64,000 bases of DNA from Mobula hypostoma. Taxonomy: Eukaryota. The notes under the pieces were generated by a model that was not told the origin of the DNA, made no database searches, and saw only the letters and a program-made list of their open reading frames with translations. Of this stretch, positions 1 through 64,000 are shown piece after piece. The number at the start of each line of letters is the position of its first letter. Positions within the stretch are counted from its first letter, which is position 1. Location: contig NC_086097.1 of the NCBI RefSeq assembly GCF_963921235.1, forward strand, positions 173,292,001-173,356,000, read 5' to 3'. The translations under genes and the position numbers were made by a program.

Positions 1-1419
1 ACGCACTTTTCCACTGTCACACTTGATTGGTCCTATTCCCTTGATGTTTACATGATGAATGTATGTGTTCAACATATTAAGTGACTTTAGAGCTGGACAA
101 AGTCCATTTCCACAGATACAAATGCTCTCAAGATCAGACGTGTATTACTGGGAGTGTTGGTAAATATAAAGTGTTCTTCCTAATACTGCTGGGAGCCTCT
201 ATCATGACACCAGAGTGTTCTGTTTGCCACAGGATGGATTGCAGTTGACCTGTTGGCCAATATTAAGATATCAATAGCTGGTGTGCAGTGAAAGTCAGGA
301 GTAAGGGTAGGTTCATGACCAGAGCCATGGTCCAGAGTGCTTGTATATTTTATCTCACTTTATAAGCTGAGATTCCCACAGAAGTTGTCACATCTGTAGA
401 AAGGCTACCACTGTACATTGCTCTGTTCTTAGTGAAAATGAATTGGAATATTGAGAGTTAGGAGAAATGGACAGAAAATGAAGGAAGTAAGGAAAATCAG
501 TTTTGAGGATCAAAACCTCTGGTGAGAGGCAAGAGGAGTGGGGTGGGAAGTGGGGAGTGGGGGTTGCATCCTGGAACAAATGTGTCTGATGAGAATTAAT
601 TTAAAACTAAATAAAGCAAAAAAAGAACTTTCCAATGCTACAACAATAACAGAATAGTCTTCACTCATTATGCTGAAAAAAAATTAAGCCAAAGTGTTTC
701 TGGTACAAAACATCTTCTAAAGTGTCATATTTTTGGCATCCTTATTTATTCAGCAGATCATTTTTTTGCATTAGGAATTTTGAGGTTGAGGAAGCATTTG
801 TGATCTTTATGAATGATAGGGCTTGTAGTTCTTCTCCTTAGACACTGGGTTTTAAGTACTGGAAAAGATAATGGAGAAGGAAACTGATAGTATTGGAATC
901 AGAGATTCAGAAAGGGAAATAAAAGAGAAGAAAGGATGAGTAAAAAAAACTAAAAAGGTAAAGGAAAGAAAATAACTATTTATATCTTAAATACTAAAAA
1001 AATCTCAAGTACATCTTGCAGAATGAAACAGCGCAGGTTTACATGTCTAATTTATTGTATTTTGACCTAACTTCTTACAATATGTTTAATTTGAATGTAA
1101 TATGCTAATTTTTTGTAATTTACAAGGTGATAAAGGGCAAAATGATAGTTTTACAAGACTAGAAGTGAACCAGGCAAAATCAGCCAATAGCTTGCTATTT
1201 GTAAAATGTTACTTCCTCTCCAAAAGATTATTTAAAAGCTGATAATTATGTGTATATCAAATTCAACATTAATCTGGCACAATTTGCTTTACTACAATCC
1301 ACCTGTCACATCCTTAATCTAGATGCTGCATCCAAAAGAATCATAACTACTAAACTGGATTACCAGCTTTGATGACTCTGGCATGAGACTGAGATAGGGA
1401 AACAGTAATTTGATTAGAT

Positions 1420-2620
1420 AAAACCAGTGCCGAACAAGGCTGTGTCTTTTACCTACCATTCTTCACAATCTTTCTCACCATAACATTGCACCTCACTCAC
1501 TTCCAACAAAATACCCATGGGTGTGGTGCTAACCTTTAGAACAAATAGGGAAATTTGAGACTCCAGTGAAGAACAAAGGTCACCAAACATCAATAGTCAA
1601 ACTGCAGTACACAGACAACACCACTATTTGCACGTCCTTGGAAAATGGGCAAGTTCCAAGCTCATTCACAAAAGCATTTGAAAGAATGAACCTTACATTC
1701 AATAAAAGAATTGGAATTGTTTGATAATTGTCACACATACCAAAGTACAGTGAAAAGCTTTTCCTGACTAATTTGTTACATAGTGTATTGAGGTAGCATT
1801 TGGAATATTTCCAAAACCAAGGTCTTCCACCATTCTGACACCACTGCATCACATAGACTTCGAACAAAAAATGAGTCAGAGTGAGACCATGGAAAACATG
1901 AGCCACTTGCCACATGTCAATAACCACCTCTTGCTAACAGCAGATATCTATGCCAAAATTCACCTCCACCTTCAAAATACCATCATAGTCTTCGGTCAAC
2001 TGAGAAAAAGGATATTTGAAAATAATGTTCTTAGATCTGGGACAAATCTCACAACTAACCAGGTGGCAGTGGCTTCTGTCTTGTATGCTTCAAATACTAG
2101 AAGAGCAGGCATCTTAAGACATAGTAAAGGTACTACAACACCATCTCTGCAAAATCCTCTATGAATATGTAAACCAATGATAATGCCCTCTTGTCAGCTA
2201 ATATCCTTAGCACTGAGTCCCTATGTATTCTCAGTCAGCTATAATGAAAAGGCCACAGTACTCTAAAGCCCAACACCAGATTCCTAAAATGGACGAGCTC
2301 TGTTGTAAGATAATGAGAGGTTTGCACAAAGCCTCCTTGAAGAAGCTCAACATTTCCACTGGCTTTGAGTGCTCAAAGTGGGAAAATATCATCCAAGGTG
2401 GCACTGAGAACCTCAAGGACCTGCATCAGGAGCACAAGCAACACAGTGTAAGTTGCAGAAGTGGGTGCATCACCTCGCTAACTACCCACCTGCCACTCCC
2501 ATCAAATTCCTCCTGTTCCATGTGTGGAAGAATCTGAAGTTCTCACTTTGGCCTCAGAACCACCCCAGATCCAATTAAAATCAGAGTGGAAGCAAGTTTC
2601 TTTTGATTCTGAGGAGGTGC
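1420..2620 (+). mobile_element. Decayed RTE-clade LINE, 3' part
   Basis: Remnants include a QGCV..PT.F-like RT motif near 1435, LQYTDN (YADD-like) near 1602, FGQLRKRIFE, KASLKKLNI and a C-terminal CSMCGRI zinc knuckle; frameshifted. Confidence 0.65.
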
Positions 2621-3740
2621 TTAGTAGAATTGTGTATACTGAGAAACCAACTGTCTAATGTTTGATTTTACCAAAGCTCTGTGAAGTAACTTAAGTGAAC
2701 TACTCAATGCTGAAACTGAGCCAAATCCTCTTAATTCATAAAGTACGGTTAAGGCTTAACATTCAGAGGACTGAAAGTCCAAACTTATATAAAAATGAAC
2801 TACTCAGTGTACAGGGTGATGCTGCATTCTAACATAGGGACATGTTCAATGGCAACATGATAAACATTATCAGGGAGAGAATCAAGTGATTAGTGAGTTG
2901 AAAAGAGGCAGTTTTCCATGTTGTAAACAAAAAACTGAAGTGATTTTTATGATATGAAATGCACATATTAAAAATAAAAACAGTTTAATTATATTAGCAG
3001 TGCATCCAACAGTAAACGATTGAGAATTATAAAATGGCTCATTTGGGTTATACTGATCAAACTGAACTAAATTCAAATCTCCTTTTCAGACCAATTTGCA
3101 ACAAGAAAAACAATGTATTCCACCTAACAGGCAAATAGTTTTAAAGAAAATACCATTAAATGCCTTTTGTGGCGGTAAGCAAGATCCCATACATCTGTCC
3201 ACAGACTTAATTTTTTTCGTAACAGAATAAAAATGAATGTCAGGCTTGGCAGAAAATTCCATCACTATATGTAATGCATTTGATTAATTTAATCGAATTC
3301 CAGGAACTTATGTCCACATTATTTAAAACCTAAATCTCTTTAATGTTACAATGCTGATCTATAAACATATTGTGCAAAGTTATTACAAACCTTTGAACAA
3401 GCAGCTCCAGTGGACATTTTCAAAGCTACTACATGTTAATTCTGCTACATAATACATTTCAAAATGGCACATCTGTAATTCATTTTACTCCATCAGCTTT
3501 AAGATGCACTTTAGACTGCAGTTACTATTTTTTTTTGGAAAAGTCTAAATTACAAAAAACTTGAGAGCACATCAAAGCAGTAAACTAATCTTTCTCCCCG
3601 ATCTTGGTCACCAAGCTCAAAAGAGACTTAAGATGTTTAATGGAATAAGGATTCTCCTATAAAGTACAAGGCAAATTAACTTAAAGCCAGTCATTTCTTA
3701 TTTTCCTCACAATAAATCAATTAGCTGCCCTAACACCAAC

Positions 3741-3961
3741 CTGTGGGTTTGAGCATTTCACTTCCAGGGACTCCAGGTCCACATGCAGGCAGACGACAAA
3801 AGAATGTCTCGTCTCAGAGCTGCAGGCTTGCATCTTGTGCGAAGTGACGGCCAGAGTCGAAGTGCAGCCCAAGGGTTCCACCAGGTTACAAGACTTCAAC
3901 TTGCCAAGTAGAGTGTACACACTGAATTGGCTGAGACTGATGGTCCAGGGAAAAGCATCGC
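3741..3961 (-). CDS. VPS13B: VPS13B next internal coding exon (221 bp, phase 1 to 0)
   Basis: Translates (G)DAFPWTISLSQFSVYTLLGKLKSCNLVEPLGCTSTLAVTSHKMQACSSETRHSFVVCLHVDLESLEVKCSNPQ, the direct continuation of the previous exon in recalled human VPS13B. Acceptor cacttcttag| before 3961; donor |gttggt after 3741. The split codon G|GC keeps the frame. Confidence 0.95.
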
Positions 3962-5189
3962 CTAAGAAGTGACAAGGAACAAAATATTGACCTTTTAAAT
4001 AACCATTTTAGAGAAGATCCCTCCAGGCCCACTGCCACCCAACCCCCACCTATGGATTATTTACACAATAATGAATAGGAGAATCATCCTAAATTCAGTT
4101 ATCAGCATCATCTAGTGAATCTTCTCGACAACTTTCCAACAAAAGGAAACCATCCATTATTCCAAGGTGTACCCATTTAATTGCTGAGTCCTCTCAATGA
4201 GCTTCTACTTTCCTAAGATGTGGATGTGTTGTTTCCATATTAAATATGAAACACTCTTCATCTTTTAAAATTTGCTCAAGGTGTTGTGTTGGTAATGTCT
4301 TAGCAATGCAGCAGTGAACTAGATGTTGCTGGAGATACATGGCATGTTTTGCAGGCTGCTCACAAGACTACTAGATATTCTACCTGATATACTTCTGAAC
4401 TATAATAGCTGCAATCCACCACGTAATTTCCATTTAAGAAATGCACATTTGAACTGTCTAAACAATTTTACGACCTCCTGAGGGATATAACGAACTTGAC
4501 TCTCAGGAATGCATCTATGGCACCTTAAAGGTTGGCCATTGCTGGGGTGAACTTCAAGCCAGATTAAGCAATGAAGGCCCAAGAATGGAAAACAAACCTG
4601 TGTCCAGCACCACTACTTCGTGCCAACCAAGATCCCCCACCTGAGCCATCCCATCTCCCTCTCTTCTTGTAATGGGGGGAAAGGAGGAAAGATTACAAGC
4701 ATTTATATTACCTCAAAACAGACCAAAACTGCAGCATGATTCACAGCTGCAATATTGGAAAATTCTGCTATTTGTAGATAATTATTTAATTAAGGATGAA
4801 TGAATTACAAAAGAGCATGCCTGATTTCACCAAGTGCTGTAAAGCTTCTATGTTCTTAGTGGCAAAGTGCAATATATTTTAGATAGTATGCATAATAATA
4901 AATAAAATGACAAATGAGGATTAGATGGATTTGATTATATTTGAATGTGGTATTAACAGAAATTTTCTTATTTGGTGAAGTTGAATTATGACAATGAAAG
5001 GAAGAAAATAGCAACGACAAAGGACCAACAGCGAAACACATTTAACATGCCAAACTATCTCACAGAATTTTAGCGAAAGAGAAATGGCTTGCAAAGCAAA
5101 TCTGAAAATATTCAGAAAGGTGTCCAAAGCCTGAGTGTAAAGAAATACCAAGTTTGGTTGGCCACAATAATCACCATCAGCACAGGTGC

Positions 5190-5450
5190 ACCACAAGGCT
5201 GTGTGCTTAGTCCCCTGGTCTACTCACATTACACTTAAGACTCTGAGGCTAAGCACAACTCCAATGCCATATTTAAGTTTGCCAATGACACCACTGCCAT
5301 TGGCTGAATCAAAAGTGGTGATGAATCAGCATACAGGAGGGAGATAAAAAATCTAGCTGAGTGAAGTCATAGCAACAACCTCTCACTCAATGTCAGCAAA
5401 GAAATGATGATTGACAATAGGATGAGGAAACCAGAGGACCATGAGCCACT
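5190..5450 (+). mobile_element. Rex/Babar-type LINE RT fragment
   Basis: TGAPQGCVLSPL, KFANDTT and NNLSLNVSK motifs. Confidence 0.7.
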
Positions 5451-5814
5451 CCCAGATGCTGCCGAACCTGCTGAGTTCCTTCAGCTCCTTTGTAAGCTGC
5501 AGCTGCAGTCTTTTTGTGGCATTATTAATGACATTCCTTTCATCTCCTGGTCAGAGTGGGGATGTTCCTTGACAATGCAGAACAGTCAATTCTGCCACAA
5601 CTCTTCTGTCAGTGAAGCAACCTGCACTACATAAAGCAAAACCTACACTGATTCTCTCATATCTTAAAAACCCAAAGCTTTCCCTCTATCTACAAGGCAC
5701 AGTTAAGGAGCATGATGTAATACTCGAACAGCACTTATGCTCAAACTCCAGGTCAAAGAAACCTGTTTGACTGATGTCGATGCCTCATCCAACAGCATAA
5801 GCATTCTCCACTAC

Positions 5815-7815
5815 TCAAAGTTCAAAGTACATTTATTATCAAAGGACATACTGCATATGTCAGCATATAAAAACCTGAGTCTCATTTCCTTGCAGTCATC
5901 CTCACTAAATCCATAACAGACTAATAATCATAACAGAATCAATGAAAGACCGCACCAAACTCGGCGTTCAACCAGTGTGCAAAAGACAACAAATTACATA
6001 AATACAAAAAGAAACAAATAATAATAATAATAAAAAATAAGAAATAAGTATCAAGAAAATGTGATGAAGAGACCTTGAAACTGAGTCCATAGGTTGTGAG
6101 AACATTTCAATGATGGGGTAAGTGAAGTTACCCCCTTTAGTTCAAGAGCTTGATGGTTGAGGGGTAATAACTGCTTCAGAACCTGGTGGTGTGAGTCGCG
6201 AGACTCTTATGTCTTTTTCCTGATGGCAGCAATGAGAAGAGAGTATAGCCTGGGTGATAAGGGACCCTGATAATGGATGCTGTTTTCCTGTGATAGCATA
6301 TCTTGGAGATGTACTCAATGGTGTGGAGAGCTTTACCTGCAGTATGATGGACTGGGCTGTATCCACTACTTTTTTGCAGGATTTTTGATTCAAGGGTATT
6401 GGTGTTTACATACTAGGCAGCCAAGCACCCAGTCAATATACTGTCCACCACACATCTATAGAAGTTTGTTAAAGTTTTAGATGGCAAGCTGAAACTTCAC
6501 AAGCCCCTAAGGAAATAGAAGCGCTGCCATGCTTTCTTCGTAATTGCACTTAAATGCTGGGTCCAGAGCAGGTCCTCCAAAATAATAACACTGATGAATT
6601 TAAAGTTGCTGACACTCTCCACTCTGATCCGCCAATGAGGTCTGGCTCATGGACCTCTGGTTTCCTTTTCTTAAGTAAATAATCAGCTCCTTGGTTTTAC
6701 TGACACTGAGTAAGAGATTGCTGTTGTGGCACCACTAAGCCAAATTTTCAATCTCCCTCCTATATGCTGATTCATTACTGCCTTTGATTCAGTCTACGAC
6801 AGTGGTGTCCATCAGGGAACTTGAATAGGATATTGGAGCTGTGTTGAGCTACACAGTCATAAGTGTAAAGTGAGTACAGCAGGGGACAAAGCACACAGCC
6901 TTGTAGTGCACCTGTGCTGATGGAGATCATTGAGGAGATGCTTTTGCCAATCCAAACTAATTGGGCTTTGCAAATGAGGAAATCAGGGATACAATTGCAT
7001 AAGGAGTACTTGAGGCCAAGGTCCTAGAACTTATTGATTAGTTTTTAGAGATTAATGGTATTGAAAACTGAGCTGTAGTCAATAAGCAGCATCTTGATGT
7101 ATGCATCTTTGCTGTCCAGGTGTTCCAGGGTTGAGTGAAGAGCCAATGAGATGGCATCTGCTGTGGACCTGTTGCTTCAGTCGGCAGATTGAAGCAGATC
7201 TAAGTCCCTTCTCAGGCTGGAGTTGTTATGCTCCATTACCAACAGCTCAAAACACTTCATCATTGCGAATGTAAGTAATTCTGCACATTGAGTCAGGTTA
7301 CCACGTTCTTCATAGGCACCCATATAATTGAAACCTGCATAAAGCAGGTGTGCACCTCAGGCTACTGAAGCAAGAGGTTAAAAATCTCAGTGAACACTCT
7401 GGCCAGTTCATCAGCACAGGCCTTTAGTACTTGGCCAAGTATCTCGTCTGGGCAGGATGCTTTTTGTGGGTTCACCCTCTTGAAGGCTGCTTGTACGTTA
7501 AACTTAGTCTGAAATCACAGGATCAGCCAGGGCTGTGGGAGTTCATGATGGTTCCTCCATGTTTTGATGGTCAGACAACACATAGAAGGCATTGAGTTCA
7601 TCTGGATGCAAAGCTCTGTTGTCACCTAAGTCACTTGATTTAACTTTTTAAGAGGTGATGGTATTCAAGCCCTGTCACAACAGTCGAATTGCCACTTCGC
7701 CCATGAGATGGCTTTCTGGAGATCGTACCCTGGACCTCTTATAACTTTCTTGGTCACCAAACTTGAATGCCTCTGATCTGGCAGATAGCGGATTTCAAGG
7801 TACATCCAGGCTTCT
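5815..7815 (-). mobile_element. Rex/Babar-type LINE, 5'-truncated and decayed
   Basis: Minus-strand RT motifs; tail seen as caaagttcaaagt at the left end; similar to 59886-61341. Confidence 0.75.
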
Positions 7816-8199
7816 GATATCTGTATCATATACAAAACGAACTACAGTTATTCACCTATGTTATAATGATAGTGTGATCTGAAGATACGTTTACCATCAA
7901 CAAGGACATAGGCATTCTTCTTCCATAAAGCCTATTATTCTGACTTGGAAAAATATCATCACCTTTGATCATCACTGGATCTAATTCCCAGAACTCCTAA
8001 CCCAACAAAAAAATGTTCCTATTCAATCTTTCCCTTCTCATGTTAAACCTCTGCCCTCTAGATCTTGATTACCCAAGCCTGGGAAAAAAGACTGAGAGCA
8101 ATCACCCTATGTTCCTCATGATTTTACACACCTCTATAAAATCAAAGTTTAAAGCTCAAAGGAAATTTATTATTAAGTATGTATATGTTACCTTGTAAA

Positions 8200-8950
8200 G
8201 TGACACTTTGGGAGGTCGAAATTGAAGGCAGAGTAATGGGTTAATGGCAAGATTCTTAGCAGTGTGGAGGAACAGAAGGATCTTGGGGTCCACATCCATA
8301 GATCTTTCAGCACTGCTGAGCAAATTGATAAGCTGGTTAAGATGTATGGTGTGTTGGCCTTCATTAGTCAAGGATTGATTTCAAGAGCCACAAACTAAAG
8401 TTACAGCTCTATAAAACTCTGGTGAGACCACACTTGGAGTAGCATGTTTAATTCTGGTCCCCTCATTATAGGAAGGATGTAGAAGTTTTAGAGAGGGTGC
8501 AAAAGGGATTTACCAGGATGCTGCTTTGATTAGAGAGCATATCTTAAAAAGAAATGTTGAGCAATCTAGGGCTTTACTTTTTGGAGTGCAGAAGGATCAG
8601 AGGTAACTTGATAGAGGTGTACAAGTTGATAAAAGGCATAGAGAGAATGGACAGCCAGAAACTTTTTCACAGGACAGATTTGTCTAATACAAGAGGGCAT
8701 AATATTAAGGTGATTGGAGAAAAGTATGGGGGGGAGGTGTCATCAAAGGTAGTTTTTTTTTACACAGAGTTGTGGGTATGTGGTGCAGATACATTAGGGA
8801 CATTTAAGAGACTTTTAGATAGGTACATGGATAAAGGAAAAATGGTGAGTTAAATGGCAGGAAGAGTTAGATTCATCTTGGAGTAGGTTAAAAGATCGAC
8901 ACAATGTTACGGACTGAAGGGCTTGTACTTTGCAATACTGATTTATGTTC
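8200..8950 (+). mobile_element. CR1 LINE 3' fragment
   Basis: LVRPHLEY..FWSP-like stretch and ORF 8554-8853 (RRIRGNLIEVYK..TRGHN..FKRLLD), typical of the CR1 ORF2 C-terminus. Confidence 0.85.
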
Positions 8951-10259
8951 TATAAATGTCCATTTCGGTTCATAGATATTGCTAGATCGACCTGAGTTCT
9001 TGCAGTGTTCTATGTGCTGCTCTTTCATTAGGATGGGCCAGACTAATAAACCAAAACACTTCTGAGGGTCACTCACATGAATGCTGAAGTTCAGACCTCA
9101 CTGAGAAACCCCTGCCAAGTCTATCCAAAGGCCCCCCAACATCGCAGTCTTCATACATCTAGCCTAGTGACCAAATGCTGTGCTGCACCATGGTTTTAAA
9201 GACACTACTGTTATGTTCACAGCCTTAATATTCCACTGTGAACTTAATAGCCAATTAATGTAGGGTGCCTAAGGGCAAAGTCACATTAATGAAAAGCAAA
9301 CAATGGGACAGCATTAATTAACCCACCAATTCTGTTGATTTACAAGAATCCAACATTGCTTTCAATCCTATCAATTTGCTGATAAATTTGCATATTAATA
9401 CAAGCATGCATTGTTAACACGTTACGAGAAAGATATGTCTGCTCTGTCAGAATATATGTTAATACTTAATACTATCAAGCTTCCTTCAGTGTACTGCCAC
9501 AAATGCTGTTGTTGCTGCAAATCAGGAACGTTCTTCCCTTCTCATTATCATTCAGTTCACTATCAATTAACATGTTCCACAGAAATAGTTAGTGAAAGCA
9601 GTTCATAAAGCTCAAGCAGAATGACTATCACTGCATACACTATATATCAAGGTCAATGTGTTCAACTGTATCAGGTTTTACATAAGAAAATAATACAAAG
9701 TAAAACACGGGAAAGCTGGAATACTGAGTTCATTTCAATGAGAAGGATGTTGGCTGTTACATGTTAGTAACGAGAATGTTCCCTCCGAGCCTTCATTTGT
9801 CCCCATAAAGTAAGTGAACAAACTTCTGAACATAGTAAGAACACTCTTCATATAATGAAAGTTATTGTTCATCTCTCCTCAGGGTAACATCACCAGCTTG
9901 ACTTCCTGACCGAACAATTATAAACACTAAAGGCAGACAGCAATATCTCTCCCATGACTATCGCCAAAACTGGAGCCGAACAAGGGTGCATCTATTCTCT
10001 ATATACTCATTGGTGCACGACCAAATTCTACTCTAACTCCACCTACAAGTTTGCAGACAATACACCATTATGGGCCAAATCTTATGTAACAGTGAGTTGG
10101 AGTACTGGAAGGAAATAGCTGAGTAGCAGCAGCCCTTCCCTCAATGTCAGCAAATCCTATGAGCCAGTCATTGATTTCAGGAAGAGGGACAGAACACACC
10201 CCACTGTTTGCATTGATGGAGCTGACATGGAGATGGTTGACTGGTTCAACCACCCAGAT

Positions 10260-10503
10260 CTGTCCCATGATCCTCTCGTATCCCCTTTTGCCTATCACCT
10301 GTCCAGCTCTCAGCTCTATCCCTCCCCCTCCTGTCTTCTCCTATCATTTTGCATCTCCCCCTCCCCCTCCAGCTTTCAAATCCCTTACTCACTCTTCCTT
10401 CAGTTAGTCCTGACGAAGGGTCTCGGCCTGAAACGTCGACTGCGCCTCTTCCTATAGATGCTGCTTGGCCTGCTGCGTTCACCAGCAACTTTGATGTATG
10501 TTG
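10260..10503 (+). mobile_element. Penelope-like element terminal (pLTR) fragment
   Basis: Nearly identical to 46659-46900, which is attached to a GIY-YIG C-terminal coding remnant. Confidence 0.75.
10406..10441 (+). ncRNA. Minimal type I hammerhead ribozyme motif (Penelope-type)
   Basis: AGTC-CTGACGA-AGGGTCTCGGCCT-GAAA-CGTC-GACT: CUGANGA and GAAA core, stem I AGTC/GACT, palindromic ACGT in place of stem III, GUC cleavage triplet. Confidence 0.7.
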
Positions 10504-11269
10504 TCTAAACATCACTAATAGCTTGTCCTGGTTTAATTACAAAGGTGCCATGGCCAAGGAAGTGTACCAGCATCTTAACTTACTCAGAATGTGAAGAATA
10601 TCTGGCATATCCACTGAGATCCTCAGCATCTTTTATAGGTGCCCCACAGAAAGCATCCTATCCAGATGCATTACAGCTTGGTATAGCAACTGCTCTGCAC
10701 GTGACTGCAAGATGCTACAGAGTCCTGGACACAGCTCAGAACACTGTGAAAAACAGCCTCCCTTCCATGGACTCTGCCGACATTTCTTATTGCCTCATTA
10801 AAGCAACCAACATAATCAAAGTATGTTAACCTGGGCATTCTCCTTGTCCCTCTCCCATCAGGCAGAAGATAGCATGAAAGTACATTCCACTAAGCTCAGG
10901 ATAGCTTTTTATCCGTTATTGAACAGACTTCTTGAGTGATAAAATGGATTCTTGACCTCACAATTTATCATGGTTTTGCACATTATTGTCTGCTGGCACT
11001 GGACATTTCCCAGAACTATAACCCTTTATTCAACATTCTGAAATTGCTTTTCTCTTGTATTACCTTGATGTACTGATGTTGTGAAACAATCTGTATAAAT
11101 TATACGCAAGGCAAGTTTTTCACTGTTCTTCAGTACATGTGATATAAGCTAATTACTGATTTCCAATGACCAATCTCGGAAGGCCTCATTCCATTAGAGT
11201 TAGAGAATCACAAAACAACACAACATAAAAACGAGATTATGCGATCCAGTGAAGGTGCGTTTGATGTTT

Positions 11270-11600
11270 TAAATTTGCTGACAACACCATTATTATTGGC
11301 CAAATTAAAGGTGGTGATGAATTATCATAACAGAGAGATTGGAAATCTGACTGAATGGTGCCACAACAACAACCTCTCACTCAACATCAGAAAAACCAAA
11401 GAACTGATTATTGACTACAAGAGGAGGAAACTGGAGGTGCATGAGCCAGTCCTCATCAGGAGGTCAGAGTTGGAGAAGGTTAGTAACTTTAAATTCCTGA
11501 GCATTAGCATTTCAAAGGCTGTGTTCTAGGTGCAGCACATAAGTGCCATTACAAAAAAGTCATGGCAGTGCCTCTACTTTCTTAGAAGTTTGTGAAGATT
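11270..11600 (+). mobile_element. Rex/Babar-type LINE RT fragment
   Basis: KFADNT and LTEWCHNNNLSLNIRKTKELIIDY..FKFL motifs. Confidence 0.75.
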
Positions 11601-11666
11601 AATTATATTTAGCTTCTAATGCAAGGTGGTAAGCAAAAGGTATTGCTTAATCTCTTACCCACTTGT

Positions 11667-12250
11667 ATAGAAACATAGAAAACCTACAGCACAATACAGG
11701 CCCTTCAGCCCACAATGCTGTGCCAAATATGTACGTACTTTAGAAATTACCTAGGGTTACACATAGCCCTCTACTTTTCTAAGCTCCATGTACCTGTCCA
11801 GGAATCTCTTAAAAGACCCTATCATATCTGCCTCCACCACCGTTGCCAGCAGCTCATTCCAAGCACTCATCACTCTCTGTGTAAAAAACTTACCCGACAT
11901 CACCTCTGTACCTACTTCCAAGCACCTTAAAACTGTGCCCTCTCATGTTAGCCATTTCAGCCCTGGGAAAAAGCCTCTGCCTATCCACATAACCAAAGCC
12001 TCTCATCATCTTATACACCTCTGTCAGGTCATCTCTCATCCTCCTAAACTCCAAGGGGAAAAGGCCAAGTTCACTCAACCTGTTCTCATAAGGCATGCTC
12101 CCCAATTCAGGCAACATCCTTGTAAATATCCTCTGCATCCTTTCTATAGTTTCCACATGTTTCCTATAGTGAGGTGATCAGAACTGAGCACAGTACTCCA
12201 AGTGGGGTCTGACCAGGGTCTTATACAGCTGTAACATTACCTCTCGACTC
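11667..12250 (-). mobile_element. CR1 LINE 3' end
   Basis: ORF 11890-12156 (IERMQRIFTRMLP..RRMRDDLTEVYK..MRGHSFK); tandem tail seen as atagaaacatagaa. Confidence 0.85.
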
Positions 12251-15200
12251 TGAACAATGGTTCACAGCTTTTTTTTTGCCTCGATCACAATATGTTTTAA
12301 CATGTCCCCCAAGGCACACAGCGCCCTGAATTAGAAATATATCACCTTTCCTTCTTCATCACTGGGATAAAAATTTGAATTCCTTCCCTAACAGCACAAG
12401 GATTATTGCTGCTCACCAGCACCTTCTCAAGGGCAATTAGGAATGGGCAAATAATTGCTGGCTCAGCTTGTGAGGCCCACATCCCTTGCATGAACAAAAA
12501 CACACATACAGAAAAAGATATTTTCCTACTTTTATGTCTCTTGCCAGTTGAAGCATAGTTAACAGGAAGGGATCATCCAGGTCTCTTCACTCAGCCAGCA
12601 CCCACTTTACCCTTATCTCTGTTCTGACCTCATTGATATCTTAATGTTTTTCTTTATTTCACAAGATGCTCTGTCCAAAATTCAACTGAAAACCAGCATC
12701 AATTAAATTAGATGTTTCAATGGGACTTATCTAAAACACATTTTCAAATTAGTCTTCTGGTCCTGTCAATTCACTTCATTACTGAAAGAAGCACAGAACA
12801 GATCACCACAACTATAATTAATGTCTATGAACACCAATCTTCAAAAAAAAATTTTCCAATGCTAAATACAATTTTCAGAGATGTCTGGGTACATTCTTCA
12901 TGCTATAACTTTTCCAAAAATCTCAGTGAAAACAACTACAGTGAGGTAAAAAGTAGCTTGCTGTTGTCGAAAATCTATTTTGTTTTAGCTTTTATTCCTT
13001 GTTAATATAAACTGCTGTGCTTTCTGCCTGTGCTGAGCTTATAAAAAATAATTCTGGATTTTGTTCAATGCCTACAAAACCTACTTCCAAAAATAATATT
13101 TGAAATTCACTGGTACAGCACTCCTCCAGCTTATCTCTGCTTCACAAAATGGAATGGAGACTTTAAATCCATAAAGTTAATCTCATCTACAGCTTCAATC
13201 TCCTCTAACTCAAACAAGCAATCAGGTTGCAGCCTATTTAAAACATTCTCAGACAGAAAACTAAACAACTTACTTGCTTTTAAACAGTTGGTAAGGCATA
13301 GTAAAGATGCTTTACTTCAGATTTATAGTTTGCTGTTAATATATCACTAAAGTCAGCAAATTCTAAAAATATGGTGAACAATTTGTAGTATTACCTACGT
13401 TAAAGGCAAACAAAAGAAATCCTGCACTGTCCGAGATGACTTTTACATTATTGCTGATTAGTAATCTAATATAATTTAGATAAAATTTCATAAACTACTT
13501 TCAAAGAATATGCTTTCTTGCACACATCATAAAATGACAAACTGTGACAAGCAAAATTACAAAGTCAATTACGTTCATTTAAACACATTTATAGTACTAA
13601 AATACAGAATCCAAGGTTCTTTAAATAAAACCACATTTATATACAGGAAATATGACTTCTTATTGCAAGCAACATACAGCATGTAACACAGCGTAGCATG
13701 TACATGAAGTGTTAGTGATTGTAAAGGGGTCACTTCACAAACAGAACCATTCTTTAGTTTAGGTCTTGATTAACCACAAATGACAGATAATTTGCAGCTT
13801 TATCACCTATTGACATTATGAATTTTGTACAATGTGAGCACATTATTCCATGTCACAGAAAGTTGATTTGATCTGCACGTCTCATGGAATTTTACATTTT
13901 AAACCATGCATTAAGCACTTCACAATTCTGAGCAAAATACTCCATAGAGAAATAATAAATAGAAAAGCTTCCATTTTCCTGAACACATTCTACACAAAAG
14001 ACCCTTTTGTCATATACGGACTGCACTATATCATTATATTTTGACACACATCAGGCATTTAAATTACAGTGAGGCTAAGAAATTATGACAGATAATTAAA
14101 ATTCATGACATAACATGAGGTTAACTCAATTACTTCTCTTGCATATGGATTAGAAGATTTTGGTGCAGAACAGAATACAAATTACAGTATGCAACTTCTA
14201 AAACAATAGACCCACCCATACTTACCTTTTCCCAGCTGGTCTTTAGAGAACAGCTGACAATGTCCTCCTCTCAGGCCAACTTCTATCCACATTCCTTAAC
14301 TCCGGGAGGATTGATATATTGACCCTATCTATGCTCTTCGTGATTTTATACAACTCTAAGATCACCCCTGATTCTCCTAAACCCTCTCAAAAAGTCCAAT
14401 CTGTTTAAACTGTCTCCATAATCCAGTCTACTGAATACTGGCAACATCCTCATAAATGCCCACTACAGTTTGTGCTAGTTGTATGTGGTTGTATCTGATC
14501 TTGCAATCCACTGGTAAACTTTGCACAGGGTGCAGTGGTGGAGTGCAAAAATAATAGGGATCAGAAGGATAACTGACCCAAGCCTGATAGTCAGTTCTCA
14601 TCAGGCTTGGACTAGCTCAGATGTATAATCTGACAAAACAGTGTGGATCAGTTGGAGCTAGACGGGACTCTGCTGGTCTAACTCAACTGAAGTCAACCTG
14701 ATCAGCATCAGATCATGTGCCACCCAGGCACTAGGTGTGTTGGGTCAGATTAGGCATGAGAAACACAAGCAATCAGGTCAAGTATCCATCCAGAATAGCA
14801 CAGACAATTTCAAACCCAAGCAGACCTCTAGGCTAGAGACTTCTTCATCCAGCCACTCAGATTTACACTAACCATGCCTGAACATATGTGGTGTAAATTA
14901 ATTCTTTTTAATAGGGTTGGCCTTGACTGAAAGAAAAGTGGATTCTTCATTTTACTCAAAATCACATACATAATTTTAAAGGAAGAAACATAAGATATCC
15001 TAAAGTTATTTAAATTTATTTCAACTGTCTGTAAGCATGCTTGAAACTGACAAAGTGTTACTAGTTGACGAGGTTAATCCTGGTGCAGCAAGGGTAATCT
15101 TGGCCTCTGAATTCAATAGCTGATTCCTGGTCAATACCTATGGATCGCTGTACTGTATATGACGGCAATGACAACCAGGTCTCCAGGTTTATCTGCATGG

Positions 15201-16349
15201 TCATAATTTCAAGTGCAGCCCTGGGAAAGGTGCAGAAAGACAAGAGTGAACCATGCAAGAAAGGGAAGGAGGAGTGGAACCAGATGGAAGTGATGGACAG
15301 GTGAGAAGAGAATCACATGCTCTTTTTGTCCTGAAAAAGCAGGGAGAATTGTAAAGCATGAAAAACTAAAAATTCAAAACCTGTAATGTCAGCATTTCAA
15401 AAGTATTCATCCCGCTTTGCTCAGTTCTCATTTGAATCACCTCTTGTAGCTATTACAGCCAGTAGTCTCTTTGGATAGCTCTCTATTAGCTTTGCAGAAC
15501 GTGACGAAGCAAGATTTTCCCATTCCTCCTTGCCAAATTGCTCAAGCTGTACCAACTTAGTTGGGGAGCAGGGGTGGACAGCAATCTTGAGGTCTTGCCA
15601 GATATGGTTGATTTGGTTAAGGTCAGGACTCTGACTGGGCCACTCAAGGGCATCAATTTTCTTCATTTGAAGCCACTCCATGGTTATTCTGGCAGTGTGC
15701 TTTGGGTCACTGTCCTGCTGAAAGATGATCTTCCTCCCCAGTTAAAGTTTTCTGGCAGAGGCAAAATCGTTTTATCTATGTATTAAGCAGCATTTATCTT
15801 TCCATTAATCATGACTAGATTTCCAGTCCCTGCTGCTAAAAAGCATCCCCCCCAAACATACTTAACAGTAGGGATGGTGTTACCTGGCTGATGCACAGTA
15901 TTAAGATTTACACCACATGTACCGCTTAGTGTTAAGGCCAAAAAGTTCCACTTCAGTCTCATCCAGCCACAAGGCCGTCTTCCATATCGTTACAGTATCT
16001 TCTAAGTGATGCTTTGCAAAATCTTTAGGAGCAAGGATATGCTTTTTTTTTAGCCAGAGCTTCTTCCTTGCCATTCTTCCATAAATACCCTGTCTATGCA
16101 AGGCCTTAGAGATTGTAGAGCCATGAACTTCATCTCCAGTTGCAGCCACCGACTTCAGCAGCTCACTGAGACTGACTGTTGGCATCACAGTAGCCGCTCT
16201 TACAAGTGCCATCCTTCTCCGTTGACTAAATTTTGGGGAGCAACCTGACCTAGACAATGTGGCTGTGGTTTCATGTTTTTCCACAATGAACTGCACTGAG
16301 CTCCAAGGTATATTCAATGCCTTTTCTTGTACCCTTCCCCAGATTTGTG

Positions 16350-16959
16350 TGTAAGGGGTCTCTTCTTTCATGTTACTTGCTGAGACTAATAAAATGGCTT
16401 CTCTGTAATATCAACTGTTGATGTAAGGGGTTCTCTGTAGCAGCATGTTTGGGTTATAATTAGTGATAACGGGACTTGCATTCATTTGCTAACCAACTGG
16501 GACACATATTATTCTTTCTTGTGCACCTGAAAGCTGTTGTTTGCATGGGATTTGGTCAGAACATGCCATGGGGATGAAGAGAGAAGACGCACATGAAGAG
16601 ATGCTGTAAACTGGCTAGCAGAGCGGACCCCGAGCAGGAGCCCAGCGGAGTTCGGAGGAAATCGAATGGTGGACCGAGGATATTGTGTTAGCTCCAACGA
16701 GTTATTTGTGCACAAACTGTCTAATTATTTTTCTTGGTGCCTTTTTATTTCATATTTTGGTTCTCTATTAATCCCATAGTTATAAGAGTTATAAAATCTG
16801 AATTACTTAACCGCATCCTGTGTACGGCTTGTCATTATGGGGTACTGATTTGAGACAGGGGACACATTGCACAGCATTCACCTAAATGAGAGTTTTAAGG
16901 TTTGGCTGGGCAGGGGGTTATCACCTGAGATCATGTCACTAGGCAAAGCAAGTGTTACA
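16350..16959 (+). repeat. 5' LTR (610 bp)
   Basis: tgtaagggg...gtgttaca; direct repeat of 20356-20898. Confidence 0.92.
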
Positions 16960-16961
16960 TT

Positions 16962-16979
16962 TGGGGGCTCGTCTGGGAT
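16962..16979 (+). promoter_or_regulatory. Primer binding site, tRNA-Pro
   Basis: TGGGGGCTCGTCTGGGAT, 17/18 to the canonical tRNA-Pro PBS TGGGGGCTCGTCCGGGAT, 2 nt after the LTR. Confidence 0.9.
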
Positions 16980-17239
16980 TACGGGTAGGAGCGGGTTCAG
17001 TGGGGTGCATATTCGTACTCAGGAGAAATTGTTCATCGGATTTCGGAGTTTGGGAAAAGCTGAGGGCAAAGTTGAAAGCGTGGCGTGAAGATCTGATAAA
17101 ATGGCGGGCTCAGTCTTTGTTCTAGGTCAGACTAGCGCTGACGTCACGGTGGTGGGACTGCCAGTGTCTATTGGTGAGGCGGGGCCATGGGCTGTCCATA
17201 TTGTCAGGTGTGAGGGGAAAGGGTGGTCGGAATGTTCCA

Positions 17240-17600
17240 GCTATGGCAGGCTCCGCCAGGTTTTTGGAATAATGTCCACCCTTAAAGCGGCGGAGGTGTG
17301 GGCGGAGCAGAGCTCTCAGTTGTTAGGTGAGTAGCAGTGCTAAGCTGAGGGACAGCGACAGGGATTGGTTGGAAGTTTAGATAGACGGGCTGCTGACATT
17401 GTTAGAACTGTCAGGTTCAGTGACCCCATAGTGACAGCTGCCAGTTATCGGCAGGCGCGGGAAAAGGCGTTTGGTTCGACTGGGGGCAAACTGTAGCTCG
17501 GGGTGGAGTTTCTAAACGTGAGTCGGGAGAATGGGGGAAAGCGTTCAGAGTACTTTTTTTAGCAGAGAAACAGCTAAATTGGTTGCAGTGCAGTGGGGGG
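17240..17600 (+). pseudogene. Gypsy gag remnant (PNMA-like capsid)
   Basis: YGRLRQVFGIMSTLKAAEVWAEQSSQLLGE*QC*..RQGLVGSLDRRAADIVRTVR resembles the PNMA-type gag stretch YRRLRVFSG..WLEQ..EWQC..KRRRLVESL.GPALDIVR; contains stops. Confidence 0.6.
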
Positions 17601-17953
17601 GGTCATTCAGCTGATCAGAGAGGTGTCAAGAAACAGAGGAGACTCAGTGGGGGAACTGCCTGGTGTCTCTTGGGGGAACACGTTCCCAGGGTCATGAATC
17701 ATTAGTGCTGATGTGCCTGGACACTGTTGAGATGGGCAGCGTTTCAATTCTGGAGGGGACCACCACCCCGCTGGTGAGGAGGCGCATGGTGGCCTGCCAC
17801 GCGGGTGAGAGCTGTTTGGGGGCATTGTCTGTGCACCCAGTGTTTCGAGCTGCTTGTGAGGACATGCGTAGCAGCATTGGGCCGGTACCGAATTTAAACG
17901 AGAGCCCATGGTAGTATGGCCCAGGTGAAGTATCTGAGGGTGAGACCCTCTTA

Positions 17954-18775
17954 TAGATAGATAGATAGATAGATAGATATACTTTATTGATCCCGAGGGA
18001 AATTGGGTTTCGTTACAGCCGCACCAACCAAGAATAGAGCATAAATATAGCAACACAAAATCCACAAACAATCAAACAACAATATGCAAACTATGCCAGA
18101 TGGAAATAAGTCCAGGACCAGCCTATTGGCTCAGGGTGTCTGACCCTCCACAGGAGAAGCTGCAAAGTTCGATGGTCACAGGCAGGAAGAACCTTCCTTG
18201 ACGCCCAGTGTTGTACCTCGGTGGAATATGGCCAAAGTCCAACAGCAAAAAGTTCAATATCCGGTCTACAAACACATTCCTCGATCGTAATATGACCCGG
18301 ATTGCACTATCCGTTGTTAACCAGAACAGCAAGCCCCCAACTCCTTTAAGCTTACCACTCTCAGTGCACTTCCGGTCAGCCCAAACGGACTAGAAGCCAT
18401 CCATGGAAAAGTTTTGATCGGGTATGTCCTCGTGCAGCCCCATTTCAGGAAAACACATAACACTGCTCTCCCGAAATGTTCTCTGACTCCTGGCTAGCGC
18501 CGTCAACTCGTCCATTTTATTACCCACCAAAATCCTCTTCTCCAGAAGTCTCTGTTGTCTCGACCCGGTCCTCTTTCCTCGCCTTTGTGATCCCCCTTTG
18601 CATCCTCTGTGTGTTTTCCTCCAGATTTTAGCAGTTTTGTCTGCCGCTCTGTTCGCTAAACTGGTTGGCATAAGCGCAATCAGCTGGTCCCTGGAATAAA
18701 CAGTGTGACCATACTGCTGCCCCGCTAATGAGACGTGTCCGAATGTAACTATTAGTGGATGCTCCAACATACCAC
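17954..18775 (-). mobile_element. Internally deleted Rex/Babar-type LINE nested in the Gypsy element
   Basis: (CTAT)n tail after AATAAA; 3' end shared with 27257-27661 (GGSDTLSQ*); 5' part encodes an APE N-terminus (YSRDQLIAL..NKMDEL..VMCFPE..DGF). The 5' boundary is approximate. Confidence 0.75.
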
Positions 18776-18816
18776 GAGGGGAGGGAGACACCTCGGTGAG
18801 AAAGACGTCACGGTGA

Positions 18817-19437
18817 CTGGCCCCTGCAGACGTGGAGGATGCAAGCAGCGTGTGTATAGATTATAGGACTCTGAACAAGCGCACCGTCCCTGAACAGTAT
18901 GAGGTTCCAAGGGTCGAAGATGCACTGGTCTGTCTGATTGGTGCAAAGTGGTTTAAATTACTGGATCTGAGGAGTGGATATTCCCAGATCCCAATGAGTG
19001 AGGCCGACAAGGAGAAGACAGCTGTTATAGGTCCCCTGGGATTCTTCCAGTCCAAAAAGATGTCCCAGGGCATATCCGGAGCCCTTGCAACCTTCTCGTG
19101 GGGCATGGGGAAGACCATGGGGGATGTGGACTTGTGTGGAGTTTTGATGTATTTGGATGATCTCCTAACGTTGGGTTTCGCCTTGGAAGACTATGAAGCG
19201 AGGTGAGTAAGGGATCCCGGGCAACTAGGGGTTAACAAAGTAAAACTTTCTTTGGACGAGTGCCAGGTCTGGAGAAGGACGCAGATTGTGAGTGTTCTGC
19301 GTTCATTTGCGGAAATCTGTGGTTATTATTGGAGAAATTACCCAACGTACCAGTTGAATTTCCTGGCGTTGGAACAGACGACAGTGGCGGAGGAACTGAA
19401 TGACTGTCTCTATGGGATCAAGTTTGAAGTGGAGACA
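18817..19437 (+). pseudogene. Gypsy pol remnant (RT plus RNase H fragment)
   Basis: [61 protein letters not shown]. All in one frame with a stop at 19204-19206. Confidence 0.9.
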
Positions 19438-19449
19438 GAGAAACAGAAT

Positions 19450-19866
19450 TCCGAGCAGAAACTGGAGAAATTGATCCAGAACAAGTTGGACGACTTGCAC
19501 GTTGGGGAAGACAAAGGAAGCTGCCTGAGTAGGGCAAACAGAGAACTGAGAGCACCAAGAGGGGAGTCTGAATACAATTCAGAGGAGGTGAAGCAATGGC
19601 GGACAGATCTCGGAAGAGGGGAGCGGAAGCTTGAAGGAGACCTGAAGATGATCATTGACAGCGTAAATGAAATGGGAAAACTGGAAGTTGAACAGGAAGC
19701 AATCATTAAGAAGAAAGAGCTGGAGATAAGTTCAGAGACCAATAAACTGAAGGAGTCCAAGAAGAAGCTGACGCCTCGATTACAGGAGGCTGAAGAGGCA
19801 GCAAAGGCAGCCCAGGCCAAGTGCTCCAGTTTGAAGAAAGCCAAATAGCAGCTACTGATCGAGGAA
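19450..19866 (+). pseudogene. Captured sarcomeric myosin heavy-chain rod fragments, intron-less (MYH16/MYH7-like)
   Basis: LDDLHVGEDK-36 aa-RKLEGDLKMIIDSVNEM..KKKELEIS aligns without gaps to recalled myosin LDDLQAEEDK-36 aa-RKLEGDLK..KKK(D/E)FE. It is followed by [32 protein letters not shown], matching [32 protein letters not shown]. Confidence 0.85.
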
Positions 19867-20342
19867 ATGGGGAAGAATACGGATTCAAAGGATGATGAGC
19901 TGGATGTGTGGTATCTGCTGCCTTTCGCTAACTTCCCCTCGATTGAGGAAGAGACTTTTGGCCCTTCTCCCACTGAGTCAGGTGTAGTAGGGAGGGATAT
20001 CTGTGGGCAGCCTGGGTTACAGCAGGACCCTAAAGGAAAGGAAGCGGGGGCCTGGAAACGAGATAGGGGGCTCCAAGTTGCAGGGAGCGAGTGATAGGTT
20101 GAGAGAGGATTTGGTAAGTACTCCCGATAGTGTTCGAGCCTGATGAGTTACATGAGGGGATACGTAGGTCTCAGAGGATTAGGAGACTCCTGGATAGGTT
20201 GGCCTATGTAGCACCTGTGGAACAGGGCGTAAGGTCTACTGTTTGGGGAGCGATGTAACTGTTTTTGTACCTGGATTGGATTGGTGGGTTTGCAGGAAGA
20301 TTTGGCAAGTTATATGGATGTCATGAGGACATGACAAAATTT

Positions 20343-20355
20343 GGTGGGGGGAAAG
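20343..20355 (+). promoter_or_regulatory. Polypurine tract
   Basis: ggtggggggaaag immediately before the 3' LTR. Confidence 0.8.
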
Positions 20356-20898
20356 TGTAAGGGGTTTCTTCTTTCAAGTTACTTGCTAAGGCTAATAAAA
20401 TAGCTTCTCTGTTGTGTTATAATAAAATGGCTTCTCAGTAATGTTAACTGCTGATGTAAGGTATTCTCTGTAGCAGCATGTTTAGGTTATAATTAGTGAT
20501 AACGGGACTTATGTTCATTTGCTAACCAATTAGGACAGATGTTATTCTTTCTTGTGTATCTGAAAGCTGTCCTTTGCATGGGATTTGGTCAGAATGCGTC
20601 ATGGGGATGAAGAGAGAAGACGCACATGAAGAGATGCTGCGAGCTGGCTCCGGAGTGGACCCCGAGCGGGGGCTCAGGACCCGGGCAGATTTCGGAAGAA
20701 ATCAAATGGTGGACTGAGGATATTGCGTGAGCTCCAACGAGTAATTTGAGCACGAACTGTCTAATTATCATTCTTGGCGCCTTTTTATTTTATATTTTGG
20801 TTCTCTACTAATCCCATAGTTCAAGTAAGAGTTATAAAATCTTAATTATTTAACCGCATCACCCCGAGATCGTGCCACTAGGCAAAGCGAGTGTTACA
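20356..20898 (+). repeat. 3' LTR (543 bp)
   Basis: Direct repeat of the 5' LTR; lacks about 105 bp after ccgcatc and has a short extra duplicated segment near its start. Confidence 0.92.
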
Positions 20899-22019
20899 TG
20901 TGCTTCTCATTTATGATTTGCTTGACTTGTCTTGAATGCTTTTTGGTTTGGTCCGTTGAAAATCTACCATACTGTTGGACCTTAGAGAGAGACAGAGGCG
21001 ATATGTGTTTTCATGAATTAATTGAAAAAAAGCTGATCCTCCAATTTTCCACATCAACAAATTGGGTGAGTTGCTAAGGTAATATTGTACAATGAACCTG
21101 AGGAAAGTTGGTTTAGTAATTACAAAGGGGATGAATACTTTTTCAGCCTCACAATTTTGGTTTTTAATCTTTAGTAAACTGTTGACAGGTTTTGGAATTT
21201 TTCTTTTGATTCAACATGATGCACAATGTTTTGTAGATAAGCTCAGACAAATCCTGCTTTAAACTAGTTTAAATTTTAAAAATGAGAGAGTAAAATGTGA
21301 AAATAGTTGTGTAGGCTGAATGTTTTTTTAAGGCACTGTATATAAGACGGCCTTTGCCCATCTCAAGGGGATGTTTTCACTGCCTACACAGGAAAGCAGG
21401 AAAATGCAAAGATCCAGACAAGGTGGTGGCAGATCAGTCACACGCTCCAATAAACTTTAACTTGCTATGAATAAGGTTAAAATTGACTCCAAAATGGTTC
21501 CAATTTTAAGAAAACCAGACAGCTTGTACCATGAGAAGTAATGATACAATATTAGTCCTTGTCATCAAAGGAGAAAGACCATAAGGAACAACAAGGAACG
21601 AGGCATACAGCAAAGGTTCCTCTAACACCTCCACAAATAACTTTGTCTCTCAGGTGAACAAAGCTCAGACTTCAGCTGTTTCCTCCCAGTCTCCGGACAG
21701 ATCCATGTAAAACAGAGCAAATCTTACTTAAGCAATAAATAATCAATTTATTTAACAAATGATTGGTTAATAAATAACCTCGTGTCTCTACTTTTACTCA
21801 ACACGACTGTAAAGACAGCAGTACTCAAGAGAGAAACTGAGATAAGTGAAAAGATATTCCCTTATGATGGTGCTGGTGAATCAAAACAATATGCTGCATG
21901 CTGCTTACCAAGTACTTTTGAAATGTCTTAATGAACTAGCGATTTCACAACCTTATGAAGGCTTCGGTTGACTTAATTTGCACATATACAGGTACCATAT
22001 AAGTGGATAAATGTACATC

Positions 22020-24202
22020 GCCACGGCTGGAAGAGGGGAGGACTGCAAGCCAGGCTGAAACAGAGAGGAATGAAGTTCCATCTACCCAGCATCTTGTTAG
22101 CAAATGCAAAGTGACTGAAGAACAATATTGCTGTATTGGAGGGAAATGAGGAATTGCTTTTTTCTGTGCTCCACAGATACATGGCTCATGCTGGACATGC
22201 AAAAAATGTCTGTGAGATCCCAGGGCTTCGCGATACACAGGTGGACCAGACTGTTGATTCAGAGAAGGCAAAGTGTGGGAGGCCAATTTTGGGAGGTTAT
22301 GATAAACTCTTTGTGGTGTTTGGACGCAGCGGTGTTGTCACAGTCTTGTTACCCTAACCTGGAGCATATGATGATTAAGTGCTAACTGTTCTACTTACCA
22401 AGAGAGATTTCCGCCATGATCCCGATCACAGTTTACATACCACCAAAGTCAAACATTAAACAAGCACTTGTGTATTGTCTGCCATGATAAGAAAAAAAGA
22501 AACAGCTACCCCGATACCTTTTAAATCATTGTCAGGGACTCCAATCAGGCTGGTTTGAAGAAAACTCTGCCCAATTATCATCAACACCAAGAGTCCCAAT
22601 ACAGTTACCACTGTTACAGTCAGACATCCTACACTGCAAAAACTCATTTCAGGGAGGTAGCACACCTACCTCCCGCAACCCTATATACACCCACCCCCGG
22701 TCGACCTCCAAGGGCGCATGTATATGGGACACTTGATTACGAAAGAACACAATTTATTTGACACATATTGAAACTATTTACACACACATTATATATATAT
22801 CCTTTGCTGAGTAGCTTTTCCATTTCTTTTGCAAACTTTCCTTGTACTGTGATGTGGTTCTGCTGAAAAGAACTGTGAAATACTTGAGCAGCCTTCCCTG
22901 CGATTAGCCTCCCTAATGTGTTGTGGTCCCTAAAAGAAATAAAAGCATAAGGTGTATCTTTATTATATTGTCTTATGTAATACTTCATTTAGTGATTTTG
23001 TCTAATCTGTAAACCGATCTGTAATCTGTAAACTGGGTATATGCAGAAAATGTGACATTAAAATATGTACTTACTTATTATCATGGAGTCGTTTTTAATT
23101 CTATTACAACTTTAAGCACGTCTACAGGGAGCTTGGCCTCATCACGTAGGACAATAGAGTAGCTCCTTAGCAGCTAGCCAGCTAGTTTAAATAACATTAG
23201 CTATGCTAATGAATGAATGACACATGTTAAACTCACCCCAACATGTTTTTTACAGTCCTAACCCATCATGGGCAATAGAAAAGTCACTGTTGCAAACAGT
23301 GCAGCGAGCAACACTGTCATTATTTTTGACCCCTGTTAGGCAGGGGTACACTTTAGTGTAGTCTGGGGTGAAGTGTGTTTTATATTTTCTTTTTTTGAAA
23401 CACTCTGCCATGGTGGTGCAGGACACTAAAATGAACTGATGGAGAGACAGAGGTCGACTGTAAAGCCTGCCCACACAGAAAACTGATAGGTCTACTTATC
23501 ACGAAGAGAGACCAATCAGGATGCTCGCTCCTGCTCTCACTCCTGCTTACCCTCTGATTTCCGGGATATTGTATATAATTTGCGGGCATCAGGGAGCTGC
23601 TATTAATATGCGGGAGACTCCTGGAACTTCCGGGAGAGGTGGGATGTCTGCACACCATAATTAGGAATGCCTGCCACTCAATATCTAAACTGCATTTCTG
23701 AAAATCTGATCACTTACAGATAGGAGATAAAGAGCCAGGCTCCAAAGAAAAGGAGAGGAAGACTGAGGAGCGGTCACAGGTTTGCTTTGAGTCTGTACAC
23801 TAGGCCATGTTCAAGGACTCATGAGAAGATCTGAACAATATACCATTGTTGTTATGGATTTTACAAAAACAGTCACAGACAAGTTCATCTCCACAAAATC
23901 ATTCAACCTTCCCTAACCAGAAGCCCCGGATGAATCATGAGATCCGCAATCTGCTGAGGGCCAGATCAGTGGCATTCAGGTCTGGCAACCAAGTTAAATA
24001 TGGAGTCCAGGTTTGATCTCCGGAAAGCCATCTCATGTGCAAAGTGGCAATTCTGGACCAAGCTTGAATCACTGAAGGATACTCCACAGCTGTGTCACTA
24101 CCTGAATGCTGCCACCTCCTACAGAGTGAACTCAAGCAACATAGGTAACAACAAAGCTTTGCTCCCAGGTGAGCTCAATGCACTTCATGCTCACTTTGAC
24201 CA
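22020..24202 (+). mobile_element. Rex/Babar-type LINE (APE region) interrupted by a DNA transposon
   Basis: GRRGGLQARLKQRG..LPSILLANA APE start; FPNQKPRMN..IRNLL; ELNALHAHFD. Confidence 0.7.
22621..23650 (-). mobile_element. Non-autonomous DNA transposon (hAT-like) with a BED-type zinc-finger remnant
   Basis: Inverted termini cagacatcctac / gtgggatgtctg; ORF 23250-23474 (KKRKYKTHF..YPCL..ARCTVCNSDFSIAHDG). No clean TSD. Confidence 0.6.
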
Positions 24203-25171
24203 TCAAAGTTCAAAGTATATTTATTATCAAAGTACACATATATCACCATATATATATCACCTGGGATTGGGTTATCCACCTTTCCTACAATACTCTTTGC
24301 ATTGATATATACGCAGCTCAGAACATTAGTCCCACCATGCAAGACCTCTTAATTCCTGACTTTGTATGTAAGCTTAACAACATCTTTCTCCACAACCACT
24401 CCAACATCTGTTCTGATGCTCTGCTACCCACCCCACTGTGCAGATCTAGCAAACCTTTCTGCAAGGATATTAGCACCTCTCCAGTTCAGGTGCAAACAAA
24501 ATTCCCACTGAACTGAACTTACTTTCAAGGACTTTATCATGTTTTCGGTATTTATTGCTTATTTATTTTTTATTATTATGTCCTTTTGGGTGCAGTCATT
24601 CATTGATTCTGTTATGTTTCTTGTATTCACTGTGATGCCTGAAAGAAATTGAATCAGGGTTGTATATGTAGACATATATGTACTTTGATAGAAATAAAAG
24701 CATGCTTTGAACTTTGAGAGGAAATAACAACAAAAATAAGACATGAAAACAGATACAAGAAAAGTAAGCTTAAAACATCAATTGATGATTGGGAAATTGG
24801 CAGTGAGAGAGACAAAGAGACAAAGGCAGGGAGACAAAAATTGATCTTTCATTAAATTTTACGTCTATGACCAATGTTATTCTAATAAAATGATTCACAC
24901 AGTCAAAGGATCTAGTAATATATGTGAGCACAAAAGCAGAAACTAATGGTTCATGAAATATGTCAAATGACATGATTCACTCAGCCCAACTTCTGCTTAA
25001 TACAATAAAGGCACTTATTTAGTCATTGTCATAGAGTCATACAGCATGGAAACAGGTCCTGCTGCCAGGTTCTTCCATGCCAACCATGGTGCTTACCAAG
25101 TTAGTCCAATTTGCCTGCATTTGACTGATAACCTATTTAAACCCTTTCTATCGATATTCTAATACCTAAAT

Positions 25172-26339
25172 CAGCGGTCCCCAACCACCGGGCTGCAAAG
25201 CACGTGCCACTGGGCCGCGATGAAACAATATGATTTGGCGATATGAAATGATATGAGTCAGCTGCACCTTTCCTCATTCCCTGTCACGCCCACTGTTGAT
25301 CTTGAACGCACACGAGGTCATTACCCGTGCGTCATCCATGTCAGCGCCGGAAAAAGATCAACTCCTCGAGCTTGCAAATGCCGGTGGGCTGAAAAGTATG
25401 TTTGACATAACATCTCTGCCGGCATTCCGGATCAAAGTCAAGGCTGAATATCCTGAGATAGCCACAAACGCACTGAAAACGTTGCTTCCATTTCCAACAT
25501 ACCTCTGCAATGAATGCAACGAAAACTAAATTCTGGAATAGACTGGACATAAGGAACCCCCTTCGAGTATCGCTGTCTCCCATCACCCCTCGATGGCACT
25601 GTCTTGTTGCAGGGAAACAAGCCCAGGGCTCCCACTGATTCAGCGATATTGGTGTGTTGCAATGATTTTATATGTTTATATAGGGAAAATATGTGCTGTG
25701 TGTTTAATATCCAAACGTTACTTAAAATGTTATGATGCTATTGACTTATAAGTGACTTATATAACCATATAACAATTACAGCACGGAAACAGGCCATCTG
25801 TGCCCTTCTAGTCCATGCCGAACGCTACTCTCACTTAGTCCCACCGATCTGCACTCAGACCATAATCCTCCGTTCCTTTCCAATATCCAATTTTTCTTTA
25901 AATGATAATATCGAACCTGCCTCTCCCACTTCTACTGGAAGTTCGTTCAACACTTACTTCAAGCTCTCCTGTCCTCCCCTGATAATTGACTTATCGCTAT
26001 ATTCATGCAAGGAAAATATGCGCTGTGTGTTTAATATTAAATTCGTTAGATAAACCCTTTTAGAAACGAAATTGAGTGTATTAGCCACCTATCACCTATA
26101 TTCTGGTTGTGATTAACACCCCCCCCGAACAGAATCACCAAAAACGATTTGTAGAAAAAAATTGGCACATACACGCATGCGCACACAGGTGCCCGCGTAA
26201 GGCTTCATGGTCATGGTAGTCTTTCTCAGGGTAAACACAACGTATTTGACTGCTACTCTTGTCCGTTGGCAACCCTACTCCCCCACCCCCCGCCCCCGGG
26301 TTGACTGGTCCGCTGTGCAAAAAAGGTTGGGGACCCCTG
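25172..26339 (+). mobile_element. hAT (Charlie/Buster-like) deletion derivative
   Basis: TIRs cagcggtccccaacc / ggttggggacccctg; perfect 8-bp TSD ACCTAAAT (25164-25171 and 26340-26347); dimerization-domain remnant KVKAEYPEIATNALKTLLPFPT..VAGKQAQGSH*. Confidence 0.9.
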
Positions 26340-27256
26340 ACCTAAATGCCTTTTTTACTGGGCAGCATACAGTCTGAGCAAAAGTAACTTGAACCAGTAC
26401 TAAAACAGGTTTTCAGTTGTTTGATATTTTTCTTTATTCAGATCCCAGCCTAGAAATAATTTTATTTATTTCAGCAAAATGTTCTGCCACACAGGGAGTT
26501 GTTTCAATTAGCATGGTGAAGCTAGCATTTGGCTTGCGTGGACTGAGGTGATGAAGAAATTTTCGGTACAGTGAACCAATGGACAAGAAAATTGAAAGAA
26601 GTGATAACATTTTCGAGAGTATGATAATGTAAAATATTGTTAATAATATTGTAACAATAAAGAAACAAAATTAAGGCAACATCTGCTTCTTCTCAGTTAT
26701 AAAAAGCTATGTTAGTCATTAACTGCACATATAATTTTGGCAAACACATTACTTACATGTAATGATGTTGGACTTGAAGTTGATTACATTAATCATCAGT
26801 AGCCAAGCCAATTTATAATGTATTAATGGTCCAGATCTTACTTATGTTAATTACGTGACCTTTCCTCACTCTTTGAGTTGAAAGTGAATGTTAAGCATAT
26901 TGGGACAGCAAGGGGAAATCAGCTTCAGGGACTTACTAAGAAAGCATATCAACGTATGTCTTGCTAATCAGCAGCCAGCTTGGAAGAGAGGAATGAATGA
27001 AAAGGAAGCAAGAAAATTAAAGTCAAATAGATTGAAACGAACATAGGAAAACAAGTCTGTCTATGAGCTCTCTAATTTATTCCACTCTTCAAAATGGTAA
27101 GACCTGTGATTTAATTCCATGTACGCACCTCCAATTCACTTTGCTTATTAACCCGGTTATCAAATGACCAAAAATCTTTTATGACTACGAATTAAAATAA
27201 CATCACTTTCAGTTTTCAGAAGCACATTTCTCCTGGCTAAAAACAAAATACTGCAG

Positions 27257-27661
27257 ATGCAGTACGCCAGTGATGTTGTGGCGATGGAACTGGACTGTCT
27301 GCCGGTGGTGTCTCAAAAGAGGATGCTGTCCAAGTTGCATGCCATCTTGGACAATGTCTCCCATCCACTACATAATGTACTGGGTGGGCACAGGAGTACA
27401 TTCAGCCAGAGGCTCATTCCTCCAAGATGCAGCACAGAGCATCATAGGAAGTCATTCCTGCCTGTGGTCATCAAACTTTACAACTCCTCCCTTGGAGGGT
27501 CAGACACCCTGAGCCAATAGGCTGGTTCTGGACTTATTTCCTGGCATAATTTGCATATTACCATTTAACTATTTATGGTTTTATTACTATTTATTATTTA
27601 TGGTGCAACTGTAACGAAAACCGATTTCCCCTGGGATCAATAAAGTATGACTATGACTATG
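27257..27661 (+). mobile_element. Rex/Babar-type LINE 3' end
   Basis: ILDNVSHPLH..RKSFLPVVIKLYN; AATAAA followed by a (tatgac)n tail. Confidence 0.75.
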
Positions 27662-28319
27662 CAAACAATCTGAAACAAAAACAAACTGGTGTAAGTAGCC
27701 TGTAGTCAGATCACATCCTTAGTAAAGATTATTAACTACACTCATTTGTTTAGATTCGCTCTTCACAGATGCTGTTTGACCACCTGAGTACTTACAGCAT
27801 TTTCTGTTTTTGTTTTTCTCCTTTCTATGAAGCAGGGTTTCTGAATTCCCCTTTTCAAAGTGCTATCTTCCATTTTAGACCAAATTTGCACAAAGTCACA
27901 ATTTTTGACCTTGTGACTCACTGGAGAGGAAACATTGGATTTTTTTCTCTAAAGCTAACCTTCCATTTATTTAATATCTCAGTTAACTCAGTTAAATCAT
28001 TCTTCAACTATGGCCAAAATGATATTTATGAGCAGTGGTGTCTAAAGCTAATCATTTTATCAGGATATAGATTTATTCAGCTTAACATTACATCTTGTTT
28101 TCCAAGCTTTTAGCAATATAGGTCAGAGTTTGATTCTGCTACCATTCTGTATAAATATGAAGGTAAACTAATCAATAATATAAAACATTATAACAAAAGA
28201 TTTTTCAAATATATAAAGCGTAAAAAAAAAGAGGCAAGAAGGGAGAGAGGCAATTGACAGGATTTTATAGGCCAGTTAGCCCAACTTCAGCGTTTGCAAC
28301 ATGCTAGAGTTAGTCATTA

Positions 28320-29415
28320 AGGATAACATTTCGGGGTACTTGGAGACACATGATAATAGGTTGAAGTCAGCATGGATTCCTTTCGCAGATATCTTGCCTT
28401 ATAGAGTGGGAATAAAGGGGCCTTTTCTAGTTGGCTGCTAGTGACTAGTGGAGTTCCATATTGGTTGGTGTTGAGTCCATTACCTTTCACAATATATGTT
28501 AATGATCTGAAATTGACGGCTTTGAGGCCAGGTTTTCTGATGATACAAAGATAGGTGGAGGAGTAGGTAGTGTTGATGAAGCAGGAAACCTTCAGAAGGA
28601 CTTGGACAGATTGGGAGAATGGGAAAAGAAATTGCAGATGGAATACAGTAAAGGGAAGTATATGGTCATGCACTTCGATAGAAGGAATAAAGGCATAGAC
28701 TATTTTCTAAAAAGAGAGAAAATTCAGGATCAGAGATGCAAAGGGTCATGGGAATCCTAGAGCAGGATTCCCTAAAGGTTAACTTGTAGCTTGACTCGGT
28801 AGTACAGAAGACAAATGCAACATTAGCATTCAAGTCAAGAAGACCAAAATAGAAAAGAAAGATTTTATAAGGCATTGGTCAAAGCACACTTGGAGTATTG
28901 TGAGCAGTTTTAGGGCCGCATACCTAAAAAAAGATGAGCTGACATTGGAGAATGTCCAGAGGAGGTTCATAAGAATGAAAGGGTTAACGTATAAGGAGCG
29001 TTTGATGGTTCTTGGCCTGTATTCACTGAAGTTTAAAAGAATGAGGGAGGGATCTCAATAAAACCTATCAAATATTGAAAGGCCTAGGTAGAATGGAGGT
29101 GAAGAGTATGGTGGGGGAGTCTAGGACCAGATGGCACAGCCTCAGAATGTAGGAACATCCCTTTAAAATAGAGATGAGAAATTTCTATATTCAGAGGATG
29201 GTGAATCTGTGGAACTTATTGCCAGAGATGGCTGTGGAAGCCAATTCACTGGGTATATTTAAAACAGAGGTTGATAGTTCTTGATAAGTAAGGGCATCTA
29301 AAGTTATGAGAAGGCAGGATAATGGTGTTGAGAGAGAAAATAAACATGCCATGATTGAATGATGGAGCAGATCTATGGGTCTAATGGCTTAATTTTGCCA
29401 CTATGTCTTATGGTT
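28320..29415 (+). mobile_element. CR1 LINE, internally deleted
   Basis: SQHGF and VTSGVP motifs plus C-terminal CR1 motifs; tail ctatgtcttatgg. Confidence 0.85.
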
Positions 29416-31088
29416 TTATTTTATTATTTTCTTACCATGACACTTTTTTATGTAGGCAACAACTGAAGTATTGTATGTTCACTGTCCGTAATTTTTTTCA
29501 GGCTTTAGAAAATATTCCATTTTTCATGTTTTAAAATCAGACACATCAATATTTCCAGCATTGAAATCCACCTGCCAGAGTTTTCCTGTCCAATTTATGA
29601 TGCTTAATTCGAAGCTTAATACTTTCATCTACATTGTACTATCTTCCATATACTGCTGGTAAAATGGAAATGTGGCTTTCTATTCCTCCTTCTAAATCAA
29701 TTTGTATCTAGTGAACAGAAACAATTGTATCACAATCCATGCAAAAGACCAATGTCACATCTTGCCTACTCTTCCAAATGTACATTAAGCCTAATTCCAA
29801 TCTTCTAGGGCTTCGTCATTTTTAGAAGCAGATCAATAACTGCGGTCAATTTCCTGAGCAAATTTAGCTACAACTGCCAAGACAAATCACTTAAGTATTC
29901 TTTTGAACCCTATGTAAATACTAGACAAAAAATATTTCCCACGTCCAAAGCTCTGCCAGATATCACAGCGTTCATGCAAATCTGCTATATCATCTACTGT
30001 GCCATTTATTCTCTTCTGCAATTTAAACCTTTGTTGACTCTCTCTGAATGACAGATATTAGCTTTACTACTTCATGATTCACTTGCTTTCCTCTTATTTT
30101 TCTTAAAATCTAGTGACATTTTTAAGAAAAATAAGGTATTATTTTTAATGTAATCAAATTGGTCTGATTTTCCAATATAATTAATGCTTCCTATATTGAT
30201 AGAATTTTGCAAGATTATAATTAAAACTTTGATAATGTTCTCATCTATTTTCTTTATTCTGATTCTGGGGCTTTGCCGTTCTTATACCATTGTTTTCTTC
30301 ATTTGTTTCCTTATGTTAAATTGGATAAGTCTCCACCACAATTCAGTAACATATTTTTGGGTCTTTGACACAATATTCCATTCTTAGCTGCAAATCATGG
30401 TGCATATTAATTATTGAAATGTTGGACTTCCCCGATTTTCAATTGCAATTTTATCACTGTTTGCTTGCAAAGGTCCAGCTTTACTACTTACCGCTTCTCA
30501 ATTATAAATTGTGTTGGTATAGATTTTAATATCCCTTGTAATATTCCCATTTTTCTTGTACCTCTTATGACTTCTTTTACATAAGAAAATAAGAAATAGG
30601 AGCAGGAGTAGCCATCTAGGTCATCGAGCCTACTCCGCCATGGTTAATTAGGCCGTGTATTCAGCTCCACCTACCTGCCTTTTCCCCATAACTTCTTAAT
30701 TCCATTGCCAAGTAAAAATTTATCTTTCTGTGTTTTAAATATATTTAATGAGATAGCCTCTACAGCTTCCCTGAGCAGATCCTCCCTGGAAAGAGGATTT
30801 TCTCCTCACCTCTGTCCTAAATATATTCCCCAAAATCTTGAGGGTATGTCCCCAATTATGACCTATTACTGTTCTTTATATCTCTCCCACTCACCAAAAT
30901 ATGTGGTAGAGGTTTTTTTTGCTTTTAAAATTATCTACACATGGCATTTTCTTCTGGCAAGCTGTGCTCTTAACCCTCAGGGAAAAATTGAGTTCTGCAT
31001 AATTGGAAACTTAGTTCTGGAATTCCCTGTAATGCACGCTAACCTCCCGCAATCCCTGACTTCCCACTAACAAACTACTATAAATAGA

Positions 31089-31190
31089 AAACAACACATA
31101 CAATTAGCTGGAGGAACTCAGCAGGCCAGGCAGCATTAATAGAAAAGAATTAAGAGTTGATGTTTCTGGCTGAGATCCTTCTTCAGGACA
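31089..31190 (-). mobile_element. Short decayed Penelope-like terminal fragment
   Basis: gctggaggaactcagcaggccaggcagcat..gatgtttctggctgagatccttcttcaggac, related to the other pLTR copies. Confidence 0.55.
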
Positions 31191-31639
31191 ATATAAATAG
31201 ATTTTCTTATATGATTCTGAACTCACTCACCATGGTGAGGTTACTCTTGCTAATGCTAAAATCTTCATTTTCCTTCTTTTTGAAGACCACATCGATAGTG
31301 ATCATACCATCACTGTTAGGGAAAAGTTCACGCATCTTTACAAATGATGGTTCATTGTTTGTTACTAAATCTAACAATGACGTGTCTCTTTGTAGGTCCT
31401 AGGACATTATAAAGTAAAAGAATCCTAACCAAACTGACCAAATTCTCTAGAGAATGGAATTTCAAATATGACTGGGATGAAAATACACTGATGCAGGAAG
31501 CTGTACGCAAAAACAAACATAATCATCAATGTAAGTCTCAAGCCACAACTTGAAGGAAATAAATCCGAATTTGAATCAGGTTTAAAATCATTACAATTGT
31601 CACGAATTTATTTATTATGAAATCTCTTCATATTGTACT

Positions 31640-31762
31640 GATGAAGGGTCTCAGCCTGAAATGTCGACTGCACTCTTTTCCATAGATACTGCCTGGCCTG
31701 CTGAGTTCCTCCAGCACTTTATGTATGTTGCTTGAATTTCCAGCATTTGCAGATTCTCCCTT
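31640..31762 (+). mobile_element. Short Penelope-like terminal fragment with a degenerate hammerhead
   Basis: CTGATGAagggtctcagcctGAAAtgtcgact..gcttgaatttccagcatttgcaga. Confidence 0.6.
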
Positions 31763-33747
31763 GTTTGTCATGAAATTTGTTGTTTTGTGGCAGCAGTACA
31801 TTAGAATACATAATAATAGTAAATTACAGTAAGAAATATACATAAGGTTCCGGTGACGTCATCATCCAGAATGGCAGCTTAAATCAAGAGCCCCATATTT
31901 TGCCCCGTTAATCCATCAAGTATAAGATCTTCTGAAAATATCTGAATTGATAAGGGGGGCAAGAATGGGGAAAAAGAATGGAGATAGTAAAAGCATCACT
32001 GCGGAGCCTATGGAAGAGAGAGGTGCAATGCGCGGCTCTCTTACACGCGCACGTGGTGGTGAAGCTGACACTGGGCCTCGTTCAAGTGAAGTGGCAAATA
32101 TGATAAGGATTTTGGAAGAGATAAGGGAAGTCCAAAAAGATATAAAATGGCAACTCAATGATATCAAGTCAGAGCTCGCCAACGTCAATCAGAAAATAGC
32201 GGTGGCAGAGACTCAAATTGAGAAGGTGAAAGATCGCGTGCAAAATGTGGAACGGATACTAAGTAAGATGATAAAAATATTAGATCAACAGGAAAGTAAA
32301 CTGCTTGACCAGGAGGGAAGATCGTGATGGAAAAATATCAGGATTTATAATGTTCCCGAAGGAGCAGAGGGATTGTCGATGACGGAGTTTGTAGAAAAGT
32401 TGCTGCAGGGAGTGCTGGAGATTCCTCCGACTATGGAGATTGAAATTGAGAGGGCGCATCGTGCACTCGTCCGGAGGCCTCCGGGAGACGGAGAAAGTAA
32501 GCCACGCTCAATAGTACTCAGATTCCTTCGATTCAAGAGCAAGGTGGAGATTCTACGAAGGGCCTGGGGTAAGAAGAGGGTGTTTTGGAACAGGAAGTTA
32601 ATATACTTCGATCATGATTACCCCCTGGCGGTCCTACAGAAACGGAAGGAATATTCCGAAGCGAAACGAATATTAAAGCAAGAAAAGATTAAATTCCAAA
32701 CCCCGTACCCTGCTAAACTGAGAGTATTTTACGAAGCAGAGATACAGCTATATCAGACAGTAGAAGAGGCGACTACAAACATGAACACAGTGGCTAACTT
32801 TAGAAGTGCTGATAAACGAAACGGATGCAAAAATAGGCGGTGATATACCTATCTCAAGAAATACGTATTATAATGTGGATCTTATATTACTCAATTTTTC
32901 TTACTCATTCATTCACTCCTTCTTCCCCACCTAAATGAGAATATGTATATGGGATGAATACACAGGGAAATCATTTCTGTGTAATGGACATAGATTTTTT
33001 TTTACTTACTTTTATAGGTACTGCAGCGGGGGCCCTCAACTCACAGGTAGGAGGGGCTATCCCTCATAGCTAGACATTTCCTCTAGCTCAACGCAGGGTC
33101 ATCTAGAGACCCCAGCCTTGGAATCACACCTTCATTACCTTTTTTTCATTATTCACGTTTCTTGGTTCTTATTTGTTCAGGGAGTAGATCGATTAAGTTA
33201 TATTTTGCAAATTTCAATGATATACTAACAGATAAATACACATAGCTAAGGACAAAGTAAAATTCATTTCTTTTAATGTCAATGGGCTGTTAAATCCAAT
33301 CAAACACAGTAAAATTCTATCAAAAATGCAAAAAGAACAAGCCCATGTAGTATATTTACAGGAAACTCACTTAAGTGATAATGAGCATGGAAAATTAAAG
33401 AGAATGGGCTTCACTAATTTGTTTTTCTCCTCATATAAATCAGGACATAGAAGAGGAGTTGCTACTCTCATCTCAAGCAAGCTAAATTTTGAAAAAGTAT
33501 TCGAAATGGGAGATAAGGAGGGCAGATATATTCTGGTAAGGGGGAATATAGACTGAAATCCAGTGATCTTATTGAATATATACGCACCCCCAGTAAGTGA
33601 TATTAGTTTCTTCCAGAAAATTACTAATATTATGGTAACGGAAACAGTAGATCTCTTGATATGTGGGGGTGACTTAAATTTACAATTACAACCAAAGTTA
33701 GACTCTTCCAATAGAAAAACTTATGAAACAAAGTCCTTACATAAGAA

Positions 33748-33804
33748 CGCAAACATGAGGAATTCTGCAGATGCTGGAAATTCAAGCAACACACATTTGT
33801 GTGT
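33748..33804 (-). mobile_element. Penelope terminal fragment flanked by a 14-bp direct duplication
   Basis: 57-bp insert (gaggaattctgcagatgctggaaattcaagcaacacaca..) between two copies of TCCTTACATAAGAA (33734-33747 and 33805-33818). Confidence 0.75.
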
Positions 33805-34090
33805 TCCTTACATAAGAAAGTTAACACTCTTTTTGAGGATGTTGGTCTAATTGATATATGGACGGGTCTTTTCCCCAATAGAAGGGATTACACTCATTAT
33901 TCTGCACCCCATTCTGTATATACAAGAATAGACTATTTCATAACATTTGGAAAAGATAAAGCCAAAATAAACACCTGTGGAATTGGAACAATAGACGTAA
34001 GTGACCATGCACCTATATATTTATCTGTTGATTTTGACCTGCAACCAAAGAATACTATTTGGAAACTAAATTCAAGTCTACTCAATGATT

Positions 34091-34568
34091 CATCAAAGTT
34101 GCTGGTGAACACAGCAGGCCAGGCAGCATCTCTAGGAAGAGGTACAGTCGACGTTTCGGGCCGAGACCCTTCGTCAGGACTAATTGAAAGAAGAGCTAGT
34201 AAGAGATTTGAAAGTGGGAGGGGGAGAGGAGATCCAAAATGATAGGAGAAGACAGGAGGGGGAGGGATGAAGCCAAGAGCTGGACAGGTGATTGGCAAAA
34301 GGGATATGAGAGGATCATGGGACAGGAGGCCCAGGGAGAAAGAAAAGGGGGAGGGGGGAAAACCCAGCGGATGGGCAAGGGGCATAGTGAGAGGGACAGA
34401 GGGAGAAAAAGGAGAGTGAGAGAAAGAATGTGTGTATATAAATAAATAATGGATGGGGTACGAGGGAGAGGTGGGGCATTAGCGGAAGTTTGAGAAGTCA
34501 ATGTTCATGCCATCAGGTTGGGGGCTACCCAGACGGAATATAAGGTGTTGTTCCTCCAACCTGAGTGT
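34091..34568 (-). mobile_element. Penelope-like element: GIY-YIG C-terminus plus pLTR with hammerhead (34146-34181)
   Basis: Minus strand encodes TLRLEEQHLIFRLGSPQPDGMNIDFSNFR*; intact AGTC-CTGACGA-AGGGTCTCGGCCC-GAAA-CGTC-GACT. Confidence 0.8.
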
Positions 34569-35090
34569 ATTAATTATTTATATACAGATTCTTTCTCTCT
34601 CTCACTCCTTTTTCAGTATGTTAATAGGACGGTTAAAAATGTAACCAAGGCAAGTACATGTTTGATAGAGCTATTTAGAAAAGCATATAATTCAGATAAC
34701 GGTACAGTAGTAGAATAATTTCAAGCCTGTATAAGGGTTTGTCACATCTTAAAACACATTCAACTTCATACATTAAAACAAAATGGGAGAAGGAAGGATA
34801 ATAATATGAGGAAGAATGGACAATAATATGGAGATATCAATGGAAGTGTACCAGTTCACAGAAATGGAGGGAGTTCAGGTGGAAAAACTTGATAAGATAT
34901 TTTATTACACCCTCTCAGAATCCCATTATGATAGTAACCTCCCTGTTTGCTGGGGAAATTGTGGAAATCAAAATGCAAACTATTATCATATCTTCTGGGA
35001 ATGCCCCATTATCAAGAACTATTGGAGTGGGATACACAATGCTCTACAAGACATCTTTAAATGTGAAATACCCTCAGAAAGTAAGACCAT

Positions 35091-35857
35091 GGGGTTCCAG
35101 TGACGTCATCCTTCAGAATGGCAGCTTAAATCAACAGCTCTTTCGGAAAAACACATATATTGCCCCGTTAATCCATCAAATATAAGATCTTTCGAAAATA
35201 TCTGAATTGATGAGGGGGGCAGGAATGGGGAGAAAGAATGGAGATAAAAAAAAGCACCACTGCGGAGCTGATGGAAGAGAGTGGTACAGCACGCGGCTCT
35301 CCTACACGTGCGCGTGGTGGCGAGGCTGACACTGGGCCTAGTGCAGGCGAAGCGGCAAATATGATAAAGGGTTTGGAAGAGATAAGGGAAGTCCAAAAAG
35401 AAATAAAGCAGCAACTCAATGATATAAAGTCAGAGCTCGCCAACGTCAATGAGAAAATAGCAGTGGCAGAGACTCGAATTGAGAAGATGGAAGATCACGT
35501 GCAAAACATGGAACAGATACTAAGTAAGACGGTGAAAATATTAAATCAACATGAAAGTAAATTGCTTGACCAGGAGGAAAGATCGCGACAGAAAAATATC
35601 AGGATTTATAATGTTCCCGAAGGAGCAGAGGGATTGTCGATGATGCACTTTGTAGACAAGCTGCTGCGGGAAGTGCTGGAGATTCCTCAGACTACGGAGA
35701 TTGAATTTGAAAGGGCGCACCAGTCGCTTGTCCAGCAGTCTCCCGAAGACAGAGAAGGTAAACCACACTCCATTGTACTTAGATTCCTTCGATTCAAGAG
35801 CAAGGCGGAGATTCTACGAAGGGCCTGGGTTAAGAAGAGGGTGTTTTGGAATGGGTA
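35091..35857 (+). mobile_element. Second copy of the same L1 family: 5' UTR plus ORF1 only
   Basis: Begins ggggttccagtgacgtcatc, like 31846; ORF 35238-35858 is colinear with the first ORF1. Confidence 0.85.
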
Positions 35858-35863
35858 GTTATA

Positions 35864-35867
35864 TGTG

Positions 35868-35918
<51 letters not shown>

Positions 35919-35920
35919 AA

Positions 35921-35956
<36 letters not shown>
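35864..35956. repeat. Compound inverted microsatellite (TG)n-(GA)n-(AC)n
   Basis: Read directly from the sequence. Confidence 0.95.
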
Positions 35957-35958
<2 letters not shown>

Positions 35959-36289
35959 GGTATGTCGAATTACCGGGTGAACAAGTAGTCTTTGGGGTAC
36001 TGCAAGTATGTGTCTTTACTGATGCTTTGCTGCATGCATGAGCGCTCAGTAGAGGGTGCCGATGCTTTTATGCTGGTAGGGGAGGGGGGGTCATCGCTTT
36101 CCTGCTGCTTGTGGGTGGGGGAGCTGGGGGGGGGGCTTTGGGGTTCTAACATTTAACTGTCATTCATTGTTGAAGCACTCCTTTGCTTACATGGATGTTT
36201 GCGAAGAAAAAGAATTTCAGGATGTATATTGTATACATTTCTCTGACTTTAAATGTACCTATTGAAACCTAAGAACGCATCCTTAATTT

Positions 36290-37030
36290 GCACCAGTGTC
36301 AATTGTCAGTGAGGAGAGATTTTATTTCTGATCCACACAGACTGTGGTCTTCCAGTGAGGAAGTCAAGGTTCAGTTGCAGAGGGATTTAGAGAGGCCCAG
36401 ATTTTAGAGACTGCTGATTAGAACTGAGGGGATTATCATGTTGAATACTGTGCTATCATCAATAAAGAGCAGCCTGATGTACATATTGCTATTGTCCAGA
36501 TGATCTAAGGCCAAGTGGACAGCCAGTGAGATTGCATCTGCTATAGACCTATTGTGGTGATAGGCAAATAGCAGTGGGTCCAGGCCCTTGCTTTGGTAGG
36601 AGTTGATTCTGGCCCTGACTAACCTCTCAAAGTCACTCATTACAGTAAATGTGAGGGCAACTGGGCAATAATCGTTGAGGCAGCTCACCCTGCTCTTCTT
36701 GGGGACTGGTATCATTGTCACTCTTTTGAAGCAGGTGGAAATATCTGACTGCAGCAATGAGAGACAGATGTCCTTGAACACTCCAGCCATTTGGTTGGCA
36801 CAGATTTCCAGTGACCTACTCGGTACACCATCAGAGACTTGACATCTTGCAAGATGTTCTGACGTCAAGACTCACAGGGTCACCAGATGCTGCAGGGATT
36901 CGCACAGGCCTAGTTGCATTTGTCCTTTCAAAGGATGCATAAACGGCCTTGAGCTCATTAGCTTTGTGTATGTCCAGCATGTTTTTGAAGGCACACACTT
37001 CTCCACACAGGTCTTCATGAAGTTGGTAAC
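36290..37030 (-). mobile_element. Rex/Babar-type LINE RT fragment
   Basis: ORF 36404-36868 (IPVPKKSRVSCLNDYCPVALT..LDPLLFAY..IRLLFID..FNMIIP). Confidence 0.8.
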
Positions 37031-37769
37031 AACCATGAAGTATATATTTAGATTTGAAGACAAGTTTTGGTTTCAAAAATATGTTCAGCATCACAACTTA
37101 GGCCAATTGCAAGTTTAGATTGGTTGTTGTCACAGAAGGTCCAAAGTGGACGGTGTGTGGGACATCAAAGCCCTGTCATGGGTCTCAGGGAAGGGATTGG
37201 GAGATTAATCTAATGGATAACCAGCTCTGGAAGATTAGGGCAGGTCATGGTCAGGATGGAAGTTAAGGATGATTAGCTTGCATAATGCAGGGACAGGAAA
37301 AGGTTTCAGAGGTAAGGGATGGCCACAATGCTAGGGGAATAAGGCTGTCAGATAAGTGCCTAATGATAGGGTGAAGTTTCTCCTCCAATGTCACGGAGGA
37401 ACACTCACGAAGAACCATATAGGTTATTCTTGCTCTGATTTCTTATTTACTTTTCTTTATTGTCATTGTCTTCTTCCATTGCATATGTTTGTTATCTATC
37501 ACATCTTGCAACATGTTCATTTTCTATTTAATGTATAGGTGAAGAGATTTTGTGTTCCCTACAACAGAACGTAGAATATGAAATGGCATAGCACAGGAAC
37601 AGGCCACTTGGCCTACAATGTTGTGCTGAACCAATTAAATTAGTAATCAAATATCTTAGTATCTCTGCTTCGTATAGATCGTCATATCTGTACACTCTAT
37701 CTTATGCCAGTAATGTGTAATTTAGTACCCCACCTCAAATGGAACTATGTTTGTTTCCTACTTTTAGTC

Positions 37770-40700
37770 AATCATAACTCTGGACTGCTGTCTGTGTTGT
37801 GCGTCAGTGAGGGTAAAAATAGGATAACTTGGCATTTGAATGCGTGGCTGAATAACTGGTGTAGGGAGCAGAGTTTCAGATTTCTGGATCACTGCGATTT
37901 CTTCTAGAGAAGGGTACAAAAGAGATGGGTTACCCCTGAATGTAAGGGGGACAGATATTCTTACGGACAGGTTTGCTGGAACTATTTCAAAGAGTTTAAA
38001 CTAATTTGGCAGGGGGATAAGGCTGAGGATAGGGTAGCTGGTATACAACCAGAGGCAGTGTGTAATGAGACTGTCAGGAAGGACAGCCAGAGGACATTGC
38101 AGTCTATGGAACAAGTTGCAGTGTAACAGGAGAACAAATTCAAAAAGGATGCAGGATTTAAGGTGTTATATTTGAATGCACAAGGTATATGTAATATGGC
38201 AGATGATCTTGTAGCGCATTTACAGCTTGACAGGTATGACATTGTGGGCAACAGTGAGTCAAGGCCGAAAGAAGATTACAGTTGGGAGCTTAACATCTAA
38301 GGACACACATTGTTTCAGAAGGACTGGCAGGTAGGAAGAAGGGGAGGGGTGGCTCTTGGTAAAAAATGAAATCAAATTCTTAGAAAGAGGTAACATAGAA
38401 TCAGAAGATGTAGAATCTTTGTTGGTAGAGTTAAGAACATGCAAGGGTAAAAAGAGCCTGATGGTCATTATAAACAAACTACTGAACAGTAGCCAGGATG
38501 TTGGGTACAAGTTACAATGGGAGGTATAAAAGGCATGTCAAAAGAGCAACGTTACAAAAGTCATGGGATTTCAATTTATAGATTGGGAAAATCTGGTTGG
38601 CGCTGGATCCCAAGACAGAGAATCTGTAAAATGCCCACAAGATGGCTTTTTAGAGAAGCTTGTAGCTGACTCCACTAGGGGAACAGCAATTCAAGATTGG
38701 ATGAACTAGATTTCATTAAAGCTTAACGCAAAGCAACCCCAAGGAGACTGAGCTCAGAATTTGATAGAATTCACCCTGCAATTTCAGAGGGCAAGGCTAA
38801 AGTCAAATTACAGTGAGGTAAAGGGAATTACAGAGGCATGAGAGAGAGGAGCTAACCAAAGTTGATTGGAAGAATACAGAGCAGCAAGGGCTGGAATTTC
38901 TGGGAGCAATTCGGAAGGCGCAGGGAGAAGTATTCTAAAGGCAGGATGATACAACCATGGCTGACAGGAGAAGTCATAGACAACATAAAAGCAAAAGAAA
39001 GGGCATATAAGAGAACATAAATTAGTGGGAAGTTAAGAGGATTGAAAAGATTTTAAAAACCAACAGAAGACGACTAAAAAAGCTATGAAGAGGGAAAGAA
39101 TGAAATACGAAGGTAAGCTAGCCAATAATATCAAAGTTATTATGGGAGGACAAACTGTATGGGACGAAATGGCTAACAAACTGTATAAGTATTTTTCATT
39201 AGTCTTCACTGGAAGGCACCAGCAGTATGCTGGAAATTCGAGAATATCAGGGGACAGATGTGAACACAGTTGCTATTGCTTGGGAGAAGGCGCTTGGGAA
39301 GCTGAAGGGCCTGAGTTAGCGGGACCAGGTGGACTAAACCACAGGTTCTGAAAGAGGTAGCCAAAGAGATAGTGGAAAAATTAGTGATGATCTTTCAAGA
39401 ATCACAAGATTCTGGCAAACTTCCATAGCAATGGAAAATTGTAGTTGTCACTCCACTTTTCTAGAAGGAAGGGAGACAGAAGAAATGGAATTATAGGCCA
39501 GTGATTGGGGAGATATTGGAGTCAATTTTTAAGGATGAGGTTTGGGGTACTTGGACACACATAATATAAGCCAAAGTCAGCATGGATTCCTTAAGGAAAA
39601 ATCTTGCCTGACAAACCTATTGGAATTCTTTGAGAAAATAACAAGCAGGACAGGCGGAGGATAATCACCAGATATTATGTACTTACATTTCAGATGGCTT
39701 TTGACAAGTTGCCACACATGAGGCAGTTTAAAAGATAAGGTGGCATTACTGTAAAGATACTAGCAAGGAATCAGCATTGACAGATTGGCAGGAGACAAAG
39801 AGTGGGAATAAAAATAGCCTTTTGTGATTGTCTATCAGTGACTAGTGGTGTTCCAGAGGAATCGACATTGAGACTGCTTCTTTTTACTTTGCATATCAAT
39901 AATTTGGTTGATGAACTGAAGGCTTTGTGGCCAAGTTTGCAGATGATACGAAGACAGGAGGAGCGGCAGGTTGTGTTGAAGAAGCAGGGAGGCTGCAGAA
40001 AGACAGATTAGGAGAATGGGAAAAGAAAAGGCAGATGAAATACAGCATCAGGGTGTATATGGTCATGCACTTTGATACAAGGAGTAAAAGTATAGACTAT
40101 TTTCTAAATGGGGAGAAAATTCAAAAATCCGAGGTACAAAGGGACTTGAGAGTTCTCAATTTGGATTTGCTAAAGGTTAATTTGCAGGTTGATTCACTGG
40201 TGAAAAAGGCAAATGCTATCTTGCAAGGACAAGAATCTAAAGCAAGGATGTAATGCTTTATATGGCACTGGCGAGGCCTCACTTGAAGTATTGTGAGCAG
40301 TTTGGGGCTTTCATCTAAGAAAGAATGTGCTGACACTGGAAGAGTTTTCAAGGAGGTTTATTAGAATGAATCCAGGAACGATAGGATTATTACATGAGGA
40401 GCATTTGATGGCTCTGGGCCTATACTCACTGGAATTTAGAAGAATTTCATTGAAACCTATCGAATGTTCAAAGGCCTAGATAGAGTGGATGTGGAGGGAA
40501 TGTTTCCTATAGTGGCGGAGTCTAGGACCAGGGGGCACAGCCTCAAAATAGAGGAGTGTTCATTCAGAATGGAGATGAGGAGGAATTTCTGTAGCCACAG
40601 GGTGATGAACCTGTTAAATTCTTTGCCATAGGCGGCTGTGAACACAGGCTATGTCATTGGATGCATTTAAGAAGGAAGTTAATAAGTTCTTGATTAGTCA

Positions 40701-40810
40701 TGGTGCGAAAGGTTACAAGATGTGGGCAGGAAAATGGATCAGCCATAATGAAATAAAGAAGCAGGCTCAATGGGCCAAATAGCTGAACTCTGTTCCTGTT
40801 ATTATGGTGT
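37770..40810 (+). mobile_element. Long decayed CR1 LINE (ORF1 esterase end, APE, RT, 3' end)
   Basis: LNAWLNNWCREQSFRFLDH (SGNH esterase-like); LKVLYLNA; SQHGFLK.KSCLTNLLEFFE; VTSGVP; AKFADDTK; RTRGHSLKI. Confidence 0.88.
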
Positions 40811-40832
40811 TATAACTATTTTATAATGTATG

Positions 40833-41131
40833 TTGGCACGTAGTCAAGTGGTTAAGGTGTTCGTCTAGTGATTTGAAGGTTGCTAGTTCGAGCCTTGGCT
40901 GAGGCAGCGTGTGTGTCCTTGAGCAAGGCACTTAACCACACATTGCTCTGCGACGACACCAGTGCCAAGCTGTATGGGTCCTAATGCCCTTCCCTTGGAC
41001 AACATCGGTGGCATGGAGAGGGGAAACGCAGCATGGACAACTGCTCGTCTTCCATACAACCTTGCCCAGGCCTGCGCCCTGGAAACTTTCCAAGGCCTAA
41101 ATCCATGCTCTCATGAGACTAACAGATGCCT
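40833..41131 (+). mobile_element. tRNA-derived SINE
   Basis: A-box-like tagtcaagtgg and B-box-like agttcgagcc, followed by gtgtccttgagcaaggcacttaacc. Confidence 0.65.
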
Positions 41132-41352
41132 AAAATAATGTATACCGATCAGTGTAAAACCTATACACATGTGCATACAAATTCAAAGCAACAGTAGGCT
41201 CCTTGAACATTCTCATCCATTCAATAATGTACCTGCTGCCTTGAATGCAGCTACAAATTGCATTGCCACTTATCTTAAGTAACTATTCACCTTCTTAATA
41301 AAAAAGAATCTATGTACCCCCAATCCAAGCCTCCGTCTTTGTCCATCTACAT

Positions 41353-42099
41353 CAGGGGTCCCCAACCATTTTTTGCACCGCGGACCAGTTTAATATTGAC
41401 AATATTCTTGCGGACCGGCCGACTGGGGTGGTGTTCAAGTAGGGTTAAACTCACCTCAACATGTCTTTTACAGTTAGGGTTGCCAACTTTCTTACTCCCA
41501 AATAAGGGACAAAAGTAGCAGTCAAATCCCAGGACACTTTACCCCAGGAAAGACTATCATGATCATGAAGCCTTGCGTGGGCACCTGTGTGCGCATGCGT
41601 GACTGCGCAGGTGTGATGTGCGCATGCGCGTACGTGCCGATTTTTTTCCACGAATCGGTTTTGCCTTCATCTTCCCGAGTACACTGTACATACTTTATTT
41701 CTACTTTATATAGGCTGTGTATTTATCACATCATTCCTGCTTTTACTATATGTTGGTGTTATTTTCAGTTTTATGTGTTATTCTGTATGATTTGTTAGGT
41801 TATTTTTTGGGTCTAGGAATGCTCAAAAATTTTTCCCATATAAATTAATGGTAATTGCTTCTTTGCTTCACGCCATTTCGGCACAGAAGGTTTCACAGGA
41901 ATGCTCTACCTTAGCGGGGGAAATACGGGACAAACCAATTTAGCCCAATATACGGTATGTCCCGGCAAATACGGGACAGTTGGCAACCCTATGTTCAAGT
42001 TCGACAGTGCGTGACAGGGAATGAGGAAAGGTGCAGATGACTCATATCATTTCTTTGTGGCCCGGTACCGGTCCATGGCCCGGTGGTTGGGGACCACTG
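41353..42099 (-). mobile_element. Non-autonomous hAT related to 25172-26339, with a nested second hAT-like element (41440-41991)
   Basis: Outer TIRs caggggtccccaacc / ggttggggaccactg with a 6/8 TSD (atctacat / gcctacat). Inner element tagggtt(gccaac)..gttggcaacccta with a perfect TSD TGTTCAAG (41432-41439 and 41992-41999). Confidence 0.8.
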
Positions 42100-42960
42100 G
42101 CCTACATTATTCAAACGATGTCCGATATCAGCTCAAGGAACTGCATTTCATCATCCATCTGGACACATTACAGTCCTCAGACCTTAACATTTATGTCAAC
42201 ATCTTCAGCTAACCAGCCCTTCCAGTTGTGTTGAAAGTGGCCAGTTCTGATAGAAGGTCATGAACCTGCAATGCTATTTCAGTTTTAACCTCTCCACAGA
42301 TACTGCCTGACCTAATGGTAACTTATAGAATTTTGTTTCACACTTCCAAAAATTGCAGTCTTTTGTATTTTACAGTTCCAAAAGAGCTTTTGAGTCTCCT
42401 CTTAATTCATCTCCCTCAATTTATATCTCCATCATGCAGATCACCTGCAATTAACAAACCTTCTTATATTTCCTTATAAAGTAGACATTTGTTGGCTGTC
42501 TATCAATCTCATTAGTTCTTTTCTTATTTTCTCTCAGCCAAAAAAAACAGCTATCTTCTTTTCATGAACATTCCCTTCGTTCTCTCAAACCCTTTTCCTT
42601 TTCTACAACTTAAGACATCCTGATTTCCTAACATTCTTTGTTTAGTCATCAACCAGAAATATGAACTTTGTTACTCTCTCCAGAGACATTGATCAACAAT
42701 TTCAAGCATTTTCTGTTTTTATTTTAAATTTTCAAAAGTATTTTGGATTTTTTTAAACCACCATGTTTTGGTTTGTGATTCATGAGCAACTGGCTTCACG
42801 GAAGGAGCTTCTACACCACAAAACACTTAGTTTAAAGAACAGCAGAATGTACAAATACCTCTTGGCATGACACAAGTTGTTCATTACCCACACTGTCTAC
42901 TCAAAATTCTGCAAGCAAATGGCAGAAAGAGAGCAGAGCCGGAACAGAAATGGAGCTTAC

Positions 42961-43195
42961 CTTCTTCAAGAATGGGCCTTGAAATTACAAAAGGGATCCC
43001 CTGTAGAGGTTCCATGTATTTATGGCCTGCACTGATCACTTTTATCTGGGGCAAGCAGATAACCAAAGTGCCAGGCATGCTTTCTTCAGTATGGTACCAA
43101 TTCCTCACTGTCCCAGGTATGTCACCAGCCACAATTGTACTCGGTGATGGTAGGCTCTCATTCGGAAGGAACACACAACATGACTGTACCTCCAG
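42961..43195 (-). CDS. VPS13B: VPS13B internal coding exon (235 bp, phase 0 to 1)
   Basis: Translates LEVQSCCVFLPNESLPSPSTIVAGDIPGTVRNWYHTEESMPGTLVICLPQIKVISAGHKYMEPLQGIPFVISRPILEEG, close to recalled human VPS13B (..VQSCCVFIPNDSLPSPSTIVSGDIPGTVRSWY..SAGHKYMEPLQEIPFVIPRPILEEG). Acceptor tgtctttcag| before 43195; donor |gtaag after 42961. Confidence 0.95.
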
Positions 43196-43749
43196 CTGAA
43201 AGACAACACAATATGTTGAATTAGATCAATTAGATACTGGTTTTTGAACAAGATAAGTGTATAAACTATGGCAAAGAGTTACTGTATTGTACCAACTGTC
43301 CACACCAGAACAAGTTTTAATTAGTGAACAATTCTTCTACTATAGCATTATATCAGAAGTTTGTTCAAAATACTAAACCTATTCAACAAACAAATCAGCA
43401 AATCTAAAGCCAAGTTAGGATTAAAGGACATGTAAATATTTCAGTATATAAGCACATAAATGAATGCTTCAAAGGTAAATACCTACTTTGAGAGGAAAAG
43501 GAAGTCTTGATGTTCCAGGGAAGTACTTTTAAAGTGTTACACTGCATTTATGAAGTTGTAAACCTGAATTTACTGTATATTGAATTTCAATTCCAATATA
43601 CAGTAAATTCAAGGTTACAATTTCAATGGCCTGCAGAGGTAGGTTAAAGGATCGTGGTGTATAACACCTACATAAAACGTCTGTCATCATACCACAGTTA
43701 TGAAATTTAACAAGCTACAAAGGATTAGCTGCCAATGATACAGCTCTAG

Positions 43750-46160
43750 AACATGTAGAACACAGAATATAGAACAGTATAGCACAGGAATAGGCACTTT
43801 GTGCTCACAATGTTGTATTGAACCAGATAAATTAGTAATCAAATGGGCAATTAAACTAGTCCCTTCTGCCGATATAATGTCCACATTCCTCCATTTTCCT
43901 CATATCTGTGTGCTTATCTAAACACCTCTTAAATACTCCAAATGTATCTACCTCTACCACCACCCCTGACAGTGCATTCAGTAACACTGTGTAAAAAACA
44001 ACTTGCCTCTCATATCTCCTTTAAAATTACCCCACTCGACTAAATGGAGGCCTTTTGGTATTAGGCATTTCAACCCTGGGAAAAAGATATTGTCTACTCT
44101 CATAACTTAAAAAAAATCTATCAGATCTCCCCTTAGCCTCCAATGCTCCATAGAAAACAACTCATTTGTCCAACCTGTCATTATAGCACAGGCCCTCTAT
44201 TCCAGGCAGCATCCTGGTAAACCACTTCAGCTCACTTTCCAGAATCTTGACATTCTTCCTATAATTTGCTGATTTGAATTGCTGCCATCAGAGTGGCCAC
44301 TGGTTTAAGTTGCTATCGTCGGAGGGGCCACTAGTTCGAGTTGCTCCCCTCGGAATGGCCGACGGTTCAAGTTGCTGCTTGGAGGGGCCGCTGGGCCCTG
44401 ATGCTCTTGGAGATTTTATCAAAATTCTGACATACATGGATTGGAATGTAGTTCAAACTACCTGTAATTCACATTGGCCCCTTTCATTTCTGTTTTATTT
44501 TCGTGTTCTCGCCTATTCTTTCTTTCTTGTTGCCAATTGACGGGCTGGGAGTTTGGGTGATCTGTTAGTTTTTGTGTGAGGGAGGGGTTGGGTGTGTTTG
44601 GGGTTTGGTGTGTTTGGAGTTTGTGAGTTTTTATTTCTTTCCTTTTTGTGCGGGGTATTGATATCTTTCTTTTAACTACTTATATAGTTTTCTGTATTCT
44701 ATGGCTATCTGGTGCAGATAAATTTCAGAGTTGTACTCTGCATACATACTTTGACAATAAATGAACCTTTGAAGTGGTGACCAGAACTTAAAAGCTGCAA
44801 AATAACTTCCTGATTTTTGGACTCAATGCCTTGGCTAATAAAGCCAAGCACGCCATATGTTTCTTAACCACTCTATCAACCTGTATAGACACTTCCAGGG
44901 GGCTGTGCACTTGGCCCCTAGGATCCCTCTGCACATCAACACTGTGAAAGGACTTCACCTTAACAGTGTACTGTCTCTTTACATTTGACTTACCTAAGTG
45001 CAACACTTCACATTTGTCCGGATTAATCTCCATCTGACATTTCTCCAACTATATCTGCAGTAGTCTACATCTCATGTATTTTTTGCTAGTCTTTCACATT
45101 ATCCACAACCCAACCAATCTTCATATCATCCTATCTTACTAACCAACTCATCTACATTTTCATTCAGGTCATTTACATACATCGTAAACAGCAGAGGTCC
45201 CAGTACAGAGCCCTGTGGAATATCACTAATGACAGACCTCCAGCTGGAATAACTGCCTTTGATCACTGCCCTCTATCTTCTATGGACAAGCCAGTTCTGA
45301 CTCCAAGCGGCCAACTCACCATAGATCCCATGCATCCTAATCTTCTGAATAAGTCTTCCATGAAGGACATTGTCAAATACCTTACCTCAACCCATGTAGA
45401 AAACATCCACAGCTCAACCTTCATCACTCACCCTCATCACTTCATCAAAAAACTCAATCAAGTTAGTAAGACACGACTTGCCCCGCACAAAGCCATGCCG
45501 GCTTTCACTAATCAGGCCATAGTTTACCAAATGCTCATAAATCCTATCCCTATGAATTCTCTCCAGTAACTTCCCTACCACTGATGCGAGACTCACCAGT
45601 CTATAGTTTCCAGGATTATCCTTGGTTTCCGTCTTGAACAGTGAAATTAAATTAGCTATTTGCCTGTGGCTAGAGAGAACAAAGAGATAGGCCCTAGCAA
45701 TCTTTTCATTTACCTCTTTCGATAACCTGGACTGTAGCCCATCAGGCCCTGAGAACTTATCCACCTTAATGCTCTTTAAGAGACCCAAAACTACCTCCTT
45801 CTTTACTTTAAAATGTCTTAGCATATTAATACTCTCGGCACTGATCTCCCTATCCTCCATGTCCTTTTCCTTGGTAAATACTGATTTAAAGTACTCATTA
45901 ATGACCTCACCTATATACTCCACATCCAAGCAAGCATTTCTCCCTTTATCGTTGAGCGGTGCCACCCTTTCCTTAGTTAGCCTCTTGCTCCTGATGTATG
46001 TCTAGAATGCCTTTGGATTCTCTTTTATCCTACTTGCCAATGACATTTCATAGCCCCTCCTGGCTTTCCTAATTCCCTTCATGAGATCTTTTCAGGCTTC
46101 TTTATAATCCTCAAGGGCTCTGTTTGATTCTAGCTTCCTGTACTTTACATACAGTGAAGC
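43750..46160 (-). mobile_element. CR1 LINE interrupted by a ~0.5-kb insert (44266-44773)
   Basis: ORF 45414-45965 (PGNYRLVSLASVVGKLLE..HGFVRGKSCLTNLIEFF) and ORF 44788-45048. The CR1 string ttcctataat|gtggtgaccagaac is split by the insert. Confidence 0.85.
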
Positions 46161-46456
46161 ATTCCCTTTTGCAATGCACCAAAGCCAAGATGACACAGAT
46201 AATCAAGTAAGCAGTAAGATGTCTAGGGCTGTAATAAGTTGCATGGAGTGCTGGGGAATAAGCCCAGGAAAAGGGGATCAGGGTAGAAAGGGGGAGTGAA
46301 TTGGTCAGGGTGGAGACTGATTGTAGACGTAAGAGGAATGTGTGAAAATGTTTGGTGGGGATGGTCAAGTGAATCAGTCGATGGGGAGGGAGCTAGCGGC
46401 AGAGATTGGGAAAAGTTGATTGGTGGGTTGAGAAAAGTAATGTTTGGAATTTAATG

Positions 46457-46900
46457 TTTGGGTAGCCTCCAACCTGATGGCATGAACATTGACTTCTCTA
46501 ACTTCCGCTAGGCCCCACCTCCCCCTCGTACCCCAGCTGTTACTCATTTTTATGCACACATTCTTTCTCTCACTCTCCTTTTTCTCCCTCTGTCCCTCTA
46601 AATATACCTCTTGCCCATCCTCTGGGTCACCCCCCCCCCGTCTTTCTCCCTAGGCCTCCTGTCCCATGATCCTCTCGTATCCCCTTTTGCCTATCACCTG
46701 TCCAGCTCTCGGCTCTATCCCTCCCCCTCCTGTCTTCTCCTATCATTTTGCATCTCCCCCTCCCCCTCCAGCTTTCAAATCCCTTACTCACTCTTCCTTC
46801 AGTTAGTCCTGACGAAGGGTCTCGGCCTGAAACGTCGACTGCGCCTCTTCCTATAGATGCTGCTTGGCCTGCTGCGTTCACCAGCAACTTTGATGTATGT
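46457..46900 (+). mobile_element. Penelope-like element (GIY-YIG C-terminus plus pLTR, hammerhead 46805-46840) with a 16-bp TSD
   Basis: LGSLQPDGMNIDFSNFR*; flanked by TGTTTGGAATTTAATG at 46441-46456 and 46901-46916. Confidence 0.82.
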
Positions 46901-47444
46901 TGTTTGGAATTTAATGCAAGCTTGTTGGGGATGATCTGGGGAGAGGAAGTCTGTGCTGTTGGCCAGAAGTGGACAGATAATGGGGCCCACTTTTCAAAGT
47001 AAAAATATTAAAGGGACCGTCCTTTTAAAGTTAGGCTCTGAGTGCTGGACTGAAACCTGTTCAACCCAATCCCCTTTTAAACAGCATGTAGAAGCTGGCC
47101 CTAAAGGTTGCATGAAATCCTCCTCCTTCAGAACCATCCAGCATACAATTTGGACCATTCTAATGCAAAGGAAGGTCCAGAAGTGTGGAGGATGCATCTT
47201 CTACATCTTGGGTCCTCCATGTGTTACAATACAGTAATTGTAGAAAATGACAATCATGAGTTAAGTCCTTGACTTTTGGTCGTCTTTAATTTTCCACTGA
47301 GCAGCAAGGCAGCCAAATTCATGATGATGCACAATTTAATTTCCAGGCAACATCTTACAAAATCAACACCAACATACTAGATCCTGACTTTGGCCAGTGA
47401 TTCAGAAGAGAGTGCTCAGTCATCAGCTGCTTCTGCACAGATTC

Positions 47445-50400
47445 ACCATCCTCTGACTAAACAAATTTTTTCTCATCTCTGTTCTAAATGGATGTCATTC
47501 TATTCTGAGGCTGTGCCCTCTGGTCAAAGATTCCCACACTATAGGAAACAGCCTTTCCACAACTAATCTATCTTCGCCTTTCAATATTTGATAGGTTTCT
47601 GTGAGATCCCCCCATCCTTCTAAACTCCAGTAAGTACAGAGCCATCAAACACTCCTCATATGTTAAACGTTTCATTCCTGGGATCATTCTCATGAACCTC
47701 CTCTGGGCCATCTCTGAAGTCAGCACGTTTTCTTAGATAAGAGGCCCAAAATTGCTCAAAATACTCCAACTGCGGTCTGACCAATGCTTTATAAAGCCTT
47801 TCCATTACATCTTTCTTTACGTGTTCTAGTTCTCTCACAATGAATGCTAACATTTCATGTGCCTTCCTTACCACAGACTCAATCTGTAAGTTCACCTTTA
47901 GTGAATCCTGCATGAGGACTCCCAAGTCCTTTTGCACCACTGATTTTTTAATTTTCTTCCTATTTAGAAAATAGTCCTTGCCTTTATTATTTCTGCAATG
48001 TGCATGGCCATGCTCTTCCTTATACAATCAGGCCCCGCATAACGCTGATTCATTACAACATGGTTATTCAATTCTTTACTGAAAATTTTAAAGATGACAA
48101 AAACTCATTCTAAACAACACTTAAAACTTCCCAAGAGCAGCCACTCTTACAGTAAAAATTCAATCAGCCAGTGAGAGTGCTATACATCAGCTCTGAGCCA
48201 CTCACAGCCAATCACGTATTAGTTCATGCTGTGCTTCTCCCCGCCCCCCACTTGTGTAACCATTCTTGTTCCCCCGTCAATTTATTCCATTTTCTTCACC
48301 CATAATGTCCAGAAAACCACTGTAACTTCCAGTAAGAGTAGTACATCTAAGATGTCTAGGAAAATTATTAACATGGATGTGAAACTGAAAGTGATACAGC
48401 ATTTAGAAGCTGGTGAGTGTAAGGTTGATGTTGAGGCCTCTTTGAAATTGGCTACATTGACAATCAGAACAATTATAAAAAATGCAGACAAGATAAAAGT
48501 TTCTGTAATGACAATCTCAAAATTATCATCAATGAAAATAGCCATTCAAGAAGCCATTTGTTTGAAAAAATGGAAGATAGACTAAATATATGGTTGGAAG
48601 ACCAAACACAATGAAACACGCCCCTAAGCCAGCTGATAATAATGGAAAAGGCAAGAAGCATCTTGCATCATATTCAAGAAGAAGAAGATATGTCGGTAAC
48701 ATTCACAGCCAGCAGAGGTTAGTTTGGTAAATTTAAAAGCACAGTAACCTCCATAGCATATGTATCTCTGGTAAGATGGCCAGTGCAGACAGCAAGGCAG
48801 CCCAGGGTTTTCCTGCACCACCGAAGGCCATAGTCGAAAAGGACAATTATCCTCCCGAGCTCATCTTCAATATTTTGGAAAAGAATGCCTTCTAGTACTT
48901 CCATCTTCCAAGAAAAGAGACATGCATCTGTATTCAAGATTGCAAAGGACAGGTTAACTCTCTTGCTAGGAGGCAATGCTAAAGGTTACTTTAAGTTAAA
49001 GCCTCACTCTGAAACACCACGAGTAATGAAAGGCATTTTAAAGTCAAGTCTACCAGTGATTTGGAAATCAAACAAGAAAGCCTGGGTGTCAATTGATGTT
49101 TTCCAAAATTGGTTTGTTTCACATTTTTGTCCAACAGTGAAGCAGTATTGTGAGGAGCATGATCTTGAACCTAAAGCATTCTTGGTGCTGATAATGCTCC
49201 AGGCCACCCTGAGAATCTTGACACACTTCAGACCTGCACTCCTGTAGAAGTGGTTTACCTTCCACCCAACACCACTTCATTACTCCAACCAATAGATCAA
49301 GGAGTAATATCGAATTTTAAAGCCTACTACCTTTGTTATGAATTCAAGCAATTTAAAGAAGAAACTAAAGGTCAAGACAAACAATCCGTCAGGCAATTTT
49401 GGAAAAACTATAATGCCATGAAAGCTGCAGACAATATCACAGCAGTCTGGGATGAAGTAACTTCAAACTGCATGAACGGATTCTGAAAGAAGCTATGGCC
49501 AGAAACATACAACAACGTCCTAGGATTTCAGGTGGAACTAATCATCCAAGATCAGTGAACTGGCCAATGAAGCGGGATTAGAGGATGTTAATGATGATGC
49601 TTTTAAAGAGTTACTGCATTCTCATGGTGAGAGCCTTAAAGTGCTTCGAGAATTGGCAGAGCAACGCATCCTGGGTGAATCTGAGGACATGGATGTAGAG
49701 GAGGAAACACAGGCAAGAAACTCTCATCACAAAATTCCTCAGCACCAGCATCACCACAATTACACAGATCATGAACCAGTTCATCGATAATGACCCTGAA
49801 TGGAAGCAAAGCAATAAGGCAAAGAGAGGTGTGCTCAACAGGATTTCCTGCTACCGAGAACTGCTTCATGAGAGGAAACTTAAGAAAAGGCAATTAAATC
49901 TCAATGCCAACTTGACGAAGAAGCCAAGGTTTTAGGAGGACCTACAGCCTGGTCCCTCCTCTAAGACGTTACCACCACCTGCTTCCCCCGCTGCTGCTGC
50001 GCTGTTGCTATTCTACTGATGTACAGGTTAAACCTATTTACGTGTTTGTTATTCCATGAAATAATGTGTATATCTCAGGTTTGATTTTTTAAAAATCAGG
50101 CACACATGTCCATTTACGTAACGTTACAATGAGCCCGCATAACGCTCGTTTACATAGTGCTCTGTCTCCAAGGACCACATCCTCAGCATTAAGTGAGGGT
50201 ACAATATTCCACCTGCCACTTCTTTGCTCATTCCTCCAATCTGTCCTTCTGCAGACATCCTGCTTCCTCATCTATCTTCATATCACATGCATACTTGGCC
50301 ACAAACCCATCAATTCCATCATCCAAATCACTGACATACAATCTGAAAAGAAGAGGGGGTCCTAATACTAACCCCTGAAGCACTCCACTAGTCACCAGCA

Positions 50401-51105
50401 GCCAACTAGAAAAGGCCTGCTTTATTCCAACTCTCACCCTCTTGTTAGTCAGCCAATTTTCTATCCATGTTAGTTCCATTCTTTTAATACCATAGGTTCT
50501 TATCCTGTAAAGCAGCCTCATGGACTGCACCTTCTTCTGAAAATCCAAATAAACAACATCCACTGAGTCTCCTTTACATATCCTGGCAGTTATTTCAAAG
50601 AATTCCAAGAGATTTCCCCCTTAGAAAACCATTCGGACCTTGGCCTATTTGTCAAGTGCCTCCAAGTACCTGAAACATCATCCTTAATAACAGACTCCAA
50701 CATCTTGCCAACCACTGATGTCAGGCTAACTGGCCTATAATTTCCTTTCTTCAACCTCTCTTCTTTCTTAGAGTTATGTGGCATTTGTAATTTTCCGGTC
50801 CGCCAGAGCCATTCCAAAATCTAGCAATTCTTGAAAGATCATCATTAATGCCTCCACATTCTCTTCAGCTACTTCTTTCAGAACCCTGGGGTATAATCCA
50901 TCTGGTCCAGATGACTTATCTACCTTCAGACTTTTCAGCTTCCCAAGCACCTTTGACTTAGAAATCGCAAACACACTCACTTCTGCCCCTGACAGTTTCA
51001 TATATCCGGCATTCTGCGCATGTCTTCCACAATGAAGACTGACTCAAAATACTTATTAGGTTTATCCACTGTTTCTCTGTCCCCTATCACTACCTCTCCA
51101 GCATC
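47445..51105 (-). mobile_element. CR1 LINE split by the Tigger insertion
   Basis: ORFs 47656-48027, 50228-50608 (VTSGVLQGLVLGP), 50590-50817 (GNYRPVSLTSVVGKMLES) and 50774-51001. Confidence 0.85.
48025..50205 (+). mobile_element. Tigger/pogo DNA transposon, near full length but frameshifted
   Basis: CENP-B-type HTH (RKIINMDVKLKVIQHLE..TIRTIIKN); KDRLTLLLGGNA..KLKP..WKSNKKAWV; LPPNTTSLLQPIDQGVI; degenerate termini at TA. Confidence 0.85.
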
Positions 51106-51106
51106 A

Positions 51107-51575
51107 AGAACGTTGGCACTGAACAAGGATCGCTGATCACTGCTTACCATGTTCATATAGACCAAGGTTTGATGTGGTCAACAACCTTGACAAGGAAGAG
51201 TGCCTACAAGAGAAAGATGAAGGAATCTCTAGAGATGGAGTGTCTGGGGGACCTAAATGTAGGTTCTAAGAGTGTAGCGATAGCTCCAGCCTGGGACCAC
51301 ACATCACAAAAGAGGGTTTGGCCTAAAAAAAATAAGGCCAATTCAAAGTAACCAATCAGGAATAGGCAATTCAGATCCAATCAGGATTGAGCGTTAAGCC
51401 CCACCACGCCCTGCGCACTCGAGAGGGTATATAAGAAGGAGTCTCAAGAATAACTTGTCATTTGACTAACTTGTACCTGAGGAAGATGGTCAGGTTTACC
51501 GTTGAAGCGTTGCAATCAGTATCTGTAACTATGTGACTGTTAAGGTCAAAGGATAGTATGGATAGATTTAATAAA
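51107..51575 (+). mobile_element. Second Penelope-like lineage fragment (GIY-YIG tail plus pLTR)
   Basis: YKRKMKESLEM..LNV..APAWD resembles the Penelope endonuclease C-terminus; followed by two CCAAT boxes, TATATAA and a degenerate CTGAGGA..GAAG hammerhead-like core. Confidence 0.5.
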
Positions 51576-51579
51576 CAGT

Positions 51580-52478
51580 CATAGAGCTTCTGTAGTCAGG
51601 AAGATGATATGGGATGAGCTGCAGTGTAACAGCAGGGCAATATTAAAAAGGGTGATGAATACAGCTCTGAAGGTGTTATACTTGAATGCATACAGTACAT
51701 GAAATAGGATAGCTGATCTTATGTTGCAGTTAGAGATTGGCAAGGATGACATTGTGTGTATCATTGAGTCATGGCTGAAAGAAGATTATAGTTGGGAGCT
51801 TAATATCCAAGGATACACATTGTATCAAAAGGACAAGCAGGTAGGCAGAGGGCGTGGCATAACTCTGTTGGTAAAAAAATGATATCAAATCCTTAGAAAG
51901 AGGTAACAAAAGATTAGAAGATGTAGATGCTTGTGCGTAAGAAACTGCAAGGGTAAAAAGACAGTGATGGGAGTTATATACAGACCTCCAAACAGTAGAC
52001 AGGATGTGGGGTACAAATTACAACAAGAGATAGAAAAGGCATGTTAAAAGTGCAATATTATGATAGTCATGGGGAAATTTTAATATGCAGGTAGATTGGG
52101 AAAATATGCGAAGTACTGGTTCCCAATAGAGAGGATTTGTAGAATGCTAAAAGGTGGCTTTTTAGAGCAGCTACGCTTGAGCCCACTAGGGGATCAACTA
52201 TTCTGGATTCGGTGTTGTGTCATAAACCAGAATTGATTTGGAAACTCAAGGGAAAAGAACCCTTTGGAGGCAGTGATCATAATATGATATAATTCACCCT
52301 GCCATTTGAGAAGGAGAAGTTAAAGTCAGATATATTAGTATCACAGTGGAGTAACGGGAATTGCAGAGGTATGAGAGAGATGTTGGCCAATGTTGATTGA
52401 AAGGGGACACTAGCAAGGATGATGGAAGAACAACAATGGCTGCAGTACTGAGATCAATTCGGAAGGCTCAGAAGATAT
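51580..52478 (+). mobile_element. CR1 LINE endonuclease region
   Basis: LKVLYLNA..ESWLKE..VIYRPPNS..PFGGSDHNMI. Confidence 0.85.
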
Positions 52479-52479
52479 A

Positions 52480-53380
52480 AACCATAAAATATAGGAGCAG
52501 AATTAGGGCATTTGGCCCATCATCTGCTCAACTATTTCATCATGGCTGATCCAATTTTCCTCTCAGCCCTAATCCCCTGCCGCTTCCCGTATCCCTTCAT
52601 GCCCTGACCAATCAAGAATCTATTAACCTCTGTCTTAAAAACACATGAAGACTTGGCCTCCACAGCTGTCTGTGGCAAAGAATTCCACAGATTCACCACT
52701 CTCTGGCTAAAGAAATTCCTCATCTCTGTTCTAAATCCTCTATTCGGAGGCTGTGTCCTCTGGTCTTAGACTCTTTCACCATAGAAAATATCCTCTCCAC
52801 GTCCACAAGGCCTTTCACCATTCGATAGGTTTCAAGGAGGTTACCCTTCATTCTTCCGATCTCCTGCAAATACAAGCCCAGAGCCATCAAACACTCTTCA
52901 TACGACAAGCCGTTCAATCCTGGAATCATTTTCCTGAACCTTCTTTAAACCCTCTCCAGTTTCAGTACATCCCTTCTAAGATAAGCAGCCCAAAGCTCAC
53001 AATACTCCAAGTGAGGTCACAACAGTGCTTTATCAAGTCTCAATATTATATCCTTTCTTTTATATTCTAATCCTTTTGAAATGAATGCTGATCTTGCATT
53101 TGCCTTCCTCCCCACAACAGTCTCAATCTACAAACTAACCTTTGGGGAATCCTGCACAGGGACTCCCAAGTCCCTCTGCACCTCTGTTTGTATTTCCTCT
53201 CCATTTAGAAAATAGCCATCTCTTTCATTTCTTCTACCAAAGTGTATGGCCATAAACTTCCCGACACTGTGCACCATCTGCCATTTCTTTGCCCATTCTC
53301 CTAATCTGTCCTTCTGTACCTTCTCTACTTCCTCAAAACTACCTGCCCCTGTATCTATCCTCATATCATCTGCAAACCTA
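52480..53380 (-). mobile_element. CR1 LINE 3' part
   Basis: ORFs 53128-53391 (RFADDMRI), 52720-52929 and 52532-52723 (RNFFSQRVVNLWNSLP). Confidence 0.85.
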
Positions 53381-55964
53381 TTTCTGCTCATATGTCAAAC
53401 AAGAGAAAATCTGAAGGTGCTGGAAATCCAAGCAACACACACAACACAACAACACACTCTGCTCATATGTCTTATGGTCTAATGGTCCATATGGAGATAA
53501 TTGGAGATCAGGGTGAAACCTGGTGAAACTGTGCAGCAGCTGTGCCACCCATCCCAATCAGTGACAAGTTTTGTCCCTATTTAATAGTTGCACAAAGGAA
53601 ATTAACATCAAAAAGCAGACAGAATAACTCCAGTTCAAATAAAATGGGTTGATGGTGCCTGTGGTTTGGTGCACCAAAGGGTCTACTTTCATGCCATATC
53701 TTTGTTTGACTACTCATAATGCCATGAACAATGCAGAGCAAGTGTTATAGAATTTGATTGGAACACAGAGCTTGAAATAAGAATAAAGAGAAGCAAAAGA
53801 TTTACGAACATCTGAGGCTGAATTGTAAGAGAGAATGAACATTTATGTACATAAAAAACAGGTGTTTTTGATGGACAGTCGACGCTTTTGGTTGACTGGA
53901 ACAACTCAATCTGTAACGTTGACTATCCATTTCCTTCCATAGATGCTGCCTTGTCAAATGAATTCCTCCAGGACTTTTCTGTTTCTCCAGTTACCAGCAT
54001 CTGCAAACAGCTATGTCCGCATTAGTATTGCTGATCTTTTTAGAGGGTCATGGAACGACTTATTTCCCAAAGCTGGGGGTCGAACTGTATCTTTGTACAC
54101 AAAGCTGAGCGAGCTATTACTCACCAACTCTTCTGGCTATAGTTTGTAGGTACCTACTTTGTATCATCAAAAGTTTGCTGTTGTCCTTTCAAATGCTTTA
54201 AGGTGCTCAGCAGGACAAGTGGTAAGTCTGGCTGTTCATACAGGCATTAAACTGCTCAGGCTGCATTTCCCAGAATTACTCCAGTGCCGTGAAGCAAGTA
54301 GGTAGCCTTAAGTGAAGTTCAACTGCCTTCCATAAAAATTATTTTTATAGTTTCCATTAGGTGGTTCCCGTAAAGTGGTAACAAAACACAATTTTGAATG
54401 AGGATGAAAATAAGTTGATATTTTGTTGTAATAAATTGCAGCTGGTGTAGCAACAAGCAGACCAGAAATACCATTTCGATAACTACCAGGAGATGGAATA
54501 GGAACGTGCACTGTCTAGGGAATGATGGTTTTGAATCATTACGACATGTCTTGTTCAATCTGGAAAAATTGTTATTAATCAACAATGAGATACTGGATAC
54601 ATTATTAGGTATAAATTGTTTATGCAGTAAATGTGTTGACAAGTGAAGTATTACTAAGATTTAAAACAGCAAACTGTTAACATGTGCACAACAGTGCGAT
54701 GAGCTGTTATGACCTTTAGTACCAGATTTTTTTGGAACAGACACTGGTAAGGCACATTTTGAACAAACACAACACATCAGTACAGTAACTAGCTTTACTG
54801 CCACAAATCTTCAAAAAAATTAAACATCTGTAACATTACAAGAGAGTTTTAAATCCAAAATAAACAACCTTGGATCAATAAACCACTGGTTCAAAGGCAT
54901 AATTAAGCTTGGCATGTGCCTCAAATAGCATTGTACCAGAAACAAACAAAGGCTTTTAATGTAACAAACTATTTATTTTTTATAATTCAATCTCTATTTT
55001 TCCACAATGATTTCTTGTCAGTTTGTTTAAGAAACAATGTACTAAATAATAGCTTTAAAAAAAGAACATTTATGGTGTACATGCCATACTGGCATAAAAT
55101 CAAAGCTTCCAGCATTATCACAAACTAAGTCATTCAGTAAAGGAAGATTCTGTGATTCAGAGTGCAGCTGAACATATTTAAGGGGGCTGCAGTGTCAGGA
55201 ATTTCCATCTTGCAAGCCAGAAATTCCAGATATAAACAAACTGACCACTCAACAGTATCCAGAGTGGCAGTGGACTACAAGCCTACTTCGATTTTGTCAC
55301 TCCAAGTTCCTGCCTCAATATAAAGATCTTCAGTGTATGCCTCTGCATATACCATTAACCAAATCAGCAAGCAGTTTTCACCGCTGTAATTCCTAGCTAG
55401 TTGGAACAGTCTTTCTCACACCAATGGGATCTGCTTCAAAAACAATATCCCTGATTAAACCTTTAGAGTTTCAGTCACAGTGATCAAATTCGCAAGCAAG
55501 ACTCTTCAATTTGATCGCCCAGTCTTGGCTGCGACTTTGGTGCTGAAGGGGCACAATACTGTTTGAGGTAACATCATCCGTACGCACTTTGAATTTGGGA
55601 CCCATCTTCTCTTACATGGATGTTAAAAGAGCTGATTTGTTATTTGAAGTAACTAGAGTTGCCCCTAGTGCCATGCCCAACTTTTATCCTTCAATGAAAA
55701 TGGATGATTTAATTATTATCTAAATTCTAGAGGGGGAGTTTCACAGCATTTTCCCCACATTTCTAAATTCTTGGCTTAGTTGTAAATCTCATGGGGGTGT
55801 CCTGAAATTGTTATAATTCAAGTCATAATGGAAATGCACTAATATTTCTTCTTATATCCTCACTAAACTGAAATGAAAGGAAACTTGAAAATTGAATCAA
55901 ATATTTTCACTGCTGAAGTAAAAGCTTCCAGAATATTTTCAAATAAGTGAACTAATCATTCATA

Positions 55965-56430
55965 AAGTTATATGACATGGAAACAGATCTTTTGGCTCAA
56001 CTTATCCATGTTGACTGAGGTGCCTGCTGAGTTAGTCCCACTTGATTGCAGTTGGCTCCATCCCTCTGCACCTTTCCTATCCATGTACCTGTCCATATGA
56101 CTTTTAAATGTTGCAATTGTATCTGCCTCCACCACATCGGCTGGCAGCTCCTTCCATATACCCACCATTCTCTGTGCAAAAAAATTGCCTTCTCAGGTCC
56201 TTTTTAAATCCTTCCCCCCTCACCCTTAATTAATCACTTCTAGTTTTAGAATCCTCTATTCTCAGAAGAAGAACATGACCATTCACCACTCCAGTGAAAA
56301 CAGCACCCAGCTTATCCAATCTCTCGTTATGTCTCAAGCCTTGCACTCCCAGCAACATCCTATGAATATTTTCTGCATTCTCTCTAGCTTAATCACATCC
56401 TTCCCATATTGTGAAGAACAAAACCGTACA
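55965..56430 (-). mobile_element. Decayed CR1 3' fragment
   Basis: VGIWKELPADVVEADTIATFKSHMDRYM. Confidence 0.75.
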
Positions 56431-56483
56431 CAACATTTAAGAAAGTGTATTAACTTTATAGGACACTAATTAACAATATGTGG

Positions 56484-56845
56484 GTGGCAGAGTGGTACAG
56501 CTCAGACAGCCATTACCTCACAACTTTCAGTGACCCGGGTTCGTTTTTGACTTCTTTGCCAAGTGAGGCTTGTATGCTCTCTCTGTGACCATATAGGTTT
56601 TCTCCACATGCTCCAGCTTCTCCCCACTTTACAAAGATGTCAATAGGTTAATTGGCCACTCTACCTCGCCCCAAGCATGTAGGTGAATGGTAGAATCTCG
56701 GGGGCGGGGGGGGAGGAGGTGCAGTTGATGGAAATGTACGAACGTTTGTACGAAGAATAAAGTGGACTTAGTTTAAACAGACACTTGATTATCTGTACAA
56801 ACTCAGTGTTTAATGGACTGCTTCTATGTCATATGTCTCTGTGAA
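56484..56845 (+). mobile_element. tRNA-derived SINE (V-SINE/HE1-like)
   Basis: B-box gacccgggttcg followed by a ctctctgtgacc..ggtttt..tgctccagcttctccccac core. Confidence 0.55.
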
Positions 56846-57449
56846 TCATATTTATTTTCTTTATTTGCTGTATTCTAGAATTTTATGATACTTTCATCAG
56901 AAGTGGTGATATTGTACATCACCGGGTGATTTAAAAGAACATAATAAAACTGCTTCAGTTAAAAAGGATAAATAATTTGAAGAAAATACTCTATCCAAGC
57001 ATAGGTAATCATCCAGGATCAAAATACTGTTTGCAAGTCTTCCAATTTATTTCATTCATTTCATCATTGCTTTCTCAAATTAGCTTTTACAGCAGTTGTA
57101 GACAGTTCCTGAAAAATATAATGCTGATAATTCATTTTGACTGCAGCCATGAAAAGAGTCATAATATATCGTGCGAACAATTCAAATAAATCTCACATCA
57201 GCAGTGAAAAACAAACTACTAGGGGAAATCAGCAGGTCAAACAGCAACTATGGATGAACAGGGTTAGTTATTGTTTTGGCTTGAGGATAGCATCAGGACT
57301 CAGAATGGAGAGGGGAGATGCCAAGAATTGGTTATCACATTAGGAGAGTGCTATATACAGAAAATGAACAACCACCATGCACATGCTGAGCTCAAAGGAT
57401 CCACAGACTACAATAGGTTGGTGAAGCTATCTCTTATCTCAAGCAGCCT

Positions 57450-58050
57450 CTAAAGAATCAGAACAACTGGCTTCCTTCTCATTCTGTGGGTTCTGAAGAT
57501 GCAGATAAGGGTACAAATGCAGCTGAGGAGGCAGGTTAGATGGTTTTCAAAGTAGTCCTCACATTTCATCACCTATACAGGTCCTGATACTTCAACTCAA
57601 GGATCTAGTACCAAACCAAATGCTCCTTTTCTACCTTAAGTGCCTACCAAGTTCCAAAACACAGTGTTGATACTACTTTTCTTTGAAGAGGGTTTAGCCG
57701 CATCCTTGAATCTGTTCCTCTGTCCATATGTCAATCTCTTCTGATGCAGAATTTGAAATAGACATACCAGTGTCCTTCTCAGCAGCCACATCCTGATGTC
57801 TGCAAGACTGTACCTCAAATCATGATGTAGGTGGCATCTATCTAGAGGTACAGTGCACCTACAATATTCCCACAGCAAAAGCTCCAGGAAAAATGCAGAA
57901 GTAGTACCAGCTTTGACTCTTCTTCATCCAGAAGGAGATGCCCATTTTATATTTGCTTTAAGTAGCATGCAAGCCAATGTACCAAGTAACAAGTCAAAAA
58001 TAGAGCCAATCTCAGTGAAGACTGGTGTCATATAAGAATATTTAATTGAC
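57450..58050 (-). mobile_element. Highly decayed RTE-like LINE fragment
   Basis: GQRNRFKDAAKPSSKK resembles RTE GQRKRFKD.LKASLKK. Confidence 0.4.
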
Positions 58051-58632
58051 TCAGTCTTTCTCACGGAAATATTGCATATCACCATCAACAGAATTCCAGT
58101 GTGAATAGAAAAAAATCTACAAAACTGATGGGAAACTGTTCGGCCTAGAACCATGATACAGCAGAACCAAATTTACTCAAGCCTCAGTAACCAAGTTTCC
58201 TTATGCAGACAACGTTTGCACACACTGGACTGCTTAGCTCCAAGCATTGTTGACTTTTTAACTAAAGCATTGGAAAGGATCAGATATGCATTCAACATCC
58301 ACAAGACAAAGATCCTCTCACAACAATACTACAATGCACTCTGAAAAAATAAATAAACCTATCACGTATATGATCATGCACATAGAAGCCTGGGGCTTCA
58401 TTACTTTGATCATTTGCTACTTTCCTCATGACCCTGCTTTACTTTCACATGACAATCGTCCGAAATTTACAACTGATCTGCAGAATATGAGCATCACGGG
58501 AAAGATGCCTTTTTGGGAGGAAATACGGGAATATCGCCACCTACAGGTTCTCCTGCAAGACACACAGAACAACCTAAATTATCAAAGTTTCTTCATATTT
58601 GCTGGGTCCACATCCTGGAATGCCTAAACCAA

Positions 58633-58860
58633 GGGTAGCACGGTAGTATAATGGTTAGTGTAACACTATTACTGCCCCAGCGACTTGGTTTCAATTCCAC
58701 CACGGTCTGTAAGGAGATAATACATTCTCCCTGTGACTGTGTGGGGTTTCCTCTGGGTGCTCCAGTTTCCCGCCACATTCTAAAGACATACAAGTTAGTG
58801 GGTTAATTGATCATATGGGTGAAATTGGGTGGCACAGGCTTATGCAGCCAGAAAAGCTTA
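58633..58860 (+). mobile_element. tRNA-derived SINE (V-SINE/HE1-like)
   Basis: tagtataatggttag A-box, gtttcaattcc B-box, core tctccctgtgactgtgtggggtttcctctgggtgctccagtttcc. Confidence 0.65.
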
Positions 58861-59885
58861 GTCCCTGGTAGATGGATAGATAGTTATGTGGATGGAAGAG
58901 TGAGAGACAGATAGACAGGCTGAGAGATAAATCGTTATTGTGAGTGTACTTTTACCAGAAGAATTGCAACTAACCACGCATTCCCAAGAGTAATTAGGGA
59001 TGAGCAATAAATTCTGGCCTTGCTAAGAAAATCCACACTCTGATTAAAAATAAGAGCTTTCATTGCCTGCAAATTTGGTCATCTCTCATAATATCAGGTT
59101 TTGAACTGCCCTATGCAACCCTAAATCTACCTCAGCAATGGAAAACTACAGACCATCTCCTGCACTACCGTGGACTTGTTTTGTGCTTTCCTTTGCACCC
59201 ATGTCTTGGTTTGTACAGTTTTTTTCTCCAGTGTCGAACAGAATTTATATATAATTTATGTTCTGTGTGTTGTTGTCCAAACCTACATGCCTATGATATT
59301 GCTGCCAGCAAAATTCTCATATTCTTGTGGATATGACAATTAACTGGACTTGAATTGACTTTTCCCAGCTGTATGTCTTGCCCTGTATATATGAAATGCT
59401 TGAGGCTGCTGACATTAAAAGGTACTGATGCTATTGCTCCTCAGCAAGCAGCTGTTTTCATATCAACTGAGAACAACATTCGCTTAAAAAATTCAAATGT
59501 TCAAGTATTTGCAGTCACTTCTATAAATACGCAATATTGATAATTAAGTGAAATATAATGTATCTTATATTTAAGTAACATTAAGCCAAAAAGTGCCGAT
59601 CAATGAATAAGCAAAGGCATTAAGATATATGGAACAAAGGAAGATATAGACCAGACAAAATCTAACTGAAGGTTGAAAAAGCAGTAAGAGCTGGTGGCCC
59701 ACTCCTGTTACTGTACTTCTACTGTTCCTCGAGCAATATAAACCTGTTCTGGAAAGAGAAACGACAGAGGTCAAAGGAGACAAGCATCCTAAAATATTAA
59801 TAATTATCAGAAGCAACAGCAGACGTCATATATATATTAAACTTCAATTACATGTTGATTACAAAATGCTTCCTTCTAATTTAAA

Positions 59886-61341
59886 GGTTCAAAGTTCAAA
59901 GTAAATTTATCATCAAAGTACATATATGGCACTATATACAACCCTGAGGTTCATTTTCATGCGGGCATGCTCAAAAATGCTATAGAATAATAACCATCAC
60001 AGAATCCATTAAAAACCATCCAACTTGGGCATCCAACTAGAGAGCAGAAGACAACAAACTGTGCAAATAAAAAAGAAACAAATAATAATAATCAATAAAT
60101 AAGCAATAAATATCAAGAACATGAGAAGAAGAGTCCTTGAAAGTGCGACCGATGTTTGTGGGAACATTTCAATGATGGGCCAAGTGAAGTTGAGTAAAGA
60201 TATCCCCTTTTGTTCAAGAGCCAGATGGTTGAGGGGTAGTAACTCTTCCTAAACCTGGTGGTGTGAGTCCTGAGGTTCCTGTGCCATCTTCCTGATGGCA
60301 ACAGCAAGGAGAGAGCATGTCCTGAGCAGTGGGGTCCTTGATGATGGATGCTGCTTTTCTGTGACAGCGCTCCATGTGGATGTGCTCAATAGTAGAGAAT
60401 GCTTTCTTGTGATGGACTGCGCCATATCCATTACTCTTTTGTAGGAGTTTCCACTTAAGGGCATTGATGTTTCCATACCCGGATGTGATGCAGCCAGTCA
60501 ATATATTCTCCACTGCACATCTACATTAGTCTATGAACGTTTTCGATGTCACACTGAATCTCTGCAAACTCCTAAGGAAGTAGAGGCACTGCCATGCTTT
60601 CTTTGCAATTGCACTTTCGTGCTGGGCCCAGGACAGGTCCTCTGAAATAATAACACCAAGGAATTTCAAGTTGCTGACCCTTTCCGCCTCTGATCTTCCG
60701 ATGAGGACTAGCTCATGGACCTCTGGTTACCATCTCCAAAAGTCAATAATCAGCTCCTCGGTCTTGCTGACATCGAGTAAGAGGTTGTTGTTGTGTCATT
60801 ACTCAGCCAGATTTTCCCTCTTATCTCCTGATTCATCACAAATGTAGTTTTGAACTACGACAGTGGTATTGCGAGCAAACTTGAATGTGACATTGGAGTT
60901 GTCATAAGTGTAATGCGAGTAGAGCAAGGTGCTAAGCAAACAGCCTTGTGGTGCCCCTGTGTTGATGGAATGCATAGAGGAGATGTTACTGCCAATCCGA
61001 ACTGACTGGGGTCTTCAAGTGAGGAAACCAAGGATCCAATTGCACAAGGAGGTATTGAGGCCAAGGTTTTGCAGCTTATTGTTCAGTTTTGAGGAGATGG
61101 TGGCATTGAATGCTGAGCTGTAGAAGATAAAGAGCATCTTGATGTAGGCATCTTTGCCATCCAGAGTGTTCCAGGATTGAGTGAAGAGCCAGTGAGATGG
61201 TATCTGCTGTGGACCTGTTGCTTTGGTAAGGAACTGGGAGCTGATCTAACTCGCTTCTCAGGCACGAGTTGATATGTTTCATCACGAACCTCTCAAAACA
61301 GTTTGTCACTGTAGATGTACGTGCTACTGGGTGATAGTCAT
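59886..61341 (-). mobile_element. Rex/Babar-type LINE, 5'-truncated
   Basis: ORF 61076-61363 ([30 protein letters not shown]); ttcaaagttcaaagt tail; similar to 5815-7815. Confidence 0.8.
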
Positions 61342-64000
61342 GTATTGAATAAAGAAGGAACAAAATATGTTACAGAAAACATGATGAAGTGTAATCTGGT
61401 ATTTAATGAGTACAGACTGAGATGCAGACTTGTAATATATTTAGGCAATAATTCAGTAATCACTAAAGACAAGAAAAATGTTTAACACTAACACTGCTCT
61501 CCTGACACTGATTTTTATTCTATCAATTGTGTAAAGAGTGAGACATTATGGACTATGATCAGTAAGCACAGAGAACTGTTTTGTTTATGATCACAAACCC
61601 ATATTATAAATATTACTGCTTAAATTCAAACTGATATGACTGAAATTCTACAGTGTAAGGTCTATGAGACATTTTCGCCAACAGGTTTCTTTAAGAGGTA
61701 AGTGAAACCTTATGAATTTCAATTTCAAATCAATTTATCATTCTATTCCTGTTCACAGATAGATCTGGGTTGCTGACTACATGTCAGTAAGTTAAAGTAA
61801 CAGAAATTCAGGAGTTAAAATGTAAATAGAAAATCAACCTATAACTGTAAATCATGTTATAATTCAACACACTGTTCATCAAGGGAAAGAAAGTGAAATA
61901 ATATGCCAGTAACAGCACTCATGCTGAGGGTCAGATTCTGTTCATGGAAACCATCTGGTTCAGTCCCTTCGAGCCACACCAAATACAAATGATCTTTTAA
62001 AAAAATATCCTATTCATTAATGCATCACAGCTGCAACTTGTGTTACTTCATTTTTCCATGGTAACGTCCTTTCTGTTTCAAGGATCTGATTTCAGTTTGG
62101 TAGCAACGTATCCCTCCATCAATATTGAACACATTCATGTGTTAAACATAAAGAGTTATTGCAAATTCCTGAAATAGAATCATTTCTTTTTAATTATGGT
62201 TACATCAGAACTTGTAAATCCCAAATATATCATGTTCGTCATTTTCTTATATATGTTACGGTTGGAATTATATCTACTGGCAGGTGACTTAATCATATTT
62301 TCAGCCTTTAATAGGAAATTAATTTAATTTCAAATAGTGCTAGTTTTTCATACTCTAAACATAGTCTAAAATTCCATTCTTTCATTAAAAACATTTTGTT
62401 CATAATATAAATAACTTGTTGAGAATAGATCTGATTTCAACAAGCAGACTTCTACTCAATAACTACTCATTCACAATCCACTAATCCCAGCAATTGCATG
62501 CCATATTAATTAACACGCACTTGGAAAGACTTCTCAATGCTGCCTAACTATTGTAATCAAATGTAACAGGCACAACTAAAATAGTGCTTTGTTCGATGCA
62601 GTACAAGAAGTACTTGTAACATGATGGCTAACCAAAGATAATGAAGCAGAAGCTGCCAAAATAGTTTAAGAGCTGAAGCATAAACATTAAACTATTCTCA
62701 ACTATCTGACAAGTTGGAAAATAACGGATGATAAAAGTTTTGGGAAAACTAAAGTAAAATAAGGAATATAAGATATTAACTGTTGCCACCCAACTACTCA
62801 AAATGTGAATTAAGTTCAGAAGAATTTGAAGTAGACAAAATAATTATTTCATTAATTTGAAAATTGAACAAAAGGATTGAGCATCAATTCTACTTTGAGT
62901 CACCTTTTGCTGCAAATGAAGTCTTTAACCAATGTCTTTTTGTCAGAAAATATGACCTACCATTAGCAATGTAGGTTATAAATTTCAGGATAGTACTCTT
63001 TGTAGTTTAGTTGATAATTATAACAATCTAACTAGTAATGTGAATATTATCCATTATACCTTGCAAAGAAGTTCTTTTTTACTATTTGAATGAAGCTTTG
63101 TAAAGTGATGCTGTAGTCACCCAAAAACCCTCTTGCAGCTGGCAACAGTGTCCTCAGCGGCAGTATGGTTAAGCCAGTGAAACAAGTTCACAGTCTCTGA
63201 AAAGTTATCTCTGTCACTGCTGAGACCTCTCAAGGGAAGGGCATCTTGATAATAATTTAATTATGGCTAGTGAAACCCATTTTTTTTGTCACTGGCCAGA
63301 AAGATGGCAAATATCCCTGCATACGAGGTGGCTAATACCAAATAAACTTGACTGCTAGTTTGGAATATCTAATTCAAGTCTTGCCTACACTAGGTTTAAC
63401 ATTATGAAATTAACATTTATCTAAATGAATAAAAATAAACATGAACTTGTCCAAACTTCTGCCAAGACCAACGACAGTTATACCTATAACTAGGCAATTC
63501 CAGAGTGGAGTGTTTATGGCAGCCTTCTGCTCACCCAAGTGGGGAGTTCTACCTTGGCCTTCTTGTGGAATCTGAGGATGCAGCATGAATAGAGACTCAC
63601 AAGCTGAGTAAGTTTGACAATAGGTGACACAGGGCCACATCACTGTCTTTGTCACTTCAGACAACCTCAAGCACTGGCAAAAGTGCAACCTTGAGTCTTG
63701 TTAATATGCTGGAAACTGAGGTAACCTAGCTCAGCAAAACATCTGTGATGTTGGAAATGTGAAGGAAAAAAATTCTTCACCAGTGAACAAGAACAAAAGA
63801 TAGTCATGTCTTAATTTCATTATTACTACTCGACAGCATCATTGGATATTTCTCTTCCTAAAATGTACAAAATTCCATAGCAAATATCTATCTAAAGTTT
63901 TGGATGCCCTTGAAAAACAAGGGTAGTACGTCAATCAGGCAAAATGGTATATCAACACTGTGTCTAATATTTCTCTATACAAAATCTGTCATTGCCAATA

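Follow-up and report, generated by a model that had tools for sequence, protein, structure and literature searches.

A non-autonomous Ty3/Gypsy LTR family of rays carrying a captured, spliced myosin-rod mRNA

The LTR element in the window

The window (the whole 64,000-nucleotide stretch of Mobula hypostoma DNA that was analysed) contains an LTR element of 4.55 kb, which is a decayed copy of a non-autonomous Ty3/Gypsy LTR family. Its LTRs (TG..CA ends, plus strand) occupy 16350..16959 and 20356..20898, with a K2P distance between them of 0.125 over 466 aligned bases. They are flanked by the target-site duplication TGTG (16346..16349 and 20899..20902, unstranded); the joined flanks align across the insertion site with an unoccupied copy of the surrounding repeat (L042) at 79% identity over 127 nt. 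The primer-binding site lies at 16960..16979 (+) and presumably resembles a tRNA-Pro primer site; the polypurine tract is at 20337..20355 (+). These features, together with the domain order in a parent-type copy (L098: PF17919/PF17917, PF17921 and PF00665 in that order, i.e., reverse transcriptase (RT), RNase H and integrase), uphold the original prediction of a Gypsy LTR element.

The interior is read on the plus strand. It starts with a decayed gag (17102..17688, approximate limits from the alignment to other copies; in copy L056 gag matches PNMA/PF14893 with E 4e-12) and a protease remnant (17689..17950); compared with copy L064, 291 bp are deleted at 17688. An unstranded foreign repeat of about 0.8 kb, particular to the window copy, is inserted at 17951..18785; it begins with a GATA microsatellite, and the contig depth over this insertion is very high. 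A partial RT (18817..19335; PF00078, E 3e-12) with a stop at 19204-19206 in the ORF list is followed by an RNase H remnant (19336..19431), shortened by two in-frame deletions (345 and 393 nt) that other copies share. Three myosin blocks come next: the end of donor exon b with the start of exon c (19427..19464, 36/38 identical); spliced donor exons c-d-e-f after a 72-nt deletion (19454..19749, 265/296 identical); and spliced donor exons l-m after an 876-nt deletion (19750..19864, 102/115 identical), with a stop codon at 19846-19848. The element resumes at 19865..20095 (end approximate) with a short pre-integrase spacer and the pol tail, the integrase being deleted.

Judged by intact RT, RNase H and integrase, the element is not autonomous: RT and RNase H carry deletions, and an integrase core was found in none of the 47 myosin-bearing copies (0/47). 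The window copy is further damaged by the 291-bp deletion, the 0.8-kb insertion and the two stops. It no longer works as an element, yet judging from assembled contigs it seems to be still transcribed and spliced. These contigs come from runs only guessed to be RNA and match 19405-20900 piecewise, many without differences. A GT..AG joint (19911..20566, +) leading into the 3' LTR is present in three of the four runs, and a second joint from about 20114 in one of the four; two studies are represented. The joined forms are missing from the 47 DNA copies, where the best match covers 24-25 of 40 bases. With the nature of the runs only guessed, this suggests a spliced transcript from the window copy. 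One such contig extends beyond the matched stretch, and the annotated models of other copies (P0003, P0004 and P0005) appear to use the same GT..AG joints. The open frame at 15038-15096, which is the first exon in model P0003, showed no tie to a host gene.

A decayed DNA transposon, which we take from its motifs to be Tc1/mariner-like, surrounds the LTR element (15421-16345 and from 20903). Elsewhere in the window lie two ORF1/endonuclease remnants, 87-91% alike and presumably LINE-1-like (31894-34242 and 35154-35858), and transposase remnants in the ORF list at 48223-49486, which we assume to be Tigger/pogo-like.

The myosin insert and its donor gene

The 213-aa frame at 19207-19848 reads as predicted, including the 36 residues from EDK to RKLEGDLKM. 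Its myosin identity is confirmed by two separate stretches matching myosin-7 (996-1107 and 1357-1418, E 4e-8). The best full-length protein matches are myosin-16-like proteins, and among protein records the frame is 100% identical to one of Mobula hypostoma and 98% to one of M. birostris. The locus itself carries a myosin annotation; ray annotations name element copies, this one included, ‘MYH16’ or ‘myosin heavy chain’ proteins. Pfam gave no match for the myosin part of the window; in the ESM Atlas P0130 falls in generic myosin-tail clusters, and P0229 gives only leads below 0.9.

The donor is a myosin-rod gene with long introns on contig C68 (14480496-14707477, plus strand; loci L124, L153, L147, L136-L146, L160 and L161). 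The copies are 84-97% identical to its exons at the DNA level and skip introns of 3-39 kb. Eleven donor exons (a-i, l and m) were mapped, all open and GT-AG bounded; intron a/b is 44 kb long. The three intron positions named in the original prediction correspond to true GT-AG introns in the donor, and the window copy lacks all of them: d/e at 19566/7 (28.7 kb), e/f at 19712/3 (3.0 kb) and l/m at 19760/1 (24.2 kb). Two further donor introns are crossed, b/c at 19446/7 (38.9 kb) and c/d at 19479/80 (19.4 kb), which makes five in the window copy; long copies cross more. Considering that the donor exons are matched one by one and the introns are absent, the proposed origin from spliced mRNA stands.

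Two positions have to be corrected. The jump to a second rod segment exists; however, it is placed at about 19749/50 rather than at 19731-19737, and it skips 876 nt, or 292 codons (a figure that assumes donor exons j and k to total 246 nt, as in MYH16). The myosin-derived sequence was said to follow directly after the RNase H motif, whereas it begins at about 19427, inside that motif.

A MYH16-like donor had been tentatively proposed. Exons b to m of the donor agree in size with those of MYH16, but the donor is a divergent separate gene. Canonical MYH16 (on C36) was rejected, with identity of 58-69% over the main blocks against 84-97% for the C68 gene. Taken together, MYH16 and the fast genes on C2, C40 and C68 match at 58-84% over short stretches only, and the non-muscle myosin genes at C45, C68:25.5, C36:126 and C80 are without a DNA match. 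The idea that the insert had diverged by about 55% under long selection while inside the element was dropped, since the true donor matches at 84-97%. The sarcomeric myosins were located in an eight-gene cluster at C68:15.3-15.9 Mb, 0.6 Mb from the donor, and as three single genes at C40:17.1, C2:160.9 and C36:112.7.

Narcine protein models with isoforms differing by whole exons are much closer to the copies than MYH16, and it was these that pointed to the C68 gene. A 19-row tree joins the donor to its Narcine counterpart (100/100) on a long branch of their own between the MYH16 and the MYH7/fast groups, with the donor outside the MYH16 group. The donor is 48-61% identical to other myosins, and of 1614 candidates none was a full-length relative above 60%. 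No motor exon was found near it on C68 between 3.7 and 15.3 Mb in a search that scored 54/54 candidates and recovered 15 myosin II motor exons; an earlier search (49/49 candidates scored) likewise gave none beside the donor. It is possible that donor motor exons are hidden in an assembly gap. Models from electric ray, paddlefish, zebrafish and pipefish open with the same short peptide ahead of the rod sequence. From these comparisons the donor appears to be a separate gene, a candidate motorless myosin-rod gene of jawed fishes; this candidate is thereby exposed, and it is testable, as a zebrafish gene model (XP_017213980) exists. The Drosophila myosin rod protein and the molluscan catchin are motorless rods too, made as alternative transcripts of a muscle myosin gene. 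The donor is like them in being a rod without a motor and unlike them in being a separate vertebrate gene. No description of the donor or of the element family was found in the literature covered, which lay outside subscription journals and repeat databases.

Capture joints and family history

The 5' capture joint is at base 1 of exon b, where 10 of the first 12 bases are common to the exon and to myosin-free relatives of the element; the 3' joint falls at positions 104-112 of exon m and has an exact 5-base overlap. Both joints are in frame, and neither shows poly(A) or a duplication of its own. The myosin piece stands in for about 55 bases of the element after RNase H. Template switching, which had been proposed, is supported by the short sequences shared at both joints. 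An inherited capture of this kind requires germ-line expression of the donor.

Two other routes to such joints have to be weighed. The element could have lain in donor intron a/b and been spliced onto exon b, leaving only the 3' joint to a template switch, as in the retroviral route of oncogene capture. All seven long copies shown (7/7) start with base 1 or 2 of exon b, as this would have it; however, no GT donor is present at the joint in the right phase, and the site of the joint is explained by microhomology, because the element shares 10/12 bases with the exon start. We consider this route unlikely. Still less credible, and very improbable in our view, is a processed pseudogene made by a LINE and then inserted into, or recombined with, one element at the DNA level. 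Loss of introns would be expected there as well; against it stand the missing poly(A) and duplication at the joints, the position of both ends inside the mRNA, the replacement of 55 element bases and the microhomology at both ends.

The original prediction placed myosin where the rest of RNase H and the integrase should be. Neither replacement is borne out: longer copies keep the RNase H end, and the identical loss of integrase is already seen in a sister family free of myosin. A search with the 3' end of RNase H gave 30 loci, five of them with myosin; among the other 25, an integrase core is present in 20 and a short integrase-deleted join in four, with L094 likewise by translation. The myosin copies retain the integrase-deletion join of these sisters. 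The sisters are not derived from myosin copies, because they keep the ~55 parental bases that the myosin copies lack. In the RT tree (35 rows; five rows with short cover were skipped) the myosin copies and the sisters split from the integrase-bearing copies (100/97), and the myosin copies are all on one side (76/72). The window's RNase H/myosin joint is a later deletion of 393 nt, and the jumps inside its insert result from losses of 72 and 876 nt, common to 27/47 and 11/47 copies; instead of two separate myosin fragments there was a single capture, which successive deletions trimmed. At least five structural subfamilies exist, the window copy being of the most trimmed type.

We propose an account in four steps, namely integrase loss, mRNA capture, serial trimming and selection for translation, and put its probability as a whole at roughly 0.8. 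An integrase-bearing Gypsy family gave rise to a non-autonomous derivative through an 87-nt RT deletion and the integrase deletion, as both structure and tree show. Reverse transcription of the derivative would then have switched to a co-packaged spliced C68 mRNA and back at short shared sequences, so that the ~55 bases after RNase H became exons b to m, in frame at each end. The junctions of this step are seen directly in the copies, and its enzymology we infer. The chimera was then mobilised in trans and lost sequence through successive microhomology deletions, and both the copying and the trimming show in the copies themselves. Finally, masters would probably have been selected to remain translatable from end to end, whether through RNA stability or through a Gag-Pol fusion acting in cis, like that of IAP 1Δ1, with the myosin amino acids as unconstrained cargo.

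The family is amplified, as had been supposed, and is not a single event: at least 103 distinct loci with shared joints were found on 29 contigs (DNA and pattern matches pooled). A 521-bp query gave 779 candidates, and all 40 that were scored match (40/40). Searching with a 32-base pattern that spans the e/f exon junction yielded 52 matches, against none for the control; such matches also occur on the small contigs C198:465699, C116:4527051 and C148:350660. With weak protein matches included the loci number 162, and 8/8 weak ones newly examined are family copies; an L020-L033 match proved to be a different repeat. The family is larger than 103 loci, because only 7 of the 23 loci of one search recurred in others.

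Protein models derived from the element are known from Hypanus, Hemitrygon and both Mobula species; the family spans two ray families (stingrays and devil rays). None came from Narcine, skates or sharks among 11 matches, which is weak evidence of absence. The K2P distance between LTRs is 0.081-0.123 in seven other copies, against 0.125 in the window copy; one 129-base LTR pair at 0.048 was set aside. Contigs of a coded organism B differ from the window copy at 11 of about 800 bases, which makes the insertion about nine times older than that split. At the protein level the long copies show 83-88% identity with the Mobula donor, as against 67-70% with its Narcine counterpart, which implies that the capture postdates the split of those lineages.

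Reading frame, known systems and a second capture

The shared deletions of at least 30 nt in the myosin part (modal lengths 60, 72, 105, 126, 429, 624, 837 and 876, scored among 47 copies) are all in frame (8/8); lengths of 219/220, in one copy each, were dropped as undecided. The same holds on the RT/RNase H side for 87, 162, 294, 345, 114, 393, 468 and 756 (8/8), where the lengths 294 and 162 rest on 3/5 copies and shifts of 33, 45 and 99 were omitted as unverified. For repeat pairs the chance share in frame is 0.50-0.71 (myosin part) or 0.38-0.50 (RT/RNase H, k 5-7), and at the upper values 16/16 in frame has a probability of 0.71^8 x 0.5^8, or about 2.5e-4. Control regions lack this bias, shared indels being in frame in 6/47 cases for the LTR and 1/5 for the 3' UTR. 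Other counts speak against a maintained frame: the distal pol tail gives 0/8 and the RT blocks 2/8 among shared small indels, some of the latter being alternative alignments of one event; few copies extend over the gag-pol junction, and its frame differs between them.

The captured protein shows no purifying selection: nonsynonymous to synonymous changes (N:S) number 51:23 for subfamily-diagnostic and 297:112 for private differences (p 0.57), equal to the neutral control, and the window copy has stops. Shared stops number 0/94 against 17/426 private ones, a borderline difference (p 0.052). The simplest reading of these counts, we believe, is that the RNA may have been selected for being translated through and not for myosin function.

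The same capture could also have occurred with no selection at all, the frame being kept solely because in-frame microhomologies prevail in a heptad-rich coding sequence. The high chance level in the myosin part (0.50-0.71) and the neutral N:S agree with this, as do small frameshifts common to several copies, e.g., a -1 shift within a G run of L021, L023 and L026. We regard it as possible but rather improbable, considering that RT/RNase H is also 8/8 in frame where chance gives 0.38-0.50, that both capture joints are in frame and that there are no shared stops among 94. More doubtful is a useful coiled coil, for instance one oligomerising a Gag-protease fusion in place of RT and integrase, with myosin rods as favoured cargo. 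It would account for the maintained in-frame fusion and for a second, unrelated family (described below) in which a protease-like frame is fused in frame to non-muscle rod exons; however, amino acids are unconstrained (p 0.57), subfamilies retain partly non-overlapping and steadily trimmed rod pieces, myosin-free sisters exist, and the second family came from a search that covered myosin cargo only. Selection for translation of the RNA remains the reading that we prefer.

The primary paper on mouse IAP 1Δ1 is reportedly Saito 2008. In the passages of PMC6466679 and PMC7411935 that concern it, IAP 1Δ1 is described as non-autonomous; a deletion joins its gag and pol into a single frame, the fused product works in cis, and this subtype transposes more than its helper does. 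The ray family is likewise a non-autonomous deletion form with one maintained frame, as far as those passages go; unlike it, IAP 1Δ1 is an endogenous retrovirus without a host insert, and the cis role in rays is presumed from sequence only. An open frame without protein constraint suggests that the cis-translation rule of IAP 1Δ1 may shape Gypsy elements too, and that it would also govern which host pieces survive in them.

The main text of Tan et al. (2016, PMC5131818) establishes LTR-mediated retroposition in animals, with microsimilarity, in-frame fusion and secondary copies. The ray family resembles the retrocopies described there in its partial spliced mRNA between LTR-element sequence, in microsimilarity at both switch points and in secondary retroposition; those retrocopies are often in frame, and both ray joints are in frame. 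It differs from what that text describes in having at least 103 loci, several trimmed subfamilies and a range of two ray families, and also in an acceptor already without integrase and a frame kept through many later deletions. Nowhere does that main text use the word “myosin”. The same text gives maize Bs1 as having 1-5 copies and three donor genes (PMC5131818). Like Bs1 as presented there, the ray family is a non-autonomous LTR element with captured host exons and switch points common to the copies; unlike it, the ray family drew on a single donor and exceeds a hundred copies. The capture mechanism is already known, and what is new here is the large scale and the unexpected donor. What the analysis adds of value is the identification of the donor, the ordered history, the frame signature and a second capture. 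For a vertebrate LTR gene capture the history can be read in order, from helper through integrase-less sister and single capture to serial trimming.

A myosin-tail scan revealed intronless non-muscle myosin stretches in a second, unrelated element family, which we take to be Copia/GalEa-like; Pfam returned no gag or protease family for it. Its loci are L031 (C18:48745314-48747700), L032 (C50), L033/L034 (C184, C157), L035 (C21), L037 (C22), L038 (C9) and L036/L040 (C12). This is recurrence and not enrichment; no enrichment can be drawn from it, because the family was discovered through a myosin search. A wider proposition is that myosin rods are a non-chance cargo (two unrelated LTR lineages, each with a coiled-coil rod fused in frame to its Gag-protease polyprotein, the translated oligomerising tail helping a defective element to claim helper machinery), and that the first donor is an undescribed motorless gene, conserved between rays and zebrafish and with germ-line expression; taken as a whole, we think it improbable. 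The rod of the second family matches four consecutive exons of the gene at C45:100.2 Mb at 85-87% (L036 at 75%). In L031, which is flanked by direct repeats of about 150-200 bp, a frame with a CCHC knuckle and a protease-like part continues in frame into myosin for 305 residues, and a matching junction region is present in L032, L033 and L038.
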